DNA of 64,000 nucleotides, taken from assembly GCA_963737065.1 (NCBI GenBank), contig CAVTRC010000001.1, positions 288,001 to 352,000 of the forward strand. Direction: 5' to 3'. The stretch is from Candidatus Eremiobacteria bacterium (GTDB lineage: Bacteria; Vulcanimicrobiota; Vulcanimicrobiia; Vulcanimicrobiales; Vulcanimicrobiaceae). Of this stretch, positions 1-64,000 are shown in pieces. Made by a program: the position numbers and the translations under genes. The stretch's first letter is position 1. Each line of letters opens with the position of its first letter. The notes beneath the pieces were generated by a model that searched no databases, had not been told where the DNA came from, and saw only the letters and a program-made list of their open reading frames with translations.

Positions 1-464
1 CGCTCCAACACGCACGCGTCGTTAATCAAGTACCGCGTCGGAAACCGGTCCGTACAATCGACGACGACATCGTACAAACGCACGAGCTCGCGTGCGTTTT
101 CCGGCGCGAACCGTATCGCGAGCGTGTCGACCGCCACAAGCGGGTTGAGCGCGCGCACGTATTCGGATGCAGCTTCTGCCTTTTTGCGCCCGATGTCGCG
201 CGTTGCAAAAATCGTCTGCCGCTGCAGATTCGTCTCGTCGACGACGTCGTCGTCCATAATCCCGATGCGTCCCGCGCCTGCTGCGGCAAGGTATTGAAGT
301 ACCGGCGCGCCCAAACCGCCGGCTCCGATCACGAGCACGCGCGCTGCCGCCAGCCGCTCTTGGCCGGCAAGGCCGACTTCCGGAATCAACAAATGGCGGC
401 TGTACCGGCGCAATTCCGGGCGCCCGGCGAGCCTTATTCGCGGGGGTGCAGTTTGTTCAGCCAT
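1..464 (-). CDS. moeB: Molybdopterin-synthase adenylyltransferase MoeB/ThiF family (partial, runs off window)
   Basis: Manual translation from ATG 464: MAEQTAPPRIRLAGRPELRRYSRHLLIPEVGLAGQERLAAARVLVIGAGGLGAP...DDDVVDETNLQRQ; RYSRH, GAGGLG and NLQRQ motifs; downstream of moaD/moaE. Absent from the ORF track. Confidence 0.93.
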   Translation of the reverse strand, partial: MAEQTAPPRIRLAGRPELRRYSRHLLIPEVGLAGQERLAAARVLVIGAGGLGAPVLQYLAAAGAGRIGIMDDDVVDETNLQRQTIFATRDIGRKKAEAASEYVRALNPLVAVDTLAIRFAPENARELVRLYDVVVDCTDRFPTRYLINDACVLE

Positions 465-1153
465 TGCAGCAGTTCCGTGCGGGCGTTTTCGGCGGCGTTG
501 GTGTGATCGCTTTCGATCGTCGCGAAACTTTTTGGGTCCGGCGCGTTGTCGTAAAGTTCGCGCGAACTCGCCATGCTCACCATTGCGTCCTTCGTTGCAG
601 CGATATATATGCACGGCCGTCCCGCGAGTTTCGGAAGGTAGCGGTCGTACCACGTGCCGACGTCGGCAACGAGCGCGGAAAGATCGACGCCCTCGACATA
701 TGACGAGCGAAAATCGGTCTTGCCGGCCGCTTTGAGTGCTGCAATCGCACTCGGGCGGCCGTATCCGGTTGCGATCGCCATGGCCCCGTCGAGCTCGGGA
801 TTTCGCGCCGCGGTAAAGAGCGCCGTCATCGCACCCATGCTATGCCCCATCACATAGAGCGGCTGATCGTCGATTGTGCGCGCCATGTCGACGACTGCTT
901 CCATGGCATCGACGCAATCCTCGATACCGCGCAGTTTTCCGCCGCTCGCGCCGAGCTTATGTCCGGGAAAGTCGAGGCTGAAAATGCTGAAGCCTTGCGC
1001 GGAAAGGAACGAGCAGAGCGGATCGAGATTGTGTTTGCTCGATGAATAGCCGTGGCCGGCAACGATCGTTACGCCGCGCGGACGCCGTGGGCCATAGCGA
1101 AGTACGGCGATGTCGTTATTGCGCGCTCGTGCGACGAGCAGATCAACAGGCAT
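434..1153 (-). CDS. Alpha/beta-fold hydrolase (lysophospholipase-like)
   Basis: HG oxyanion motif (GHGYSS), DFPGH, nucleophile GHSMG, C-terminal SDH; likely start ATG 1153. Confidence 0.88.
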   Translation of the reverse strand: MPVDLLVARARNNDIAVLRYGPRRPRGVTIVAGHGYSSSKHNLDPLCSFLSAQGFSIFSLDFPGHKLGASGGKLRGIEDCVDAMEAVVDMARTIDDQPLYVMGHSMGAMTALFTAARNPELDGAMAIATGYGRPSAIAALKAAGKTDFRSSYVEGVDLSALVADVGTWYDRYLPKLAGRPCIYIAATKDAMVSMASSRELYDNAPDPKSFATIESDHTNAAENARTELLQWLNKLHPRE

Positions 1154-1559
1154 TCGCGATCCATTCACCGCCACCGTCCGTATAGCGTTCCTTTTTCCAA
1201 ATAGGCGCGCGCGCTTTCAGCTCGTCGATCGCATATTCGCATGCATCGAACGCTTCACCGCGATGTTCCGCTGCTGCGCACACGACGACCGCCGTTTCGC
1301 CGACATTCAAAGCGCCTATGCGATGCGCGATCGCGAGGCGCGCGCCGGGAAACTGTTCGCGCACTTCGTTTGCGATCGTTTCGAACTCCGCGAGCGCCAT
1401 CGCTTCGTGCGCTTCGTACTCGAGCCCGGTGACTTCCCGTCCGTCGTTCGCGCGGTTGCGAACGACGCCGAGAAACGTGACGACGCCGCCGGTCGCATCG
1501 CTGAGCACGGCGGTTTCCAATGCGCGCGGTTCGATCGGCTCTCGCTGAATGCGGAACAC
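1143..1559 (-). CDS. moaE: Molybdopterin synthase catalytic subunit
   Basis: GGVVTFLGVVR, LEYEAH, HRIGAL, AEHRGEAF, LKARAPIWKKE. Confidence 0.96.
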   Translation of the reverse strand: MFRIQREPIEPRALETAVLSDATGGVVTFLGVVRNRANDGREVTGLEYEAHEAMALAEFETIANEVREQFPGARLAIAHRIGALNVGETAVVVCAAAEHRGEAFDACEYAIDELKARAPIWKKERYTDGGGEWIANAC

Positions 1560-1569
1560 GCTGATGTCC

Positions 1570-1824
1570 CTACCCGCCGCCGACGGGCGGAAGCAATGCG
1601 ATCTCGTCGCCGCTCGCGACGCGTTCGTTCAACATCGCGACAACGCGTCCGTTGCGCGCGATACGCGTGCTCGACGCTAACGCATCGATTTTCCGATTGC
1701 GCGCGCGCAAGGCGTCCCACACGTCGACGAGCGTCGCGCCCTCGGCAAGCTGCAAGTCGAATTCGGCGACGTCGAGCAGCTCGCGCATCCGGGCGAATGC
1801 ACGAACGCGTATTATAATCGTCAA
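1570..1824 (-). CDS. moaD: Molybdopterin synthase sulfur carrier subunit
   Basis: Ends GDEIALLPPVGGG (C-terminal GG); probable TTG start at 1824. Confidence 0.93.
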   Translation of the reverse strand: MTIIIRVRAFARMRELLDVAEFDLQLAEGATLVDVWDALRARNRKIDALASSTRIARNGRVVAMLNERVASGDEIALLPPVGGG

Positions 1825-1825
1825 C

Positions 1826-2080
1826 TTAGAAGCCGCCGATGTCGGTTGTGTATCCATGCTCCGTGAGCCACGCACGCGATGATTCGTGCTTTGCAAGCAT
1901 ATCCAAACGGTTGCAGATCAGCTTGTGCATCATGACTTCCCAGAAGTGCTGACCCTTTTCGTAGACTTCATCGGGAACTTGATTCTCGCTGCGCGCGAAT
2001 TCACGCAGTGCGACCCAATCCATCCGCTCGAGAATCGCCCGTAACCGCGACTCGTACTCGGGCGAAGGAATGCTTTGCAT
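1826..2080 (-). CDS. Hypothetical protein (84 aa)
   Basis: GGAG RBS, tightly packed in operon, protein-like composition. Confidence 0.75.
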   Translation of the reverse strand: MQSIPSPEYESRLRAILERMDWVALREFARSENQVPDEVYEKGQHFWEVMMHKLICNRLDMLAKHESSRAWLTEHGYTTDIGGF

Positions 2081-2091
2081 CGCTGCTCTCC

Positions 2092-2913
2092 CTAGGCACT
2101 CTTCTTCTCATCCTCGATAGGATCCAGCACGAAGCGTTCGATCGCGAGCGCTACGCCGTCTTCATCGTTGCTGGCCGTGGTATGCTTCACGGCCGCGCGC
2201 ACCTCCGGTAACGCGTTTGCCATCGCGACGCCGACCGCCGCCCAGCGCAGCATCGGAACGTCGTTGCGTGAATCGCCGACGGCCATGACGCGACTTGGCC
2301 GCACGGCCAGGTCGCGGCACAGTCGCGCGAGCGCGTTCTTCTTCGTCGCCTCGATGCTCGTGACGGCAAGCTCTTCGAAGTCGCCCCAGGTCTCGTACTT
2401 GAAGTGGACGGGAAAGGGCGCAAACGTTTCACGAATCGACCGGACGGCGTCGCCCCCGAAGAACCGGATGAACGTCGGTGCCGACGAGAGGACGCGCGAA
2501 AGCGAGTCGACTTCAACCCAACGCGGTCCGGCCATATCGGCCATGTAGGCCGGGCTTCCCGCGAGCCGGTGAAAGCGTTCTTCGACGTAGATGGCTGCGT
2601 CGATGCCGTTGTTCTCAGCGAACTGGATCATCGGCATCGCGTACTGGAGAGGGACCGGAATGTGTCCCAGGATCTTTCCGGTCATGACGTCTTTGGTCAG
2701 CGCACCGTGCGCGCAGATGATCGGAAGGTTGATCTGCAGTTCGCGCGCCACGTCGCCGGCCGCGTCCGCGCCGCGCCCCGTGACGATGACGACGCGCACG
2801 CCGGCAGCCAGCGCTGCGGAGATGGCCGCCCGGTTTGCGGGAGAGATGTGATCGCTCGAATTCAAGACCGTTCCGTCGAGGTCGAGCGCGATGAGATCGA
2901 TAGCGGGCACCAT
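2092..2913 (-). CDS. Cof-type HAD-IIB family hydrolase
   Basis: DLDGT motif I, VTGR, K..AL, GDSRNDVPML, ND.DGVA. Confidence 0.95.
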   Translation of the reverse strand: MVPAIDLIALDLDGTVLNSSDHISPANRAAISAALAAGVRVVIVTGRGADAAGDVARELQINLPIICAHGALTKDVMTGKILGHIPVPLQYAMPMIQFAENNGIDAAIYVEERFHRLAGSPAYMADMAGPRWVEVDSLSRVLSSAPTFIRFFGGDAVRSIRETFAPFPVHFKYETWGDFEELAVTSIEATKKNALARLCRDLAVRPSRVMAVGDSRNDVPMLRWAAVGVAMANALPEVRAAVKHTTASNDEDGVALAIERFVLDPIEDEKKSA

Positions 2914-3001
2914 CTACAGCATACCTCGCCTCGTCAAACGGGCGGCAGCTTGGGCGCCTAAGGGTGCGATGGTTGCTTGAAGCGAATCGTTGTAGTACAG
3001 A

Positions 3002-3382
3002 ATGAAGCCCTCGTCGTTGGTCGCCGCCATGGTCATAGCTGCCGTGCCGGCAATTGCACCCGCGCAAAGCCATTGTTCCCGCGAAACGTTAACCGTGCGG
3101 GGGACGGCCGTCACAATCTCCTACTGTCCGAGTGCACCGGCGGCCGACGGTCGCGAACTGACGGTCCCGGTGAACGAAGCGTACTCGTCGAGCGGCGGTT
3201 CGTTCTCCCGCAGCGCGAAGCTGCGGTTCATCACGGGCGAAGGTCCTTCGCGGGTCCTCGAAAACGTCGACCTGGACCGGCTGGGTTTGACCGGAACGCT
3301 GCATCTCACGCTCGTCTATACCGGCGGTGAGGTCCGTATCGAGAACGCCATGCTCACTCCGGGTGCCGTCATCATCAAGTAA
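3002..3382 (+). CDS. Secreted hypothetical protein
   Basis: Signal peptide MKPSSLVAAMVIAAVPAIAPA, two Cys, beta-rich. Confidence 0.75.
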   Translation: MKPSSLVAAMVIAAVPAIAPAQSHCSRETLTVRGTAVTISYCPSAPAADGRELTVPVNEAYSSSGGSFSRSAKLRFITGEGPSRVLENVDLDRLGLTGTLHLTLVYTGGEVRIENAMLTPGAVIIK

Positions 3383-3440
3383 ATTTGCCCGGTTGCCCGG
3401 TTGCAACCGGGTCGCGAACGGGGCAATCTAAGGAGACGAT

Positions 3441-3512
3441 ATGCGACGCCGCTACATCGCGTTCAGCAATTTCAAAATCCCCGACGGCTGTTGTCGTCGT
3501 CCAGAGGAGTAG
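3441..3512 (+). CDS. Putative 23-aa peptide MRRRYIAFSNFKIPDGCCRRPEE
   Basis: AAGGAG SD 5 nt before ATG 3441; stop TAG 7 nt before the ATP-grasp-like gene. Confidence 0.5.
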   Translation: MRRRYIAFSNFKIPDGCCRRPEE

Positions 3513-3519
3513 ATCGTTC

Positions 3520-4956
3520 ATGGCCTGTACGGCCGTTGTGCCGAATCTCACGGCTCGCGAGCAAGCGCAGTTTATCGAGGATAACGTCCCGCCCGGACTC
3601 TTCAAAACCGAAGACGAGAGCGCACGAATCCCGTGGCGCGTCAGCCCCGAGCCGTTTGCATTGTCGGCGAAGACCGTCGCGCAGATCGAAGAGATCGGCC
3701 ACGACTTACTCGCCTTCTATCGCGCGCTCAACAACCTCTACAACCGCAGCGCACGCGGCACCGCACCCGCGTTCATCGCCGACTATCTCGACCGCGGGAA
3801 GCCCGAACATATCGTGCGCCTCGAACGACAGAATCGCTTCAAGCAAGAACTACCCGGTGTGATTCGCCCGGATCTGCTACTGACGGACGACGGATTCGCC
3901 GCGTCGGAACTCGACAGCGTGCCGGGCGGCATGGGGTTCGTCGGCGCGATGGCGGAGGCATACTGCAAAGCGGGCATCGAGTCCATCGGCGGACCGGACG
4001 GCATTCCTTACGGTTTCGCCGCGATGCTAAGATACGCAACCGGCGTCGAAAAGCCGACCGTGGCGATCGTTGTTTCCGATGAATCGGGCGATTACCGGCC
4101 GGAGCTGCGATGGCTTGCAGCAGCGATACGGCGCCTGGACATTGCGAACGCGCACGTCATTGCGCCGCAGGACGTGATCTTCACCGAAGAAGCGACGTTC
4201 GCGCGCCTCGAAGACGGACGGGAAGAGAAGCTCGACGCGATCTACCGCAATTTCGAACTGTTCGATCTGCTCAACGTGCCGAAGTGGGAGCTGATGACGT
4301 ATGCGGCGCGGCACAATCGTGTGAGGCTGACGCCTCCGCCGAAAGCAGCGCTTGAAGAAAAACTTTCATTTGCACTCTTCCATCATCCGGCGCTCGCGCA
4401 ACTGTGGCGCGGCGAGCTCGGCAGGGAGATCCACGAACGGTTGAAGTCGCTCTTCCCCATGACGTGGGTGTTGGACCCGCGTTCGCTGCCTCCGCAAGGC
4501 GTGATCTGGGGACTGCAAATCAACGGCTCGCCGGTGTCGGATTTTCATCAATTGATCGAGCTCGGCAAAAGCGATCGCGACTACGTCGTGAAGCCGTCCG
4601 GTTTTTCGGAGCTCGCGTGGGGATCGCGCGGCGTGAAGATCGCGAACGATTTGACGAAAGAAGAATGGCGTGCGGCGCTCGAGAACGCGCTCGCGTCGTT
4701 CGATCATACGCCGTACATTCTGCAACGGTTCCATAAGGGCAAGCGTATCCGGATGCCATATCTCGACCGCACGGCAAGCGAGATCAAGACGTTCGATGCG
4801 CGCGTTCGTCTCACGCCGTACTTTTTCGTAACGGGCGAGAATGCGGTACAACTGGGCGGCGTTCTTGCGACCGTCGCGCCCGCTGACAAGAAATTGATCC
4901 ACGGAATGAGCGATGCGGTGATGACGTCGTCATTCATCAAAGACAACGGCTACTAA
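3520..4956 (+). CDS. Circularly permuted ATP-grasp / glutathionylspermidine-synthase-like ligase
   Basis: IRPDLLLT...ELDSVPGG, EEKLSFAL, VVKPSGFSELAWGSRGV, YILQRF; GAGGAG SD before ATG 3520. Confidence 0.75.
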   Translation: MACTAVVPNLTAREQAQFIEDNVPPGLFKTEDESARIPWRVSPEPFALSAKTVAQIEEIGHDLLAFYRALNNLYNRSARGTAPAFIADYLDRGKPEHIVRLERQNRFKQELPGVIRPDLLLTDDGFAASELDSVPGGMGFVGAMAEAYCKAGIESIGGPDGIPYGFAAMLRYATGVEKPTVAIVVSDESGDYRPELRWLAAAIRRLDIANAHVIAPQDVIFTEEATFARLEDGREEKLDAIYRNFELFDLLNVPKWELMTYAARHNRVRLTPPPKAALEEKLSFALFHHPALAQLWRGELGREIHERLKSLFPMTWVLDPRSLPPQGVIWGLQINGSPVSDFHQLIELGKSDRDYVVKPSGFSELAWGSRGVKIANDLTKEEWRAALENALASFDHTPYILQRFHKGKRIRMPYLDRTASEIKTFDARVRLTPYFFVTGENAVQLGGVLATVAPADKKLIHGMSDAVMTSSFIKDNGY

Positions 4957-4970
4957 AACGGCCGGACGAG

Positions 4971-6302
4971 CTATGGCCTAACGCGCTTGCCGGGCAGATC
5001 CTGGCCGTTCTGATGGAGGACGAGTGACGTGACTTTGCCCGATGCATCGCGGCTGAACGTTACCGTCGCGTCGACTTCCTTGATGCGCCAGCGATCTCCA
5101 GCCTCTCGCACGAGCGTGAAGCGGGACTGTCCTGTGGCTTGTCCGTACAGCGTGCCGTTTTCTTCGAAGATCGTGATTCTGAAGTTCGGCGCGAGCTCGT
5201 ACACGCCGACATAGGGAGAATTGCCGCGGGGTGCCGGCGGACCTTCGACGGGCGGCACCTTCGGTATTACGGATGGCTCGAGGAGGTGCGTACCGAGGGC
5301 CGTGACATTGTTATTCGCAACGTTGCTCAGAACCACGACGCCGACGTCGCCGCTAAATCCGATGAAGCTGGTGTAGCCGCCCGTTTCACCGTTATGCCAT
5401 GTGACGCCGCCGTTGCTCGTCATCCACACAAGACCGATGCGCGAAGGCGTTCCGAGCGCGATCGGTACGCGCGGCATGTGAGCCATCGCAATTGCGGCGC
5501 CTAGACTGCCCTGCGGCGCCTGCATGTTCGCCTGAAGGTACTTCAGCATATCGGCGATGGTTGAATTGATTGCACCGGCGCCCGCGGTAGCGTCGGTAAA
5601 CGTCCACGGTGACGCAGCCGAAAGGTCCTCGGCAAAGCCCGGCATCATCTTCGAACGCAGCGCCGGCGTTAGCACTGCGGCCGTCGACGTCATGCCGAGC
5701 GGTTTGAAGATCGACTGCTGCACGAGCGCATCATACGATGCGGCCTTCGCGCGATTGACCAGCAGCTGCCCGAGTAAGCCGACGCCGAGGTTCGAGTATT
5801 CGTACTGCGCACCGGGCGCGCGCGTCAGCGTATAGCCGTTGAGAAAGTCGTAGAGCCGCTGCGTCGTGTAGTCCGCGTACGGATCGTTCGCATCCGCGGG
5901 ACTGAGGTTGTCGGGTAAGCGCGGGAGTCCGGAGTTTTGCTCGGCAAGATTCAGCAGCGATATCGACTTGCCGTGATACTGCGGCGCTTTGACGTTCGCG
6001 GGCAGAAAGAGCGAGATGGGATCGGAAAGCGAGACGCGTTTCGCAAGCACCATCTCTGCAAGCACCGTCGCGGTGAACGTCTTGCTGATCGAACCGATTT
6101 GGAACTCGGTGTTCTCATCGAATTTCGGCGCGCCCGGCTGCGGTGAGCCGGCGTAGTATACGTGCGTGGCTCCGCGTTCGACGGTTCCAACGACCGTTAC
6201 AACGCCGTGCGCTTTGGCGACGAAGGCATCGATCGTCTCTTGAATCGCTGCCGGTGGCGGCAACCCGACCGCGACGGCAAGCACGACGGTAGTGAGAAAC
6301 AT
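4971..6302 (-). CDS. Serine hydrolase (beta-lactamase class C-like) with C-terminal DUF3471-like domain
   Basis: GSISKTF (SxxK), YEYSN, HNGETGG; signal peptide from ATG 6302 with AAGGAG SD. Confidence 0.92.
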   Translation of the reverse strand: MFLTTVVLAVAVGLPPPAAIQETIDAFVAKAHGVVTVVGTVERGATHVYYAGSPQPGAPKFDENTEFQIGSISKTFTATVLAEMVLAKRVSLSDPISLFLPANVKAPQYHGKSISLLNLAEQNSGLPRLPDNLSPADANDPYADYTTQRLYDFLNGYTLTRAPGAQYEYSNLGVGLLGQLLVNRAKAASYDALVQQSIFKPLGMTSTAAVLTPALRSKMMPGFAEDLSAASPWTFTDATAGAGAINSTIADMLKYLQANMQAPQGSLGAAIAMAHMPRVPIALGTPSRIGLVWMTSNGGVTWHNGETGGYTSFIGFSGDVGVVVLSNVANNNVTALGTHLLEPSVIPKVPPVEGPPAPRGNSPYVGVYELAPNFRITIFEENGTLYGQATGQSRFTLVREAGDRWRIKEVDATVTFSRDASGKVTSLVLHQNGQDLPGKRVRP

Positions 6303-6471
6303 ACGGCTCCTTTCTCTTCGATGCTGCGGCACCCGCGTCGATGCACCCCCGGCCAAGTTCACGTTCCGGATATGCCGGTCGAGTGCGATTGGAACGAACC
6401 GCCGGTACACTTCGCGCCTCGTATGGCTCTTTGGTAGAGGTCATCGAGTTCAGCGGTCATATAACGGAAAC

Positions 6472-7051
6472 ATGCGTTCAAAAGCCTGTTTTTTACCCGA
6501 CTCGTGCATTTCGACTTACCTACTCGTCACGTTCTTATCGACGGTCATCTGCATACAGCCGGTATGCGCGAATGAATCCCGTTCGGGATACGCGCCCACA
6601 AGCGCGAACGTCGAAGCTCGCGCTACGGGCGGCATATCGATCGCAATGTCAGGATGGCTTAACCGGCCGATTCGATCGTTTGCGTCAAACGATGGCGCCT
6701 GGATACGTCAATATCGACGTTGCGGGAAATCGCGCGACTGCGGAGCGGACGGTTCGAGACTCGGAGGCGTCGTTCAAGCAATATAAAATTGAATCGTGCG
6801 CGACGCGGATTCTCACGAGCGAGCAACGTGGTAACAAGATCGTCACGACGATTATCGAGCAGACGCGCGGCAAGGTACCTGCGGGGCATACATTGGCCCC
6901 GTTAGATATTTCGCAAAAGATGAACGACGCTTGGATTCGACAGGCCGACGGGTCATTGAAGATCGCGTCGTCCTCCACGATTGAATTGACCGTCCGTGTA
7001 AACGGTAAGGTCGTTCAGCACGCGATGGCAGCCGCAAAGCCCCGCATTTGA
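6472..7051 (+). pseudogene. Secreted NTF2/DUF4440-like protein, frameshifted near 6605
   Basis: Signal peptide (MRSKACF...ICIQPVCA) lies in one frame and the NTF2-like body (...DAWIRQADGSLKIASS) in another; span is 3n+1. Confidence 0.55.
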
Positions 7052-7072
7052 GGCTGCATTCGTATCAAACGG

Positions 7073-7708
7073 TCATTGCGTTCTTGTGATGGTTACGCCT
7101 TGCGTTGCGATATCGATTTCGTCGGGGACGAGCGTCGTGGGACTGTACCAGACGGTAAATGGCGCGTGCTGCGACTGAAACGAAAGCGCGACGTCGCTTG
7201 CGGGCACTGAGGCCGGGCGCGTTGGCGTTTGTTTGGTATCGGGCGCGATCACGATCGACTGCCCGAATGACGGAACGACGGCGCAGACGCTGGCGTTCTG
7301 CCACGCTTGCATTTGCGCCGGAAGCGGCACAAAGCCCGCAACGGTGCCGAGATCGACGACGACAAAGTGCTTCTGCTGCGGCGTCAATTTGAATGTCGCC
7401 GCCGTTCCCTGCGCGTTGGTCACTTGCGCCGTATCGCCGGATACCGTCGCCGAATCGGAAACGGGGTTGCCGGCCATCGTTCCGGTTGCCTTGTAACTCT
7501 CCGGCGATAAGTCGGCGTTGAGCACCAGCGTCGCGCTCGCGTTGCCCGAGGTCCCGCTGTACGAACCGGCGGTCTGTTCGCTGACTTGCATCGATCCATT
7601 ACTGCTCGTGACCGTGACTTTCGACGTGCCGACGTCGACACCGTGATATGACGTTTTATAAGTATAGCTGCCGGCGGCGAGATTCGCCGCTAAAAGAAGA
7701 CCGATCAT
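7073..7708 (-). CDS. Secreted hypothetical protein
   Basis: Signal peptide MIGLLLAANLAA, GGAGG SD, start overlaps upstream stop. Confidence 0.8.
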   Translation of the reverse strand: MIGLLLAANLAAGSYTYKTSYHGVDVGTSKVTVTSSNGSMQVSEQTAGSYSGTSGNASATLVLNADLSPESYKATGTMAGNPVSDSATVSGDTAQVTNAQGTAATFKLTPQQKHFVVVDLGTVAGFVPLPAQMQAWQNASVCAVVPSFGQSIVIAPDTKQTPTRPASVPASDVALSFQSQHAPFTVWYSPTTLVPDEIDIATQGVTITRTQ

Positions 7709-8850
7709 TCTACCTCCGAAACGAGCGTCAACAGGCGATCGATATCGTCCATCGAGTTGTATCCATGCGGTGCGACGCGAATACCGCTTGCCCGCCATGT
7801 GGTGATGACGCCCTCGCGCTGGAGCGCTTTTCCGAGCGCAACACTGTCGCGCCCCGGCATGATGAACGTTACGATGCCCGAGGAAATTCCCGGCCCTCGC
7901 ATCGTCAGAATATTCGCGCCTCGTTCGCGGAGTCCGTCACACAAGCGATCGGTTAACGAGAGAACGTGCGATGCGATTGCATCGGGACGCGCTTCTTCGA
8001 TTGCATCGATGGAACGTTCGAGCGAGAGAGCGCCGACAAAGTTCGGCGTTCCGCCCTCGAAGCGCGACGCACTTTCCGCATAGGGTTGTTCGTAGTTCAG
8101 AAAGTCCCAGATGTCGCTCATCGAACGCCAACCCGGCGCGCCCAGCAACAGCTTCTCGAGGAGGGTCGCGCGGACGTACGCGAAGCTCACACCCTGTAAC
8201 GCAAGCAGCCACTTTGCGCCACCGGCGTACAGCACGTCGATTCCCATCGCGCGCACGTCGAGCGGAAACGCGCCCAGACCTTGAATCGCGTCGACGCAAA
8301 ACAGCGCACCGCGCGCGTGCGCGATTTCCGCGAGCGCGGCGAGATCGTGACGGTAGCCGTCGGCGAACGATACCCACGATACCGCGACGACGCGCGTGCG
8401 ATCCGTCATCTCGCGCCGGAGCACCTCGGGCGTCATGCGCTCGCGCGCGCTCGCAATCAGGCGAACGTTGACGCCGTTACGCCGAAGCGCAAACCAGGGA
8501 ATGGCGTTAGCCGGAAATTCATTGTCGGTCAGAAGCACTTCGTCGCCCTCGTGCCAATCGAGACCGAGCGCAATGATATTCGCGCCGTCGCTGGTGTTGC
8601 GCAACACGGCGATCTCCTCGCCGCTTGCGCCGACAAACCGCCCGATGCGTTCGCGAAATTCCGGCATTCTGGCTTCGGTCATGTAGACGCCCATCACGCC
8701 GCCCTCCGCGTGAGCGCACACGAACGCGTCGATCGCTTCACGGGTGCGGCGAGGTAATACGCCCACCGCTGCATGGTTGAGATACGTGAGGCGTTCGGTT
8801 ACGGCGAATTCGGATCGATCGAGCGGCGTACGTTTCGCTCGTTGGACAGG
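7705..8850 (-). CDS. Class V PLP aminotransferase / cysteine desulfurase-like (start uncertain)
   Basis: YLNHAAVG upstream of the called GTG, VDAIQGLG, GGAKWL (PLP lysine), FEGGTPN, IRVAPHGYN. Confidence 0.9.
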   Translation of the reverse strand, partial: PVQRAKRTPLDRSEFAVTERLTYLNHAAVGVLPRRTREAIDAFVCAHAEGGVMGVYMTEARMPEFRERIGRFVGASGEEIAVLRNTSDGANIIALGLDWHEGDEVLLTDNEFPANAIPWFALRRNGVNVRLIASARERMTPEVLRREMTDRTRVVAVSWVSFADGYRHDLAALAEIAHARGALFCVDAIQGLGAFPLDVRAMGIDVLYAGGAKWLLALQGVSFAYVRATLLEKLLLGAPGWRSMSDIWDFLNYEQPYAESASRFEGGTPNFVGALSLERSIDAIEEARPDAIASHVLSLTDRLCDGLRERGANILTMRGPGISSGIVTFIMPGRDSVALGKALQREGVITTWRASGIRVAPHGYNSMDDIDRLLTLVSEVE

Positions 8851-9513
8851 TCACGCGGGTCCGATCATATCCTTCGTATGCCACGCGATGTTGCCGGCGC
8901 GATCGCCAACGCGTTCGAGCGAGGCGAGAATGAACAAGAATCGCGTGCCCGAACGCACCAGCTCGGGATCCTGCTGCATCTCTTCTTGCAACAGTTTGAT
9001 GCTGCGCTTGTAGAGCTTGTCCACTTCATCGTCCCGATCGATTACTTGGCTTGCGAGGTTCGAGTCACGCTCGGTGTACGCACGCATCACATCGAGCAGC
9101 ATGCCGTGCGCGACGCTCGCGATACGATCGATCTCGACTTTATGCGGACGCAGCGGCTGATCCGCGAGTTTGATCGCATTTTTTGAAATGTCGACGGCGT
9201 AGTCGCCGATGCGCTCGAGGTCGGTTGCAATTTCGAGCATTGCCGCGATTTCGCGCAACTCGCTAGCGACCGGCTGCTGACGCCAAATCAATTCGATACA
9301 ATTCGATTCGATCCGGCGGCGAAGATCGTCGATGGCATCATCGCCTGCGACGACGCGCGCGCCTGCGGTTGCATCGCGGCGATCGAGCGATTCAACGGCG
9401 ACGCGAATGGCATCTCCGCAAAGCGCGCCCAAGCGAACCACGTCCAAACGTGTAGATTCGAGTGCTTCGTGGTAAGCCGTACGCACCGCTTCGTTGTCCT
9501 CCTTTACGAGCAA
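8851..9513 (-). CDS. phoU: Phosphate signalling protein PhoU
   Basis: QQPVASELR, DLERIGDYA, DDEVD, LERVGDRA repeats. Confidence 0.96.
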   Translation of the reverse strand: MLVKEDNEAVRTAYHEALESTRLDVVRLGALCGDAIRVAVESLDRRDATAGARVVAGDDAIDDLRRRIESNCIELIWRQQPVASELREIAAMLEIATDLERIGDYAVDISKNAIKLADQPLRPHKVEIDRIASVAHGMLLDVMRAYTERDSNLASQVIDRDDEVDKLYKRSIKLLQEEMQQDPELVRSGTRFLFILASLERVGDRAGNIAWHTKDMIGPA

Positions 9514-9588
9514 AGGTGAGTCTACCGCATGGCAGAAAAAGCCCCTGCGCTCTTTATATAACCATAAGATGGGCTAGGAGAATCGTTT

Positions 9589-10443
9589 TTGGCACAGATT
9601 CGAACGGTCGGCGTTTGCGGCGCCGGCCTCATGGGCAACGGCATCGCGCAGACGTGCGCTGCGGCCGGTTTCAATGTCGTACTCATGGAGGTCGCCGACG
9701 AACCGCTTAAGCGTGGTATCGCGACGATTACGAAATCGCTCGACAAATTCGTGGAGAAAGGGAAGCTGAGCGCGGCCGACCGCGATGCGACGATCGGGCG
9801 AATCAAGGGGACAACGAGCACCGGCGACCTCAAAGATTGCGATCTCGTGATCGAGGCGATCGTGGAAAACGTCGACGTAAAGACCGCGTTGTTCCAACAG
9901 CTCGACGAATTGCTCGCGCCGCACGGTATCATCTGCACCAATACGTCGAGTCTGTGCGTGATCGAACTCGCCGCAAAGACGCGCCGGCCGAACCGCGTCG
10001 CGGGACTACATTTCTTCAACCCGGTTCCCATCATGAAACTCGTTGAAGTCGTAAAGACGATCGCGACGACGCAAGATGTGATTGACGATCTCTTTGCATT
10101 TGCCAGGGCGCTCGGCAAAGAACCGATTCTCGCCCAAGATACGCCGGGCTTTGTGGTCAACCGGCTGCTGATCCCGTATCTGCTCTACGCAATTCGGTGT
10201 CTCGAAGCGGGGCTCGCGACGAAAGAAGACATCGACAAGGGCATGAAGCTCGGCTGCGGCTATCCGATGGGACCGTTGGAACTGCTCGATTTCGTCGGGT
10301 TGGATACGACGTATTACATCGCGGAGATCATGTTCGACGAGTTCAAGGATCCGATTATGGCGGCGCCACCGCTGCTCAAGCGCATGGTGCTTGCCGGACG
10401 TTACGGCCGCAAGAGCGGCAAGGGCTTCTACGACTATGCCTGA
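9589..10443 (+). CDS. hbd: 3-hydroxybutyryl-CoA dehydrogenase
   Basis: GAGLMGNGIA, EAIVEN, TNTSS, GLHFFNPVP, GFVVNR, YPMGP, GRKSGKGFY. Confidence 0.95.
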   Translation: MAQIRTVGVCGAGLMGNGIAQTCAAAGFNVVLMEVADEPLKRGIATITKSLDKFVEKGKLSAADRDATIGRIKGTTSTGDLKDCDLVIEAIVENVDVKTALFQQLDELLAPHGIICTNTSSLCVIELAAKTRRPNRVAGLHFFNPVPIMKLVEVVKTIATTQDVIDDLFAFARALGKEPILAQDTPGFVVNRLLIPYLLYAIRCLEAGLATKEDIDKGMKLGCGYPMGPLELLDFVGLDTTYYIAEIMFDEFKDPIMAAPPLLKRMVLAGRYGRKSGKGFYDYA

Positions 10444-11224
10444 ATCGGAAAATATACTCGTCGAGCGCGACGGCGCGGTCGCTGTAATCACACTGAACCG
10501 TCCCAGCGTGCTCAACGCGCTCAACGCCGCGCTGCTGGACGAAGTTTCCACCGCACTCCACGAACTCGAACGCGATGATGCAACTCGCGCGGTTGTCATT
10601 ACGGGCGCGGGCGATAGAGCGTTCGCTGCGGGTGCAGATATCGCCGAATTGAACGCGCTGAAGAATGCGATCGACGGTGCGGACAAAGCGCGCACGGGAC
10701 AGTTGCTGACGCTGCAGATCGAACGCATGAACACACCGGTGATCGTGGCGGTCAACGGATTCGCGCTCGGAGGCGGATGTGAACTCGCGATGGCAGGCGA
10801 CATTCGCATTGCGAGTGAGAAGGCGAAATTCGGCCAGCCGGAAGTCAACCTCGGACTCATTCCCGGTTACGGCGGCTCGCAGCGCACGACGCGTTTGGTC
10901 GGAAAAGGCATGGCGATGTTTCTCTGTCTCAGCGGAGAGATCATCGACGCGCAAACAGCGCTGCGCATCGGACTGGTCGATCGCGTCGTTCCGCATGACG
11001 AACTGATGCCGGCATCAAAGCGACTTGCGAGCACGATCGCGGAGAAAGCACCGCTTGCAATAGCGGCGTGCAAACACGCGATCAACGCCGGCGCGCATCT
11101 TTCGATGGAAGACGCACTGGAGTTCGAGGCGCTCGCGTTCGGCACGTTAGTCGCCACGAACGATTTCCGTGAAGGGACCGGCGCGTTTCTCGAAAAGCGA
11201 AAACCGGCCTGGACGGCTAGCTGA
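10436..11224 (+). CDS. Enoyl-CoA hydratase/crotonase
   Basis: LNRP..LNAL, AFAAGADI, ALGGGCELA, GQPEVNLG.IPG.GG. Confidence 0.95.
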   Translation: MPESENILVERDGAVAVITLNRPSVLNALNAALLDEVSTALHELERDDATRAVVITGAGDRAFAAGADIAELNALKNAIDGADKARTGQLLTLQIERMNTPVIVAVNGFALGGGCELAMAGDIRIASEKAKFGQPEVNLGLIPGYGGSQRTTRLVGKGMAMFLCLSGEIIDAQTALRIGLVDRVVPHDELMPASKRLASTIAEKAPLAIAACKHAINAGAHLSMEDALEFEALAFGTLVATNDFREGTGAFLEKRKPAWTAS

Positions 11225-11229
11225 GAACA

Positions 11230-11491
11230 GCGTCCGCCTGCGCCGCGCCATCTTCTTCCTGGTGATGGGGAGCAAGCGCTGGAATTCTATCGCTCGTCCC
11301 TCGGCGGCGCGGTGACCAGCGCGCGTTATAAGGATGCATCACCCGAAATGACGCCAGACGCCTCGTACGATGACAAGGTCATGTACGGAACGCTTCAATC
11401 GCCGTACGGCAAGGTCAGTGCGATGGACGCGCCTCCGGAGCGTGCCGGTCGAAGCTGCGGACTAGCAGCCGTCACGTCGACGTTTACGTGA
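11230..11491 (+). pseudogene. Truncated PhnB/VOC (glyoxalase-like) remnant
   Basis: One frame reads PGDGEQALEFYRSSLGG...DKVMYGTL...SAMD; no in-frame start and C-terminal half missing. Confidence 0.65.
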
Positions 11492-11506
11492 GCGTCTACC
11501 TGATAC

Positions 11507-12469
11507 ATGGGCACATTGCGCACCGTCGTTGCCTGGCTCGGTGCATCGACCTTGGGGTTAGTTAGCGGACTTCCTCATGTGACGTTGGCCGATGACGCCG
11601 GGCCGGGCAAGGAGGTGCGCGCGATTCGCCATGACTTGCCGCTCATTTTGAAGGGCCAATTACAGCAGCCGTATAGCACGGACGCAAACGTTCAGATCGA
11701 GGACGTCGTGGTGAGCGGCTCCAGTGCGCTCGTTCAATGGCGATCGGCGTCCGCTGAGCGAGTCGGTTATCTCACCCGCCGCTATAAAACATGGTGGCTC
11801 AGCAATGAACTCTATATCGGCGACGCCGGCGCGTTCACGCTGAACGAACATTCGTCGTACGGGCCGACGAATTGGTTTCTTGCTCGTGCTTTTGGCGCGC
11901 CCGTCCCGCTCATTGATCTTGCCGCTGAATCCCTTGCCGCGGTGAAGACGGCAAACGCGCGTCCGACGAAATGCGGAGCGCGGAATGCACAACTCGTCGA
12001 GCCGTGTTCCATCGGTGAAGGGATCTTTCCACTTCTTTCCACGACGCTCTACCCGGGGCGTCGTGCGCAACCGCTAATCGTGGGCGACGGATATCAGATG
12101 CGGTTAGTTTTCGCGTCGAACGACGCGCACCCGGATGCGACGCTCGTAAACGCCGCCAGCCGTGCACCGACCGAAGCGGAGAGTTGGATGACGCCCGGCG
12201 GAAATAGCTATTTTTTCTTCAGCGGCACGGTGGAATCGGATGCGCCAATTCACGTCAGTGCCGGCACGGCGATCGATGTGTGGTTTCCCTTTTTGCTCGC
12301 TCCGTCGCTGTACTACGGCTTGACGATTGCGCATGCGGATAAGCCGGTCGGACCGATCGATGGGACGTTGAGCGACAATGTCGTGCACTTCGTGCTGCCG
12401 GCGTTGACGTTGCTCCCCGGCGCGACGCTGATGGGAGAAATCGAGGGCGATTCGTTCCGGCACGAGTAG
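11507..12469 (+). CDS. Secreted hypothetical protein
   Basis: Signal-like N-terminus, 320-aa ORF. Confidence 0.75.
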   Translation: MGTLRTVVAWLGASTLGLVSGLPHVTLADDAGPGKEVRAIRHDLPLILKGQLQQPYSTDANVQIEDVVVSGSSALVQWRSASAERVGYLTRRYKTWWLSNELYIGDAGAFTLNEHSSYGPTNWFLARAFGAPVPLIDLAAESLAAVKTANARPTKCGARNAQLVEPCSIGEGIFPLLSTTLYPGRRAQPLIVGDGYQMRLVFASNDAHPDATLVNAASRAPTEAESWMTPGGNSYFFFSGTVESDAPIHVSAGTAIDVWFPFLLAPSLYYGLTIAHADKPVGPIDGTLSDNVVHFVLPALTLLPGATLMGEIEGDSFRHE

Positions 12470-12520
12470 TGCGCGCAGGGGCTGTTTGCTTTACCGCATT
12501 GCGCGGTATCACATCAAGGC

Positions 12521-13822
12521 ATGGCATCGGTTGAGGCTGCAGGGAGCAAGGAACAAACCGGACTGACGGGATGGCGCCGGTGGTTCGACGTCCTCGGCCC
12601 CGGATTGATTACCGGTGCGTCCGATGATGATCCCTCAGGCATCTCAACCTATTCCGTAGCCGGCGCAACTGCCGGCTTTTCGATGCTTTGGCTGATCCTG
12701 ATCACGACGCCGATGATGTCGGTGATTCAAGGAATGTGCGCGCGCATCGGCATGGTTACCGGCGTCGGCTTTGCAACGAACATGCGCAAACGGTTGCCCG
12801 CGTGGATGCTATATCCGCTCGGTGTCGCCGTGATCGGCGCAAACATTCTCAACGCCGGCGCAGACTTGGAAGGGATGGCAGCCTCCGCGCAAATGGTCGC
12901 CGGTTTGCCGCACTGGATCTGGATTCTGCTTTTCGGCGGAATGTTGCTCGTCTTTCAGGTATTTTTCTCGTATCGCAGCATCTCGGCGGTCGTCAAGTGG
13001 CTTACGCTCACGCTCTTTGCGTACATCATCACGGCGTTCATCGTGCACGCTCATTGGGGAGACGTCCTTCGCCATCTCGTCGTGCCGCAAGTCTCGTTCA
13101 ACTCCACGTGGATGACCACCGCCATGGCGGTGCTCGGCACAACAATCACCCCGTATCTCTTCTTTTGGCAGGCGTGTTTGATGGTCGAGGAAGAGAAGGC
13201 GATGGGCCGTGAGACGGTGCGCCAACGACGCGGCGCGACGCAACAAGAGATTACCGACGCGCATCTCGATATCAACAGCGGCATGATCTTTTCTAATCTC
13301 GTCGCGTTTTTCATTATCGTGACGGCCGCCGTGACGCTCAACGCGCACGGGCTGACGCACATTGCGTCCGCACAAGATGCCGCAAAAGCGTTGGAACCAC
13401 TCGCCGGCAAATTCGCATTCCTGTTGTTCACGCTCGGCATGGTTGGTACGGGATTACTCGCGATCCCGGCACTCGTGGGCTCCTCGGCATACGTCGCCGC
13501 GGAATCGTTTCAGTGGAAACACGGCCTCGACTTGCCGATGCGCCGCGCGCCGGGATTTTACAGCGCGCTCATCGCCGGCATGCTTATCGCCATGTTGATC
13601 GGATTCGCGCACGTCAATCCCATCGCGGCGCTTTTTTGGTCGGCAGTGCTCAACGGCATGGTCGCCGTGCCGTTACTTGCGGTGCTCGTTCATTTCGCAA
13701 GCGATCAACGCGTTATGGGAAGATGGCGCAGTTCGCTTGCCGCGCGCATGTGGGGGTGGGCGACGGTAGCCGTCATGGGCGTGGCCGCGATCAGCATCTT
13801 CGTATTCTGGGGTAAGAGTTAG
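12521..13822 (+). CDS. NRAMP-family divalent metal cation transporter
   Basis: GPGLITGASDDDPSGI, GTTITPYLFFWQ, ~11 TM helices. Confidence 0.93.
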   Translation: MASVEAAGSKEQTGLTGWRRWFDVLGPGLITGASDDDPSGISTYSVAGATAGFSMLWLILITTPMMSVIQGMCARIGMVTGVGFATNMRKRLPAWMLYPLGVAVIGANILNAGADLEGMAASAQMVAGLPHWIWILLFGGMLLVFQVFFSYRSISAVVKWLTLTLFAYIITAFIVHAHWGDVLRHLVVPQVSFNSTWMTTAMAVLGTTITPYLFFWQACLMVEEEKAMGRETVRQRRGATQQEITDAHLDINSGMIFSNLVAFFIIVTAAVTLNAHGLTHIASAQDAAKALEPLAGKFAFLLFTLGMVGTGLLAIPALVGSSAYVAAESFQWKHGLDLPMRRAPGFYSALIAGMLIAMLIGFAHVNPIAALFWSAVLNGMVAVPLLAVLVHFASDQRVMGRWRSSLAARMWGWATVAVMGVAAISIFVFWGKS

Positions 13823-13826
13823 CCCG

Positions 13827-14357
13827 CTATCGCAATTCCTTTTGTGCGTTCGACATCGCGAGAGCAATGGCGGGGTTGAACCCCGTCCACGTCGCGCGAA
13901 TCAGGCCCTTCGGATCGATGACTACGATCGTCGGGAAGCCTTGAACGTGGAACAAACCTTGCGCGCTGCTCGTCGGGTCGAGGGCAACGTCGAGCAGCTT
14001 GTATGACTTTGCAAAGCGCGCGGCGACGATGGGCGGTTCGCCGACGTCGACCGGCACGACGATCACCTGTGGATGTGAGCGCGCGTAGTGCTCGACCATC
14101 GGCATCTCGAGTTTGCACGGCTCGCACCACGAAGCAAAGAAGTCGAGAAACAGCACGTGTCCGCGCGCGTCGCTGACGTGAAACGTACCGCCGGCGAGCG
14201 TGTGATATGCAATTCGCGGCGCCGGATAGGCGTCGGCGCCTTTGAACGCGCGCGGCGCGATAAAGATTTTCCAGACGACGAAGGCGACGGCGGCGACCGC
14301 AATGACGTCGAGGAAGCGGCCCGGCGTGAGCCACCGTTGCCGCCTCACGCCGGTCAT
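13827..14357 (-). CDS. TlpA-family thiol-disulfide oxidoreductase
   Basis: N-terminal TM anchor, FASWCEPC, GFPT. Confidence 0.92.
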   Translation of the reverse strand: MTGVRRQRWLTPGRFLDVIAVAAVAFVVWKIFIAPRAFKGADAYPAPRIAYHTLAGGTFHVSDARGHVLFLDFFASWCEPCKLEMPMVEHYARSHPQVIVVPVDVGEPPIVAARFAKSYKLLDVALDPTSSAQGLFHVQGFPTIVVIDPKGLIRATWTGFNPAIALAMSNAQKELR

Positions 14358-14361
14358 CGTG

Positions 14362-15588
14362 TCATTCGGCTGCAAGCACGGCGGCGATGCCTTGTCCGCC
14401 GCCGATGCACGCGGAAGCAACGCCGTACCCGCCGCCGCGATGGCGCAGGTCGTTGAGCACGGTGACCGCGAGACGCGCGCCCGATGCGCCGAGCGGATGC
14501 CCAAGCGAAATCGCACCGCCGTGCGGATTCAACCTTATACGAGCCTGCCCTGAGCTTGTCGAAGGGTTCGTGCCCATGTCTTTCAGACACGCGAGCACTT
14601 GGGGCGCGAATGCTTCATTGATCTCCATGACTTGAAGATCTTTCTCCGTGAGGCCGGCGCGCTGCATGGCTTTTGGTATCGCAACCGCGGGACCGATACC
14701 CATGATGTCGGGGTCGACGCCGACGACACTGCCCGAGATGAGGCGACCGATCCACGTGCGTCCGTCTTTGCGCGCTTGTTTCACCGTGGTCAACACAACC
14801 GCAGCGGCGCCGTCCGTAATACCGCTTGCATTCCCCGGCGTGACGACGCCGTCTTTGACGAAGCGCGCCGGGAGCTTTGCCAACTTTTCCATCGTCAGTC
14901 CCGGGCGCGGGCCTTCATCCTTATCGACAACGGTCTCCGCGCCTTTCGAACCCGGCACGGTGACCGGTGCAATTTCATCCGCGAAGTAGCCGTTGTTCTG
15001 CGACTCAACCGCGTTCGTTTGACTCATCAGCGCAAGCTCGTCGCACGCCTCCCGCTCGATGCCGTACTTCTTCGCAAGATTTTCGGCCGTTACAGCCATT
15101 GCCGTATCGCTGTATGAATCGGTGAGCGCGCTCCACAGTGAATCTTCGAATTGCGCGTTCGCGCCGAGATGAAACCCTTTGCGCGCGCCGCGAACGACGT
15201 GCGGCGCCTGGCTCATATTTTCGGCGCCGCCGGCGAGCGCGTACGTCGACTCACCAAGCCGCAGCGATTGCGCTGCACTGAGAATCGCTTGCAAACCTGA
15301 TCCGCATAGACGATTGAGCGTGAGCGCCGGGACGCCGATCGGGAGACCGGCGCGCAGCCCGATGTGACGCGCAAGATAGATCGCGTCGGCGCTGCTCTGT
15401 ATCACGTTGCCGAAGACAACGTCGTCGATCTGCTCGGTCGGCACTCCGCTGCGTTCGATTGCGGCTTTGGCGGCCGCCACGCCGAGATCCGTTGCAGTTA
15501 GCTCGGCGAGGACGCCGCCGAAATTGCCGAACGGCGTGCGGGCGCCCGCGAGAATGACGACGTCATTGTCGTTGGGTGTACTAGTCAT
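14362..15588 (-). CDS. Acetyl-CoA C-acyltransferase (thiolase)
   Basis: NRLCGSG, EINEAFA, GHPLGASG, CIGGGQG. Confidence 0.96.
   Translation of the reverse strand: MTSTPNDNDVVILAGARTPFGNFGGVLAELTATDLGVAAAKAAIERSGVPTEQIDDVVFGNVIQSSADAIYLARHIGLRAGLPIGVPALTLNRLCGSGLQAILSAAQSLRLGESTYALAGGAENMSQAPHVVRGARKGFHLGANAQFEDSLWSALTDSYSDTAMAVTAENLAKKYGIEREACDELALMSQTNAVESQNNGYFADEIAPVTVPGSKGAETVVDKDEGPRPGLTMEKLAKLPARFVKDGVVTPGNASGITDGAAAVVLTTVKQARKDGRTWIGRLISGSVVGVDPDIMGIGPAVAIPKAMQRAGLTEKDLQVMEINEAFAPQVLACLKDMGTNPSTSSGQARIRLNPHGGAISLGHPLGASGARLAVTVLNDLRHRGGGYGVASACIGGGQGIAAVLAAE
14543..14566. repeat. Short REP-like element GCCTGCCCTGAGCTTGTCGAAGGG inside the thiolase gene
   Basis: Shares core CCCTGAGCnnnTCGAAGGG with 42929-42947; encodes extra residues PSTSSGQA. 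Confidence 0.7.
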
Positions 15589-15654
15589 GGCGCGGCACTA
15601 TTCCGCACCGGCGAACGAGGAACCCCTAGCGAGCCCAGATAATGAACGCGGGTC

Positions 15655-16602
15655 ATGCCAATAAATCGACCCGCCGCCATGACGCTCGATGCCCGGTCGT
15701 TACCCGCTGCCAGCAAGACGGAACAGATCCTCGAGAACTTCGACAAACTCCAACTCGGAGGAGCGCTGGAAATCAACGAGGAGAGCGACCCGCGCGCGCT
15801 GCGCAATGAGATGACGCAACTGCGTCCCGGACGGTTCTCGTGGGACGCGCGCAATCTGGGCGGCAGCCGCTGGACCATTCGTCTCGAGCGAATCGACGAA
15901 AACGCGGACGGCGAAACGTTCCTGCAACACGTTCCGCAGTTCACGCAAGCGAAGGCGACGACGATCAAAGAGCTCGCCGGGCAGATGAGCGAGCGCAGTT
16001 ACAAGTCGGGCGACACGATTTTCGACGAAGGCGAAATGTGGCCGTACCTCGGCATCGTGAAGAGCGGCAAAGTCATCTATACGCTGCTTTCGCCGGACGG
16101 CAAGACGCATACAATCGGCGAGCGTCTGACGCACGACACCCTCAATGAAAGCGGCACCTTCGACAGCGGCGGGGCAACGACGCGCGCCGAAGCGCTGACC
16201 GACGCAACCGTCGTGACACTCCCCAGCGAAGCGGTGATGCATGCGATTCGTAACGATGCCGAACTTGCGCTTGGATTTCTGATCGCGAGTTCGCAAGCAC
16301 GGCGCCGTTCGATCGACACGATTGCCGATCTCGCGTTCGCGCACGTGCTGCAGCGCGTCGCGAAGTTTTTGCTCGGCTATGCTCGTACGTCCGTCGGCAT
16401 GACGCGCGGACTTCCCGGCGTCGAGAATCTTTCACAAGCGCAGATCGCCGCAGCGGCGGGAACGGTTCGTGATATGGCCGCTCGCGCGTTGCTTCGTTTG
16501 AAGAACGCAAATGCGGTGGAGCTCGATCGCGGACGCGTCAAGGCGATCGATCGCGCGCGTCTCGAAGCGTTCGCGCACAACGTTCAAGCACCGCCGGTCT
16601 AA
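15655..16602 (+). CDS. Crp/Fnr-family regulator with N-terminal DUF2249-like domain
   Basis: N-term LDARSLP..K...I...FDKL.LG..LEI..ESDP..L; cNMP-binding domain; HTH LSQAQIAAAAGTVRDMAARAL. Confidence 0.85.
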   Translation: MPINRPAAMTLDARSLPAASKTEQILENFDKLQLGGALEINEESDPRALRNEMTQLRPGRFSWDARNLGGSRWTIRLERIDENADGETFLQHVPQFTQAKATTIKELAGQMSERSYKSGDTIFDEGEMWPYLGIVKSGKVIYTLLSPDGKTHTIGERLTHDTLNESGTFDSGGATTRAEALTDATVVTLPSEAVMHAIRNDAELALGFLIASSQARRRSIDTIADLAFAHVLQRVAKFLLGYARTSVGMTRGLPGVENLSQAQIAAAAGTVRDMAARALLRLKNANAVELDRGRVKAIDRARLEAFAHNVQAPPV

Positions 16603-16603
16603 A

Positions 16604-17146
16604 ATGGTCGAGCTGCTTCGTCCGAGCAACTATCGGCGGCAGCGTTGGAAAAACAATGGCGGCGTGACGGACGAAATTGCCGCCGATGCGGCGAGTCCGC
16701 CGGCATGGCGCGTGTCGATTGCGACGATCGAACACGATGGCCCGTTCTCGGATTTCCGCGGCTACGATCGCACGATCGTCGCGCTCGATGGCGGCGTAAC
16801 GCTCACGGTCGACGGCAGCGAGCTTACGCTACGGCAACACGAACCGTTCGATTTCCGCGGCGAATCGACGGTTGAAGCGCGCATCACGACCGGCACCGCG
16901 CGCGATCTCAACGTCATGACGCTGCGTACCGAGTTCGCGCACGACGTCGAAGTTCTTCGAACGCCGCGGCGTTATCTCGTCGATGAGGACGAGCTGGTCT
17001 TCGCATACATGCTGTGCGGCGAAGCGACGGTTCACGACGTGCATTGCGCCGCCGGTGAAACGGCATACCTCGATGAGGTGGAGCGCTTCGATATCGTGCC
17101 GGCTGCCGAGTCGGCCGTCTGCGTGATTCACATCACCCCACGCTAA
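16604..17146 (+). CDS. HutD/Ves family protein
   Basis: WKNNGGVTDEIA, WRVSIATI..DGPFS.F.GYDR, DLNVM. Confidence 0.9.
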   Translation: MVELLRPSNYRRQRWKNNGGVTDEIAADAASPPAWRVSIATIEHDGPFSDFRGYDRTIVALDGGVTLTVDGSELTLRQHEPFDFRGESTVEARITTGTARDLNVMTLRTEFAHDVEVLRTPRRYLVDEDELVFAYMLCGEATVHDVHCAAGETAYLDEVERFDIVPAAESAVCVIHITPR

Positions 17147-17147
17147 G

Positions 17148-17344
17148 TGATTACGGTCAGCGTCGTTACCGCCGATGATTGGCATACATGGCGAGCGATG
17201 CGCATCGAGGCGCTACGCGAAGCACCGTACGCGTACAGCTTAACGCTCGCGAGCCCCATTGCGCTTTTCGCATTGCCCGATGTTACCGTCGCCGCTAGTG
17301 CCGTGTCCGTTTCGCGCAATCGCAAAGTGCCTGACCACGATTAG
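17148..17344 (+). pseudogene. Truncated GNAT acetyltransferase N-terminus
   Basis: VT.DDW..WRAMRIEALREAPYAY is a typical GNAT start; acetyl-CoA motif is absent. Confidence 0.55.
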
Positions 17345-17441
17345 ATGAAGAAAATCGAGGAGAACTGCGCGCGCCGAACTTGGCCCACGACACGGTGCGG
17401 GCGCGTTCAAGATCGTGAGTCAAACATGGGACGGCTACGGT

Positions 17442-17861
17442 TTAGTGAACGATGTAGACGTCTGATGTTTGGCCGGGGACTACGAGTGCGCTGGTAACGC
17501 CTTTGCCGATGCAGTACGCGCGGTCTTTTGCGATTTCGATACGAACGCGTGCAATCGCGCCGCGATAGATATCGGACGTCTCACATCCGGTTCGAAGGCC
17601 ATCGGCCGTCGCCGTTACGACGTAACGGCCCGGTTCAAGTAACAGGTTCCCGAAGAAACCGTGTTTGTTCGTGTGCAACGTCGAGATAGCGGTAGCTGCA
17701 TCGCCGATCGGCATGCGGTAGATCGCGACTTGAGCGTCGCGGAGCGGTTTATGCGTATCGGCGTTCATGACAAAGCCGTCGATCCCCGTGGGTTGGTTCT
17801 GCGCCAACGCAGGGAGAGATGCCAGCGCCAAAGCCCCAACAATAAGGGCGAGTGCTCTCAT
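17442..17861 (-). CDS. Secreted carboxypeptidase-regulatory-like (transthyretin-like beta) domain protein
   Basis: Signal peptide; GIDGFV...PL..AQV...TNKHGFF..L.PGRY. Confidence 0.8.
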   Translation of the reverse strand: MRALALIVGALALASLPALAQNQPTGIDGFVMNADTHKPLRDAQVAIYRMPIGDAATAISTLHTNKHGFFGNLLLEPGRYVVTATADGLRTGCETSDIYRGAIARVRIEIAKDRAYCIGKGVTSALVVPGQTSDVYIVH

Positions 17862-17906
17862 GCTTGCGAGCATTATACTCGCAACTCGCCCTTTTGAAAC
17901 GCGTTG

Positions 17907-18185
17907 TTACGGATTAGGCGGCCGTGATGGAAGAAGTCCCGTAAATCCGTCGCGCAGGTAAGCCGCATTGCAAGGAACCTGCTGCGCAATCGGGATAGCG
18001 CTTATGTAGAGATAACGGATAAACGTGCATCGCGGCTTTTCGTTCTCAAGGAGCGGCGTTTCCGGCACGCGCTTCACGCGACGCTCGACATCGACGACCG
18101 GCGTGCGAGCCGCGACCGTGTGAACCGGTGCGGAAATCGGGGCCGAATGGACTGCGGCCGCGGCAGTTATCGCGAGCAGAAGCAT
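17907..18185 (-). CDS. Small secreted hypothetical protein
   Basis: GAGGAGG SD, signal peptide, two Cys. Confidence 0.6.
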   Translation of the reverse strand: MLLLAITAAAAVHSAPISAPVHTVAARTPVVDVERRVKRVPETPLLENEKPRCTFIRYLYISAIPIAQQVPCNAAYLRDGFTGLLPSRPPNP

Positions 18186-18205
18186 GTCATGATCCTCCTC
18201 TCCAA

Positions 18206-18757
18206 TTATACCGATTCCAGTTCCGCCGTTTCCTGAGAGGCCAGGTCGAACGCAGCTCGCTTACTCTTCGCCGCCGCGTCGGCAAGCGGCGCAGACGCCG
18301 GCGTTGCTGCGGGACGCGGAGCGTTCGCTAGCGCTGCGCGACCCTTTTGCACCGAACCCAGCGCCGCCGACAAGCGTCCTTCCATCTCCGCAAGGATCTG
18401 TGCCGCGTATTGATCCGCGCCTTCCTTAATCTTGCGCGCGCGCTCTTCGGCTTCGCGCAGCACGATCTCCGCCGTCGTACGCGCACGATGGACGATCTCG
18501 TTCTGATCGACCAGTTCTTCATGCACCGTCGATGCTTCATCGACAATCGCTTGCGCCTTCTCTTGCGCCGCGCGAATAACGCGCTCTTGATCCTTCGCGA
18601 TGATCTTCGCGCGGCCGACTTCTTCGGGCAGCGTCGCGCGGACTTTTTCGATATATTCGATTAGCCGCTCTTCGGAAAGAACACGATATCCGGCCGGAAG
18701 CCACGTTCCTTCGTGAACGTACGCTTCCAATTTGTCCAGCACGCGATAAACCGACAT
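18206..18757 (-). CDS. Coiled-coil protein (DivIVA/ATP-synthase-b-like, usually downstream of coaD)
   Basis: RATLPEEV..AK.I...ERVI..A..KA..IV..A; conserved synteny with coaD. Confidence 0.8.
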   Translation of the reverse strand: MSVYRVLDKLEAYVHEGTWLPAGYRVLSEERLIEYIEKVRATLPEEVGRAKIIAKDQERVIRAAQEKAQAIVDEASTVHEELVDQNEIVHRARTTAEIVLREAEERARKIKEGADQYAAQILAEMEGRLSAALGSVQKGRAALANAPRPAATPASAPLADAAAKSKRAAFDLASQETAELESV

Positions 18758-18770
18758 CAGGATACCTCCG

Positions 18771-19286
18771 TTACGAACGTTTGAGCGCGGCTCGTTTGCT
18801 CGACATCACGTCGAGTACGACGTGCGGCACGAACTGCGACACGTCACCGCCCAAGAAAAAGACTTCCTTCACTAAGCTCGAGCTGACGAACGAATATTTT
18901 GCATCCGACATCAGAAAGAGCGTATCGACGTTCGAGAGCGACCGGTTCATCAACGCGGTCGACATCTCGTTTTCGAAGTCTGAGACGACGCGAAGCCCCT
19001 TGACGATCACGTCGGCATCGTTTGCGCGAACGTAATCCGCGAGCAAGCCGCGGAAATGTTCGACGTGCACATTCTCTATGTGCGCCACGCATTCTTTGAG
19101 CATTTGTTCGCGCTCTTCGAGCGTGAACATCGGGTTGCGCTTCTGCGGGTTGACGACAATCGCGACGGCGAGCTCGCTGAATGCGACTGCGGCGCGTTCG
19201 ATGACATCGAGGTGACCGTTCGTCAAGGGATCGAACGATCCGGGGTAGACTGCCCGCGTCGGGCGTACGGGGCGACCGTTGTTCAA
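18771..19286 (-). CDS. coaD: Pantetheine-phosphate adenylyltransferase
   Basis: YPGSFDPLTNGH, KGLR..SDFE.E, VSSS.VKE. Confidence 0.97.
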   Translation of the reverse strand: MNNGRPVRPTRAVYPGSFDPLTNGHLDVIERAAVAFSELAVAIVVNPQKRNPMFTLEEREQMLKECVAHIENVHVEHFRGLLADYVRANDADVIVKGLRVVSDFENEMSTALMNRSLSNVDTLFLMSDAKYSFVSSSLVKEVFFLGGDVSQFVPHVVLDVMSSKRAALKRS

Positions 19287-19838
19287 TCAGCCGTCCGCAC
19301 GCGCAAAGAATGCCAAGGCGACATCGCCGTACACTTCTTCGCGCGTCGAGCGATACCCCGGTATGTCGGGAAGAATTCGTTTCGCAGCATGTTCATAAAT
19401 CACGAGCGCGTCGGACGCGAGCAGCGCTCGGTCGAGCAGCAGGCGGAAGATTTGCAACGGCACATCATTCCCATAGGGCGGATCGAGATACACGATATCG
19501 AACGGCCCTTCAATACGGTAGAGCGCGCGCTCAACGGGCGCTGCCATCACCGACACGCGATCGTCGATCCTGAGTTGCTTTGACGCTTCTTCGATCGCGT
19601 GCGCCGTTTCGCGATTTGCTTCTACGGAGACTACGCGCGCCGCACCGCGCGACGCAGCTTCGAATCCGATTGCGCCGGTTCCCGCGAAAAGGTCGAGCAC
19701 CGCTGCTCCGTTGATGCGGTTCATCAGGATCGAAAACAATGACTCTTTGACGCGTCCCGGTGTGGGACGAATGCTCGTGCCTTTCGGCGACTTCAACTTT
19801 CGACTCCCAAGCGATCCGCCGGTGATCTTCGGACTCAT
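19287..19838 (-). CDS. rsmD: 16S rRNA m2G966 methyltransferase
   Basis: RPT..RVKESLF, LDLFAGTG, DPPY. Confidence 0.95.
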   Translation of the reverse strand: MSPKITGGSLGSRKLKSPKGTSIRPTPGRVKESLFSILMNRINGAAVLDLFAGTGAIGFEAASRGAARVVSVEANRETAHAIEEASKQLRIDDRVSVMAAPVERALYRIEGPFDIVYLDPPYGNDVPLQIFRLLLDRALLASDALVIYEHAAKRILPDIPGYRSTREEVYGDVALAFFARADG

Positions 19839-20554
19839 CGCGACGCGACGGCAGTCACGAGCGGAATTAGCTCGCGCAACGAGTGCACGACATGTGTCGG
19901 CTCCGGTAGATTGGTCGGATAGGCTTTCCCTTCATTGTCGATCCAGACCGCTTGGAAGCCTGCTTGCATAGCGCCCGCGATGTCGACGTCAGGTGTGTCG
20001 CCGACGTACACGCAGCGTCCCGGCTCGAGGCCGAGCTCGTCGGCCAGGGCGCGAAACGCTTCCGCATCCGGCTTTTGGATCCCAAGGTCGCCGCTCGCGA
20101 GGACTTTTCCGCTGAAGCCGGCGCGCCGCGCCTTTACGACTTGCAGCGGATTCCAGCCGTTGCTAAGGATCCCTAAGGCGAACGGACCGCGCGCCAACTC
20201 GTCGAGCGTCGACTTTGCATCGGGATCCGGCACGATAAACGTTTCCGCCATCGCAAGCGCCATGCGGCGGAACCCTTCGGCGAACTCGCCGCTCGGTTCG
20301 ACGCCGCGGTCGCGCACGAACGCGTGGACCGCTGCGTCGATCGTACAGTGGCCCGCACGTTGCGACGCAAGCAGCGCGTCGATGTTCTTCGTCTCGTCCG
20401 CGAGCGAGCCCAACGCCTGGCCGCCCTCCTCTACGATCTGCTCGAGAAGATGCAGAAACGCGACGCGCTCGAGCTTGTTGTCGATGCAAAGCGTGTGATC
20501 GATATCAAACCCGACGCCGCATACGCGGCGCGAAGCCCCCGAATGCGCGATCAT
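19835..20554 (-). CDS. HAD-family hydrolase
   Basis: FDIDHTL, LSNG, KPD, VGDTP.VDI.GA. Confidence 0.9.
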   Translation of the reverse strand: MIAHSGASRRVCGVGFDIDHTLCIDNKLERVAFLHLLEQIVEEGGQALGSLADETKNIDALLASQRAGHCTIDAAVHAFVRDRGVEPSGEFAEGFRRMALAMAETFIVPDPDAKSTLDELARGPFALGILSNGWNPLQVVKARRAGFSGKVLASGDLGIQKPDAEAFRALADELGLEPGRCVYVGDTPDVDIAGAMQAGFQAVWIDNEGKAYPTNLPEPTHVVHSLRELIPLVTAVASR

Positions 20555-20562
20555 CAGCGGCG

Positions 20563-23232
20563 CTATTTCGGACCGGGACCGAGGATCACCCGGACGAAGT
20601 CGTTCGGACGCACCCACTTGTTGAGCGCGTGCACGACCGAGGTGTTCGTCGTACCGACTTCGCGTTGTGCGTCGGTCACATACTGATCGAGCGGCAGTTG
20701 CAGCTGCGCGTAGCCGATCAACTGAGTCGCGATTCCGCTAAAACTTTGTTGTTTGAGCGGAATTTGCGAGACGAGCATCGCCTTGCCGCGCGCCAAGTCA
20801 TCGTCGCTCACGCCGTTTTTCATCATTCCGTTCAAATCGGCGAACGCGAGATTTTGCGCCGCGATGATCTTCTCGGGATCGGACGCAAAGTAGAGGCCGA
20901 AGCTGCCCCGATTTTTGCTGGCCTGAAAGCGACTGCCGATGCCGTAGACGAGCCCGTGTAAGTCCCGAACGTCATGGAAGAGTATCGAACTTCCACCGGA
21001 ACCGAACGAGGCATTTGCGACGGCGAGCGCGGCCCAATCGGGATTGTCTCGGGTAAGCATGTTGGTTTGCATGTACGTGACTTGCGACTGCACGCGCGTC
21101 GGATCGGGCACTTGCACCGTGCTCGGCTTATTGTTTGCGACCGCCGGCAGATAGACGTCGGGCTTGGCTCCCGTTGCCTTCCACGCGCCGAAGTATTTCT
21201 CGAACGTCGCGCGTACCTGATCGGGCGTCACGTCGCCGATGACGACCGCAGTCGTCATGTCAGGGCGATATGCCGTCGTAAACCAACTCTTCACCGAATC
21301 GAGCGCCACGGCGCCTACCGTCTCTTCCGTTTGCTGCACCTGCATGGGATCGTCCGACGGATAAAGCGCTTTGTTCAGCGCGACTTCCTCGCGATAACTC
21401 GGTGAGGACATCACGCCCGGCATTGCTGAAACGTCTTGCTGTTTCACGATCGCGAAATTTTGCGCCGGGAAGGCCGGATGCAGTTCTTCATCGGCGAGCA
21501 GCGCCACGCCGCGGTCGAATTCATTTGAGAGCGCGGTGAGCGAAAACGCCGTGCCGGCGTCGACGTCGGCTGCAATGTCGTCGAGTTGCTTGCGCAGCTC
21601 GAGCCGATTGTACGTCGTCGTGCCGAACGGAAGCAGCTGCGCGGTGATATCGGCGACGCCTTGCACGTCTTTCGGCGCCTGTATCGTCTCGTTCGAAAGA
21701 ATCGAGCCGGAAACCACGACGGTATGCGAAACGTGTTCCGGAACGACGATCAAACGCATACCGTTCGAGAGCGTCATGTCGACCGGCGCTAGCGTCTGCG
21801 TCGGTACCCTGACATTCTTGAACGCAGCAACGGCCCAAGACGGTAGCGGGTCGTGATGTTGCAGCGTGAGTTTGTTGCTCTCCTTTGCAATCGGCTCTTC
21901 ACTCGTTTGTGCTTCGCCGCCGTGCTTGGGGAGCGCCACAACGGTCACGGCATGATCGAAGTTGAAGTTCGCGCGTAACACGCGATTGACGTCAGCGACG
22001 GTGACGGCTTGAATCTGCGCGGTTTGTTCATCCGGCGAACGCAATCCGCGTTTGGCAACCGCGTCGCTCCATTCGAAAGCAAGATTTTCGATCGAGTTCG
22101 CCTTGAATGCGTCGCTTGCCACCTCACGGCGCTTTTCAACGTCTACCAAGTCGGCCGGCACGCCGTCCTTCTTATAGTCGTCGATAACCGACTGCAGCGC
22201 CGCTACCGTAGATTGCACGTTTCCGCCGATCGGCATCACGCCGAGCAGCAGCGTTCCGGAAGCGAGCGGGTGCGACTCCAGCGGCTCGACTTCAGCCTGC
22301 AGCAGTTTACCCGATACAACGAGATCGTAGAGCTTCGAACGCTGGTCGTCGAGCAGATCGGTGAGAATCTGCGACGCCGCGTAGTCCTTGGAGTTCCATC
22401 CCGGAAGCCGGAACGCGAGGCTGACGACGTCGACGGGCAAATTGCTCTCGATCGTGCTCGATGACTTCTTCACGGGTCGCAGAACGATCGAAGGCCGCGC
22501 GGGAAGCGTCGCTTGCCCGAAGTGTCCGAAATACTTCTTCACGTCGGCAACGGTCGACGGACCGTCGACGTCGCCGGTGATGACGTATACCGCGTTGTTC
22601 GGGTGGTACCACGCATTATAGAATGCATGCAGCTTTTGACTGTCGATAACATGCTGGAAGCCGTTGACCGTTCCGAGCCCGTTCTTCTGATACGGCGTTC
22701 CGGCATACAGCGCGTCGCTCACTTTGGCGAGCAAACGCCATTCCCAATTGCTCTGGTCTTGCGTTACTTCTTGCGTGATTGCGCCCTTTTCGATGTTCCA
22801 GTCCTTTTCCGAAAGGTACGCATCGCGCATGCGCGACGCTTCCATCCGCAACACCAGATCGAGATACTGCGACGGCGCTGAAAAGAAGTATTGCGTGATC
22901 TCGGCCTGCGTATCGGCGTCGTTGTTTCCGCCTAAAAGCTCACTGATGTCCGAGAGCTGCGATTCCGAGAGCGTCGGGCTGCCGCGAAACATCATATGTT
23001 CGAGCGCGTGCGCCTGCCCGTCGTACTGCTGTTCGTTCGATCCGACGCGATAGTTCAGCACGGCCGTTACGACCGGTGCAAGCGGATCGTGCACGACGAC
23101 GACATGCAGCCCGTTCGGCAACGTCGCGCGCGTCACGCTCAGTGCCGGCGTGTCGACGCCCTCGGCCGATGCGATGCCCGCGCCAATCAGAACGAACGCC
23201 AGTACGGGAAGCACCAGTCGGATCAATCGCAT
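20563..23232 (-). CDS. M16 (pitrilysin) family zinc peptidase, secreted
   Basis: HALEH (HxxEH), TLPNGL, duplicated domain, signal peptide from ATG 23232. Confidence 0.95.
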   Translation of the reverse strand: MRLIRLVLPVLAFVLIGAGIASAEGVDTPALSVTRATLPNGLHVVVVHDPLAPVVTAVLNYRVGSNEQQYDGQAHALEHMMFRGSPTLSESQLSDISELLGGNNDADTQAEITQYFFSAPSQYLDLVLRMEASRMRDAYLSEKDWNIEKGAITQEVTQDQSNWEWRLLAKVSDALYAGTPYQKNGLGTVNGFQHVIDSQKLHAFYNAWYHPNNAVYVITGDVDGPSTVADVKKYFGHFGQATLPARPSIVLRPVKKSSSTIESNLPVDVVSLAFRLPGWNSKDYAASQILTDLLDDQRSKLYDLVVSGKLLQAEVEPLESHPLASGTLLLGVMPIGGNVQSTVAALQSVIDDYKKDGVPADLVDVEKRREVASDAFKANSIENLAFEWSDAVAKRGLRSPDEQTAQIQAVTVADVNRVLRANFNFDHAVTVVALPKHGGEAQTSEEPIAKESNKLTLQHHDPLPSWAVAAFKNVRVPTQTLAPVDMTLSNGMRLIVVPEHVSHTVVVSGSILSNETIQAPKDVQGVADITAQLLPFGTTTYNRLELRKQLDDIAADVDAGTAFSLTALSNEFDRGVALLADEELHPAFPAQNFAIVKQQDVSAMPGVMSSPSYREEVALNKALYPSDDPMQVQQTEETVGAVALDSVKSWFTTAYRPDMTTAVVIGDVTPDQVRATFEKYFGAWKATGAKPDVYLPAVANNKPSTVQVPDPTRVQSQVTYMQTNMLTRDNPDWAALAVANASFGSGGSSILFHDVRDLHGLVYGIGSRFQASKNRGSFGLYFASDPEKIIAAQNLAFADLNGMMKNGVSDDDLARGKAMLVSQIPLKQQSFSGIATQLIGYAQLQLPLDQYVTDAQREVGTTNTSVVHALNKWVRPNDFVRVILGPGPK

Positions 23233-23252
23233 TCTTCTCCCTATTTCTTTCC

Positions 23253-25304
23253 TTACGATGACAGCACGAGCGCACGGGTCGTCGGTTGACGTTCGAGTGC
23301 CGCTCGCAGCCCCGCGTGTTCCGGTTTGCGCAATTCCGGGTCGTTTGCCAAGAGCGATTGCGCGACCCGCTTGGCTGCGCGATAGACGTCGATGTCGCGA
23401 ACGAGATCCGCGATCCAAAGATCGGCGGCGCCCGATTGCGCCGTTCCGGCGAATTCGCCCGCACCGCGTATCCGCAGGTCCTCTTCCGCAATGTGGAAGC
23501 CGTCCGTAGACTCCGTGAGGATTTCCAAGCGTTCGCTCTCGACGTTATCGTCGGGATAGACGAGGATGCAAAAGGACTTCGCCGCACCGCGTCCCACACG
23601 TCCGCGCAGTTGGTGCAGTTGCGCGAGACCGTAGCGGTGCGCGTCGAGAATGACCATCACGCTCGCATTCGCAACGTCAACTCCGACTTCGACAACCGTT
23701 GTTGCAAGCAGCACGTCGAGCTCGCCGCGCGAAAACCGCGCCATGGCGTCGTCTTTTTCCCTCGGCGCCATGCGTCCGTGCAGCAAGCCGATTCGCAAGT
23801 CCGGAAAAACATCGTTCTTCAAGCGCTCCGCTTCCGCGACGACGCTCGTCAATTCGCTTTCTTCATCGATTGCCGGCGCGACGATATACGCCTGGTGACC
23901 GAGTTCCACGTTGCCGCGAACGAACTCGTAGACGTGTTCTAAACGGCTCACGCGGACGGCGTAGGTTTCGATCGGCGTGCGTCCCGGCGGAAGTTCGTCG
24001 ATCGTAGATGCATCGAGATCGGCGTATACGGACTGCGCGAGCGTGCGGGGAATCGGTGTCGCGGTCATGTGCAGCGTGTGCGGCGCGGCACCTTTCGCGC
24101 GCAGACGCGCGCGCTGTTCGACCCCGAAGCGGTGCTGCTCGTCGATAATCACGAGCCCCAGCCGGGCGAAATCGACGCCTTCCGTTAATAGCGCGTGCGT
24201 GCCGACCGCAAGCGCCGCTTCGCCGCTCGCAATGCGCGCAACGGCGGCGTTGCGCGCGCGTGCGCCTTGGCTGCCGAACACCGCTTCAACGGGAATGGCC
24301 AACGGCAGCAACAGCGGCGCGAGTTTCGCGGCATGCTGCGCCGCAAGAATCTCCGTTGGCGCCATGAGCGCTGATTGCACGCCGTTGCGCGCAGCGAGCG
24401 CGATCGCCGCGGCGGCCGCCAGCGTTTTTCCGCTTCCGACATCGCCTTGCAGCAACCGGTTCATTGGGACGTCACGCGACATGTCGTCCCAGATCTCGCG
24501 GATAACGCGCCGCTGCGCGCCGGTCAACGCAAACGGTAAGGCCGCTTCGAAATCCTCCAGCAGCTGCGCCGGTACGTTCAATGCGTCCGCGTCGTGTTCG
24601 CGCTCGCGCTCCGAACGGCGCATCTCCGCCGCCGTGGCGAGCGTGAGAAATTCCGTAAAGATAAAGCGCTCGCGCGCCACCTGCGCTTCTTGTGGCGTTG
24701 AGGGCGCATGCACGGCATGATATGCGCTCGCCATGGTTCCGTACTTGCGTTCAAGCGCGACGGCGGGCGGAAGCGGATCGTCGCCGGCCAGCGCGACCAA
24801 TCGCGGCAGATTTTTTCCCACGACGCTTGCAATTTTGCGCGTCGGCAGATCTTTGCTCGCGCGATAGACAGGGAGCATTTCGCCGTGGTAGGTCTCATCC
24901 TCGCGCAGTTGCGAGTACTGCGCCACGTTGACGGCGGCGCCGGCCGGCGTCTTGTCGGTGCGCCCGCGCACGAACAACCGCATGCCTTCGCTGAACCGTC
25001 CGATCACGTAGCGATTGCGTCCGATCCACTTCGCGGTGAATTCGCCGGTATCGTCGCGCAGCCGCACCTCGACGATTTCGAGTCCACGCACGCGCCGTTC
25101 TTTCACCTGCGTCACGACGCCGACTGCGTTTTCTTCACCGCCGCTCGCTCCGAGCTTGTTCGACGGCGTCGGAAAGCGCAAGTCCTCGTAGCGGAACGGC
25201 AGGTAGTCGAGAAGATCGTGCGCCGTGTGGATGCCGAGGTCGTGAAAGAGCGGCGCGGACTTCGCACCGACGCCCGCGAGGGACTCGATGGGAAGATCGC
25301 TCAT
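23253..25304 (-). CDS. recG: ATP-dependent DNA helicase RecG
   Basis: RLLQGDVGSGKT, DEQHRFG, TATPIPR, QLRGRVGR. Confidence 0.97.
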   Translation of the reverse strand: MSDLPIESLAGVGAKSAPLFHDLGIHTAHDLLDYLPFRYEDLRFPTPSNKLGASGGEENAVGVVTQVKERRVRGLEIVEVRLRDDTGEFTAKWIGRNRYVIGRFSEGMRLFVRGRTDKTPAGAAVNVAQYSQLREDETYHGEMLPVYRASKDLPTRKIASVVGKNLPRLVALAGDDPLPPAVALERKYGTMASAYHAVHAPSTPQEAQVARERFIFTEFLTLATAAEMRRSEREREHDADALNVPAQLLEDFEAALPFALTGAQRRVIREIWDDMSRDVPMNRLLQGDVGSGKTLAAAAAIALAARNGVQSALMAPTEILAAQHAAKLAPLLLPLAIPVEAVFGSQGARARNAAVARIASGEAALAVGTHALLTEGVDFARLGLVIIDEQHRFGVEQRARLRAKGAAPHTLHMTATPIPRTLAQSVYADLDASTIDELPPGRTPIETYAVRVSRLEHVYEFVRGNVELGHQAYIVAPAIDEESELTSVVAEAERLKNDVFPDLRIGLLHGRMAPREKDDAMARFSRGELDVLLATTVVEVGVDVANASVMVILDAHRYGLAQLHQLRGRVGRGAAKSFCILVYPDDNVESERLEILTESTDGFHIAEEDLRIRGAGEFAGTAQSGAADLWIADLVRDIDVYRAAKRVAQSLLANDPELRKPEHAGLRAALERQPTTRALVLSS

Positions 25305-25765
25305 TGCAAGCGCAGTTCCATGTCGCTCGTCGTCTCGAATCCTAAGCTGCGATAGAGCGGCATCCCCATGTCACTGGAGTGCAACCGCACGGAATAGCAG
25401 CCGCGTTCGCGAGCCCAATCGATCGCCGCCTGCGTCAATGCACGCGCGATTCCGCGACGCCTATACGCCGGTTTCACGAACACCCCATGCAACATCGCAT
25501 AGGTTCGGCCGAATACAGCCGTGCGATAATGCTCTCCGATGTACGTAATGCTCATCCCGATCGCTTGCGCACCGTCGTAGGCCAGAAACAGTTGCGCGCG
25601 GCCCAAGGCTTGGCGGCTCGTGAAAAATTCGCGAAAGCGCTCGCGCCAGCCGGGGTCTATTTCGTCCCACGGCGCAGCCTCATGCGAGTCGCGCGACATC
25701 TCCGCGCGCAGTTCGATTCCGGCCTCGTATTCGTCGAGTCCGGCGGCAAGGACGCGAACGCTCAC
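25301..25765 (-). CDS. GNAT acetyltransferase
   Basis: VFVKPAYRRRGIA, LYRSLGF; GTG 25765 overlaps the corrected panE stop. Confidence 0.88.
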   Translation of the reverse strand: MSVRVLAAGLDEYEAGIELRAEMSRDSHEAAPWDEIDPGWRERFREFFTSRQALGRAQLFLAYDGAQAIGMSITYIGEHYRTAVFGRTYAMLHGVFVKPAYRRRGIARALTQAAIDWARERGCYSVRLHSSDMGMPLYRSLGFETTSDMELRLQ

Positions 25766-26713
25766 GCGGTTGCAGCCGACAGCGAGCGCAGACGATCGTA
25801 CACGTCGCGCACGCGCGGAACCGGCACGCCGAGTCGCTCGCCGACTTCGATGACCGCGCCGAGAATCGGACGCGGCTTCGAGCGCGCGCCCCGCTTGATA
25901 ATCTTGCAGCATCGAGGTTCGAACGTCCGCCAATCGCTGCGCATACGCGAGGCGCGCTTCGATATCGACGTGCGCGACAACGCCAAGTGCTTGACCGACT
26001 GCTAGCGCTTCTTCCATCAGCATACGCACTTCGTCGCGCGTCGAGCTGCGCTCGAGCATCTGCCGAATTGTCAGTTCGTGCAACGTGCTGATCGGATTTA
26101 AGCCAACGTTATTCACGAGTTTCAACCAGACGGTGCCGCGGATATTCGTGTCGACTTCCGGGGCCAGTTCAGCGGATGCAAACGCCGCAATCAGCGCGGC
26201 GACGCGCTCGTTCGTTCCGCCGGGGGGAGCGCCGAACGCGTAGCGCGTTCCGCCGCTTTGGTGAATCTTTCCCGGTTCGACGATGTGTCCGGAGACATGC
26301 ACGACACCGCCGACAACTCGCTCGTCGGCAAACAACGCTCCGATGCGTCCGCCGGGATCGACCGACTCGAGCGCAGGCGTACGAACGAACCAAAACGGCA
26401 CGCCGTTCTGAAGCGTGACGATCGTTGCGTTCGTTTGCGCAACAGCGGCGAGCTGCGGGAGCAGTTCGGGGTATTGATGCGCTTTGAACGTCAGGAGCAC
26501 CGCATCGAACGCGCCGAGCGTCCGTACATCGTCCGTCGCTTCGACGCGCGTTGTAAACGGGCCGAGGTCGCTGTGAACCAGCGTAATCCCTTTGCGACGA
26601 ATGACGTCGAGATGCGCGCCACGTGCCACGACCGCGACGCCCGTACCGGCACGGGCGAGTGCAGCAGCGATGAATCCGCCGATGGCGCCCGCACCCATGA
26701 CCGCGACTCTCAT
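25762..26713 (-). CDS. panE: 2-dehydropantoate 2-reductase (1-nt frameshift near 25875)
   Basis: GAGAIGG, LQNG, WLKLV.N, TSMLQD; the C-terminus ..PILGAVIEVGERLGVPVP continues in another frame to TGA 25762. Confidence 0.88.
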
Positions 26714-26729
26714 CTTGCAAACAACTTCG

Positions 26730-26801
26730 AGGCGACGGGCAGATTCGAACTGCCGGATGGGGCTTTTGCAGAGCCCTGCCTTACCACTTGGCTACGTCGC
26801 C
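26730..26801 (-). tRNA. tRNA-Cys(GCA)
   Basis: GGCGACGTAGCCAAGTGGTAAGGC...CTGCAAA...GTTCGAATC cloverleaf. Confidence 0.96.
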
Positions 26802-26802
26802 G

Positions 26803-26876
26803 TGGAGCGGGTAGTGGGAATCGAACCCACGCATCAACCTTGGGAAGGTCGCAGGCTACCATTACATCATACCCGC
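26803..26876 (-). tRNA. tRNA-Gly(CCC)
   Basis: GCGGGTATGATGTAATGG...TTCCCAA...GTTCGATTC...CCA. Confidence 0.96.
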
Positions 26877-26945
26877 AGACGATCCATCGGCGCCCGCCGG
26901 ATTCGTTGCAGGCCACAACCCGTCCTTTGGGTGAACGGTGGAGCT

Positions 26946-27728
26946 GTGACGTGGGTGTATAGCCTGCCCCTTTGGGTTGCAGCGGTCGTCTTTATCGGCG
27001 GCTGCTGCTTGCTTTCCGCCGCAGGGTTATACATCGTTCGCAAACAGTACGGCGAGGCCGAGGGATTCACGCACAACGACGTCGCGGGCCCGATCATGGG
27101 AACCGTCGGAACCGTCCTTGCGGTGTTGCTTACCTTCATGGTGGTCACCGTGTGGCAAGAGTACGACAACGCCGCGCAAGGGGCTAATGAAGAAGCGGCG
27201 GAGCTTTCCGATCTCTATCACGAAAGCTACGCGTTGCCCGCGCAGTTCGGAACATCGTTACGCGTGAAGGTCCTCTCGTACATTCATCTCGTGATTCGTG
27301 AAGAGTGGCCGTTGATGAAGATCGGCCTGGAGAGCCATACCGCCGAAAATCTCGCGCGAAAAATCGTCGATACGGTTCAATCGTATCCGCCCACGACGAT
27401 GGGACAGCAGACGGCGCAGGCCGACGCACTGGACCACGCCCACAACTTCCTCGATCAGCGACGCGCGCGGCTGTTCAACAACGGCGAGTCGGTACCGGGG
27501 CTCGTTTGGGCGATGATGATCTTCGTTGCCGCGATTACGATTAGTTTTTCGTACTTCTTCCGCGTGGCAAACGCGCACGCGCACCTCTTGATGATCCTCG
27601 CGCTCGCGTCGGTGGTCGGTGCGACGTTCCTGATGATCGCCGAGCTCGATTTGCCGTTCCGCGGACCGTTGCAGGTTGCGCCGAGCGGGTTCAGCCACGC
27701 CTTGCAGCGCCTAAGCCAGCTTCACTAA
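26946..27728 (+). CDS. DUF4239 / bestrophin-like membrane protein
   Basis: HNDVAG....VGT..AVLL.F.VV.VW, EEWP.M, LD.PFRG. Confidence 0.85.
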   Translation: MTWVYSLPLWVAAVVFIGGCCLLSAAGLYIVRKQYGEAEGFTHNDVAGPIMGTVGTVLAVLLTFMVVTVWQEYDNAAQGANEEAAELSDLYHESYALPAQFGTSLRVKVLSYIHLVIREEWPLMKIGLESHTAENLARKIVDTVQSYPPTTMGQQTAQADALDHAHNFLDQRRARLFNNGESVPGLVWAMMIFVAAITISFSYFFRVANAHAHLLMILALASVVGATFLMIAELDLPFRGPLQVAPSGFSHALQRLSQLH

Positions 27729-28402
27729 CTCAAAATGTTGACCGAGCGCGCCAAAATGAGGGCCACGGTGATGAACGAAATCAGCGACTCAATGAGCATC
27801 AACACTTTGGCGATCCGCGTGAGCGGCATTACGTCGGTCGGACTGAAGGCGAGCGCATTGGTGAACGAGAGATAGAGGTAATCGAGGAACATCGGGCGCC
27901 AATTGGCTGGTACGCATTGTGCATGCGTCTGGATCAGCGTCAGCTGCGGAAAAAGAAAGTCCGCTTGTATGGGACCCTCACTCAAAGTACCTTCACGAAT
28001 CTCTACTCCGCCCTCATCGATCTCCCAGAACCATAGTGCGAAAACGATGACGTTCGTGCACCAGATTAGCGCACCCGAGTGCAGCAGCTCCCCGGCGACG
28101 ATACCGTGGTGTTTCGTATGCGGATTGAGCAAGTCGTTGACCAACAAAATCACCGACATGATGTTGAAGAAATTAAGGATCGCAATCAACGTCACGGCTG
28201 CGCTGCTGCGGACGGTTCGCGACATCCGTCCGCTGAACAGGAGCAGTGGCAAGAGTAAGATTGCGACGAGCAACGGCGCCACCCAAATCGGACCGAACGT
28301 CAGTTTTGGAGGCAGGCGCTCGTACAGCACGAGCGCGGCGACGACGGCAATCGCAGGATGCCAGCGCGGTTCGGGATTCACGAGCGCGTTTTCGCGCAGC
28401 AA
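27725..28402 (-). CDS. DUF1345-like membrane protein
   Basis: EPRW, FALWFWEID.GG, DFLFPQ, FLDYLYLSFTN..AFSPTD. Confidence 0.85.
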   Translation of the reverse strand: MLRENALVNPEPRWHPAIAVVAALVLYERLPPKLTFGPIWVAPLLVAILLLPLLLFSGRMSRTVRSSAAVTLIAILNFFNIMSVILLVNDLLNPHTKHHGIVAGELLHSGALIWCTNVIVFALWFWEIDEGGVEIREGTLSEGPIQADFLFPQLTLIQTHAQCVPANWRPMFLDYLYLSFTNALAFSPTDVMPLTRIAKVLMLIESLISFITVALILARSVNILS

Positions 28403-28433
28403 CCCCTTCTTACCGCCCGGCGTTGTTATCAAT

Positions 28434-28784
28434 ATGGCTACAGATTTTCGCGATGGCAAGGCGTTCCCACGCCGCGGCCGGGAACCGATGGGCGACGCGC
28501 TTTGGCTCGCTCGCGTGTTCGACAAGGCCCGCGCAGCAGCGGCGGGAACGATCGATGACTACATTTATCCCTGCCCGATGGATAAAGGCGTGATGGAGCG
28601 CTGGGGAATAACGCCGCAGGAATTCGACGAAGCGATTCGCACACACACGAGCGATCAGGCGATTCGCGCTTGGCTTGCGTCACGTGCGCCCGCCGATCGC
28701 GTTCGCGCCGCAAACGACTGGCTTCTCAATGAAAGAAAAGAGAACTTAGACCGGCAAGACGCTGAGGAAGGGATAACGGTTTGA
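28434..28784 (+). CDS. DUF5069-like protein
   Basis: PRR..E.MG...WLAR..DKARA...GT..DY.Y.CPMD; ends LDRQDAEEG. Confidence 0.8.
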   Translation: MATDFRDGKAFPRRGREPMGDALWLARVFDKARAAAAGTIDDYIYPCPMDKGVMERWGITPQEFDEAIRTHTSDQAIRAWLASRAPADRVRAANDWLLNERKENLDRQDAEEGITV

Positions 28785-29470
28785 GCGAGACGATCGAGTT
28801 CGCGCGGCCCGACGCTAAAGCGGCGCCCGGGTACTACACCGCCCCCCAAAATGCGAGCACAGCGCCGGGCGTCGTGATGATCGAAGAATGGTGGGGCGTC
28901 ACTGATTCAATCAAACAGATGGCCGACAAACTCGCGAGCGCGGGATTCCGCGTGCTCGTTCCGGATCTTTTCCGCGGCCGCAAAGCGGTTGTGCCCGATG
29001 AAGCAAACCATTTGGTCGAAGGCCTCGACTTCGGCGATGCCGCGAATCAAGACGTTCGCGGCGCGGTGGAGTACTTGAAATCGACGGGTTCGAAAAAAGT
29101 CGGCGTCCTCGGTTTCTGCGTCGGTGGTGGCCTCGCGCTGCTCGCCGCGATGAACGATTCGCAAATCGATGCCGTCGTGACGTTCTACGGCGTGACGCCG
29201 CCCGAAGCCGGTGACGTGGGCAAAATCAACGCTCCGGTACAAGGCCACTGGGCTGAACATGATGAGTTTGCAAGCCCGCAGGCCGTGAACCGCATCGAGG
29301 CGCGCTTCAAAGAAGCGGGCGTGTCACACGAGTTTCATCGCTACGATGCGCATCACGGATTCAATAATCCGAATCCAATCGGTCAGGCGGGACTCGGGCA
29401 CTACGACGAAGAGGCCGATGCGCAGTCATGGTCGCGCGCGATCGATTTTCTACGCAAAGCGCTTCAATAG
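28781..29470 (+). CDS. Dienelactone hydrolase family protein
   Basis: EWWG, PDLF, GFCVGG, HGF. Confidence 0.93.
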   Translation: MSETIEFARPDAKAAPGYYTAPQNASTAPGVVMIEEWWGVTDSIKQMADKLASAGFRVLVPDLFRGRKAVVPDEANHLVEGLDFGDAANQDVRGAVEYLKSTGSKKVGVLGFCVGGGLALLAAMNDSQIDAVVTFYGVTPPEAGDVGKINAPVQGHWAEHDEFASPQAVNRIEARFKEAGVSHEFHRYDAHHGFNNPNPIGQAGLGHYDEEADAQSWSRAIDFLRKALQ

Positions 29471-29477
29471 CGGGGCG

Positions 29478-30302
29478 TTAGTGCGAGAATAGCGTGCCCG
29501 CATTAACGGGCACGCTTCGCAACGCGCCCTGTCCGAGTCCCCACTTCTTTAGCAGCCTGTCGTACGTGCCGTCGCGGATTACCGCTTGCAGCGCGGCAAT
29601 CACCCGCCGACGCAGCGCTGCATTATTCTTCGCCAACGCGATGCCGTACGGCACAAGTGCGAACTGGCGTCCCGCGACTTCATACCTGCGATCGTTCGTC
29701 TTCGCAAGATACGCGATCACGGGGTAATCGGTGACGTGCACGTCGGAGTTTCCGGCCGCGAAAAACTTGAACGCCGCTTCGTCGGTCGAAAATGCGCTCA
29801 ATTTGATCTCGGCGAGACCGATTTGCTTGCAGCGCTTCGATTGGTCGTTGAGCGCCGTCTGCTGCGACGTGCCTTTTTGTACGTCGACGCGAAGTCCACA
29901 AAGCGCGCCGAGATCGAACACGTGCTTGGGATTGCCGGCAGGCACGAGCATGCCGCTGCCCGCGAGCATGTAATCGATGAAATCAACTTGCGCTTCGCGC
30001 TCGCGCGTATCGGAGAGCGCCGAAATAGCGAGGTCGAACGAGCCGTTCTTTACAGCCGGGATGAGGTCGTCGAACGTGTGGTTCGAAATCATCACCGGCG
30101 TACCGAGCTTTTCGCCGAGCGCTGCCGCGAGGTCGATATCGAATCCGCGCAGTTGATGGGCGCCGGAGTAGAATTCCAGCGGCGCATACGAGACGTCGGA
30201 CGCACCGCGCAGCGGTGCACCGGCGGCCATGGCGCGTGCGGCGCACACGGAAAAGACGACCGCGAGTACGAGGCTACTCGCGCGGCGGACAAATGAGCTC
30301 AT
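29478..30302 (-). CDS. Polar amino-acid ABC substrate-binding protein (orphan)
   Basis: Y.P.EF, GFDIDL, FD.LIP, T.ER..QVDF..Y, DGTY..LL.KW. Confidence 0.9.
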   Translation of the reverse strand: MSSFVRRASSLVLAVVFSVCAARAMAAGAPLRGASDVSYAPLEFYSGAHQLRGFDIDLAAALGEKLGTPVMISNHTFDDLIPAVKNGSFDLAISALSDTREREAQVDFIDYMLAGSGMLVPAGNPKHVFDLGALCGLRVDVQKGTSQQTALNDQSKRCKQIGLAEIKLSAFSTDEAAFKFFAAGNSDVHVTDYPVIAYLAKTNDRRYEVAGRQFALVPYGIALAKNNAALRRRVIAALQAVIRDGTYDRLLKKWGLGQGALRSVPVNAGTLFSH

Positions 30303-30357
30303 AAAGCCGTTATCGGTCGCACGTTGCGCCATTCTTTAGATCGGCGCCGCGACAGCG

Positions 30358-30386
30358 AAGAAGCCCCACGAACCGCGAGGCTTCCG
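30358..30386 (-). terminator. Hairpin downstream of tRNA-Phe
   Basis: AAGCCTCGCG-GTT-CGTGGGGCTT stem followed by CTTC on the minus strand. Confidence 0.5.
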
Positions 30387-30396
30387 TTTGCTTTCA

Positions 30397-30472
30397 TGGT
30401 GCCAAGGGCGAGAATCGAACTCGCGACACCGCACTTTTCAGGCGCGTGCTCTACCGACTGAGCTACCTTGGC
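30397..30472 (-). tRNA. tRNA-Phe(GAA)
   Basis: GCCAAGGTAGCTCAGTCGGTAGAGC...CTGAAAA...GTTCGATTC...CCA. Confidence 0.96.
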
Positions 30473-30867
30473 ACGGCGACCGGGCCAGATTCGAGACGGT
30501 AAGTCTGGTCCCTTTCGATGAGCGTCATTCCGCGAGCAAGACGTCAGATATTGCGCCGCCGACATGCATCAGCAGCGATCGCATCGGCGTGCCGAATCAA
30601 GAACGAAAGTGCTGGCGAAGGTTAACGATTCGGTGTATTGTATCAGCGATTGCGACACGGGGTGGTCTCGTCCTCGGTGAAATTTGGCGGCTGCGAGTGG
30701 CACCGGAAGTTCGAGAAGTAACACGGTCGCCGCCTAATACGAAACACGCCTGGCGCGATAGGACTCCCGCGAGTACGCAACGCGCACTGACGAACGCCAA
30801 CCGTGATCGCGGTGTTCCGCGCGGCGCAGCCGGTTGTGAGGTAGCCATTTCAGGCGACAACCTATAC

Positions 30868-30893
30868 GAAAAGCCCCGATTCGCATCGGGGCT
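30868..30893 (-). terminator. Intrinsic terminator after tRNA-Val/Asp
   Basis: AGCCCCGAT-GCGA-ATCGGGGCT followed by TTT. Confidence 0.75.
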
Positions 30894-30903
30894 CCTCCAA
30901 AAG

Positions 30904-30980
30904 TGGCGACGTTGATGGGGCTCGAACCCACGACCTCCGCCGTGACAGGGCGGCGCTCTAACCAACTGAGCTACAACGCC
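30904..30980 (-). tRNA. tRNA-Asp(GTC)
   Basis: GGCGTTGTAGCTCAGTTGGTTAGAGC...CTGTCAC...CCA. Confidence 0.96.
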
Positions 30981-31013
30981 ATGCGGCGCCGTCGACTCGG
31001 GGCTTGACCGAGA

Positions 31014-31088
31014 TGGTGGGCACGATAGGATTCGAACCTATGACCCCTCCCGTGTGAAGGGAATGCTCTCCCACTGAGCTACGCGCCC
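31014..31088 (-). tRNA. tRNA-Val(CAC)
   Basis: GGGCGCGTAGCTCAGTGGGAGAGC...TTCACAC...CCA. Confidence 0.96.
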
Positions 31089-31177
31089 GAAGTGCCCAAC
31101 GACGATTGGACAAGGTGGGAGTTTATCCTATCGGAGGGCATGTTGTCCAGCGCGTTCGGTAGAACCGCCGGAAAGCG

Positions 31178-31609
31178 ATGCTCGAACGATTCCCTCTTAT
31201 CATGCGTTTCACCGTTCCGTTCTCCGACGTCGACATGATGCAGCACGTAAACAACGTCGCGTACATCCGCTGGTGCGAAGCGATGCGCGCGGAATACTTT
31301 GCTCAAGTGATGAACGAACCGATCAACGGTGAACGCGGCATGATTCAAGCGAACATCAACTTTACGTACGACCGGGAACTCCACTATCGCGAAGCCGTCG
31401 CGATCGGCATCAAAGTTTCGCGGATCGGAACGAAATCGTGGGATTTCGCGTACGAAATTTGGAGCGATAGCGCGGGCGAGCGCGCTGCGCACGGAACGAC
31501 GACCGTCGTCGCGTACGACTTCACGAATCACCAGACGATCGTCATCCCGGAACAATGGCGTGACGAGATCGCGCGTTTCGAAGATGGGCCGCAGCACGTC
31601 TTCATATGA
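31178..31609 (+). CDS. Acyl-CoA thioesterase (4HBT/YbgC hot-dog fold)
   Basis: DVD.MQHVNNVAY...E..R, RIG.KS. Confidence 0.92.
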   Translation: MLERFPLIMRFTVPFSDVDMMQHVNNVAYIRWCEAMRAEYFAQVMNEPINGERGMIQANINFTYDRELHYREAVAIGIKVSRIGTKSWDFAYEIWSDSAGERAAHGTTTVVAYDFTNHQTIVIPEQWRDEIARFEDGPQHVFI

Positions 31610-32814
31610 TTCTGGCTCTGACGCTCGCGGGATCGCTCGCCGCACAAACCGCATTTTCAACCGGGCTTACCGACCTCTACGCGTACGCCGGTCCGCAAGC
31701 TGCGGAACAATTCGTCGCCGCGCAGCGTGCCGATCCAAACGACGTGTTGCCGTACTGGGGAGAGGCGCTCGCGCGCGGGACTGATCTCAACAACGGCCTC
31801 ACCGCGACGAAGTTCGCCGCGTCGCAAGCCGCGATCGCGAAAGCGGCACCGTACGCCGCGCTCGCATCCGATCAGCATCGCGCGCTCGTCGAAGCCGTTA
31901 CCGCGCGGTATGCGGGCACCTACGCCGATCGTGATCGCGATGAGGTCGCGTATCGTGCGGCAATGGAGCAGTATATCGCAGCGTATCCGGATGACGACGA
32001 CGGCAGCATGATCCTCGTAGAGGACCTCATGGAGCGCCACGGCATGAAGTGGAACGCCGACGACACGCCCGCCGATGATACGTCAGCGGAAATACTGCGC
32101 CTTACGCAGACCGTGCTCGCACGTAATCCGCAGCACCTTTTCGCCAATCATCTCTGCATTCACATCTATGACAATGCGCCCGACCGGACGCCGGCGATCG
32201 CGTGCGCGCAACGATTAGACGCGATAACGTTCGTCGAACCGCAAGAGCATCTCGCGCATATGCCGGCACATACGTGGATTGAACTCGGCGACGGAAAAGC
32301 CGCGCTCGCATCGAGTGCTCGCGCGTGGGCGCTCCATCCAACCAAATACGCCGAACACGACGCGTACGTGGGGCTCTCCGCGGCGTTATTATGCGATGAC
32401 AGTGCGGCCGCCGCAACGTGGAGCAAGCGTCTCGGTGCGATTGAAGGATCCCATCCCAACCTCTCACCACCGCCGTATATTGAACGCGCACGAGCGGACG
32501 AAGCGGCCGGAAAAATCGACGACGCGATCGCGATACTGGAACAGCAAATAAAGACGCAAGCGTCGGTCACCGAGCTCGTTCCCTTCTATCCCGCCGATGA
32601 AGCGTTGGGCGCACTACTGCTTCGCAGCGGACAGTACACGAAAGCGCGCGATACGTTTACTTCGATTCTCGTTGATCACCCACGGCGTCCACGCGCATTG
32701 TTCGGCATGAGCGTTGCACTGGCGCATTTGGGGGATTCGACCGCCGCCCAGCACTATAGCGATGCGTTTGCACAGTACTGGGCCGGCGGTACGTTGACGA
32801 TCAACGATTTCTAG
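31606..32814 (+). CDS. Secreted TPR-containing protein
   Basis: PYWGEALA.G, HL.IH, HLAHMPAH, C-terminal TPR helices. Confidence 0.82.
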   Translation: MILALTLAGSLAAQTAFSTGLTDLYAYAGPQAAEQFVAAQRADPNDVLPYWGEALARGTDLNNGLTATKFAASQAAIAKAAPYAALASDQHRALVEAVTARYAGTYADRDRDEVAYRAAMEQYIAAYPDDDDGSMILVEDLMERHGMKWNADDTPADDTSAEILRLTQTVLARNPQHLFANHLCIHIYDNAPDRTPAIACAQRLDAITFVEPQEHLAHMPAHTWIELGDGKAALASSARAWALHPTKYAEHDAYVGLSAALLCDDSAAAATWSKRLGAIEGSHPNLSPPPYIERARADEAAGKIDDAIAILEQQIKTQASVTELVPFYPADEALGALLLRSGQYTKARDTFTSILVDHPRRPRALFGMSVALAHLGDSTAAQHYSDAFAQYWAGGTLTINDF

Positions 32815-32822
32815 GGCGTTCG

Positions 32823-33020
32823 TCACGCTCGCGAAACTCCGCGAAGTACCGCAGCGAGACGGGCGAGCACGTCGCTCGCATATTGTGCGCCGTCAGCCGC
32901 GATCACGCGGACGCTCGTACTTCGTGCACTTTCGCACAGCCGCGCTCGGCGCGCGCGTTCGGCAGAAGCAAGAGCATCATCGTGACGTACACGGATTTCG
33001 GCTTCGTGCCATAAGTCCAT
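32823..33020 (-). CDS. Small hypothetical protein (65 aa)
   Basis: GAGGA SD, ATG 33020, helical basic sequence. Confidence 0.65.
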   Translation of the reverse strand: MDLWHEAEIRVRHDDALASAERARRARLCESARSTSVRVIAADGAQYASDVLARLAAVLRGVSRA

Positions 33021-33044
33021 GAGTGTCCTCGATTGCAAACAAAT

Positions 33045-33086
33045 GATGAAATGGAAAGGCCCCCGAGCGGTACGCTGGAGGCCTTC
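33045..33086 (-). terminator. Intrinsic terminator/attenuator in the 5' leader of 32823-33020
   Basis: AAGGCCTCCAGCG-TAC-CGCTCGGGGGCCTT followed by TCCATTTCATCATTT. Confidence 0.6.
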
Positions 33087-33109
33087 AGAATCGAACGGGG
33101 CGCGAACGT

Positions 33110-33217
33110 TTACATGTACGCGACGCTACGATTTCGACATGAAGGCACAGCGGTGATGAATCCGCCTTGCGACGGCACAAGCGGGCTGCAATTGACCATC
33201 AGTGAACGTGTGATCAT
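33110..33217 (-). CDS. Putative leader peptide (35 aa) MITRSLMVNCSPLVPSQGGFITAVPSCRNRSVAYM
   Basis: Perfect AAAGGAGG SD 8 nt before ATG; lies between a promoter and a terminator. Confidence 0.6.
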   Translation of the reverse strand: MITRSLMVNCSPLVPSQGGFITAVPSCRNRSVAYM

Positions 33218-33258
33218 TGTTCGTGCCTCCTTTCATGCGATTCAAGTAGCGAGTGACA

Positions 33259-33288
33259 ACTCTACCACGCTTGGCTTCCCATTCGCAA
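33259..33288 (-). promoter_or_regulatory. Sigma70-type promoter TTGCGA-N18-TAGAGT with extended TG
   Basis: Direct sequence match upstream of the leader peptide. Confidence 0.55.
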
Positions 33289-33328
33289 GAGCGCAAGGAG
33301 GGTTAGCCGACGCCCCTCACCAATCCGT

Positions 33329-33358
33329 TTGACTCCCTCGGATCGCGTTTGATATACT
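33329..33358 (+). promoter_or_regulatory. Sigma70-type promoter TTGACT-N18-TATACT with extended TG
   Basis: Near-consensus, directly upstream of tRNA-Val. Confidence 0.75.
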
Positions 33359-33380
33359 GCCGCGGTTGTCCGATACGCGA

Positions 33381-33455
33381 GTGCGTGTAGCTCAGTGGGA
33401 GAGCACCACCTTGACACGGTGGGGGTCGTAGGTTCAATCCCTACCACGCACACCA
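33381..33455 (+). tRNA. tRNA-Val(GAC)
   Basis: GTGCGTGTAGCTCAGTGGGAGAGC...TTGACAC...CCA. Confidence 0.96.
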
Positions 33456-33462
33456 TTTCGTC

Positions 33463-33906
33463 TCAATGGTCTTCGTAGTCGGAGAAAACGCAATCAGAAT
33501 AGTACGATGCCCCTTTGCCGCATATTCGGCGGCCCAATTCGTATTGTCGCGTTGTCACGTGGTTCAACGTCCGCAGCATCGGAAGCACGATCGGTCGAAC
33601 TAGAAGTTCGTCGTTTGCGACGTTCGCGGAAACCATTACGTCCCGAACAGCGCGCGAGCGGCCGACAACGACTCGCACGCGCCCCGGCACGGCCGAAAGA
33701 AAGCGGAAATATCCTGCGCCCGACGTAGTCGTCCGCTGAGGCGGTTCGTGAGATGACGTTAACGTAACCGAGATCGGACACACGGGTTGGTTACTTCCGG
33801 CAATTAGTACGCGACCATAGATGCGCCCCGTGTTTCCATCGGCTGACGCGTTCACGATCAACGTCCACCAAAGAGCCAGCGCAACGCTCAGGATCCGCAT
33901 CCTCAT
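33463..33906 (-). CDS. Secreted carboxypeptidase-regulatory-like domain protein
   Basis: Signal peptide; TGRIYGRV...V.LTS...TTTS..GYFRF....PG. Confidence 0.7.
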   Translation of the reverse strand: MRMRILSVALALWWTLIVNASADGNTGRIYGRVLIAGSNQPVCPISVTLTSSHEPPQRTTTSGAGYFRFLSAVPGRVRVVVGRSRAVRDVMVSANVANDELLVRPIVLPMLRTLNHVTTRQYELGRRICGKGASYYSDCVFSDYEDH

Positions 33907-34279
33907 AAAGAGCGCGCTGGTCTGCGAGTCCGTGACTCTTAGGGCGATGCGTCGATGTGGATCGACCAAGCTAACATGGACAGTTTGCGGGGGCCAGCGT
34001 GATCGGAGTTGACCCGCTTCCGTGGAGACGTTCAATCTTACAGAGAAACGCCTCCTCATGGCAAAGCGCCCCAGGTACCGGACCGGAATTTCGGCATAGG
34101 ATCATCGAGCTGGTTGGAACGCCTGTCCGCGTTCGACGCTGTACTACAAGCCGCTACCGGGTCTCAGATCGATTTGGAGTTGATACGGCGGATCGCAGCC
34201 AGCTTTGATGGACCCGCGGCTGGTACACGGACGTGCTGTGATCTCCGCGCGCAAAACGGCAGGCGCTAAAGACGGCCGA

Positions 34280-35539
34280 CTATTCCTCTTTGCGCGCGTC
34301 GAAGAATCCGATATCCATTCCGTTTTGCCAAAACGTTCCCGAGAACAAGCCGCGATTCGCGGAAAGACCGGCGACGTGCACCTCGCCCGTCGATGAGATT
34401 CCTTGGCAATTGATTTCTTTGTAAGAAATGCGTTGTGCTGAAGCGCTTATAGGAATCGTCAAATGCAAGTTCGTTTCTTGCTCGCACGGCGTAGCCCGCT
34501 GTCCACCCACGCTCTCCTTATGCAAATCCATGACGATCGTATTGCTGTTCGAGACGGTGGCGTTTCCAGCCCACACGATCGTACCGACCACAACGTTCGA
34601 CTCGGTGATGCGCCACGTACCTTGAAGCGCGATCTTGCGACCTGCCGGAGCTGCCGCCGCCGTCGGTGGGCGGCTCGATTGCGTAGGGGACGCAGTTGGC
34701 ATTGCAGGCGCCGGCGTAGTCGATTCTGCTGTTGCTGGAGACGCCGCTACCGAAGTATGCCTCACGCTCGCCGACATCGACGGCGATGGGATCGCCGTTA
34801 CAGCGACACGCGTGCTCTGTAGTTTTGGAGGTCGAGTCGACAACGCACTAATGGTCGCACTCGACGTATTGCGCGGCGGAACGGTAGTCGGCACAGCAGT
34901 TGCGGTTGCTGTCGCGGTCGGCGTAGTCAAGCGCGTTGGCATCGCTCTTACCGCGGGAATCGGCGTTCCCGGTGCGGCGCCGAGTAGAGTCGTCGCCGTC
35001 GCGCTGGGAGTCGGCGTGATCGCTTCGGAGACGCGGCTTGGCCGCGGTGTCCAACGCGGCATGACAACGGCCAAAGCTATTCCAATTGTGAACCCGACGA
35101 GCACGACGACGACCGCCGACACGACCATCGTCAGAGGTGAACTGAGCATTCGCCGTGACAGACGGCGGGGCTGGTTCGATCGGAGTTGAAGCATTCGCTC
35201 GATGTCTGCGTCATCGAAAAAGGCGATCGCACGCGGATGCGCAAGCAGAAAGCGTTCCAGACGCGTCCTGAATTCCGAGGGCAGCGTCAGGAAGTGCGCG
35301 AGAACCGCTGTTTCACGCGGCCCGTCATCGAACATCCCAAGTAGTGAATCATCGGGCGGCGCCACCGGCACATCAAATGCTATTGCGAGCTGAGCCAAGT
35401 CAGCGGCAGGCATGCGTGGCACTGCTCGGCGCAACGCCGCATAGCTCTCGTCTATCGGGACGGTCCGTACGTAAGACGATACGCGGGCTACGACATCTGC
35501 AGGCCGTAATGTCGCGAGCGCTCGATCAACCCATGCCAC
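34280..35539 (-). CDS. Single-pass membrane protein with long Pro/Thr/Ala linker and C-terminal beta domain (start uncertain)
   Basis: TM VVSAVVVVLVGFTIGIALAVV, PT-rich spacer, C-terminal domain with two Cys. Confidence 0.75.
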   Translation of the reverse strand: MAWVDRALATLRPADVVARVSSYVRTVPIDESYAALRRAVPRMPAADLAQLAIAFDVPVAPPDDSLLGMFDDGPRETAVLAHFLTLPSEFRTRLERFLLAHPRAIAFFDDADIERMLQLRSNQPRRLSRRMLSSPLTMVVSAVVVVLVGFTIGIALAVVMPRWTPRPSRVSEAITPTPSATATTLLGAAPGTPIPAVRAMPTRLTTPTATATATAVPTTVPPRNTSSATISALSTRPPKLQSTRVAVTAIPSPSMSASVRHTSVAASPATAESTTPAPAMPTASPTQSSRPPTAAAAPAGRKIALQGTWRITESNVVVGTIVWAGNATVSNSNTIVMDLHKESVGGQRATPCEQETNLHLTIPISASAQRISYKEINCQGISSTGEVHVAGLSANRGLFSGTFWQNGMDIGFFDARKEE

Positions 35540-35675
35540 GCCGTGTATCTTACCCACCTTCGTTTGAACGTGGCACAGCGGTACGACAGCGGTGCGCAAA
35601 CGGCGCAGACAACGGCCGTGCGCTTGCAGGCTCTACCGCTAAAAAATCGTCGAGCAATCAGAGGTCGATGTGCCG

Positions 35676-36293
35676 ATGCGAAATCGCGTAACACCGTACG
35701 GTGAGATCGTCGCGCTTCCCGGCCGCGGGACGATGCTTGGCAATCGAGGCGTCATCCACAATGCACGCAAGGAAATCGTGCGCTCGTGGCAAGTCAAACG
35801 CTGGATTGCGTGCGCGCTCGAGTTTCGCGGACGGCGGCGTGAAGTGATGGAGCCAAATCGATGGACGCACCTCTTCTTTCTCGACGAAGCCGCCGCGTTT
35901 AGCGCGGGGCATCGGCCGTGCGCGGAATGCCGTAACGCCGATTACAAACGTTTCCGCGCACTGTGGGAAGCGGTGCACGACACAACGGCCGGTGCAGATG
36001 CGATCGACGAAGCGCTGCACGCGAGCCGCTTACAGCATCGGCAAAAGCGAACGTATCGAGCGGCGATCCACGAACTACCCGACGGCACATACGTCGCGCT
36101 CGACGGCGAGCCATGGTTAATGTGGGGTGACTCGATCTACCGATGGTCCGACGCCGGGTACACGACGCAACGGCCTCGTCCAACGCATCGCGAGGTCGAA
36201 GTCCTTACGCCGGAAGCCGCCGTAGCAATCTTCGCGGCCGGTTACCGGCCGGGCGTTCACCCGACGGTCGATACGCCACGCATCTCTCCGTGA
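35676..36293 (+). CDS. Conserved hypothetical protein with Ada-like GHRPCxxC motif
   Basis: NRVTP.G, GNRG, W..C.L.F.GR.R, LFFLDEA.A..AGHRPCAECR. Confidence 0.85.
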   Translation: MRNRVTPYGEIVALPGRGTMLGNRGVIHNARKEIVRSWQVKRWIACALEFRGRRREVMEPNRWTHLFFLDEAAAFSAGHRPCAECRNADYKRFRALWEAVHDTTAGADAIDEALHASRLQHRQKRTYRAAIHELPDGTYVALDGEPWLMWGDSIYRWSDAGYTTQRPRPTHREVEVLTPEAAVAIFAAGYRPGVHPTVDTPRISP

Positions 36294-36349
36294 CGGAGCA
36301 TGTTCGACGCATCGGCACTGCGAATGGCGACGTAAAACGGGAGGTACTC

Positions 36350-38035
36350 GTGAAGCGCATTCTCGCCGCTCTTTTTTCGCTGTCGTTCTTCGCGTACGCC
36401 GCGCCGCTGCACGCACAGACGCCGGCGCCGCAAGCGCCGTCCGATGACGCGCTCGCGGCGCTGGTGCGTCAGAAAATCAAGCACGTTTTCGTTATCTATC
36501 AGGAGAACCGCTCGTTCGACTCGTACTTCGGTACGTTTCCCGGCGCTGAAAATCTGACGTCTACGCTCGCGCAGACGCAAGGGTTTCGCCAGTACGATCC
36601 GCTCGGCAATCAGTGGGTGACCCCCTTTCGAATCACGACGCCCGATACGGCAGACGCCAACCACGCGCGTCAAGCGCTCATCACGAAGGCCGACGACGGA
36701 CGAATGGATCTCTACGTCGCGACCGAGGAGTTTGGATTGCTCGCGCGCGGCTATTCGCGCGACGACGCCCAACGCGTCGGCCTGCTTACGATGGCCTTCG
36801 AAGACTGCGACATGATTCCGTACTACTGGCAGTACGCGCACAACTTTGCACTCTTCGATCATTTCTTTCAAGCGATGTACGCGCCGTCGACACCGGGCAA
36901 CATCGACCTAATCGCCGCGCAAACCGGGCAGACGCAGTGGGCGCGACATCCGAACGAGGCATTCAAGTCGAGCGGAAACGGATCGGGCGTCCCGGTCGTT
37001 GACGATCTTCCGCCCGCGTTCGGGCCGTACGGTGACGGCGAAACTCCAAAGACGACGCAAGACGATCTCACGTTTGCAACGCTTTTTCTTACGCTTTCCG
37101 GCAAGGACGCGACCAACGCCAAACGCGATGACGACGACATCAAAAATGATGTCGCTTCACTCGCGCAGCGCGGCGCACCGGCAGTTCCGTGGGGCTGGTA
37201 TCAGGAAGGCTTCGGCGCTACGCCGGAAAACGGCCGCTCGCCGTATGTGACGCATCACAATTCACTGCAATACTTCGGGTATCTGCGCAACAACGACTAC
37301 TTCTGGCGCGGCGTGCACAACGTCAGCGAACTGCTGCCCGCGATTCGAAACGGAACCCTGGGCGACCGCGGCGTCGTTTTCGTCAAGGGCGGATATCAGG
37401 ATCCCTTCGGGTTCAAGCCCGCAGACACGAGCGCGTACGTTCAAAAAACGTTTCAAGGCGACGATGATCATCCGGGATATTCCGACTCACAAATATCCGA
37501 AGCATTTGTCGCAACGTTCGTGAACGCGGTGGCGAAGAGCACGTACTGGAACGATTCCGTAATTCTGATCACGTGGGATGACTCGGAGGGCTTCTACGAT
37601 CACATGTCGCCGCCGAAGTTCGAACGCTGCCCCGACGGCTATCCCTGTGGCGACGGTCCACGCGTTCCGGCGATCCTCATCTCGCCGTACGGGAAAGATC
37701 GCACGATTGTGCGCGATCCTTCCGATCACACATCGTTTGCAAAGATGCTCGGACGCGTCTTCAATCTTCCCGCGCTTGCATCACTTCCCGACGAAGCACC
37801 GTACCTTCCCGAAGGACCGCGCGACACGAACGCGCGTCTCTCTGATTTGCTCGGGGGGTTCGACGCGGAACGACTGAGCGGAACGAAACTCCCGATTCCC
37901 GCATCACAGGCGATCGTCGCGGACATCGGCGTTCCACCAAAAGAATCGTGTTCATCGCTCGGCATCGTCCCGAACCACATCCTCGGCGAAGAAAAAGCGC
38001 CCGCCGGGTTTGCTCCGCTCACCGTCGGGCACTGA
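36350..38035 (+). CDS. Phosphoesterase (phospholipase C / acid phosphatase AcpA family), secreted
   Basis: IKHVFVIYQENRSFDSYFG, DHFFQ, DDHPG, TWDDSEGFYDH, GPRVP; GGGAGG SD. Confidence 0.93.
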   Translation: MKRILAALFSLSFFAYAAPLHAQTPAPQAPSDDALAALVRQKIKHVFVIYQENRSFDSYFGTFPGAENLTSTLAQTQGFRQYDPLGNQWVTPFRITTPDTADANHARQALITKADDGRMDLYVATEEFGLLARGYSRDDAQRVGLLTMAFEDCDMIPYYWQYAHNFALFDHFFQAMYAPSTPGNIDLIAAQTGQTQWARHPNEAFKSSGNGSGVPVVDDLPPAFGPYGDGETPKTTQDDLTFATLFLTLSGKDATNAKRDDDDIKNDVASLAQRGAPAVPWGWYQEGFGATPENGRSPYVTHHNSLQYFGYLRNNDYFWRGVHNVSELLPAIRNGTLGDRGVVFVKGGYQDPFGFKPADTSAYVQKTFQGDDDHPGYSDSQISEAFVATFVNAVAKSTYWNDSVILITWDDSEGFYDHMSPPKFERCPDGYPCGDGPRVPAILISPYGKDRTIVRDPSDHTSFAKMLGRVFNLPALASLPDEAPYLPEGPRDTNARLSDLLGGFDAERLSGTKLPIPASQAIVADIGVPPKESCSSLGIVPNHILGEEKAPAGFAPLTVGH

Positions 38036-38050
38036 CGCGCATCGCACACG

Positions 38051-38932
38051 TTAACGCGAGGTTCGGCCGCGATTCAACCGATATTCAACGAAGCTGCGCG
38101 CGAGCAGATTCGTGAGGAAGACGAAGATCATGAGCAACGCCGCCGCCGCGTACGCGAGCTGATGTGATTCTTCGAACGGCTGACTGATGTACGTCCACAC
38201 GACATACGTCAAGTAGCCGACGGGCGAGTGCGTCGGGTGCAGCGTCGGCATGTAACTCGACCAGCCCGCGGTGTAGATGAGCGGCGCCGTTTCACCGAGC
38301 CCGATGCCCGTCGCAATCAGTAGGCCGGTGAGAATCCCCGGCAACGCATACGGAAAGTCGATCGACGCGACAACCATTGCGGGCCGGGCACCGAGTGCGA
38401 CCGCGCCCTCCCGCATCGTACGCGGCACGTTCGTCAACGCAACATCCGCCGCGCGCACGACATACGGCAGCATAAAGATCGCAAGCGCGAGCGATCCCGC
38501 GATCAGCGAGAATCCCCAGCCCACTTCTTCCACGAGCGCGACGTAGAGAAAATAGCCGACGACGATCGACGGCACGCCGGCAAGCACATCGACCATGAAC
38601 CGGATCGTGCGTTTGCCCCACCGCGGCGCAAACTCCACCGTCCACAGCGCCGTGCCAAGACCAACGATAATCACGAGAACGAGCCCGATCGCGACCAACA
38701 TGATCGTCCCCACAATCGCGTTCGCTAGACCGCCGGCGACGCCGTGCGTCGTCGTCACGAATATCGACGGTTTTAGCGCCGGAAGGCCGCGGCCGAGAAC
38801 AAATGCGAAAATGGAGAACAGCAATCCGATCACCGCAACGAGACACGCGACGCTAACCGTCCACCAGCCGCGGCTGATCCACGTGCTTCGCGCGGTGCCG
38901 TGCAGCGGTTCGAAAATGTCCGCCGTCGTCAT
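38051..38932 (-). CDS. pstA: Phosphate ABC permease PstA
   Basis: LAGVPSIV.G, EAA loop, GETAPL. Confidence 0.95.
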   Translation of the reverse strand: MTTADIFEPLHGTARSTWISRGWWTVSVACLVAVIGLLFSIFAFVLGRGLPALKPSIFVTTTHGVAGGLANAIVGTIMLVAIGLVLVIIVGLGTALWTVEFAPRWGKRTIRFMVDVLAGVPSIVVGYFLYVALVEEVGWGFSLIAGSLALAIFMLPYVVRAADVALTNVPRTMREGAVALGARPAMVVASIDFPYALPGILTGLLIATGIGLGETAPLIYTAGWSSYMPTLHPTHSPVGYLTYVVWTYISQPFEESHQLAYAAAALLMIFVFLTNLLARSFVEYRLNRGRTSR

Positions 38933-39981
38933 GCGGCACCACGCCCTTCACTGCGGTCCGCGCCGCGCATCACGCTTCGCGCAATGATGTTGATCAGCAG
39001 CGTAATGAGAAAGAGCACCACGGCAAGTTCCGCAAGCGACCGTTGCGCCATACCCGTGGCGTCCGTTAGCGCCGATTCCAACTGCGAGACGATCACGGCA
39101 GCGATCGTGTTGATCGGCGAAAAGACGTTTTGCGGAAACGTATTGACGGCCGCACCGCACACCATGAGGACCGCCATCGTCTCACCGATCGCGCGTCCGA
39201 ACGCAAGCAACACCGATGCAAGGACTCCCGCGCGAACGCTCGGCAACACCGCGCGCGTCATTGCCTGCCAACTGCTGCTGCCGAGCGCCATACTCGCTTC
39301 GAAGATCGCATTCGACTGCGCGAGGATCACGTCGCGCGTCGTAGCGACCATGATCGGAATAACCATGAGCGAGAGAATGAACACCGACGCCGCGAGCCCG
39401 TTGCCGCTTCCCGCTGAGCCTCCGACGAAGGGAACGAACCCCAGATGCGACGTGGCCCAGGGCCCGAACGCGCGCGCAATCCACGGCACGAGCACGACGA
39501 GTCCCCACAGTCCGTACACGACCGACGGGATTCCCGCCATCAATTCAACGAGCGCATTCGTCAATGGCCGCACTGGGCGAGGCACGCGATAGACGAGCGA
39601 AAGCGCAACCATAATGGAAAGCGGCACGGCGATCACCATCGTGCACACCGCGCTCAGCACCGAACCAAAGATGAAGACAAGCGCACCAAACGATGCGTTC
39701 GGCGCGCCGGCGAATCCATGACGCGTGGTGACGCCGTTCGCGTACTGATTGCCGATGTTCCAAATCGGACTTGTAAGAAATTGCAGTCCGTTGAACCGTA
39801 TCGCCGGATACGCGTACACGAGCAGAAAGAACAGCATCAAAAAGATAATCGCGAAACTGATGACCGCTGCAACCGCCGTCAGAATGCGAAGTACGAGCTG
39901 CGCGCCGATTCGCTGGAGCGCGGCCGGCGATACGGCTTTCGCGGTATCCCCCCCACTGATGGCCATCTTTGCTGTCGCCAT
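38929..39981 (-). CDS. pstC: Phosphate ABC permease PstC
   Basis: ELMAGIPSVVYGLWG, GRAIGETMAV. Confidence 0.95.
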   Translation of the reverse strand: MATAKMAISGGDTAKAVSPAALQRIGAQLVLRILTAVAAVISFAIIFLMLFFLLVYAYPAIRFNGLQFLTSPIWNIGNQYANGVTTRHGFAGAPNASFGALVFIFGSVLSAVCTMVIAVPLSIMVALSLVYRVPRPVRPLTNALVELMAGIPSVVYGLWGLVVLVPWIARAFGPWATSHLGFVPFVGGSAGSGNGLAASVFILSLMVIPIMVATTRDVILAQSNAIFEASMALGSSSWQAMTRAVLPSVRAGVLASVLLAFGRAIGETMAVLMVCGAAVNTFPQNVFSPINTIAAVIVSQLESALTDATGMAQRSLAELAVVLFLITLLINIIARSVMRGADRSEGRGAA

Positions 39982-39990
39982 GCTATGTGC

Positions 39991-41046
39991 TTATTGGATC
40001 TTGTCGATCTGCGCCCGGCTCAGTTTCACGATCGACGCCGGAAGCGGCAAGAAGTGAACCGCGCCGAGATACTTTGAGTTCTGTCCGGACGTCAGCGTCC
40101 AATTGAGGAATTTTTTGAGCGCCGCGGACGTCGCGCTGTCGGGCTGCTTCGGATTGACGATCGCATACTCGTAATTGATGATCGGGTACGATTGCGCGCC
40201 GGCAGCGAACACAAGCGAGATGCGTTCGTCTTCGGGCGTCGACTTGGCCGTTGCCGCAACGGCCGCTGCGATCGTCGAACGCGTCGGAAGAACGAACGTT
40301 CCGTCTCGGTTTTGCAACGCCGCGTACCCGAGGCCGGCCTTTTGCGTTTCGTTCAGGAAGCTTACGCCGACGTACGCAACGGAGTACCTCGTGTTTTGAC
40401 ACGTCTGCACCATACCCGGGTTTCCCGTCGCACCGACGGCGTTGCCGACTGCGGGCCAGCTAATCGTCGTGCCGTAGCTCGGTCCGTTCGCCCATGACGG
40501 CGTCGATTTTGCCAAGTACTGCGTGAACGTAAACGTATCGCCCGAGCCGTCTGCACGATGGATCGGAACAATTTGTTGATGTGAAAGCTTTGACGCAAGC
40601 GCCTTGTTGATCTGTTTGATCTTCGAGTCGTCCCAGTATTTGATGTCGCCGGAGTAGATGCCGGCGAGAACGGGACCCGATAGATTCAAGTGTTGGTTCG
40701 CGTTGATTCCCGGAATATTGTAGTTGACTTGTTGCGCGGAAATCGCGAGCGGGATGTTGAGCATCGGGCTGTTCTTCATCTGCCCGTTCGGTAAATACGC
40801 GTCGGAAGCGCCGATTTGCGCAACGCCGGCGATCGTTTGCGAGATCCCCGTACCGCTCCCCGTTCCTTGCGTCGTGATTTGAACGTCGCGGTGTTCCTTT
40901 TGATAATCCGCGACCCACAGATTCATCAATGGATAGAGTAACGTCGAACCGGTCTCGAGCAGGTTCGTCGCAGCGAGAACGCGTCCGGCTGCGGACGCGA
41001 GCAGCAGCGCGGCGACTGCCAAGGCAAGGATCGTACGCATCTGCAC
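39991..41046 (-). CDS. pstS: Phosphate ABC substrate-binding protein PstS
   Basis: GSTL.YP, GSG.GI, GASD, HR.DGSG.T, YPI. Confidence 0.96.
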   Translation of the reverse strand: MQMRTILALAVAALLLASAAGRVLAATNLLETGSTLLYPLMNLWVADYQKEHRDVQITTQGTGSGTGISQTIAGVAQIGASDAYLPNGQMKNSPMLNIPLAISAQQVNYNIPGINANQHLNLSGPVLAGIYSGDIKYWDDSKIKQINKALASKLSHQQIVPIHRADGSGDTFTFTQYLAKSTPSWANGPSYGTTISWPAVGNAVGATGNPGMVQTCQNTRYSVAYVGVSFLNETQKAGLGYAALQNRDGTFVLPTRSTIAAAVAATAKSTPEDERISLVFAAGAQSYPIINYEYAIVNPKQPDSATSAALKKFLNWTLTSGQNSKYLGAVHFLPLPASIVKLSRAQIDKIQ

Positions 41047-41066
41047 ATATCGTGCTGCGTTTCGAA

Positions 41067-41110
41067 CTAAAGTGACTTTAAAAGCGGCTTATGGTGTCCT
41101 TAATAGTGCG
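41067..41110 (-). promoter_or_regulatory. Pho-box-like array of four 11-bp-periodic TTAA-type repeats
   Basis: CTAA/TTAA/TTAT/TTAA at 41067, 41078, 41089, 41100, upstream of pstS. Confidence 0.6.
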
Positions 41111-41191
41111 ACGTTGCGCGCAGCGATCGGGGTGCTTGCGCTGACACGCGTTCTAAGGATCGATCCCGCCGATGCCGAATCGGCGTCCTCT

Positions 41192-42916
41192 ATGCCGGAA
41201 ACCGCCCACAAGACGAGCCTGCCAGAACTGCGGCACACCGCGGCGCACGTGCTCGCGTATGCCGTTCAGGACCTCTTCCCCGAAGCGAGGCCGACCATCG
41301 GCCCGGCAATCGAGAACGGCTTCTACTACGATTTCGACCGCGAGACGCCGTTTACGCCGGACGACCTCGAACGCCTCGAAGCGCGAATGCGCGAGATCGT
41401 GGCCGAAAACTATGAAATGACGAGCGAGGAAGTCACCCGGGACGAAGCAATCGCGCGTTTCAAGAACAATTCTTATAAGGAAGAGATTGCGCGGGCGATT
41501 CCGGAGGGCGAGCCGATCACGCTCTACACGATCGGCGAGTTTACGGATCTCTGCCGCGGCGGCCACGCGCAGTGGACCGGCGAAATCGGCGCGCTGCGGC
41601 TGCTCAACGTCGCGGGCGCCTACTGGCGCGGCCACGAGCAGAACCCGATGCTCCAACGCATCTACGGCACCGCGTGGCACGATCAGACCGAACTCGATCG
41701 GTACGTCACGCAGATCGAAGAAGCGCAAAAGCGCGATCACCGCAAGCTCGGCGTCGAGCTCGATCTTTTTTCCATTGAAGAGGACGCCGGCGCCGGGCTC
41801 GTCTTTTGGCATCCGAAAGGCGCGATCGTGCGCGGCATTATCGAGCAATTCATACGCGAAGGATTGCGCGACCGCGGATACGAGCCCGTCGTCACGCCGC
41901 ACGTCGTGAGCGAGAAACTCTACGAGATCTCCGGACATCTCGAGAACTACGCACACGGCATGTTCGGCGCTCTTGAAGTCGAGCAGCAACGCTTCCGCCT
42001 CAAACCGATGAACTGCCCCGGCCACATTCTGATCTATCGCAGCCGTCAGCATAGTTATCGCGAACTGCCGGTTCGTTATTCCGAGTTCGGTACCGTCTAC
42101 CGCTACGAACGCTCGGGCGTCATGCACGGTCTAACGCGCGTGCGCGGATTCACGCAAGACGACGCGCACTTATTCTGCATGCCCGAACAATTGCAAGGCG
42201 AATTCGAACAGACACTCGATGAAGCGTTGCGGCTCATGAAAGCATTCGGCTTTCACGACTTCGAGTACGTCATATCGACGCGCGAACCGCAGATGCGCGG
42301 CGAAACCGATGCGGTCGGCGAAGAGGCGATCCGCAAGGCGCTGGACCGTTATGAATTGCAGTATTCGGTCGATGAGGGCGGCGGGGCGTTCTACGGACCG
42401 AAGCTCGATATCAACGTCCGCGATGCAATCGGACGCAAATGGCAACTCGGCACGGTGCAAGTCGACTTCGTTTTACCAAAACGTTTCGATCTGAAATATC
42501 GCGGCGCCGACGGCGTGGACCATACGCCCGTAATGATTCATCGCGCGCTCGCCGGATCGCTCGAACGCTTCTTCGGCATCCTCATCGAGCATTATGGCGG
42601 CGCGTTCCCCGCTTGGCTTGCTCCGATTCAAGCGGTCGTCGCACCGATCTCCGAAAACCAACTCGAATACGCGAAACAAATCGGGGCGCGATTGCACGGC
42701 TTGGGCTTTCGCGCGCACGTCGATGAAACGAACGAGAAGCTAGGTTATAAGATTCGTCATTGGAAGACGCAGAAAGTGCCGTACATCCTCGTCGTTGGTA
42801 AACAAGAAGCCGCGGACGGCACGGTGAACGTAAACGAACGTTCTTCGGAGAAACGCACCGTTTCGATTGCCGGCTTTACCGAAGAACTCCGCCGAAAGGT
42901 CGACGCCCGCGAATGA
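41192..42916 (+). CDS. thrS: Threonine--tRNA ligase (no N-terminal TGS domain)
   Basis: RHTAAH, DLCRGGH, LKPMNCPGH, RVRGFTQDDAH, MIHRA..GS.ERF. Confidence 0.97.
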   Translation: MPETAHKTSLPELRHTAAHVLAYAVQDLFPEARPTIGPAIENGFYYDFDRETPFTPDDLERLEARMREIVAENYEMTSEEVTRDEAIARFKNNSYKEEIARAIPEGEPITLYTIGEFTDLCRGGHAQWTGEIGALRLLNVAGAYWRGHEQNPMLQRIYGTAWHDQTELDRYVTQIEEAQKRDHRKLGVELDLFSIEEDAGAGLVFWHPKGAIVRGIIEQFIREGLRDRGYEPVVTPHVVSEKLYEISGHLENYAHGMFGALEVEQQRFRLKPMNCPGHILIYRSRQHSYRELPVRYSEFGTVYRYERSGVMHGLTRVRGFTQDDAHLFCMPEQLQGEFEQTLDEALRLMKAFGFHDFEYVISTREPQMRGETDAVGEEAIRKALDRYELQYSVDEGGGAFYGPKLDINVRDAIGRKWQLGTVQVDFVLPKRFDLKYRGADGVDHTPVMIHRALAGSLERFFGILIEHYGGAFPAWLAPIQAVVAPISENQLEYAKQIGARLHGLGFRAHVDETNEKLGYKIRHWKTQKVPYILVVGKQEAADGTVNVNERSSEKRTVSIAGFTEELRRKVDARE

Positions 42917-43878
42917 AACCCCGTCTCACCCTGAGCCTCTCGAAGGGTCTGCTCGCACTAACGCTCGCTGCGTGTCAAGGGAGCTTTGGTTCCGGCGGAA
43001 CCGAGGCACCGGGCGGCATGGGGCCGCCGATCAATCCACAGACGGCGCAGCAAGGACCCGCGAACATGACGCCGCCGCCGATGAGTCCCTCGCCGGGCGA
43101 GGGCGGCCCGACGCCGGGCCCGAGCGGTTTCGCGTCGTTTGCATTCAGCGATGCGCCGAACGGCATCAGCTGTCCCGAAGATCAAGGATTCTCGTGCAAG
43201 CTCCGGTTCAACGTGACCGATGAAACCGCAAAGACAAAGGCCGGAGCAAAAGCATCTGCGTCGCCGTCGCCGTTACCATCGGGATCGGCCGATCCGAATG
43301 ACGTCGCCGATCTCGGCGAACTGATGCAACCGCCCGACGCATCGACCTCGCCCGGCGCGTCATCATCGCCTTCAGCGTCACCGTCGCCCGCCGCGTCCAT
43401 TCCACACATCATGATCGCGTCGTCGGCGATGCCCAAAAATGCGCCGAAGATGATCGATCCGAATCCAAAAGCGCTCGCGACGGTCGCGTTGATGCAAGTT
43501 CGATTGAAGACCGACGCAGACGAAATTTTGCATGGCAAAGCAATTGCCGAGTTCACGTTGCCGAAGGAGCAAATCGGCGGACGCGGATTCGCGCTTCAGC
43601 TCTTCCGCGAAACGGAGAAAAAGAAAAAACGCACCGACGACTTCGTCGGCAACTATTCGCAGTCAAAGCTCGATAAAGAGACGCTGCGCTTTCAGTTAAC
43701 GCTACCGAAAGTTCAAGTGAATAAAAACGAGACGTGGCTGCTCGTACTTTACGGTGACGAACTGCCGAGCGCGAGCGCCTCACCGGGAGCAAGTGCATCG
43801 CCGAGTGCGAGCGCTTCGCCGGGTGCAAGTCCGCAAGCGGGGGTAAGCGCTTCACCGGCGGCGAGCATGAATCCGTGA
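42913..43878 (+). CDS. Hypothetical lipoprotein with ASP(G/S)AS low-complexity repeats
   Basis: Lipobox LAAC; ATG overlaps thrS stop. Confidence 0.8.
   Translation: MKPRLTLSLSKGLLALTLAACQGSFGSGGTEAPGGMGPPINPQTAQQGPANMTPPPMSPSPGEGGPTPGPSGFASFAFSDAPNGISCPEDQGFSCKLRFNVTDETAKTKAGAKASASPSPLPSGSADPNDVADLGELMQPPDASTSPGASSSPSASPSPAASIPHIMIASSAMPKNAPKMIDPNPKALATVALMQVRLKTDADEILHGKAIAEFTLPKEQIGGRGFALQLFRETEKKKKRTDDFVGNYSQSKLDKETLRFQLTLPKVQVNKNETWLLVLYGDELPSASASPGASASPSASASPGASPQAGVSASPAASMNP
42926..42947. repeat. Second REP-like element TCACCCTGAGCCTCTCGAAGGG within a signal peptide
   Basis: Core shared with 14548-14566; encodes LTLSLSKG. Confidence 0.65.
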
Positions 43879-45098
43879 CCTCGGCGGCGAGGAAAACGTT
43901 CGTCGCGAGCTTCCTCGGGTGGACGCTGGACGCATACGACTTTTTCCTCGTCATCGTCGTCGTGCCGCATCTCGCACACGATTTCGCCCGCTCAATTACC
44001 GACATCGCGATCGCGTCGACGCTCACGCTTGCACTGCGCCCCGTCGGCGCGTTTATTTTCGGCTGGTTCGCCGATCGTTACGGCCGGCGTACACCGCTGA
44101 TGGTCGACATCGCGTTGTACTCGTTGATCGAACTGCTGACTGCGTTCTCGCCGAACTTTACCGTCTTTCTGATTCTTCGCGCGATCTTCGGCATCGCGAT
44201 GGGCGGCGAGTGGGGACTCGGGGCTGCGCTCGCGATGGAGTCGCTACCCGCTAAACGACGCGGCTTGTACTCGGGAATTCTGCAAGAAGGCTACGCGGTT
44301 GGCAACCTGCTTGCGGGGCTGACATACGGATTGCTCTTCGAGTCGATCGGATGGCGCGGCATGTTCGTCATTGGTGCGGTTCCGGCGCTGCTGATTCTCT
44401 ACATCCGCACGCAAGTTCCCGAATCCCCCGCGTGGCAGGCAAAAGAAGCCGATCGACTTGCTCTGGGGACCGACGTTTTGCTCGACGCAGCGAAGCGCTT
44501 CTTCCCGCTGTTTCTCTACGGCGTGGTGTTCATGGCAATGTTCAACTTCATGTCGCACGCCACGCAAGATCCGTACGCAACCTTCTTGATTGCGCAGCAT
44601 CATTTCGACCCGCATCAGGTCGCAATTGTCAACACGATTGCGGCGCTCGGGGCCATCCTCGGCGGCATCGCGTTCGGCGCATTGTCGCAACGCATCGGCC
44701 GCCGGCTCGGAATTACGATCGCGGCCGTCCTCGTGGCGTTCGCGATTCCGCTTTGGGCATTTAGTTCCACAATAGCAATGCTCGCGCTCGGCGGATTCAT
44801 CATGCAATTCATGGTGCAGGGCGCATGGGGTATCATCCCGGCACACTTAAACGAAATCGCGCCGCCGCTCGCACGCGGAACGTTTCCCGGGTTCGTCTAT
44901 CAATTGGGAAACCTAATCGCATCGGGCACGCTTCCGATCATTACATCGCTCGCGGCAACGCAATTCGTCACCCCGTTCGGACCCGATTACGGCAAAGCGA
45001 TGGCGCTGTTCACGCTACTCGCAGTGATCGGCGTCGTCGTATTCACCGGCATCGGTTTCGCCGTTCGCTCCGAACACCGCGAAGAGTCATTCGTATAA
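43875..45098 (+). CDS. MFS transporter, sialate/carboxylate:H+ symporter (SHS) family
   Basis: GWTLDAYDF, DRYGRR, MGGEWG, NFMSHATQD. Confidence 0.92.
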   Translation: MTSAARKTFVASFLGWTLDAYDFFLVIVVVPHLAHDFARSITDIAIASTLTLALRPVGAFIFGWFADRYGRRTPLMVDIALYSLIELLTAFSPNFTVFLILRAIFGIAMGGEWGLGAALAMESLPAKRRGLYSGILQEGYAVGNLLAGLTYGLLFESIGWRGMFVIGAVPALLILYIRTQVPESPAWQAKEADRLALGTDVLLDAAKRFFPLFLYGVVFMAMFNFMSHATQDPYATFLIAQHHFDPHQVAIVNTIAALGAILGGIAFGALSQRIGRRLGITIAAVLVAFAIPLWAFSSTIAMLALGGFIMQFMVQGAWGIIPAHLNEIAPPLARGTFPGFVYQLGNLIASGTLPIITSLAATQFVTPFGPDYGKAMALFTLLAVIGVVVFTGIGFAVRSEHREESFV

Positions 45099-45392
45099 TC
45101 GCGAGCGTATGCGGGCGCCCCGTTATCATCGGACAAACCGCTCATGGTCGTCACCGGATGGTAAAAGCTTTCTTTCAATAACGGTGATCAATGGCGTCAA
45201 AGCGATCGATACGTCTTCCATCGGTCGCTCATACCGCGCGACAACGATTTGCGGTGGCCAAGAAGCGTTCGAAATCATCCGAAAGCCTATCTTTGCCCCT
45301 CGCCGAATCAAAGCTCCGCTAAGAGGATGGCGCCAGATCGTTGCTGGGCGCCTGCCGTTGCAACATCGGGCGTTCTGCGGTATGATGGACAA

Positions 45393-45845
45393 ATGGCCAC
45401 TGAGGCTTGGACAAATGTCCCCCACCAGCCCTCCGACCGGATCATAGTTCAATTACTGAACGGCTGCGACGTCTCCGATTCAGAGGTTGTCGATGCAGTG
45501 TCACGGTCGTTCAACGTTGATGCCGTACGCGCACTCTTTGCGACCGGCCTCAGCGTCGAAGAGGTAGCGAAAGTGCTCGGCCTCAGCGACCGCACGCTTC
45601 GGCGCTACTTGAAGAACGGAAACGCCCCTCTCAGTCTCGTCGAAAGCGACCGACTTGTTCGCATTGCTCGGATCCTCGGGTTCGCCTTCGCCGCCTTCGG
45701 CGACCACGTGAAGGCGCTGGGATGGCTCCGCACACCGGTATGGGCCGTCGGGAACCGCGTTCCCCTTGATCTGATCGCGATTGAGAGCGGCGTACAGATG
45801 GTCCGTCAATCGCTTAGCGCAATTGCGTACGGAGGCGTCGCCTGA
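45393..45845 (+). CDS. Xre/MbcA/ParS-type antitoxin
   Basis: HTH (VAKVLGLSDRTLRR), ESDRL.R.AR, A..WL..P....G...PL, ends YGGVA. Confidence 0.9.
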   Translation: MATEAWTNVPHQPSDRIIVQLLNGCDVSDSEVVDAVSRSFNVDAVRALFATGLSVEEVAKVLGLSDRTLRRYLKNGNAPLSLVESDRLVRIARILGFAFAAFGDHVKALGWLRTPVWAVGNRVPLDLIAIESGVQMVRQSLSAIAYGGVA

Positions 45846-46315
45846 TTCAAGTCGCGCGCCTGACTCGCGCCGTTCACGCGAAAACCGCGCGCGACGCGTT
45901 TTACGGCCAGGGCGCATACAACAACGGAGCGCGATGGAACAACGCTGGGACGCGAGTCGCTTACGCGGCACAATCAGCGTCGCTTGCGATTCTCGAAACG
46001 CTTGTCCACATCGAGGAACGGCGATACGCCCCGAGCGATTACGTTCTTGCGTACGCAACAATCCCGGACGAGATCATTCGTCAACTGCAACAACTGCCCG
46101 ATGGTTGGCGCGAAGCAGCAGGGAACGAGCGAACGAAGCGCGTCGGCGATAAGTTCGTACATGCGCGTGCAAGTGCAGTGCTTGCGGTGCCTTCCGTCAT
46201 CGTGCCGAATGAGTGGAACTATCTACTGAACCCGGCGCATGAGGACTTTACACGCATTACGATTGTCGAAGGGATGGAGCCGTTCACGTTCGACGAGCGA
46301 CTGTTCGCGGCATAA
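45842..46315 (+). CDS. RES-domain toxin (NAD+ phosphorylase / ADP-ribosyltransferase family), CTG start
   Basis: Intact 157-aa frame: GARWN..G.RVAYAA...SLAILETLVH...VPSVIVP.EWNYLLNP.H; GGAGG SD; missing from ORF track. Confidence 0.9.
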   Translation: MIQVARLTRAVHAKTARDAFYGQGAYNNGARWNNAGTRVAYAAQSASLAILETLVHIEERRYAPSDYVLAYATIPDEIIRQLQQLPDGWREAAGNERTKRVGDKFVHARASAVLAVPSVIVPNEWNYLLNPAHEDFTRITIVEGMEPFTFDERLFAA

Positions 46316-46649
46316 CGGCGTGGTGGCCGTTCCACGCATTTAGGAAGCGTGCCCTGAAGTGGCCCATTGAGCTAGGACACGCAAATTCGCTAACCAACCC
46401 GAGCGAAATCTGCGATAAGACGTGCCCTACTACTGGCATAGGGCCGGTCTACAATGTCGTGCGGCAGGGGGTGACGATCAGAAATGCATGCCGTGGACGC
46501 TTTTTTTGTGACGGTTTACCACGCAGCTGCCGCGATCAGCGCGGTGCTCGCCGTGAGCGGTAGCGTGTGGGCGCTTATGCACAGCATCCGTGCGAAAGGA
46601 CAGTGCCGCGGCGCCCGTCACAATCGCTCCACCCGCACGTTGCGCGGGC

Positions 46650-47518
46650 ATGGAAGAGCGGGAGTGGATTCGCCGCACCTATCGGCCGATCGCTTTTCAT
46701 GCACGCAAGACGAGTCGCGATCGCGGCTGGCGTGGTCTTGATGCGGTGTTGTGGGACGCGAGCGACGGTTACTCCGATGACTACTTCGTCGATCACAGCA
46801 TCAGCATGCACGTCGGCACGCCGGTAATCGTGGCGAGCCGTTGTGACGATCAACGCGTACATCGTTTGCAGGCCCCGGCGATATCAAAGTCGTGCCCGCG
46901 GGATATTCGCGCATCTGGGAGATCTCCGCGCCGACGAGCAAACTCACCGTCGGCATTACGGCACCGTTTATGCGCGAGACCGCGTCGTCACTCGGCCTCG
47001 ACGCCGACCGCATTGCCATTGCCCCGCAATTGCACGTGAAAGACGCACGCATCGAACGCATCTGTTGGGGACTTCTCGACGAACTGCAATCGGACGCACC
47101 ACTCGGCCGATTATATGCTGAAAGCCTGGGCTGCGCGCTCGCCGTGGGTCTATTGAAAAATTACGGACCAGCGCTACCGCCGCGCACTGCCGCGATTCCG
47201 AAGCGTCGCCTCACACGCGTGCTCGAGCATATTCGCGAGAACATTGCGCGCGATCTCTCGCTCGTCGAACTCGCCGATGTTGCCCGCGTGAGCCCGTCGC
47301 ACTTCAAAGTACTCTTCAAAACGGCGCTCGGCGTTCCCGTTCATCAGTACGTCATCAACGCGCGCCTCGAGCGCGCATTACATCTGCTCGTGCATAGCGA
47401 CACTCCGGTTGCGGACGTCGCATTGCAAGCCGGCTTTGCCAATCAAAGCCATCTCTCGCGCCATATGCGCCGTTTGCACGGCGTCTCTCCCGCGACGATT
47501 CGCCGCCAAGCGCGCTAA
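46650..47518 (+). CDS. AraC-family transcriptional regulator (1-nt deletion in C-run near 46875)
   Basis: Double HTH (LSLVELA...S.SHF...FK...G; GFANQSHLSR); N-terminal part joins if GCCCC gains a C, giving PGDIKVVP. Confidence 0.85.
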
Positions 47519-47530
47519 CTTTTCTCATCT

Positions 47531-47562
47531 CGTCCGATTGTGTTCGCAAACGTCCGATTGTG
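47531..47562 (+). promoter_or_regulatory. Perfect 12-bp direct repeat CGTCCGATTGTG x2 (20-bp period), putative AraC operator
   Basis: Between the AraC stop and the HAF-repeat gene. Confidence 0.65.
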
Positions 47563-47616
47563 AACGACGGGCGTTGCCTCGTGCTGCTACGTTTCCCAGC
47601 AGCGAGAGGAGACGTC

Positions 47617-48948
47617 ATGAACATACGAGTTTTTCTGTCCCTTGCCGGAGCGCTGTCAATTGCGGCATGCAGCGGCGGCACGACTTCGCAGAACGTCACG
47701 CCACCGTCGTCATCGTCCGCCGTATCGCAAATCGCGACAACGAACCCGCTCTATCAAGTATCGGAGCTGCCGACGTTCGGCGGCGTACTCGGCAACGGCG
47801 CAAGTATCAACCAGCGCGAGTGGGTCGCCGGCGCGGCTGATCCGGCAGGCGACGTCGTCTCGCACGCGGCGCTTTGGATTAACGGAAAAGGCCACGACCT
47901 CGGCACGCTGGGTGGTCCAAACAGCGCGGTTTCATGGCCGAATCTGAACGAGTTCGGTGTTATCTCCGGCATCTCGGAAACGGCGCAGATGAACAGATAT
48001 AAAGAGCCGTGGAGTTGCACGGGATTCTTTCTGCCCGTCACAACGCCGACGGGCCACGTCTGCGTCGGCTTCAGATGGCAGAACAATATCATGAAAGCGT
48101 TACCAACGCTCGGCGGGCAAGACGGCTATGCAGCCGGTAATAACAACGGCGGCGAAATCGTCGGATGGGCGGAGAACACGGCGCACGATCCGACATGCAC
48201 GAACGGCCAGGTGTTGCAATTCCAACCGGTGATGTGGGACGGATATAACCGCGTCCATCGCTTGCCAACGCTCGCCGGCGATCCGGATGGAGCAGCAACC
48301 GCGATCAACGATCTCGGGGAAGCGGTCGGCATTTCCGGCATCTGCGATCAAGCCGCGGGCCGTTTCACCGCGAAGCATCCGGTAATCTGGCACAACGGGT
48401 ACGTACGCGAACTATTCGATCCCGGCTCGAAATCATGGAACACGCCGCAAGCGATCAACGATCGCGGCGCAGTGACCGGTTTCATCAATATGCCGGGCGC
48501 GGGCGACGACGCGGGAGCGCTGCAACCGATCGCCTTCGTGTGGACGCCTCAACACGGGTTGACGAAGATCCCGCCGCTTTCCGGCGATGCATACAGCTTC
48601 GGCAACGGCATCAACGACGAAGGCGACGTCGTCGGGAACTCCTACGGTCCGAACTTCTCTACCGTACGCGCGTTCATATACCACAACGGAAAATCGGTCG
48701 ACGTGAACGCCCTCGTGCGCAGCGGTACACCGCACCTCGCATTCGCGAACGGCATCGATGATTTCGGAACGATCGTCGGCGAGACCGCTACATCATCTGG
48801 TTTGGGCGCGGCGTTCATCGCACGCTTGCCGATTGGCTGCAACCTCGACGCCGCGATCGCCGCCGCCGCAATGCATCCGTCAATGAGGCCGGTCGTTCTC
48901 TCCGTACAAGCGCGCGAGCAGCTATTACGCAAGTACACGATCCGTTAG
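47617..48948 (+). CDS. Extracellular HAF-repeat beta-propeller lipoprotein
   Basis: Lipobox IAAC; repeats DLGTLGG..S, LPTLGG..G.A...N..GEIVG, AIND.G. Confidence 0.88.
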   Translation: MNIRVFLSLAGALSIAACSGGTTSQNVTPPSSSSAVSQIATTNPLYQVSELPTFGGVLGNGASINQREWVAGAADPAGDVVSHAALWINGKGHDLGTLGGPNSAVSWPNLNEFGVISGISETAQMNRYKEPWSCTGFFLPVTTPTGHVCVGFRWQNNIMKALPTLGGQDGYAAGNNNGGEIVGWAENTAHDPTCTNGQVLQFQPVMWDGYNRVHRLPTLAGDPDGAATAINDLGEAVGISGICDQAAGRFTAKHPVIWHNGYVRELFDPGSKSWNTPQAINDRGAVTGFINMPGAGDDAGALQPIAFVWTPQHGLTKIPPLSGDAYSFGNGINDEGDVVGNSYGPNFSTVRAFIYHNGKSVDVNALVRSGTPHLAFANGIDDFGTIVGETATSSGLGAAFIARLPIGCNLDAAIAAAAMHPSMRPVVLSVQAREQLLRKYTIR

Positions 48949-49046
48949 TTCAGGTCGCCGCCCTTCGTATTATGCACTTTCGTGACGATCCACCGGACCA
49001 GAAAGAATCCCGAGATGACGATCGCAACCTGAGCGGCTACTGGCAT
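48945..49046 (-). CDS. Putative 33-aa single-TM peptide MPVAAQVAIVISGFFLVRWIVTKVHNTKGGDLN
   Basis: AAGGGAG SD, hydrophobic core with basic tail. Confidence 0.45.
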   Translation of the reverse strand: MPVAAQVAIVISGFFLVRWIVTKVHNTKGGDLN

Positions 49047-49066
49047 GTGACTTCTCCCTTTTGACC

Positions 49067-49760
49067 CTATGGACCGTACGACGTATGCGGATGACGTTCC
49101 TTAAAACGCGAGCTGCTCGGAGCGTCGAAATGTGCCGGCGCGGCGCCGACCGAGGCGCCGCTCCATCTGTTGAGCAGCTCGATGATTGTCTTCCAACTGC
49201 GGGCGTCAGCCTCTGCATACGCGCTAGGCGTTCCTCCGAAGCGAAGCACACCGTACGGGGTCTGCAGACGTTCCAAATTGGCGGTTGGCGTATACGGCGC
49301 ATCGATCAGGTGTCCGGCTCCTGGAAAATTTTCAAAGACATCGGTGCGCGCCAGATGTAGATATGGGAGCGCGCGCGAGAAGAGCGCACCCGAGAACCCC
49401 AGCGTGTCGTCGCCGCCCGCAATAATCGCAACTGGACCGTTGATCTTCACGAAATCGATCAGTGCATCTCGAACCGGACGGATGTCGCCGCTATGCAACA
49501 AGGCCTCAATTTCGGGATATGTTGCAAACGGTATCGGTTTCCCATCATATGTCCATGCTGGTTCATTCACTGGACCTTTGCCATAACGCAGGCCCGGCTC
49601 AACAAGCGGACTGGGGACGATGCCGATCGCGATCTTGTTCGCCCTTACGTCACGACGTCGCGCGAGGTAACCCACCGCGTCGGCGACACGCTCTACCGGA
49701 ATGTCAACCAAATCCTTCGGCAAACCCGGTGCACCAAAGTACGCCATTGCCCGACGGCGG
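49067..49760 (-). pseudogene. Acyl-CoA thioester hydrolase/BAAT C-terminal remnant
   Basis: AYFGAPGLP..L..IPVE, INGPV..IAG.DD, PGAGH, GGTP; N-terminus and GxSxG elbow missing. Confidence 0.7.
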
Positions 49761-49881
49761 CGCTGATTCCGCGCAACAGTGACGCCGACAGAAATGCGAG
49801 TTCGGCGCCGCGTGAAACGCCGACGATTGACGTTCAAGCGGGTAGCTCAACAATGCGCCGGAAGCGAATCCGGCCTCACGG

Positions 49882-50547
49882 TCACGTCCGAGTAGCCACC
49901 ACTTCTTTCGTTTGCGACACGGCGTATTTTCCGTACAGCATGTCGGTGTGGATTTTGTAGCCGTGCCCGGCGATATCGAGCGCCGCATGCTTCGGAAGCA
50001 TGTAGCTGCGTTCGCGTTGCTCCTGGATAGCCGCTTTGACGGACCATCCGCCACGCACCGTCCACGTCGCGAGGATCGGCGACGACGGCCCGGCAGCGTC
50101 GATCACGAGGCGCTGGACTTGTGAAGAGCGCGCGCGCGGAACGCCCGCAATAACGTACTGGTGATGTATCGGATCCGCGCTCACGACGTGAAGGTTGTAC
50201 GTCTTGCACCACGTCAGCGGCGTACCGAGTTCGCCGAACAACGACTTGAAGCGCTTCGGGACGCCCTTTCCGTCAAACGCGACGTTCGCCGGCGCTGTAT
50301 AGTGCACGCGCCCGTTCATTCCCATATGAAACGAGAAAATGAATTTGTGGACCGATACCTTCAGCGTCAGCGGCACCTTGTATGCCGCGATCCCGCGGTC
50401 GTTCCCCATCTGCGAAAACAGCGGTACCGCGCTTAAGCCGTCCGAAGGACGCGCTGAACTTGCCGCCCCGGCAAGCGAATTCATCGAAAGTACTGCAGCA
50501 AATGCTGCAGCGACCGGAACCAGATTCTTACGAGGAAGACGACGCAC
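49882..50547 (-). CDS. Secreted hypothetical protein (LolA/LolB-like beta topology possible)
   Basis: Signal peptide from GTG 50547; TATAAT at 50552-50557 on the minus strand. Confidence 0.7.
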   Translation of the reverse strand: MRRLPRKNLVPVAAAFAAVLSMNSLAGAASSARPSDGLSAVPLFSQMGNDRGIAAYKVPLTLKVSVHKFIFSFHMGMNGRVHYTAPANVAFDGKGVPKRFKSLFGELGTPLTWCKTYNLHVVSADPIHHQYVIAGVPRARSSQVQRLVIDAAGPSSPILATWTVRGGWSVKAAIQEQRERSYMLPKHAALDIAGHGYKIHTDMLYGKYAVSQTKEVVATRT

Positions 50548-50609
50548 GTTTATTATATTCCCACCGCATATACCGCGACCGCGCTGCCCGCGCGGACGTG
50601 CGCGGAAGC

Positions 50610-50625
50610 GGTGACACGTGTCATA
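50610..50625. promoter_or_regulatory. CRP-box-like palindrome GGTGA-CACGTG-TCATA
   Basis: 8/10 match to TGTGA-N6-TCACA, between the Crp gene and a divergent gene. Confidence 0.45.
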
Positions 50626-50687
50626 TGCGCGGCCGGCCGGCGCTGCTAAACGGGTATAAATAATCCAGCAACGTACGGAGGCACACC

Positions 50688-51422
50688 ATGCGGACGGTTG
50701 AACGCGGCGAGACGCTCGCGATGCTGGCGAGATCGTCCATTTTCGGCTCGTGCGACGAGAACATACTGTCGTTGCTTGTCGAACACGCATCCGTCCACTT
50801 CGCGGAGCGAGGCACGGTGATCGCGGGCGCCGGCAAGCCGTTTCCCTATGTCGGCCTCGTCTCCAAAGGCATTGTCAGCGTTACCGTAAACGCGAATACA
50901 CCGGCACGTTCCGTCCGGCGCGTCGAGCTCTACGAGGCGCGCGACGGCGGTGTCTTCGGCGCCGCCGGTTTCTTCGGATCCGCGCCGCCCTTGGGCGACA
51001 TCGTCGCGATCGCCCGGCGCACGACGTACGTGCTCATTCCCGCAAGCACGCTAAAACGCGCGCTCTCGATGGACCGCCGGCTTTTTTGGCGCATGACGTC
51101 TGCGCTCGCTACGCGCGTCCGCGCGATGGCACAACAACTTACTGCGACCAAAGGTCTTCCCGCGACCGCACGTGTCGCTTCGGTTCTCCTCCGGTTCACG
51201 TCCGACCAAGACGGGCTGCAGCCCGCGCATGCCGCGCTCGCAACGATTACGCACCGCGACATCGCAGCGGCAGCGGCATGCGTGAAGGAATCCGCAGCAC
51301 GCGCAATCTCGAAGCTCGAGTCAGCCGGTGCGCTGCGTCGTGAAAAGGGACACATCACATATCTCGATCGCGGCGTCTTATCGCACTGCGCGGAGATGAC
51401 CGGGACCGGCTCGGCGCTTTAG
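50688..51422 (+). CDS. Crp/Fnr-family transcriptional regulator
   Basis: Degenerate cNMP domain; HTH ITHRDIAAAAACVKESAARAISKLE..G. Confidence 0.85.
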   Translation: MRTVERGETLAMLARSSIFGSCDENILSLLVEHASVHFAERGTVIAGAGKPFPYVGLVSKGIVSVTVNANTPARSVRRVELYEARDGGVFGAAGFFGSAPPLGDIVAIARRTTYVLIPASTLKRALSMDRRLFWRMTSALATRVRAMAQQLTATKGLPATARVASVLLRFTSDQDGLQPAHAALATITHRDIAAAAACVKESAARAISKLESAGALRREKGHITYLDRGVLSHCAEMTGTGSAL

Positions 51423-51423
51423 C

Positions 51424-51696
51424 ATGGTTCGCATCGTTCTCGATGGAGAGTTGGATCTGAGCGCAAAAGACGCTCTAACCGAGCGACTCCATGAGGCGAC
51501 CGATGCGGACGTCGCTGTCATCGACCTCTCTCGCGTAACGTATCTCGATAGCACGGCGATCCATTGCTTCATTGAGCTGAAAAACCGCATGATCGGCCGC
51601 GGGCACGCCGGAGTCGTCAAACTGCTCTCTCCGCACGATCGCATCCGGAAAATTTTTGAGCTATGCGATCTCAACCGCTTGTTCCCAATCGTGTAA
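51424..51696 (+). CDS. STAS-domain anti-anti-sigma factor
   Basis: GELDL, IDLSRVTYLDST, IF.LC.L. Confidence 0.9.
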   Translation: MVRIVLDGELDLSAKDALTERLHEATDADVAVIDLSRVTYLDSTAIHCFIELKNRMIGRGHAGVVKLLSPHDRIRKIFELCDLNRLFPIV

Positions 51697-51804
51697 AGCG
51701 CTCCAGGGCATTATGCCTGCACGTAGCGCGCCCGCTTTCGCACGCTGCCGCACGAACTGCACACGTTTCGACGGCGCGGCGGAAGGGCAAGCAACTGAAG
51801 GCCA

Positions 51805-52338
51805 ATGACGAAGAACGCCGAGCAACTCATGACGCGAGTGCGTGCACGCGATACGGATGCGTTCGAAGCGCTGTACGACGCGCATCATCGGCTCGTGTAC
51901 GGACTAGCTGCTCGCATGCTAGGCGACGTTTCCGGCGCTGAAGACGTAACACAAGCGGTGTTTTTGAAGGTATGGCTGGCGCCAGACCGATTTCACGGCG
52001 GGAATTTTCCGGCATGGATCGCGCGCATAACGCGCAATCGCGCGCTCGACGTGTTGCGCACACGAAGCACTCGCGAGTGTGAGCTTCCGTTCGCTATGTC
52101 CGAAGACGTCCCACTGGAAGAAACGGCGTTTGCGAATCTTGATGCCGACATCGTGCGCCGTGCGGTTGCAGCGCTGCCGCAAGAGCAGCGTGAGCCGATC
52201 GAACTCGGCTTCTTCAGCGGCATAACGTACGAAGAAATTTCGCGGCGAAGCGGCGTTCCGCTCGGAACCGTTAAAACGCGTATCCGCATGGGATTGAGAA
52301 AGCTGCGCTCCTTACTCGAAGGAGCGGTAACGGTATGA
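51805..52338 (+). CDS. ECF RNA polymerase sigma factor (SigK-like)
   Basis: AFEALYD, AEDVTQ.VFLKVW, W...I.RNRA.D, LGFF.G.TY.EI....GVPLGTVKTRIR. Confidence 0.93.
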   Translation: MTKNAEQLMTRVRARDTDAFEALYDAHHRLVYGLAARMLGDVSGAEDVTQAVFLKVWLAPDRFHGGNFPAWIARITRNRALDVLRTRSTRECELPFAMSEDVPLEETAFANLDADIVRRAVAALPQEQREPIELGFFSGITYEEISRRSGVPLGTVKTRIRMGLRKLRSLLEGAVTV

Positions 52339-53066
52339 ACGGCGCACACGCGGACATGCTCGATGAAGTCGCCGTGTACGTGCTCGGAACGCTGCCCGAG
52401 GATGAGAGCGAACGCGTGCGCCGGCACATCGAATCATGCAGCGATTGCCGGGCGGAATACGAGGCGCTTCTCCCCGTCGTCGGTGCACTGGCCCGGGTTG
52501 CTGAAGCGCCCGCCGGCGCCGCGATCGGCTCAACTGATGCGTCGTCCTTACTGAAGGCGCGCATCATGCGTGAGGTTCGTCCGAGTAAGCGTAACACCGC
52601 GTTGCCGGCGTATCTCGTGGCCGCGGCCTGCGCGGTGATCGCACTCGGCTTCGGCTGGGAGACTTTGACGCTCGGAAAACAGCTTCACAACGTACAAGAG
52701 TCGTATTCCTCGATTGCGCGAGCGCATACGAACGACGAGAGCGCATTGGCTGACTTAGTGAGCGCACGGGCGAAGCGGTATATCGTTCCGGGCGGTGAAA
52801 TCGTGAAGTCAAACAATCGCATATACATTGCGATGAGCCATATGCCGAAGCCACCGGCTGGGAAAGTCTATCAAGCGTGGACCCAGCCGCACGGGTCGAA
52901 GACGATGGTTCCCGGACTGACGTTTGTGCCGAACGATCGCGGTGTAGCAATCGTACGAGTCTCGTCCGATGCAAGCGCGTTGCACGCGGTCGCGGTCAGC
53001 ATCGAGCCACCGGGCGGAAGTAAAGCTCCCACAACGTCCCCGGTGGTCGTCGAAGTCCTCGACTGA
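52335..53066 (+). CDS. Anti-sigma factor, ZAS + TM + RskA-like domain
   Basis: HxxxCxxC (HIESCSDC), TM helix, P.GKVYQAW, AVSIEP.GGS..PT. Confidence 0.92.
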   Translation: MNGAHADMLDEVAVYVLGTLPEDESERVRRHIESCSDCRAEYEALLPVVGALARVAEAPAGAAIGSTDASSLLKARIMREVRPSKRNTALPAYLVAAACAVIALGFGWETLTLGKQLHNVQESYSSIARAHTNDESALADLVSARAKRYIVPGGEIVKSNNRIYIAMSHMPKPPAGKVYQAWTQPHGSKTMVPGLTFVPNDRGVAIVRVSSDASALHAVAVSIEPPGGSKAPTTSPVVVEVLD

Positions 53067-53103
53067 TGATTTGAACGAACCGTCCGGTTCGGTCTACATG
53101 AAC

Positions 53104-54427
53104 CTATAAATGTTGGTCGAGCGACGCCAACTCTGTACGAGCCTGCTGTGCGTACGTTGGATCGAATTGCGGGTTCTCCGCGAGTGCCGAACTGGAGAAG
53201 CGACCGCGCTCTTATCGTCTGCCCGTCGTGCAGCGCGATCATTGCTGCATGATACCGTATGCGGGGATCTTGCGTGTTATATCTGGTCGCGAGGCGTATA
53301 GCGTTCCGCGCCATCGTCCATTGTCCGGCCGCAGCCGCACACCAGGCGAGCGTATCTTGCGCATAGATTTCGTCACCGCGATGCGCCACCTCGCGTTGCG
53401 CGATGTGTAAGCCGTCCGCAACCCGTACACCGTGTTCGCAATAGTAGACCGCAAGAAGACGATCGTTGATGTGATAGGCATTTCCAAGCCGCTCGACCGC
53501 GTAGATCAAGTCGCGCGTTCGTTGAGCGGCCGCCGCGTCGCCGAGTGCGTTTTGCGCGTCGCTCTCGTATCCTAGGATCTCCGGCTCCGGAACGATATTC
53601 GCGCCGGTTTGCGCAGATTTGAGCGCGCATTCCCAGTCGCGGCTTGCCCAACAAAAGCGCGCGAGGGCACGGTATGCCATTTCAAAATTACCGAACTGCG
53701 ATATCGCAACACGCTCCTCGCGCTCGGCGGAAGCAACGTCGCCCGCCGAAAATGCGAGTTCACCCGCGCGAAAATGATACCAGGCACGTGCTTGTGCCGA
53801 ATTGTCGGCTACAGCGTCGGATTGCGCGGTAGCGCGCGCTAGCGCTGTGCGCGCGCGTTCGAGATTGCCCGTGAGCTCGTCATATCGAGCTTGAACCGCT
53901 AGGACGGTTGGCGTCACATGGATTGCGGACGCGATTCGAAGATCGCGCGCTGCGGCCCGGTAATCGCCAAGCTCCATCTGCAGCGACGCCATCTGCGAGG
54001 GCGCATTTGAGTCATTGGGTTGATCCGCGTGCGCGGCTGTCTCGTACGCCAACGCCGTCGGAAAAAGGTGCAGCGCCGTATATGCCGATGCTGCGATTTC
54101 GTCCGCTGCAGCATTGTTTTGCGGTTGTAGCTTAAGGGACCGCTTCGCGTCGCGTATCGCGCGCAGAATGTCGGCTACATCCTGTTCTTCGCGGTAACGT
54201 TGCATGTACTGCGCCGCCAGAAGTTTCGCGCTGATTTGATCCTGCGGATATGCCCGCACACGCTGCTCGTAAAATGCGATCGTCGCGTTTCGAAACGTGT
54301 AATCGGGCAGCACCGGCGCAACGTACGCCTGAGCCGACGCCGGCCGGTGCGACGCGAATACCGGCCATGCGGCGACTGCTATAATTGCAGCCGCCGCTAT
54401 GATCGTCGTCGAGATGCGAAGCTTCAG
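53104..54427 (-). CDS. Secreted TPR protein (CTG start; 1-nt insertion near 53190)
   Basis: Paralog of 56082-57386; corrected C-terminus SALAENPQFDPTYAQQARTELASLDQHL*; AGGAG SD before CTG overlapping upstream TGA. Confidence 0.82.
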
Positions 54428-55143
54428 TGAGGTGCTCCTAAGTAGGGGAACGCCGTCGTGAAATGCTTCGGTGCGGTTTGCCACGATACGTGATCCGACG
54501 TGAGGTCGGGGCGGTGCCCCGACGGGTACGTCGCGTCAGCTCGTCCATCGGACTCTTTCATATCGTCGGGGGCGAGTCCAAGGCTCGGAATCGTTTTTCC
54601 GAAAATCGTTCCAAGCGAGAGATCAACCACGTCGTCCGTGAGCGCGCGACCGCCGAATGGCTTTAACGCCGCCGGCGCTTGCGTGGCGCCTTTCGTTTCA
54701 ATGCCAAGGTAGTTGTTGCACGTGCCCGGAGCAGTGCCGATACACGATTGGCTTGTTCCGGAGAGATCGACGATTTGCACGTCCGGCGTCAGCACGCTTC
54801 GCTCGACGGTCGCGATCGCGGTGCTACGGCCGGCAACGTTCGTCATGAACGCCATGATTTGAGGACCAAGGACGGCCGCATCTTGATTAGGAGTATCGAT
54901 ATTGTTCCCTTGATGCTCGGCGAACGTCGCGAACACTTCGTTAACGGCCGGCCGATTCAAACGGTCGAGTTGCTTGTACGGGCCGGCGCCCAATGATGTT
55001 AGTTCCGGATTGCCGCCCGGGGGATTCGATGGTGCAACGGGTGCTCCACCGTTTGGCGATGTGGTGCTGCCTCCACCCGAACAGGATATGAGCAGAAGCG
55101 ATGCGGCAAGAGAGACGGTAGCTGAAAATAGTATACGTCGCAT
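54424..55143 (-). CDS. DUF4331-family lipoprotein (C-terminal half)
   Basis: Lipobox LISC; QLDRLNRPAVN, GGR.L.DDVVD.SL, FPYLG.PH. Confidence 0.85.
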   Translation of the reverse strand: MRRILFSATVSLAASLLLISCSGGGSTTSPNGGAPVAPSNPPGGNPELTSLGAGPYKQLDRLNRPAVNEVFATFAEHQGNNIDTPNQDAAVLGPQIMAFMTNVAGRSTAIATVERSVLTPDVQIVDLSGTSQSCIGTAPGTCNNYLGIETKGATQAPAALKPFGGRALTDDVVDLSLGTIFGKTIPSLGLAPDDMKESDGRADATYPSGHRPDLTSDHVSWQTAPKHFTTAFPYLGAPH

Positions 55144-55150
55144 CGTTCAC

Positions 55151-55909
55151 CTAGCTCCCACTCGACGTGTATGTCGTGACCCAGTATGCGATCTTCGGTC
55201 CGTTGCAGCCGGCGATCAAATCGGCACGCGGCATCTCAATGACGATCGAGAGCACGTTGTAACCCGTGAAAAAGTCTTGTCCCGGATCGTTGAATCCCTG
55301 AGGACACGTTCCGTTTCCGAGTTTCGGAAGGCAGCTTGGCGCCATGCTTCCTCTGTTGCGATCGGGAAGTATTTTAAGGAACTGCGCCAGATCGAAGAAG
55401 AACGGCTCTTCGCGGGCGCCCGCGAAAACCTGCATATCGCCGACCTTGAAGGGCTGGCCGATCGTTCCTTGCCCGGTCATCGGCACGAGCGATGCTTGAT
55501 TTCCAAGCGATACGGGGTGCGCGGGCCCGTTGACGTAGATCGGTTGATTTGCACCCGGTTGACCCGCTACGACCTGGATCACGAACGATTGGTAAATGCT
55601 TTGCGATGGCGTCATCGTGTTCTCGTCTTCGCCATCGAAGTTCATTTGGTAGATTACGCCGGGATCGAAGAACGTGGAGGAGCCCTGGCCGCTCGGGATG
55701 AGCGGATGGACGTTCATCACCATGACGACGTTCTTGGCGTTGTCCGGCGCCGGGAAAATGTATGGATCGGTAATGTCGGCGCCCGGTCTACCGATAGTGA
55801 CGGGGGAGTCTTGATGATCGGAAGCTCTCGCGGCAAACGTCATATACAGTCCGAAAGCAAGCACGAGAGTTGCGAGCATCGCGACGCCGCCGAGCAGTCG
55901 CGATTTCAT
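55151..55909 (-). CDS. DUF4331-family secreted protein (N-terminal half)
   Basis: ASDHQDSP, ADITD.Y.F, FAG.R.EPFFFD, NVLSIVIE.P. Confidence 0.88.
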   Translation of the reverse strand: MKSRLLGGVAMLATLVLAFGLYMTFAARASDHQDSPVTIGRPGADITDPYIFPAPDNAKNVVMVMNVHPLIPSGQGSSTFFDPGVIYQMNFDGEDENTMTPSQSIYQSFVIQVVAGQPGANQPIYVNGPAHPVSLGNQASLVPMTGQGTIGQPFKVGDMQVFAGAREEPFFFDLAQFLKILPDRNRGSMAPSCLPKLGNGTCPQGFNDPGQDFFTGYNVLSIVIEMPRADLIAGCNGPKIAYWVTTYTSSGS

Positions 55910-55954
55910 AGATTGGTAATCGCTCCGTTGAAGGAAATTCCGAGTAATGGGGAC

Positions 55955-55982
55955 ACAACGGCCGGGATCGATAGGCGGATGT
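55955..55982 (-). promoter_or_regulatory. ECF-type promoter ACATCC-N16-CGTTGT
   Basis: Upstream of split-DUF4331 operon; same motif as four other copies. Confidence 0.7.
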
Positions 55983-56047
55983 AACGACGCGCGATTTAGG
56001 GTCGGAAGCCCTAAGCAAACCCGGTAAAGGGCCTATACCAAAAAAGG

Positions 56048-56076
56048 CAATCCATACCGCGCGTCTGCACGTTGAT
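56048..56076 (+). promoter_or_regulatory. ECF-type promoter CAATCC-N16-CGTTGAT
   Basis: Ends 5 nt before GTG 56082. Confidence 0.8.
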
Positions 56077-56081
56077 ACCTC

Positions 56082-57386
56082 GTGCGCGCGTTTCGTGTAA
56101 TCGCCGTTATTGCGGCGGTGGCAATCATACTCTGGCCATTTTTCGGGAACCGGCATGGAGACGCGGCTGCATTCCAAGCCCCGATAACACGCGACTATCT
56201 CGTGCGCGATCGTGTCATCTCGTTTTACGAGCGGCGCATGCGTGAAGATCCGGCTGATGGTTTGAGTGCGCGTTTGCTTGCGAGCCAGTATCTGCAGCGC
56301 TACCGCGAAACACTCGACGTTGGGGATGTCACGCGTGGCATCGGCGAAGCCGCATATTCGCTTCGCCGGCAACCCGCGCACAACGCAGCCGCAGACGAAC
56401 TCGCTGCATCGGGATACTACGCGCTCCACGATTTCACGCGCGCATTGTATTTTGAAAATCTAGCGCACGGTACCGATTCGGCCGATGCAAACGCTCCCTC
56501 GCAGATGGCCCTGCTCGCGATGGAGTTGGGGCACTACGCGCAGGCACAATCGTTCATCCGGGAGGCGGCGCGCGCGGGCGCAGGGCCGGCGGAATGGTCG
56601 GCGGAGGCGCGCTATGACGAATTGACGGGATCGATCGACTCCGCCAAAGCCCTAATGGAGCGCGCCGCGCAACGAAGCGATGCGGTGATCGACACGCCGG
56701 CGTCCTCTCGAGCTTGGTACCACGTTCGTCTTGGCGAGATGGCTTTCGCGACCGGCGACGTTAACCGTGCAGAAGCCGAGGAGCATATCGCGCTCGTCGA
56801 CTTTCCTCGATACGAACTCGCATATCGAGCGCTAGCGCGATTCTGTTGGGCGGACCGTGACTGGCGTTGCGCGCTCGATACGGCGCGAACCGGCGCGCAG
56901 ATTCTTCCCGAACCCGAAATTCTCGGTTACGAGAGTGATGCGCAACGTGCGCTCGGCGACGTTCAAGGCGCGCGTCGAACACGAGACCTTATCTTCGCCG
57001 TTGAACGCATCGGCAACGCCTACCACATCAACGATCGCCTTCTGGCGACATATTATTCGGAACATGGTGTCCGGCTCGAAGACGCGTTTGCGATCGCACA
57101 GCGAGAAGTAACGCTCCGCGGAACCGAGATCTTCGCACAAGACACTTTTGCTTGGGCCGCGGCAATGGCCGGTCGTTGGGCGATCGCCGACCGCGCAAGC
57201 GCGAACGCCATGCGGTTTAACACCCAAGACTCACGGATTCTTTTCCACGCGGGCGCTATCGCGTATCACTTCGGTCGAACGGCGCGCGCTCGCGCGCTGC
57301 TGCGGCGCGCCCTCGCGCTAAACGCGCATTTCGATCCTTTCTACACCGTGCAAGCGCAAAGCATGCTTGCTACACTCTCGCAGTAA
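56082..57386 (+). CDS. Secreted TPR protein
   Basis: N-terminal hydrophobic segment, TPR helices, QD..AW, .FHAG.I; paralog of 53104-54427. Confidence 0.88.
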   Translation: MRAFRVIAVIAAVAIILWPFFGNRHGDAAAFQAPITRDYLVRDRVISFYERRMREDPADGLSARLLASQYLQRYRETLDVGDVTRGIGEAAYSLRRQPAHNAAADELAASGYYALHDFTRALYFENLAHGTDSADANAPSQMALLAMELGHYAQAQSFIREAARAGAGPAEWSAEARYDELTGSIDSAKALMERAAQRSDAVIDTPASSRAWYHVRLGEMAFATGDVNRAEAEEHIALVDFPRYELAYRALARFCWADRDWRCALDTARTGAQILPEPEILGYESDAQRALGDVQGARRTRDLIFAVERIGNAYHINDRLLATYYSEHGVRLEDAFAIAQREVTLRGTEIFAQDTFAWAAAMAGRWAIADRASANAMRFNTQDSRILFHAGAIAYHFGRTARARALLRRALALNAHFDPFYTVQAQSMLATLSQ

Positions 57387-57407
57387 CATCGGAGCAACCA
57401 CACAACA

Positions 57408-58688
57408 ATGAGATCGTCGTCTCGCCTCGCTTTCCCGATCTTTGCCGTGTTCCTCGCCGTTGTCGCACTCACGCTGTATCTACCGCGGACGGCGCGCACT
57501 TCCGACCATCAAGACTCGCCGCTGATGGTGGGGCGTCCCGGCGCGGACATCACCGACGTGTTCGTCTTTCCCGCAGCGAACCCCAATGATGTCGTCCTCG
57601 CAATGAACGTTCATCCCTTGATCGCCGCTGGAACGTACAGTACGGTATCGTTCGATCCTGGGGTTATGTATCAGTTCAAAATCGCGACGAACGGCGGCTA
57701 TCGTGAAAATAAAGTCATCCAGTTCCGTGCAATCGGATCGGGCCCGTCGCAACGCATTGAGATGTATGGGCCCGCGGCACCGGCAACACCGGGAACGGTC
57801 TCGCAGTGGGCCGGCTCACCGCAAACGTTCACCGTTAATCGCAAGGCGCAACTCTCCGGCGGGATCATCGCGATGGCCGGTCCAAGGCAAGACCCTTTCT
57901 ATTTCGATCTGGCCCAGTTCCTCAAGATCGTTCCTGACCGCAGCTATAAGTACCACCCGCCGGCGGGGAACGGCGTGCCGGCGCCCTCGGCGCGGTGTTT
58001 CCGCAAGCCGGGTGTCGATACGCTGCGCGGTTACGATGTTCTATCGTTCGTCGTAGAACTGCCGCGCCGGATGCTCGCCAACTCCAACGGAAAACTCGGC
58101 GTTATTCGTGTCTACGCGACCACGTCAACCGAACAGAACGGCCGATGGATTCAGGTGGAGCGGCTCGGGCGTCCTGCGGTGAAGGAAGCGTTTCAAATGT
58201 ATGAGCGTCACGACGCGACGAATCGGAGTGCTCCGTGGAACGATCCGCTGCTGCCGCACGATATCATTTCGTTTATGACGTCGCCGCGCGCCGCGCACCG
58301 TTCGATGCAACTCGCGAAAGCCGTAGAAGCCGTACTGATTCCTGATGAAATGGAAGCAGATCTCTCCGCCGACGGACCCGCGCGTTATCTTGCTGTCGAG
58401 ACGAAAGGCAAGAGCGGACTGCCTACCGGCATCGTGCGAGTTGTCCCGGACTTTCCGCTCGGCGGCGTGAAGAAAGCGTTGAAGAACCCCTACCGTGATT
58501 TCGGCGGCCGCGATCCATCGAGCCCGGTCATCGATCTTTCACTCGGCATCATTTTCGGAACGCTCGGTGAAAAGGTCGGACTAGCGCCGCCCGACGGGCA
58601 ACAGACCGATTGTCTCACGAGCGACAACGTTCAACCACCGGATCGAGGCGTAACAAAAACGTTCCCATATCTCGGCGTGCCACTCTAA
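57408..58688 (+). CDS. DUF4331-family secreted protein (full length)
   Basis: SDHQDSP, ADITDVFVF, GPRQDPFYFD, QVERLGRPAV, TFPYLG.P. Confidence 0.9.
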   Translation: MRSSSRLAFPIFAVFLAVVALTLYLPRTARTSDHQDSPLMVGRPGADITDVFVFPAANPNDVVLAMNVHPLIAAGTYSTVSFDPGVMYQFKIATNGGYRENKVIQFRAIGSGPSQRIEMYGPAAPATPGTVSQWAGSPQTFTVNRKAQLSGGIIAMAGPRQDPFYFDLAQFLKIVPDRSYKYHPPAGNGVPAPSARCFRKPGVDTLRGYDVLSFVVELPRRMLANSNGKLGVIRVYATTSTEQNGRWIQVERLGRPAVKEAFQMYERHDATNRSAPWNDPLLPHDIISFMTSPRAAHRSMQLAKAVEAVLIPDEMEADLSADGPARYLAVETKGKSGLPTGIVRVVPDFPLGGVKKALKNPYRDFGGRDPSSPVIDLSLGIIFGTLGEKVGLAPPDGQQTDCLTSDNVQPPDRGVTKTFPYLGVPL

Positions 58689-58711
58689 GAGTGCGCGCGC
58701 GATCGTCTGCA

Positions 58712-59206
58712 TCACGAGTGGGGCAGCGCGTCGAGTTCGTCGACGTTGACGTATCCGCGGTGTCGCGGTGGCGGCGGTGAAGTGACGACGATTCCCGCCG
58801 TCTGAATTTTGCCCGGAAGCGTGCCGCTGTCGTATACAAGCACGTGCGTTTGTTTCCGTGGCGCATAGAAATCGACGCTTTGCGGACGCCGGCCGGGGAT
58901 GACGACGCTTCCGGTGCCGCCGTTCTTCCCTCGGATACCAAAGATCCGCAAACGGCTTCCCGAAAAAACGATGGTAATGGAATCGCCGCCGTCGAAAGAG
59001 CGCGCGCTCTCGCCATGAAACCGTCCGTCGTCGCGATGGATGATCTGCCAACGGCCCGAGTACCGAACGTCCAAGATAGATTTTTCGTGTTCCGCGGCTA
59101 CCGACTGTACAACGGCCGACGCCGCGGCGGCCTGCGCCGCCCGTGGATCGGCCGCGTGACAGTCGACCAGCAGCGTTACGGCAACCGTCGCGGCCAAAAC
59201 CTTCAT
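58712..59206 (-). CDS. Putative lipoprotein with galactose-binding-like jelly-roll domain
   Basis: LVDC lipobox-like; YSG.W, GDS....F.G....IFG......G...V. Confidence 0.7.
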   Translation of the reverse strand: MKVLAATVAVTLLVDCHAADPRAAQAAAASAVVQSVAAEHEKSILDVRYSGRWQIIHRDDGRFHGESARSFDGGDSITIVFSGSRLRIFGIRGKNGGTGSVVIPGRRPQSVDFYAPRKQTHVLVYDSGTLPGKIQTAGIVVTSPPPPRHRGYVNVDELDALPHS

Positions 59207-59757
59207 TGAGTCGGATACGCTCGGTGCAAATCCATTATCGCTGCGGAAAGGATCACGTGAAATTCGGCATTGTTTCGAGGGCCGACGGCGGTATCGGCAT
59301 CCGCCTCGTGCATCAACGTAATGTGCATAGGCCGCGAAAGCATGTGTTCGAGCATATACCCGACGTCATATCGGCCATCCGGCATGACACCCGCATTGTA
59401 CAGTGAACGTGCCAGCGTAGGCGCCGGCGGAACGGATGCGTCGGGAAGGGAGATATGCTGACGTTCTACTTGGATAACGGCAAGGTGCACGAATGCGTCA
59501 AACGTTTTGAAAAACTGAGCGACGTTTGCCGCGCCGAATCGATGTTGAAGCGACGCGCTTTCCTTCGCCATATCCGGTCCCGCCAGATACGCAACGAGCT
59601 TCTCCGACGAAAACGATTTGGCGCCGCCACCGGCGGCGATCATTTGCGCGGTCAACGTCAGATCGGGCTTACCATAGTATCGCCCGTGCGATGCATTCAT
59701 CGCCGCTGACGAAGCACCATGAGTCAACGCCGCTGCCATCAAAAGCCCGAAAACCAT
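59203..59757 (-). CDS. Secreted helical hypothetical protein with His/Met cluster
   Basis: Signal peptide; Y.G.PDL.LT...I.AGGG...FS; EHMLSRPMHITLMHE. Confidence 0.8.
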   Translation of the reverse strand: MVFGLLMAAALTHGASSAAMNASHGRYYGKPDLTLTAQMIAAGGGAKSFSSEKLVAYLAGPDMAKESASLQHRFGAANVAQFFKTFDAFVHLAVIQVERQHISLPDASVPPAPTLARSLYNAGVMPDGRYDVGYMLEHMLSRPMHITLMHEADADTAVGPRNNAEFHVILSAAIMDLHRAYPTQ

Positions 59758-59842
59758 TATCACCGCCTCTCGTAGTCGCCGGTTGCTATTTTGCGTTTTC
59801 CCTCCAACCGGTGAATCGTTCCTTCCCTCGATGGATGGAGCA

Positions 59843-59871
59843 CAATCCGTCGCGCCGGCATCAACGTTGAT
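59843..59871 (+). promoter_or_regulatory. ECF-type promoter CAATCC-N16-CGTTGAT
   Basis: Ends 5 nt before ATG 59877. Confidence 0.8.
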
Positions 59872-59876
59872 TGCGT

Positions 59877-60071
59877 ATGGATCACGACGAGCGACACCAC
59901 TCGCATGTGCATGCGCATCTTGACGGCACGGTTCATTTTCACCGGCACGAACATGGCGGTTTCGATCACGAACACGAGCACGAGCACGAGCACGGAAACA
60001 ATCGGCAGGCGTTCGTCGGCGTGTCGAAAGCAAACAAAGAACGCGCGGACCCCGGCGCTCGGACATCGTAA
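59877..60071 (+). CDS. His-rich 64-aa putative metal-binding peptide
   Basis: 15 His in the first 39 residues; own promoter motif; TAATG overlap with next gene. Confidence 0.75.
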   Translation: MDHDERHHSHVHAHLDGTVHFHRHEHGGFDHEHEHEHEHGNNRQAFVGVSKANKERADPGARTS

Positions 60072-60403
60072 TGCCGCGCAGAAAAGGCTCTGGCCGACTG
60101 GGACCTGTACGGTCGCTTCGACTACCGCTCGCCTTGGAACGCTGGTTCGGAGCGACTCTTTGCCTGCGGCCCGATCACTCGGCGAGCAGTCTGTTACTTG
60201 AGCTCGTACATGGAGGTCTGCGCCTCGCCCCGGGGTACATGCGGCGACACGCGGCAGCACTGCTCGCGCTTGAACGTGACGGTGCAGCGATCGCACGCGA
60301 AAACTACGCGCGCGCGCTCGGCGATACGTTCGGCGAACGGTATGTTGCACATGTCGAGGCGTGGATTCAAAGCGAGCGCGGCACTATCACCGCGTCGAGG
60401 TAA
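60071..60403 (+). CDS. Hypothetical protein, possible ribbon-helix-helix N-terminus
   Basis: VRSLRLP-helix-S.S.LL.ELV pattern; translationally coupled to His-rich peptide. Confidence 0.65.
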   Translation: MPRRKGSGRLGPVRSLRLPLALERWFGATLCLRPDHSASSLLLELVHGGLRLAPGYMRRHAAALLALERDGAAIARENYARALGDTFGERYVAHVEAWIQSERGTITASR

Positions 60404-60417
60404 ACAACACGCCAAAA

Positions 60418-62703
60418 TTATGGGGTGAAGGAATATTGCACCCGAACCGTACGAGCTTCCGACGGATGGAAATGATAGTCGTTTATACCGGCGCCGCCGA
60501 GTGCGGGATTCACGCCGGCGTTGTGGACGTTCGCGAGGCTGGCGTCTTGCGGCAACCAGGAGGCGTAATAGTACGTAACGTCGTCCGGGTGCGCGTTTAA
60601 GACATTAAAGAGTCCGATCGTCAACCGCCGGCGTCCAGAGAGTTTCGCCGTGTATTCCGCGTTCAGCAGCGTAGACGGGCTGGAGTACGCGTCGCCTTGC
60701 GTATCCAGTGGACGGGGGCCAAAATAGCGCATGCGAACACTGGCCGCATAGTGCGGCTTGTCGACCGTAACGCCGAGCGACGCGACCGCGCTCAGTGATT
60801 CGGGAACAAACGTTCCTCGACCGTCCGGATTCGTGAGGAACCGCGCAGCCGAATCGGCAATGTCCGCGTCGATCACAAGCCATTTCGTCGGGCGATAGTT
60901 GTTGGCAAATTCGATGCCTTTGCGCCGGCTCGGACCGCCCAGAGACGTCGTACCGTGATCGCCATCGAAGATCAGTTCATTCGCCTGAAACAGCTGCCAC
61001 AACGACACCGTGCTGACCAGTTTATCGTTTGTGAAGCGATAGCCGACCTCATCTCCAACCGACCGATTCAGCAGACCGTTCTGAGCGACAGCCGTGCCCG
61101 TATAGTCGAACCGTTCGTGCGTCTGCGGATCGTCGATGTATGTCACGCCGCGCACGTCGTTTGAGTGAAAGCTTTCTCCGAAGTCGAGATACAACTCGTT
61201 TCTTGAGTTGATTGTATAAGCAACGTTCATCTTTGGACTAATGAGACCGGCTGATCCACGACCGCTATTTTTCGGGTCGTACGCGGCATCGCTGTAACCG
61301 TACACGTCGGCTCGGATCCCCGGATCGATTCTCCATTTACTGGAGAGCCGGAGTTTCGACTGGATATAGATATAGGCGGGCCGCTCAACCACGTGATCGT
61401 CACTAAGGGTTCCATCACGAAATCGCTCGCGATCCCTTACAAGAAACAAGCCGACGGTCGGGATGTTGAAGTTTGTGAATCCTGCTCCGAAGGTCGTCGT
61501 GCTACCGGGAGTATCGACGGTCCGGGTAACGTTTAACCCCTCGAAGAAGCGATTGTCGAGCTGTTCCCGCTGGTCGCCGCACTGAAAGTTGTAGGAGACG
61601 GGCGTAAGCGATCCGGGCGCCGCACCCGCCGGCGCCGTATACGCGGGGCAGTACGAAGCGTAGTTCGGTGCTCGTAGTCTGCTTGTCCCATTCGCGACGC
61701 ATGTGGTATATGCGGTGTTACACGTGATGGGGTTGGCGGTTTCGTTGAAGTAATTCGTCGCATCGTAGAAATCGTAGGTGAAGTTCGAGAAAAGGTCGAG
61801 CCGGTACGCGACTGCATAGGCGTCGACCGCAAACGATCCATTGTGTACGTTGCGCGTCCATTGCGTCGAAAGCGTGAAGTAGCTCGTCGTGCCACCGTCG
61901 CTCGCATCGATGTAGCCGAATCGGCTAAGTTCGTCATCGTCGACGAGGCGCTGCGGAATTTGGTCGCTCGAGTCAAACGTGCCGCTATAGGCGCTCGCAG
62001 TGGCCGTGAAGCTGCCACTCGGACGCACCACGCTGTAGCGAAAGACGCCGTCGTATTTATTGTATTCGTCGGGCTTAACGAATGAGCCGTTATCGTGATA
62101 GACCTCGATCGCGTACAGCAGATTGCCCGCACCGCTCGGATGCGACGCCGCGGTGAAAAACCGGTCATATCCGAAGTCGCCGATTCCAACCGACGTCGTG
62201 GCCGCGATCGTGTCGCGATAGTAGACGTTGTAAGAACCAGCCGTAGAGAAGTCGCCTTGATCGGCGTAATACGTTCCTTTTTTGTATTCGACATTGTTTA
62301 CCAGCTCGGGCATCAGCCAATTGATATCCGAGTAGCCCTGGCCGTGAGCGTGCGTCGGCAGGTTGACGGGAATCCCGTTCACCGTGGAGTCGAGATCCGT
62401 TCCGTGATCGAGCTGAAAGCCGCGTAGATAGTATTGATTCGCCTTGCCTTCGCCGCTGTGTTGGCTGACGACGAGTCCCGGGATTTGCTCTAGTATTTCG
62501 CCCGGACGCAAGATCGGACGCGTCGCGATGTCTTGTTGACTGATGAAACCTTCCGAGGCCGCCGTCGCCGTGCCGATCAGGTTCGTGCTGCGGCCGGTCG
62601 TTTTGACGTTGCCGATCAGCTTGAGCGGAGGCGGAGATGGCGAGGGCGTGGGCGACGGTGTGACGATCGCGAGCGTTGCGCTGAAAAGCACGACAAGCAG
62701 CAT
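60418..62703 (-). CDS. TonB-dependent receptor
   Basis: Plug QHSGEGKANQYYLRGFQLDHGTD, HAHGQGYSD, barrel strands, HP.E.RTVR..YSF C-terminus. Confidence 0.93.
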   Translation of the reverse strand: MLLVVLFSATLAIVTPSPTPSPSPPPLKLIGNVKTTGRSTNLIGTATAASEGFISQQDIATRPILRPGEILEQIPGLVVSQHSGEGKANQYYLRGFQLDHGTDLDSTVNGIPVNLPTHAHGQGYSDINWLMPELVNNVEYKKGTYYADQGDFSTAGSYNVYYRDTIAATTSVGIGDFGYDRFFTAASHPSGAGNLLYAIEVYHDNGSFVKPDEYNKYDGVFRYSVVRPSGSFTATASAYSGTFDSSDQIPQRLVDDDELSRFGYIDASDGGTTSYFTLSTQWTRNVHNGSFAVDAYAVAYRLDLFSNFTYDFYDATNYFNETANPITCNTAYTTCVANGTSRLRAPNYASYCPAYTAPAGAAPGSLTPVSYNFQCGDQREQLDNRFFEGLNVTRTVDTPGSTTTFGAGFTNFNIPTVGLFLVRDRERFRDGTLSDDHVVERPAYIYIQSKLRLSSKWRIDPGIRADVYGYSDAAYDPKNSGRGSAGLISPKMNVAYTINSRNELYLDFGESFHSNDVRGVTYIDDPQTHERFDYTGTAVAQNGLLNRSVGDEVGYRFTNDKLVSTVSLWQLFQANELIFDGDHGTTSLGGPSRRKGIEFANNYRPTKWLVIDADIADSAARFLTNPDGRGTFVPESLSAVASLGVTVDKPHYAASVRMRYFGPRPLDTQGDAYSSPSTLLNAEYTAKLSGRRRLTIGLFNVLNAHPDDVTYYYASWLPQDASLANVHNAGVNPALGGAGINDYHFHPSEARTVRVQYSFTP

Positions 62704-62713
62704 GGTTGTGCCG

Positions 62714-62742
62714 ACAACGTTCTTCCGCGCGCATTCAGATTG
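62714..62742 (-). promoter_or_regulatory. ECF-type promoter CAATCT-N17-CGTTGT
   Basis: Ends 10 nt upstream of the TBDR ATG; slightly degenerate copy. Confidence 0.6.
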
Positions 62743-62831
62743 AATTTGCCGTTATTGTCTACGAAATTGCACTGGCAAGCGCCCTGTCGTTGATTTTCGT
62801 CAGCTCGTTACGACGAATTTCGCTGACGTGG

Positions 62832-62860
62832 CAATCCAACCGGCGTCTTTGCTCGTTGAT
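62832..62860 (+). promoter_or_regulatory. ECF-type promoter CAATCC-N16-CGTTGAT
   Basis: Upstream of the Ni/Co transporter gene. Confidence 0.8.
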
Positions 62861-62891
62861 AGCGCATATCGTGACCGGTCGGGGAGGCAGA

Positions 62892-64000
62892 GTGCGTTCG
62901 GGTCTTTGGAGCGGAGTAGTTGCCTGTCTCGTTTTGCTTTTCGCCGCCGGTCAACCGGTCGAGGCGCATCCGCTTGGGAATTTCACGATCAATCGCCTGG
63001 TTGAAGTCCGCGCAACGTCCGGAATGCTGCACGTTCGATACGTGGTCGATCGGGCGGAAATCCCGACCTTTCAGCTCATGCGCGCTTCATCGACCGACGC
63101 AAGCTGGACGCCCGCCCAGCTTCGTGCATGGGCAGATGAACAGCCCGCGCTCATCACCGAAGGGTTGAATGTTCTCGTCGACGGACGGCGCGCGCCGTTG
63201 CGGCCCGCCGGCGATTTTGCGAAACTGCGACCCGGGGCGGGTGGCCTGCCGATCCTCTACTGGTCAGGCGCCTTTACTACGCCGCTCTCCGACGGTCGCC
63301 ATCACATCGTCGTAGAAGATCGCGTGTTCGACGCGAATCGCATTGGGTGGAAAGACGTCGTCATCGCGCCCCAGACTGAGCCGACGCACGAACTGCTTTC
63401 GTATCCACCGGCGCTCATTTCTTCACCGCGCGCCGTGGAATCGGCGTCGTTTGATCTGTCGGCAACCGCCGGCGTCTCGCACATTGTCGATAATGTCGAT
63501 GACAACGGCGAAGGCGCGTCATCGGGTGTCTCAATTGTCAGGTCGAATGCGCTTTCCGACATGTTCGCGAACCCCAACCGCGCGCCGCTCTTTCTGTTAT
63601 TGACGGCGCTTGTCGCGTTTGGGCTCGGCGCACTGCACGCAATTGAACCCGGTCATGGCAAGGCGCTGCTGGCGTTCACGTTGGTTGGATCGCGCGCAAC
63701 CGTTAAACAAGCAGCAATTCTCGCGGCGTCTCTTACGTTCGCTCATACGATCGGCGTGCTCGTGCTCGGCGTCGTGCTCTTCTTCGCCGCCGGGTTCGCA
63801 ACCGAGTCGATCTATTCGTGGATAACGTTGATCTCCGGTATAGCGGTCGCTGTCATCGGCGCGAGAAATCTTTCGCGATATCTTCATGCGCGCGGGATAC
63901 ACGCCCACGGCGACGGCCACGTTCACGCGCATGATGCGCACGATCATCACCATGGTGATGCCGCGCACGCGCATTCGCACGCGATTCCGGGAACGCGGCC
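62892..64000 (+). CDS. RcnA/NicO-family nickel/cobalt transporter with N-terminal periplasmic domain (partial)
   Basis: GGGGAGG SD, GTG 62892; signal peptide then HPLGNFTIN; LGALHAIEPGHGK, AHTIGV, His-rich loop; open to window end and absent from ORF track. Confidence 0.92.
   Translation, partial: MRSGLWSGVVACLVLLFAAGQPVEAHPLGNFTINRLVEVRATSGMLHVRYVVDRAEIPTFQLMRASSTDASWTPAQLRAWADEQPALITEGLNVLVDGRRAPLRPAGDFAKLRPGAGGLPILYWSGAFTTPLSDGRHHIVVEDRVFDANRIGWKDVVIAPQTEPTHELLSYPPALISSPRAVESASFDLSATAGVSHIVDNVDDNGEGASSGVSIVRSNALSDMFANPNRAPLFLLLTALVAFGLGALHAIEPGHGKALLAFTLVGSRATVKQAAILAASLTFAHTIGVLVLGVVLFFAAGFATESIYSWITLISGIAVAVIGARNLSRYLHARGIHAHGDGHVHAHDAHDHHHGDAAHAHSHAIPGTR

Follow-up and report, generated by a model that had tools for sequence, protein, structure and literature searches.

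Nickel and cobalt are moved by several transporter families, among them NicO/RcnA, HoxN NiCoT, HupE/UreJ and CbiMNQO, and RcnA is an exporter in E. coli. NikK/NikL, CbiN and RcnB are accessory parts of NikMNQO/CbiMNQO and RcnA; these extracytoplasmic proteins are encoded beside their transporters. Resistance to nickel and cobalt under the control of an ECF sigma factor is known from CnrYXH. Peptide sites of the ATCUN type bind Cu(II) most tightly.

The available part of PMC12537917 describes the 'anglerase' HupE/UreJ-2 permeases, in which a signal peptide is followed by a mature N-terminal histidine and the Ang-1 domain is fused to a metal permease. This domain is an Ig-like beta-sandwich whose strands 2 and 3 are separated by helices, and it favours copper (Kd 74 nM for Cu versus 220 nM for Ni). 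The same part of that paper presents DUF4198 as a secreted nickel-binding protein (Kd 18 nM), and the DUF4198 member Zcp is a periplasmic zinc-capture protein in the part of PMC12663993 consulted. The signal sensed by RskA in mycobacteria is still unknown according to the portion of PMC7509140 at hand.

The locus compared with these systems lies in a window of 64,000 nucleotides (GCA_963737065.1, contig CAVTRC010000001.1, positions 288,001-352,000, forward strand) from Candidatus Eremiobacteria bacterium, a soil-dwelling member of the phylum Vulcanimicrobiota with a genome of 3.08 Mb. The cluster extends 1.2 kb beyond the window end, as far as a HoxN-type NiCoT gene. Open reading frames and Pfam and NCBIfam profiles recovered every part listed in the initial annotation in its place. 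In window coordinates the features are:

51805..52338, plus strand: ECF sigma factor, SigK-like (Sigma70_r2 5.5e-19, Sigma70_r4_2 5.1e-13)
52335..53066, plus strand: anti-sigma factor with zf-HC2 (ZAS) N-terminus, one membrane span and RskA_C outer domain (PF13490 1.8e-7, PF10099 9.1e-18)
53097..54484, minus strand: TPR partner 1 (TPR1), membrane-anchored, 3' frameshift near 53195-53205 (58% identity to TPR2 over 384 aa)
54424..55143, minus strand: DUF4331 C-half, predicted lipoprotein with lipobox LLLISC (PF14224 2.3e-13, profile positions 249-421)
55151..55909, minus strand: DUF4331 N-half, secreted, predicted mature start SDHQDSP (PF14224 1.4e-25, profile positions 103-236)
55956..55981, minus strand: promoter-motif variant CATCC-N16-CGTTG, 47 nt before the DUF4331 N-half
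56048..56075, plus strand: promoter motif CAATCC-N16-CGTTGA, about 7-8 nt before the GTG of TPR2
56082..57386, plus strand: TPR partner 2 (TPR2, 434 aa), N-terminal membrane anchor (weak Pfam TPR rows; atlas TPR clusters 0.98-0.99)
57408..58688, plus strand: full-length DUF4331 (426 aa), signal peptide followed by SDHQDSP (PF14224 9.8e-39)
58712..59206, minus strand: 164-aa ORF, signal-peptide-like start, no family match
59203..59757, minus strand: 184-aa exported-looking ORF, signal-peptide-like start, no family match
59843..59870, plus strand: promoter motif CAATCC-N16-CGTTGA, about 6-8 nt before the ATG of the His-rich ORF
59877..60071, plus strand: His-rich protein of 64 aa without signal peptide (from the translation)
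60071..60403, plus strand: conserved 110-aa protein, candidate small regulator (conserved relatives, no Pfam match)
60418..62703, minus strand: TonB-dependent receptor, 761 aa (Plug 3.3e-13; TIGR01783 7.4e-12, below cut-off)
62715..62741, minus strand: promoter-motif variant AATCT-N17-CGTTG, 12 nt before the ATG of the receptor
62832..62859, plus strand: promoter motif CAATCC-N16-CGTTGA, about 33-34 nt before the permease start, with GGGGAGG in between
62892..64000, continuing to window-equivalent 64415, plus strand: RcnA/NicO-like fused permease (PF03824 8.5e-7, PRK10019 5.9e-16)
window-equivalent 64412-65209 (L006 2412-3209), after the permease: HoxN-type NicO-family gene (PF03824 5.1e-19)

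The grouping of DUF4331 with its TPR partner and permeases of the Ni/Co type is repeated in three phyla. The survey covered 100 related loci, of which 80 are mostly from Vulcanimicrobiota, hence largely one phylum and not independent of each other, and 20 are from Armatimonadota; 20 Planctomycetota loci were also examined. The co-occurrence of DUF4331 and TPR genes, which the initial annotation had marked out for a neighbourhood survey, proved to be conserved, with a TPR gene alongside DUF4331 in 64 of the 80 loci and in 20/20 of the second phylum. A Ni/Co-type permease stands beside the pair in 48/80 loci (46 of them with the TPR gene) and in 13/20 Armatimonadota loci. By type, the 80 loci hold a NicO-fusion in 46, a NiCoT-like gene in 43 and any NicO-type permease in 48, and the 39 loci that span 19 kb or more hold TPR in 37, a NicO-fusion in 32 and NiCoT in 31. 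The permease slot is filled by four families (RcnA-like, HoxN-type, HupE/UreJ-2 and CbiMQO), so that the link between DUF4331 and such permeases holds across transporter families as well as phyla. In Armatimonadota, DUF4331 is followed by TPR on the same strand in 20/20 loci and next by a NicO-fusion in nine or a HupE/UreJ-2 permease in four, and in L064 and L135 the pair lies directly upstream of CbiM-CbiQ and its ATPase (CbiO).

The other genes of the cluster are less constant. The receptor and the SigK/RskA pair, also expected at first to be general partners of DUF4331, are not: receptor relatives (42-59% identity) were found in 7/80 loci, an ECF sigma factor in 7/80 and an RskA anti-sigma factor in 1/80, and neighbouring ECF systems in Planctomycetota have ChrR-cupin anti-sigma factors instead. 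The 110-aa protein, whose best atlas score is 0.87, has relatives of 46-55% identity in 7/80 loci, with a His-rich ORF upstream in six of the seven. The 184-aa ORF has weak relatives (31%) in 2/80 loci and the 164-aa ORF has relatives in 0/80.

The export of DUF4331 and its conserved mature N-terminus, singled out in the initial annotation, are borne out in the family. The motif [SA]DHxD occurs within the first 120 residues, right behind a signal-peptide-like stretch, in 185 of the 271 stored members, and 184 of these 185 have one of A, S, G and T at position -1. Copies from Planctomycetota and Armatimonadota begin with SSH or ASH (16/17 in one set). Judged by sequence, the mature protein would start with X-X-His (Ser-Asp-His), a candidate metal site of the ATCUN type. 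The AF2 model of full-length DUF4331 is a large beta-sandwich (pLDDT 89.5, pTM 0.86); a structure search with it gave no informative relative, with a best Z of 7.3 and matches at background level, and profile searches gave no catalytic family match. The name DUF4331 was absent from the literature searched.

Like the DUF4198 proteins (IsDUF4198 for Ni, Zcp for Zn), DUF4331 is secreted and beta-rich with a metal-ligand motif at the N-terminus, and its proposed role is likewise that of an uptake accessory rather than the transporter itself. In 11/20 Planctomycetota loci a DUF4198 gene stands immediately beside canonical DUF4331. However, DUF4331 has roughly double the size of DUF4198, the histidine conserved in it is at mature position 3 and not 1, it has a TPR partner, and no sequence relation or clear fold relation between the two was found. 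The DUF4331-TPR pair resembles NikK/NikL, CbiN and RcnB in being extracytoplasmic and encoded beside Ni/Co transporters, but has no homology to them.

The two modules differ in gene order, with DUF4331 before TPR on the minus strand and TPR before DUF4331 on the plus strand. The minus-strand DUF4331 consists of two ORFs, of which the N-half is 41% and the C-half 33% identical to the full-length paralogue, and the C-half has its own GGAG ribosome site besides the lipobox. Decay was considered as the cause of the split and rejected because the same split form recurs in relatives. Because of its 3' frameshift, the TPR1 ORF seems to overlap the anti-sigma gene: as listed it continues to 52871 in the wrong frame, and the last ~28 codons, which match the TPR2 C-terminus, are read in another frame, down to about 53097.

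The complex of DUF4331 and TPR, picked out for modelling in the initial annotation, was predicted with ipSAE values of 0.76, 0.76 and 0.73 in three runs, against 0.00 for the best of three controls. The pass mark used is reached by 116/157 solved complexes and 2/215 mismatched pairs and is only a rough guide here since own alignments were used. The runs share at least 83% of contacts with a partner pLDDT of at least 89, and all contacts of DUF4331 with TPR2 in the model fall within the N-half, at residues 42-242. The model supports binding of DUF4331 to its TPR partner.

The units of the cluster are tied together by five promoter-position copies of one motif. Four copies of CAATCC-N16-CGTTGA exist in the genome where 0.28 would be expected; three belong to the cluster and occupy promoter positions, one each for TPR2, the permease and the His-rich ORF. 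Upstream of the DUF4331 N-half and of the receptor gene the motif occurs with one mismatch. A relaxed search of the cluster gave nine matches against 2.45 expected, and five of these stand 8-47 nt before a start codon. The mRNA of TPR2 is likely leaderless because the motif ends 7 nt before its GTG. The claim that three divergent pairs share the motif stands beyond chance for five of the six sides and fails for the side of the 184-aa ORF, before which the motif was not found. In relatives, 8/25 motif matches precede homologues of cluster genes by 24-217 nt.

The sigma factor and the zf-HC2/RskA_C anti-sigma factor adjoin envelope genes, as in SigK-RskA (ECF19-type) and CnrYXH. The anti-sigma factor scores 121.9 bits with NF052375, above the cut-off of 100, whereas the best NCBIfam rows of the sigma factor, PRK12519 and SigK PRK09646, are both under their cut-offs (127 bits versus 226 for PRK09646). 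The sigma gene also differs from SigK-RskA in having no motif in its own upstream region, and the cluster differs from CnrYXH in having no CnrX-like sensor. Because of this absence and because relaxed motif matches upstream of DUF4331 in Armatimonadota loci numbered 0/24, the sigma factor is linked to the motif conditionally: it and its anti-sigma factor would probably control the shared promoters.

The fused permease begins with a signal peptide; next come an outer domain that resembles Ang-1 and has His1 as its first residue (HPLGNFTINRL) and an RcnA/NicO-like membrane part with the motifs HAIEPGHGK and APCPAA and a His-rich loop. H1-P-L-G-N-F-T is invariant among 30 NicO-fusion orthologues, and the His1 start is found in 9/9 Armatimonadota NicO-fusions and 4/4 HupE/UreJ-2 fusions. 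A sequence search of the N-domain against the PDB gave no match; its model (pLDDT 83.3) has Cu-bound Ang-1, 9gce, as top Foldseek match (E 4.5e-5, probability 1.00, TM 0.44/0.53), and the order strand-strand-helices-strand agrees with the description in the accessible part of PMC12537917. True HupE/UreJ-2 versions come after DUF4331-TPR in the four Armatimonadota loci. The domain is nevertheless only 12% identical to Ang-1, the permease part here is RcnA/NicO-like and not HupE/UreJ-2, and the text of PMC12537917, as far as available, does not name DUF4331 or TPR partners.

We favour, with modest confidence, a role of this co-regulated envelope cluster in metal uptake. Its products would capture a divalent trace metal outside the cytoplasm, with Ni(II) or Co(II) as the most probable candidates, and import it through NicO-family permeases. 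The TonB-dependent receptor, whose sequence contains HAHGQG and DHGTD, would carry the metal, free or as a chelate, through the outer membrane, and the secreted DUF4331 beta-sandwich would hold it at the Ser-Asp-His of its mature N-terminus. In the second module a soluble N-half and a C-half anchored by lipid may together make up the same fold. According to the prediction, the TPR protein, itself anchored in the membrane, would keep the DUF4331 N-half at the inner membrane, where the metal could move on to the N-terminal-His 'angler' domain of the RcnA-like permease, enter through this permease and the adjoining HoxN-type NiCoT, and be buffered in the cytoplasm by the His-rich protein. The initial annotation had the permease supplying DUF4331; we infer the opposite flow, from DUF4331 to the permease. 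The captured metal is probably nickel or cobalt and possibly copper, both its identity and the direction of transport being read from the parts of the cluster.

The genome weakens the case for a nickel or cobalt demand because the usual nickel enzymes are missing: NiFe hydrogenase, urease alpha subunit, Lar_N (LarA) and CbiC were not found in an assembly that is 95.3% complete, and with an ARD homologue as the only match no clear consumer is identified. Sod_Ni had no match in the genome, in a search that matched no control genome either. A cluster without an obvious consumer might instead confer metal resistance, with the permease exporting excess Ni/Co, DUF4331 and TPR sequestering or sensing periplasmic metal in the manner of RcnB or CnrX, the His-rich protein binding surplus metal in the cytoplasm and the ECF pair turning the genes on at metal excess as in CnrYXH. 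The RcnA likeness of the fused permease, with its loop and motifs, counts against import because RcnA exports in E. coli, and the promoter motif before the gene of the cytoplasmic His-rich protein would suit resistance too. However, the module also adjoins importers, namely HoxN-type NiCoT (7e-102, 2e-102; the former a full-length NicO/HoxN gene in the canonical Cybelea operon), CbiM-CbiQ-CbiO and HupE/UreJ-2. The TonB-dependent receptor is an uptake device, the outward-facing N-terminal-His domain fits capture, and a profile search of the cluster showed no CnrX-like, RND or CDF genes, all of which makes resistance by efflux and sequestration rather unlikely.

The missing nickel enzymes would equally suit a copper or zinc system, in which the X-X-His N-terminus of DUF4331 and the His1 domain of the permease take Cu(II) for envelope cuproenzymes or import. 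The ATCUN preference and the copper-bound Ang-1 fold point to copper and Zcp to zinc, but all four transporter families beside DUF4331-TPR are known for Ni/Co, and CopA, CopC/D, CusF and multicopper oxidase were not seen in the Pfam-scanned loci; we regard this reading as unlikely. That DUF4331 is an envelope enzyme or binder of a non-metal substrate such as a glycan, with a metal cofactor supplied to the periplasm by the permeases, seems quite improbable. Weak matches of the beta-sandwich model include carbohydrate-binding modules (7uwu at the best Z, 4jpq, 1i82), many invariant Asp, Arg and Gly positions stand apart from the N-terminus, and DUF4331 is also found alone (L009, L056). Against this, the structural matches are at background level, no catalytic family was matched, and the recurrent neighbours are permeases and metal binders, not pathway enzymes. 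Under the favoured reading of metal capture and import, the cluster gives a testable role to DUF4331, a widespread family of unknown function.

The cluster is taken to run from window position 51805 to 65209, which is 1.2 kb beyond the window end, because the genes on either side are unrelated to it: a CRP-like regulator and a STAS protein upstream, and a cyclase, a TIM-barrel protein and a glycosidase downstream. The source genome consists of two contigs (3.08 Mb) and is 95.3% complete, and its only members of PF03824 are the last two genes of the cluster. Searches for riboswitches with Rfam at gathering scores in the window, in the sequence continuing past its end (L006) and in three related loci (L047, L032 and L007) gave tRNAs only.

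Genes of the cluster, in window-relative positions
51805-52338, plus strand: ECF sigma factor
52335-53066, plus strand: anti-sigma factor with zf-HC2 and RskA_C
54484 down to ~53097, minus strand: TPR partner 1 (TPR1)
55143-54424, minus strand: DUF4331 C-half (PF14224)
55909-55151, minus strand: DUF4331 N-half (PF14224)
56082-57386, plus strand: TPR partner 2 (TPR2)
57408-58688, plus strand: full-length DUF4331 (PF14224)
59206-58712, minus strand: exported-looking ORF without family, 164 aa
59757-59203, minus strand: exported-looking ORF without family, 184 aa
59877-60071, plus strand: His-rich ORF, 64 aa
60071-60403, plus strand: 110-aa ORF
62703-60418, minus strand: TonB-dependent receptor with Plug domain, 761 aa
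62892-64415, plus strand: permease with RcnA/NicO-like membrane part
64412-65209 (L006:2412-3209), plus strand: HoxN-type NicO gene (PF03824)

DUF4331 genes are accompanied by a TPR gene and by nickel/cobalt-type permeases well beyond this genome. The best 80 of 590 confirmed relatives in one-genome-per-species contigs, mostly from Vulcanimicrobiota, were kept as loci; they were found with a narrower family alignment, the first broad one being too diverse. Searched by tblastn with the window proteins, these loci contain the TPR partner in 64 cases, a permease in which an Ang-1-like outer domain is fused to the RcnA/NicO-like membrane part (NicO-fusion) in 46, a NiCoT-like gene in 43 and any NicO-type gene in 48. 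The receptor, the sigma factor and the 110-aa gene were found in 7 loci each, the 184-aa ORF in 2, the anti-sigma factor in 1 and the 164-aa ORF in none. For the 39 loci that reach 19 kb or more, the figures are 37 for TPR, 32 for the NicO-fusion, 31 for NiCoT, 6 for the receptor and 5 for the sigma factor. The usual arrangement is a one-strand operon of NicO-fusion, sometimes a NiCoT, DUF4331 (often split), TPR and sometimes a HoxN-type NiCoT (7e-102). The initial annotation had expected DUF4331 to travel with TPR proteins and NicO/HupE permeases, which it does, and also with the receptor and a SigK/RskA pair, which are not regular neighbours.

Since the 80 loci are kin, the search was widened outside the phylum. 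PF14224 was found in 76 of 151 Vulcanimicrobiota genomes sampled (one, G421, unpublished), in 23 of 201 Armatimonadota genomes (E <= 1e-20) and in 52 of 301 Planctomycetota genomes. Twenty Armatimonadota loci were taken, and each has a TPR gene after DUF4331 in the same orientation. Nine of these loci continue with a homologue of the NicO-fusion (28-45% identity), and four with a HupE/UreJ-2 permease (PF13795, 8e-47) that carries an N-terminal outer domain of its own; one locus (L135) also has CbiM-CbiQ and an ATPase. In one Fimbriimonadaceae locus (L064, from the first locus set) DUF4331, TPR, CbiM-PDGLE-CbiQ and CbiO stand in a row. DUF4198 directly adjoins the canonical DUF4331 in 11 of the 20 Planctomycetota loci taken, where misses are likely because the ORF calling was crude (longest ORF first), and genes for ECF sigma factors or ChrR-cupin anti-sigma factors are often near DUF4331. 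DUF4198 has been described as a secreted Ni-binding protein with a Kd of 18 nM (PMC12537917), and Zcp, a member of this family, as a protein that captures zinc in the periplasm (PMC12663993). Unbiased clustering of 1442 ORFs from 100 loci reproduced the order of frequency, with DUF4331 in 78 loci, TPR in 71, the NicO-fusion in 43 and the HoxN-type NiCoT in 34, and no recurring enzyme family was found among these ORFs. The DUF4331-TPR pair is thus accompanied by four Ni/Co-type transporter families and one known metal-capture family, and the gene order varies from phylum to phylum; a shared function accounts for this better than inherited synteny does.

Some further neighbours were seen in these surveys. 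In one subfamily (13-15 of 100 loci; L079:468-1388, L024:2243-3163, L019:11230-12150 and about 12 more), full-length DUF4331 and the TPR gene are separated by the gene of a secreted protein of about 270-310 aa without a Pfam match, which may represent a third component. Directly upstream of the NicO-fusion, four Vulcanimicrobiota loci have a pair of Opp/Dpp/Nik-type ABC ATPases (ABC_tran and oligo_HPY; L041:4078-6128, L052:827-3138, L033:5438-7521, L008:1317-3389), as expected if a Nik-like ABC importer lay next to the module. Two Planctomycetota genomes (L129:7591-9297, L130:4185-5873) have DUF4331 followed by a HEAT-repeat protein instead of TPR, with an OmpR-type two-component system on the other side of DUF4331; the former is another helical-repeat partner and the latter another kind of regulator. 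A small exported protein (~190 aa, no Pfam match) is found just upstream of DUF4331 in several Armatimonadota loci (L141:8545-9123, L140:8544-9194, L142:6071-6904, L150:658-1176, L143:6300-6899).

The three DUF4331 ORFs of the cluster score 134.2 (57408-58688), 90.8 (55151-55909) and 50.6 bits (54424-55143) against PF14224 (cut-off 27), and the two short ones span profile positions 103-236 (N-half) and 249-421 (C-half). On the minus strand the N-half ends with a stop codon, followed by GGAG and a new ORF start eight bases on; this ORF encodes a lipoprotein signal (LLLISC) and, after it, the C-half of the DUF4331 fold. The same split is found in a Cybelea locus (L047), where an in-frame stop ends the N-half before a new lipoprotein start. 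According to motif-based and therefore approximate counts, C-half-only ORFs occur in 44 of the 80 related loci, 37 of these 44 with a lipobox, and fused ORFs in 23, and the 50%-identity representative library contains many N-only (~250 aa) and C-only (~200 aa) members. The pseudogene reading is rejected because of the ribosome site and lipobox of the C-half itself and the recurrence of the split in relatives. Judged from these sequences, the split form is a standing architecture rather than damage. The AF2 model of the full-length protein (39-row alignment; pLDDT 89.5, pTM 0.86) has a beta-sandwich in the N-half and a mixed C-half. It had no Foldseek match in the PDB at E <= 0.001, and VIA-align in wide mode reached a best Z of 7.3 (7uwu), the others being Ig-like with Z below 6; such values are no better than background. 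The family profile retrieved no sequence from the PDB, and DUF4331, PF14224 or IPR025566 was named nowhere in the literature searched, from which supplements and other papers may differ.

The predicted start of the mature protein is the notable feature of DUF4331. The motif [SA]DHxD is present within the first 120 residues of 185 of 271 stored proteins, always after a hydrophobic signal stretch and preceded by A, S, G or T at position -1 in 184; the other 86 are mostly C-half or partial sequences. The residues before S-D-H read ARA or ART, and those at -1 and -3 of the cleavage site predicted by rule are small (184 of 185 family members). The canonical Planctomycetota proteins have SSH(R/G/S)(E/D)AP after the signal peptide, and 16 of 17 Armatimonadota proteins begin (S/A)SH(S/N)DAP. 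An ATCUN site requires a free N-terminus whose third residue is His and whose second is not Pro, and binds Cu(II) or Ni(II) in square-planar geometry via the N-terminal amine, two amides and the His3 imidazole. The predicted mature DUF4331 would therefore start X-X-His in three phyla, which fits the ATCUN sequence requirement. A literature search for ATCUN in an exported or periplasmic nickel context gave two PcoB papers only.

A second N-terminal histidine is found in the permease. In its outer domain H-P-L-G-N-F-T immediately follows the signal peptide, and all 30 aligned orthologues share it unchanged; the Armatimonadota NicO-fusions begin with His1 (HPMGNF) in 9 of 9 and the HupE/UreJ-2 fusions with a mature His in 4 of 4. 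The modelled domain (pLDDT 83.3, pTM 0.81; secondary-structure order E-E-H-H-E) has as top Foldseek match in the PDB the Ang-1 domain of a HupE/UreJ-2 protein, solved with Cu bound (9gce; E 4.5e-5, probability 1.00, TMq 0.44, TMt 0.53, 12% identity; next matches E ~1e-3), and a PDB sequence search with the domain gave nothing meaningful. PMC12537917, the source for Ang-1 and Ang-2, describes Ang-1 as a beta-sandwich whose strands 2 and 3 are separated by helices and which has a His1 'mono-histidine brace'; the reported Kd is 74 nM for Cu and 220 nM for Ni. The domain in our permease resembles this Anglerase (Ang-1) domain in its mature His1 and its Ig-like beta-sandwich with a helical insert after strand 2, whereas the fused membrane part matches NicO/RcnA (PF03824, PRK10019) and not PF13795 of HupE/UreJ-2, making it a variant architecture. 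The permease scores 29.0 bits for PF03824 (cut-off 27.7) and 58.5 bits for PRK10019 (cut-off 195), and has a His-rich loop and HAIEPGHGK. The HoxN-type gene scores 69.1 bits for PF03824 (profile positions 4-236 of 287), qualifies as a NiCoT and contains HGADPDH; NiCoTs of the HoxN/NixA type have H-x4-D-H in an early helix.

That DUF4331 works with its TPR partner, as proposed initially, gains support from modelling. Mature DUF4331 (32-426) and TPR2 (28-434) gave ipSAE values of 0.76, 0.76 and 0.73 in three runs and 0.00 for the best of three controls, with at least 83% contact agreement and partner pLDDT of at least 89. Of 157 solved complexes 116 pass the threshold of the tool, as do 2 of 215 mismatched pairs; these rates are only roughly valid here because our own alignments were used. 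The predicted interface involves DUF4331 residues 42-45, 69-85, 110-112, 168-208 and 242, all in the N-half, and TPR2 residues 31-65, 97-106, 127-138, 165 and 201-204, so the model supports binding of DUF4331 to TPR2. TPR1 has a one-base frameshift about 28 codons before its end (window 53150-53250, minus strand): the residues aligning with the TPR2 C-terminus sit in another frame, and the called ORF extends 230 nt into the anti-sigma gene. This could be real decay or an assembly indel.

Five genes of the cluster share a promoter motif. The motif CAATCC-N16-CGTTGA occurs four times in the genome compared with 0.28 expected from base composition. Three exact copies lie on the plus strand of the cluster, ending 7, 6 and ~33 nt before TPR2, the His-rich ORF and the permease, respectively. 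The relaxed form (AATCC with one mismatch, N16-18, CGTTG) has nine matches in the 13.8 kb cluster compared with 2.45 expected from its density in the whole genome. Five of the nine occupy promoter positions, and these now include sites 12 nt before the receptor gene and 47 nt before the DUF4331 N-half. No copy was found upstream of the 184-aa ORF or the sigma gene. Three divergent pairs with a common promoter motif had been described, and this holds for five of the six sides, the 184-aa ORF being the exception. The putative promoters at 56048-56082, 59843-59877 and 62703-62741 end just 6-12 nt before start codons; transcripts would therefore be leaderless or nearly so. The two-box form and spacing look like an alternative-sigma promoter, and we infer that the adjacent ECF sigma factor would drive it. 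This factor has ECF regions 2 and 4 and adjoins an anti-sigma factor with zf-HC2 and RskA_C, so the pair has the SigK/RskA-type layout; the sigma factor scores 127 bits against the SigK profile PRK09646, below the cut-off of 226. The sigma gene is immediately preceded, in the same orientation, by genes for a CRP-like regulator and a STAS-domain protein (window 50688-51696) and, as it has no motif copy, may be read through from them. In relatives, 8 of 25 motif matches (1.275 Mb) lie 24-217 nt upstream of permease, DUF4331, receptor or 110-aa-gene homologues. None of 24 relaxed matches in Armatimonadota loci is upstream of DUF4331, thus the motif is lineage-specific. The fourth exact copy (G000:C2:153125-153152, minus strand), possibly there by chance, is ~400 nt upstream of a 198-aa ORF resembling beta-carbonic anhydrase, a zinc enzyme.

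The 64-aa His-rich ORF lacks a signal peptide and lies just upstream of the 110-aa gene, the pair carrying the shared motif; in 6 of the 7 related loci with the 110-aa gene, a His-rich ORF likewise precedes it immediately and in the same orientation. The His-rich peptide is probably a cytoplasmic metal buffer and the 110-aa protein a candidate small regulator. For the latter an RHH label is a lead only, with no Pfam match, a best atlas score of 0.87 and RHH_1 as nearest named cluster at 0.85. The receptor, whose length fits a Plug domain plus a 22-strand barrel, matches Plug (3.3e-13); no barrel family of Pfam matched, and no sequence relatives were found in the PDB.

With fair confidence, the cluster is a module that captures and transports a metal. 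Since the four transporter families all point to nickel or cobalt, one of these two is the most likely metal. Against this reading, profile searches of the 95.3% complete genome found no NiFe hydrogenase, urease alpha, Lar_N or CbiC, the usual Ni/Co enzymes, and copper is preferred by ATCUN sites in general as well as by Ang-1. One ARD homologue is present, and a Sod_Ni search is uninformative as no control genome gave a match either. RcnA is an exporter in E. coli, which also argues against a nickel/cobalt reading. Import is likelier than export because importers of the HoxN, CbiMNQO and HupE/UreJ types and a TonB-dependent receptor accompany the module.

We tentatively propose, at somewhat less than even confidence, that DUF4331 and its tethered TPR partner form an undescribed, widespread periplasmic metallochaperone. 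Its X-X-His tip would hand Ni(II) or Cu(II) to the His1 'angler' domain of a permease (RcnA-like, HupE/UreJ-2, NiCoT or CbiMNQO depending on lineage) in a two-step relay through the periplasm that uses N-terminal metal sites, the fold being split into soluble and lipid-anchored parts in some lineages. DUF4331 is a large family, which gains a testable role as the extracytoplasmic metal-capture partner of nickel/cobalt-type permeases, with defined sites in His3 of DUF4331, His1 of the permease domain and the predicted DUF4331-TPR interface, together with a five-promoter regulon in this genome. The 'anglerase' idea, recently described for HupE/UreJ-2, is extended to RcnA-like permeases. If confirmed, this would improve the annotation of trace-metal uptake in poorly cultured soil phyla.
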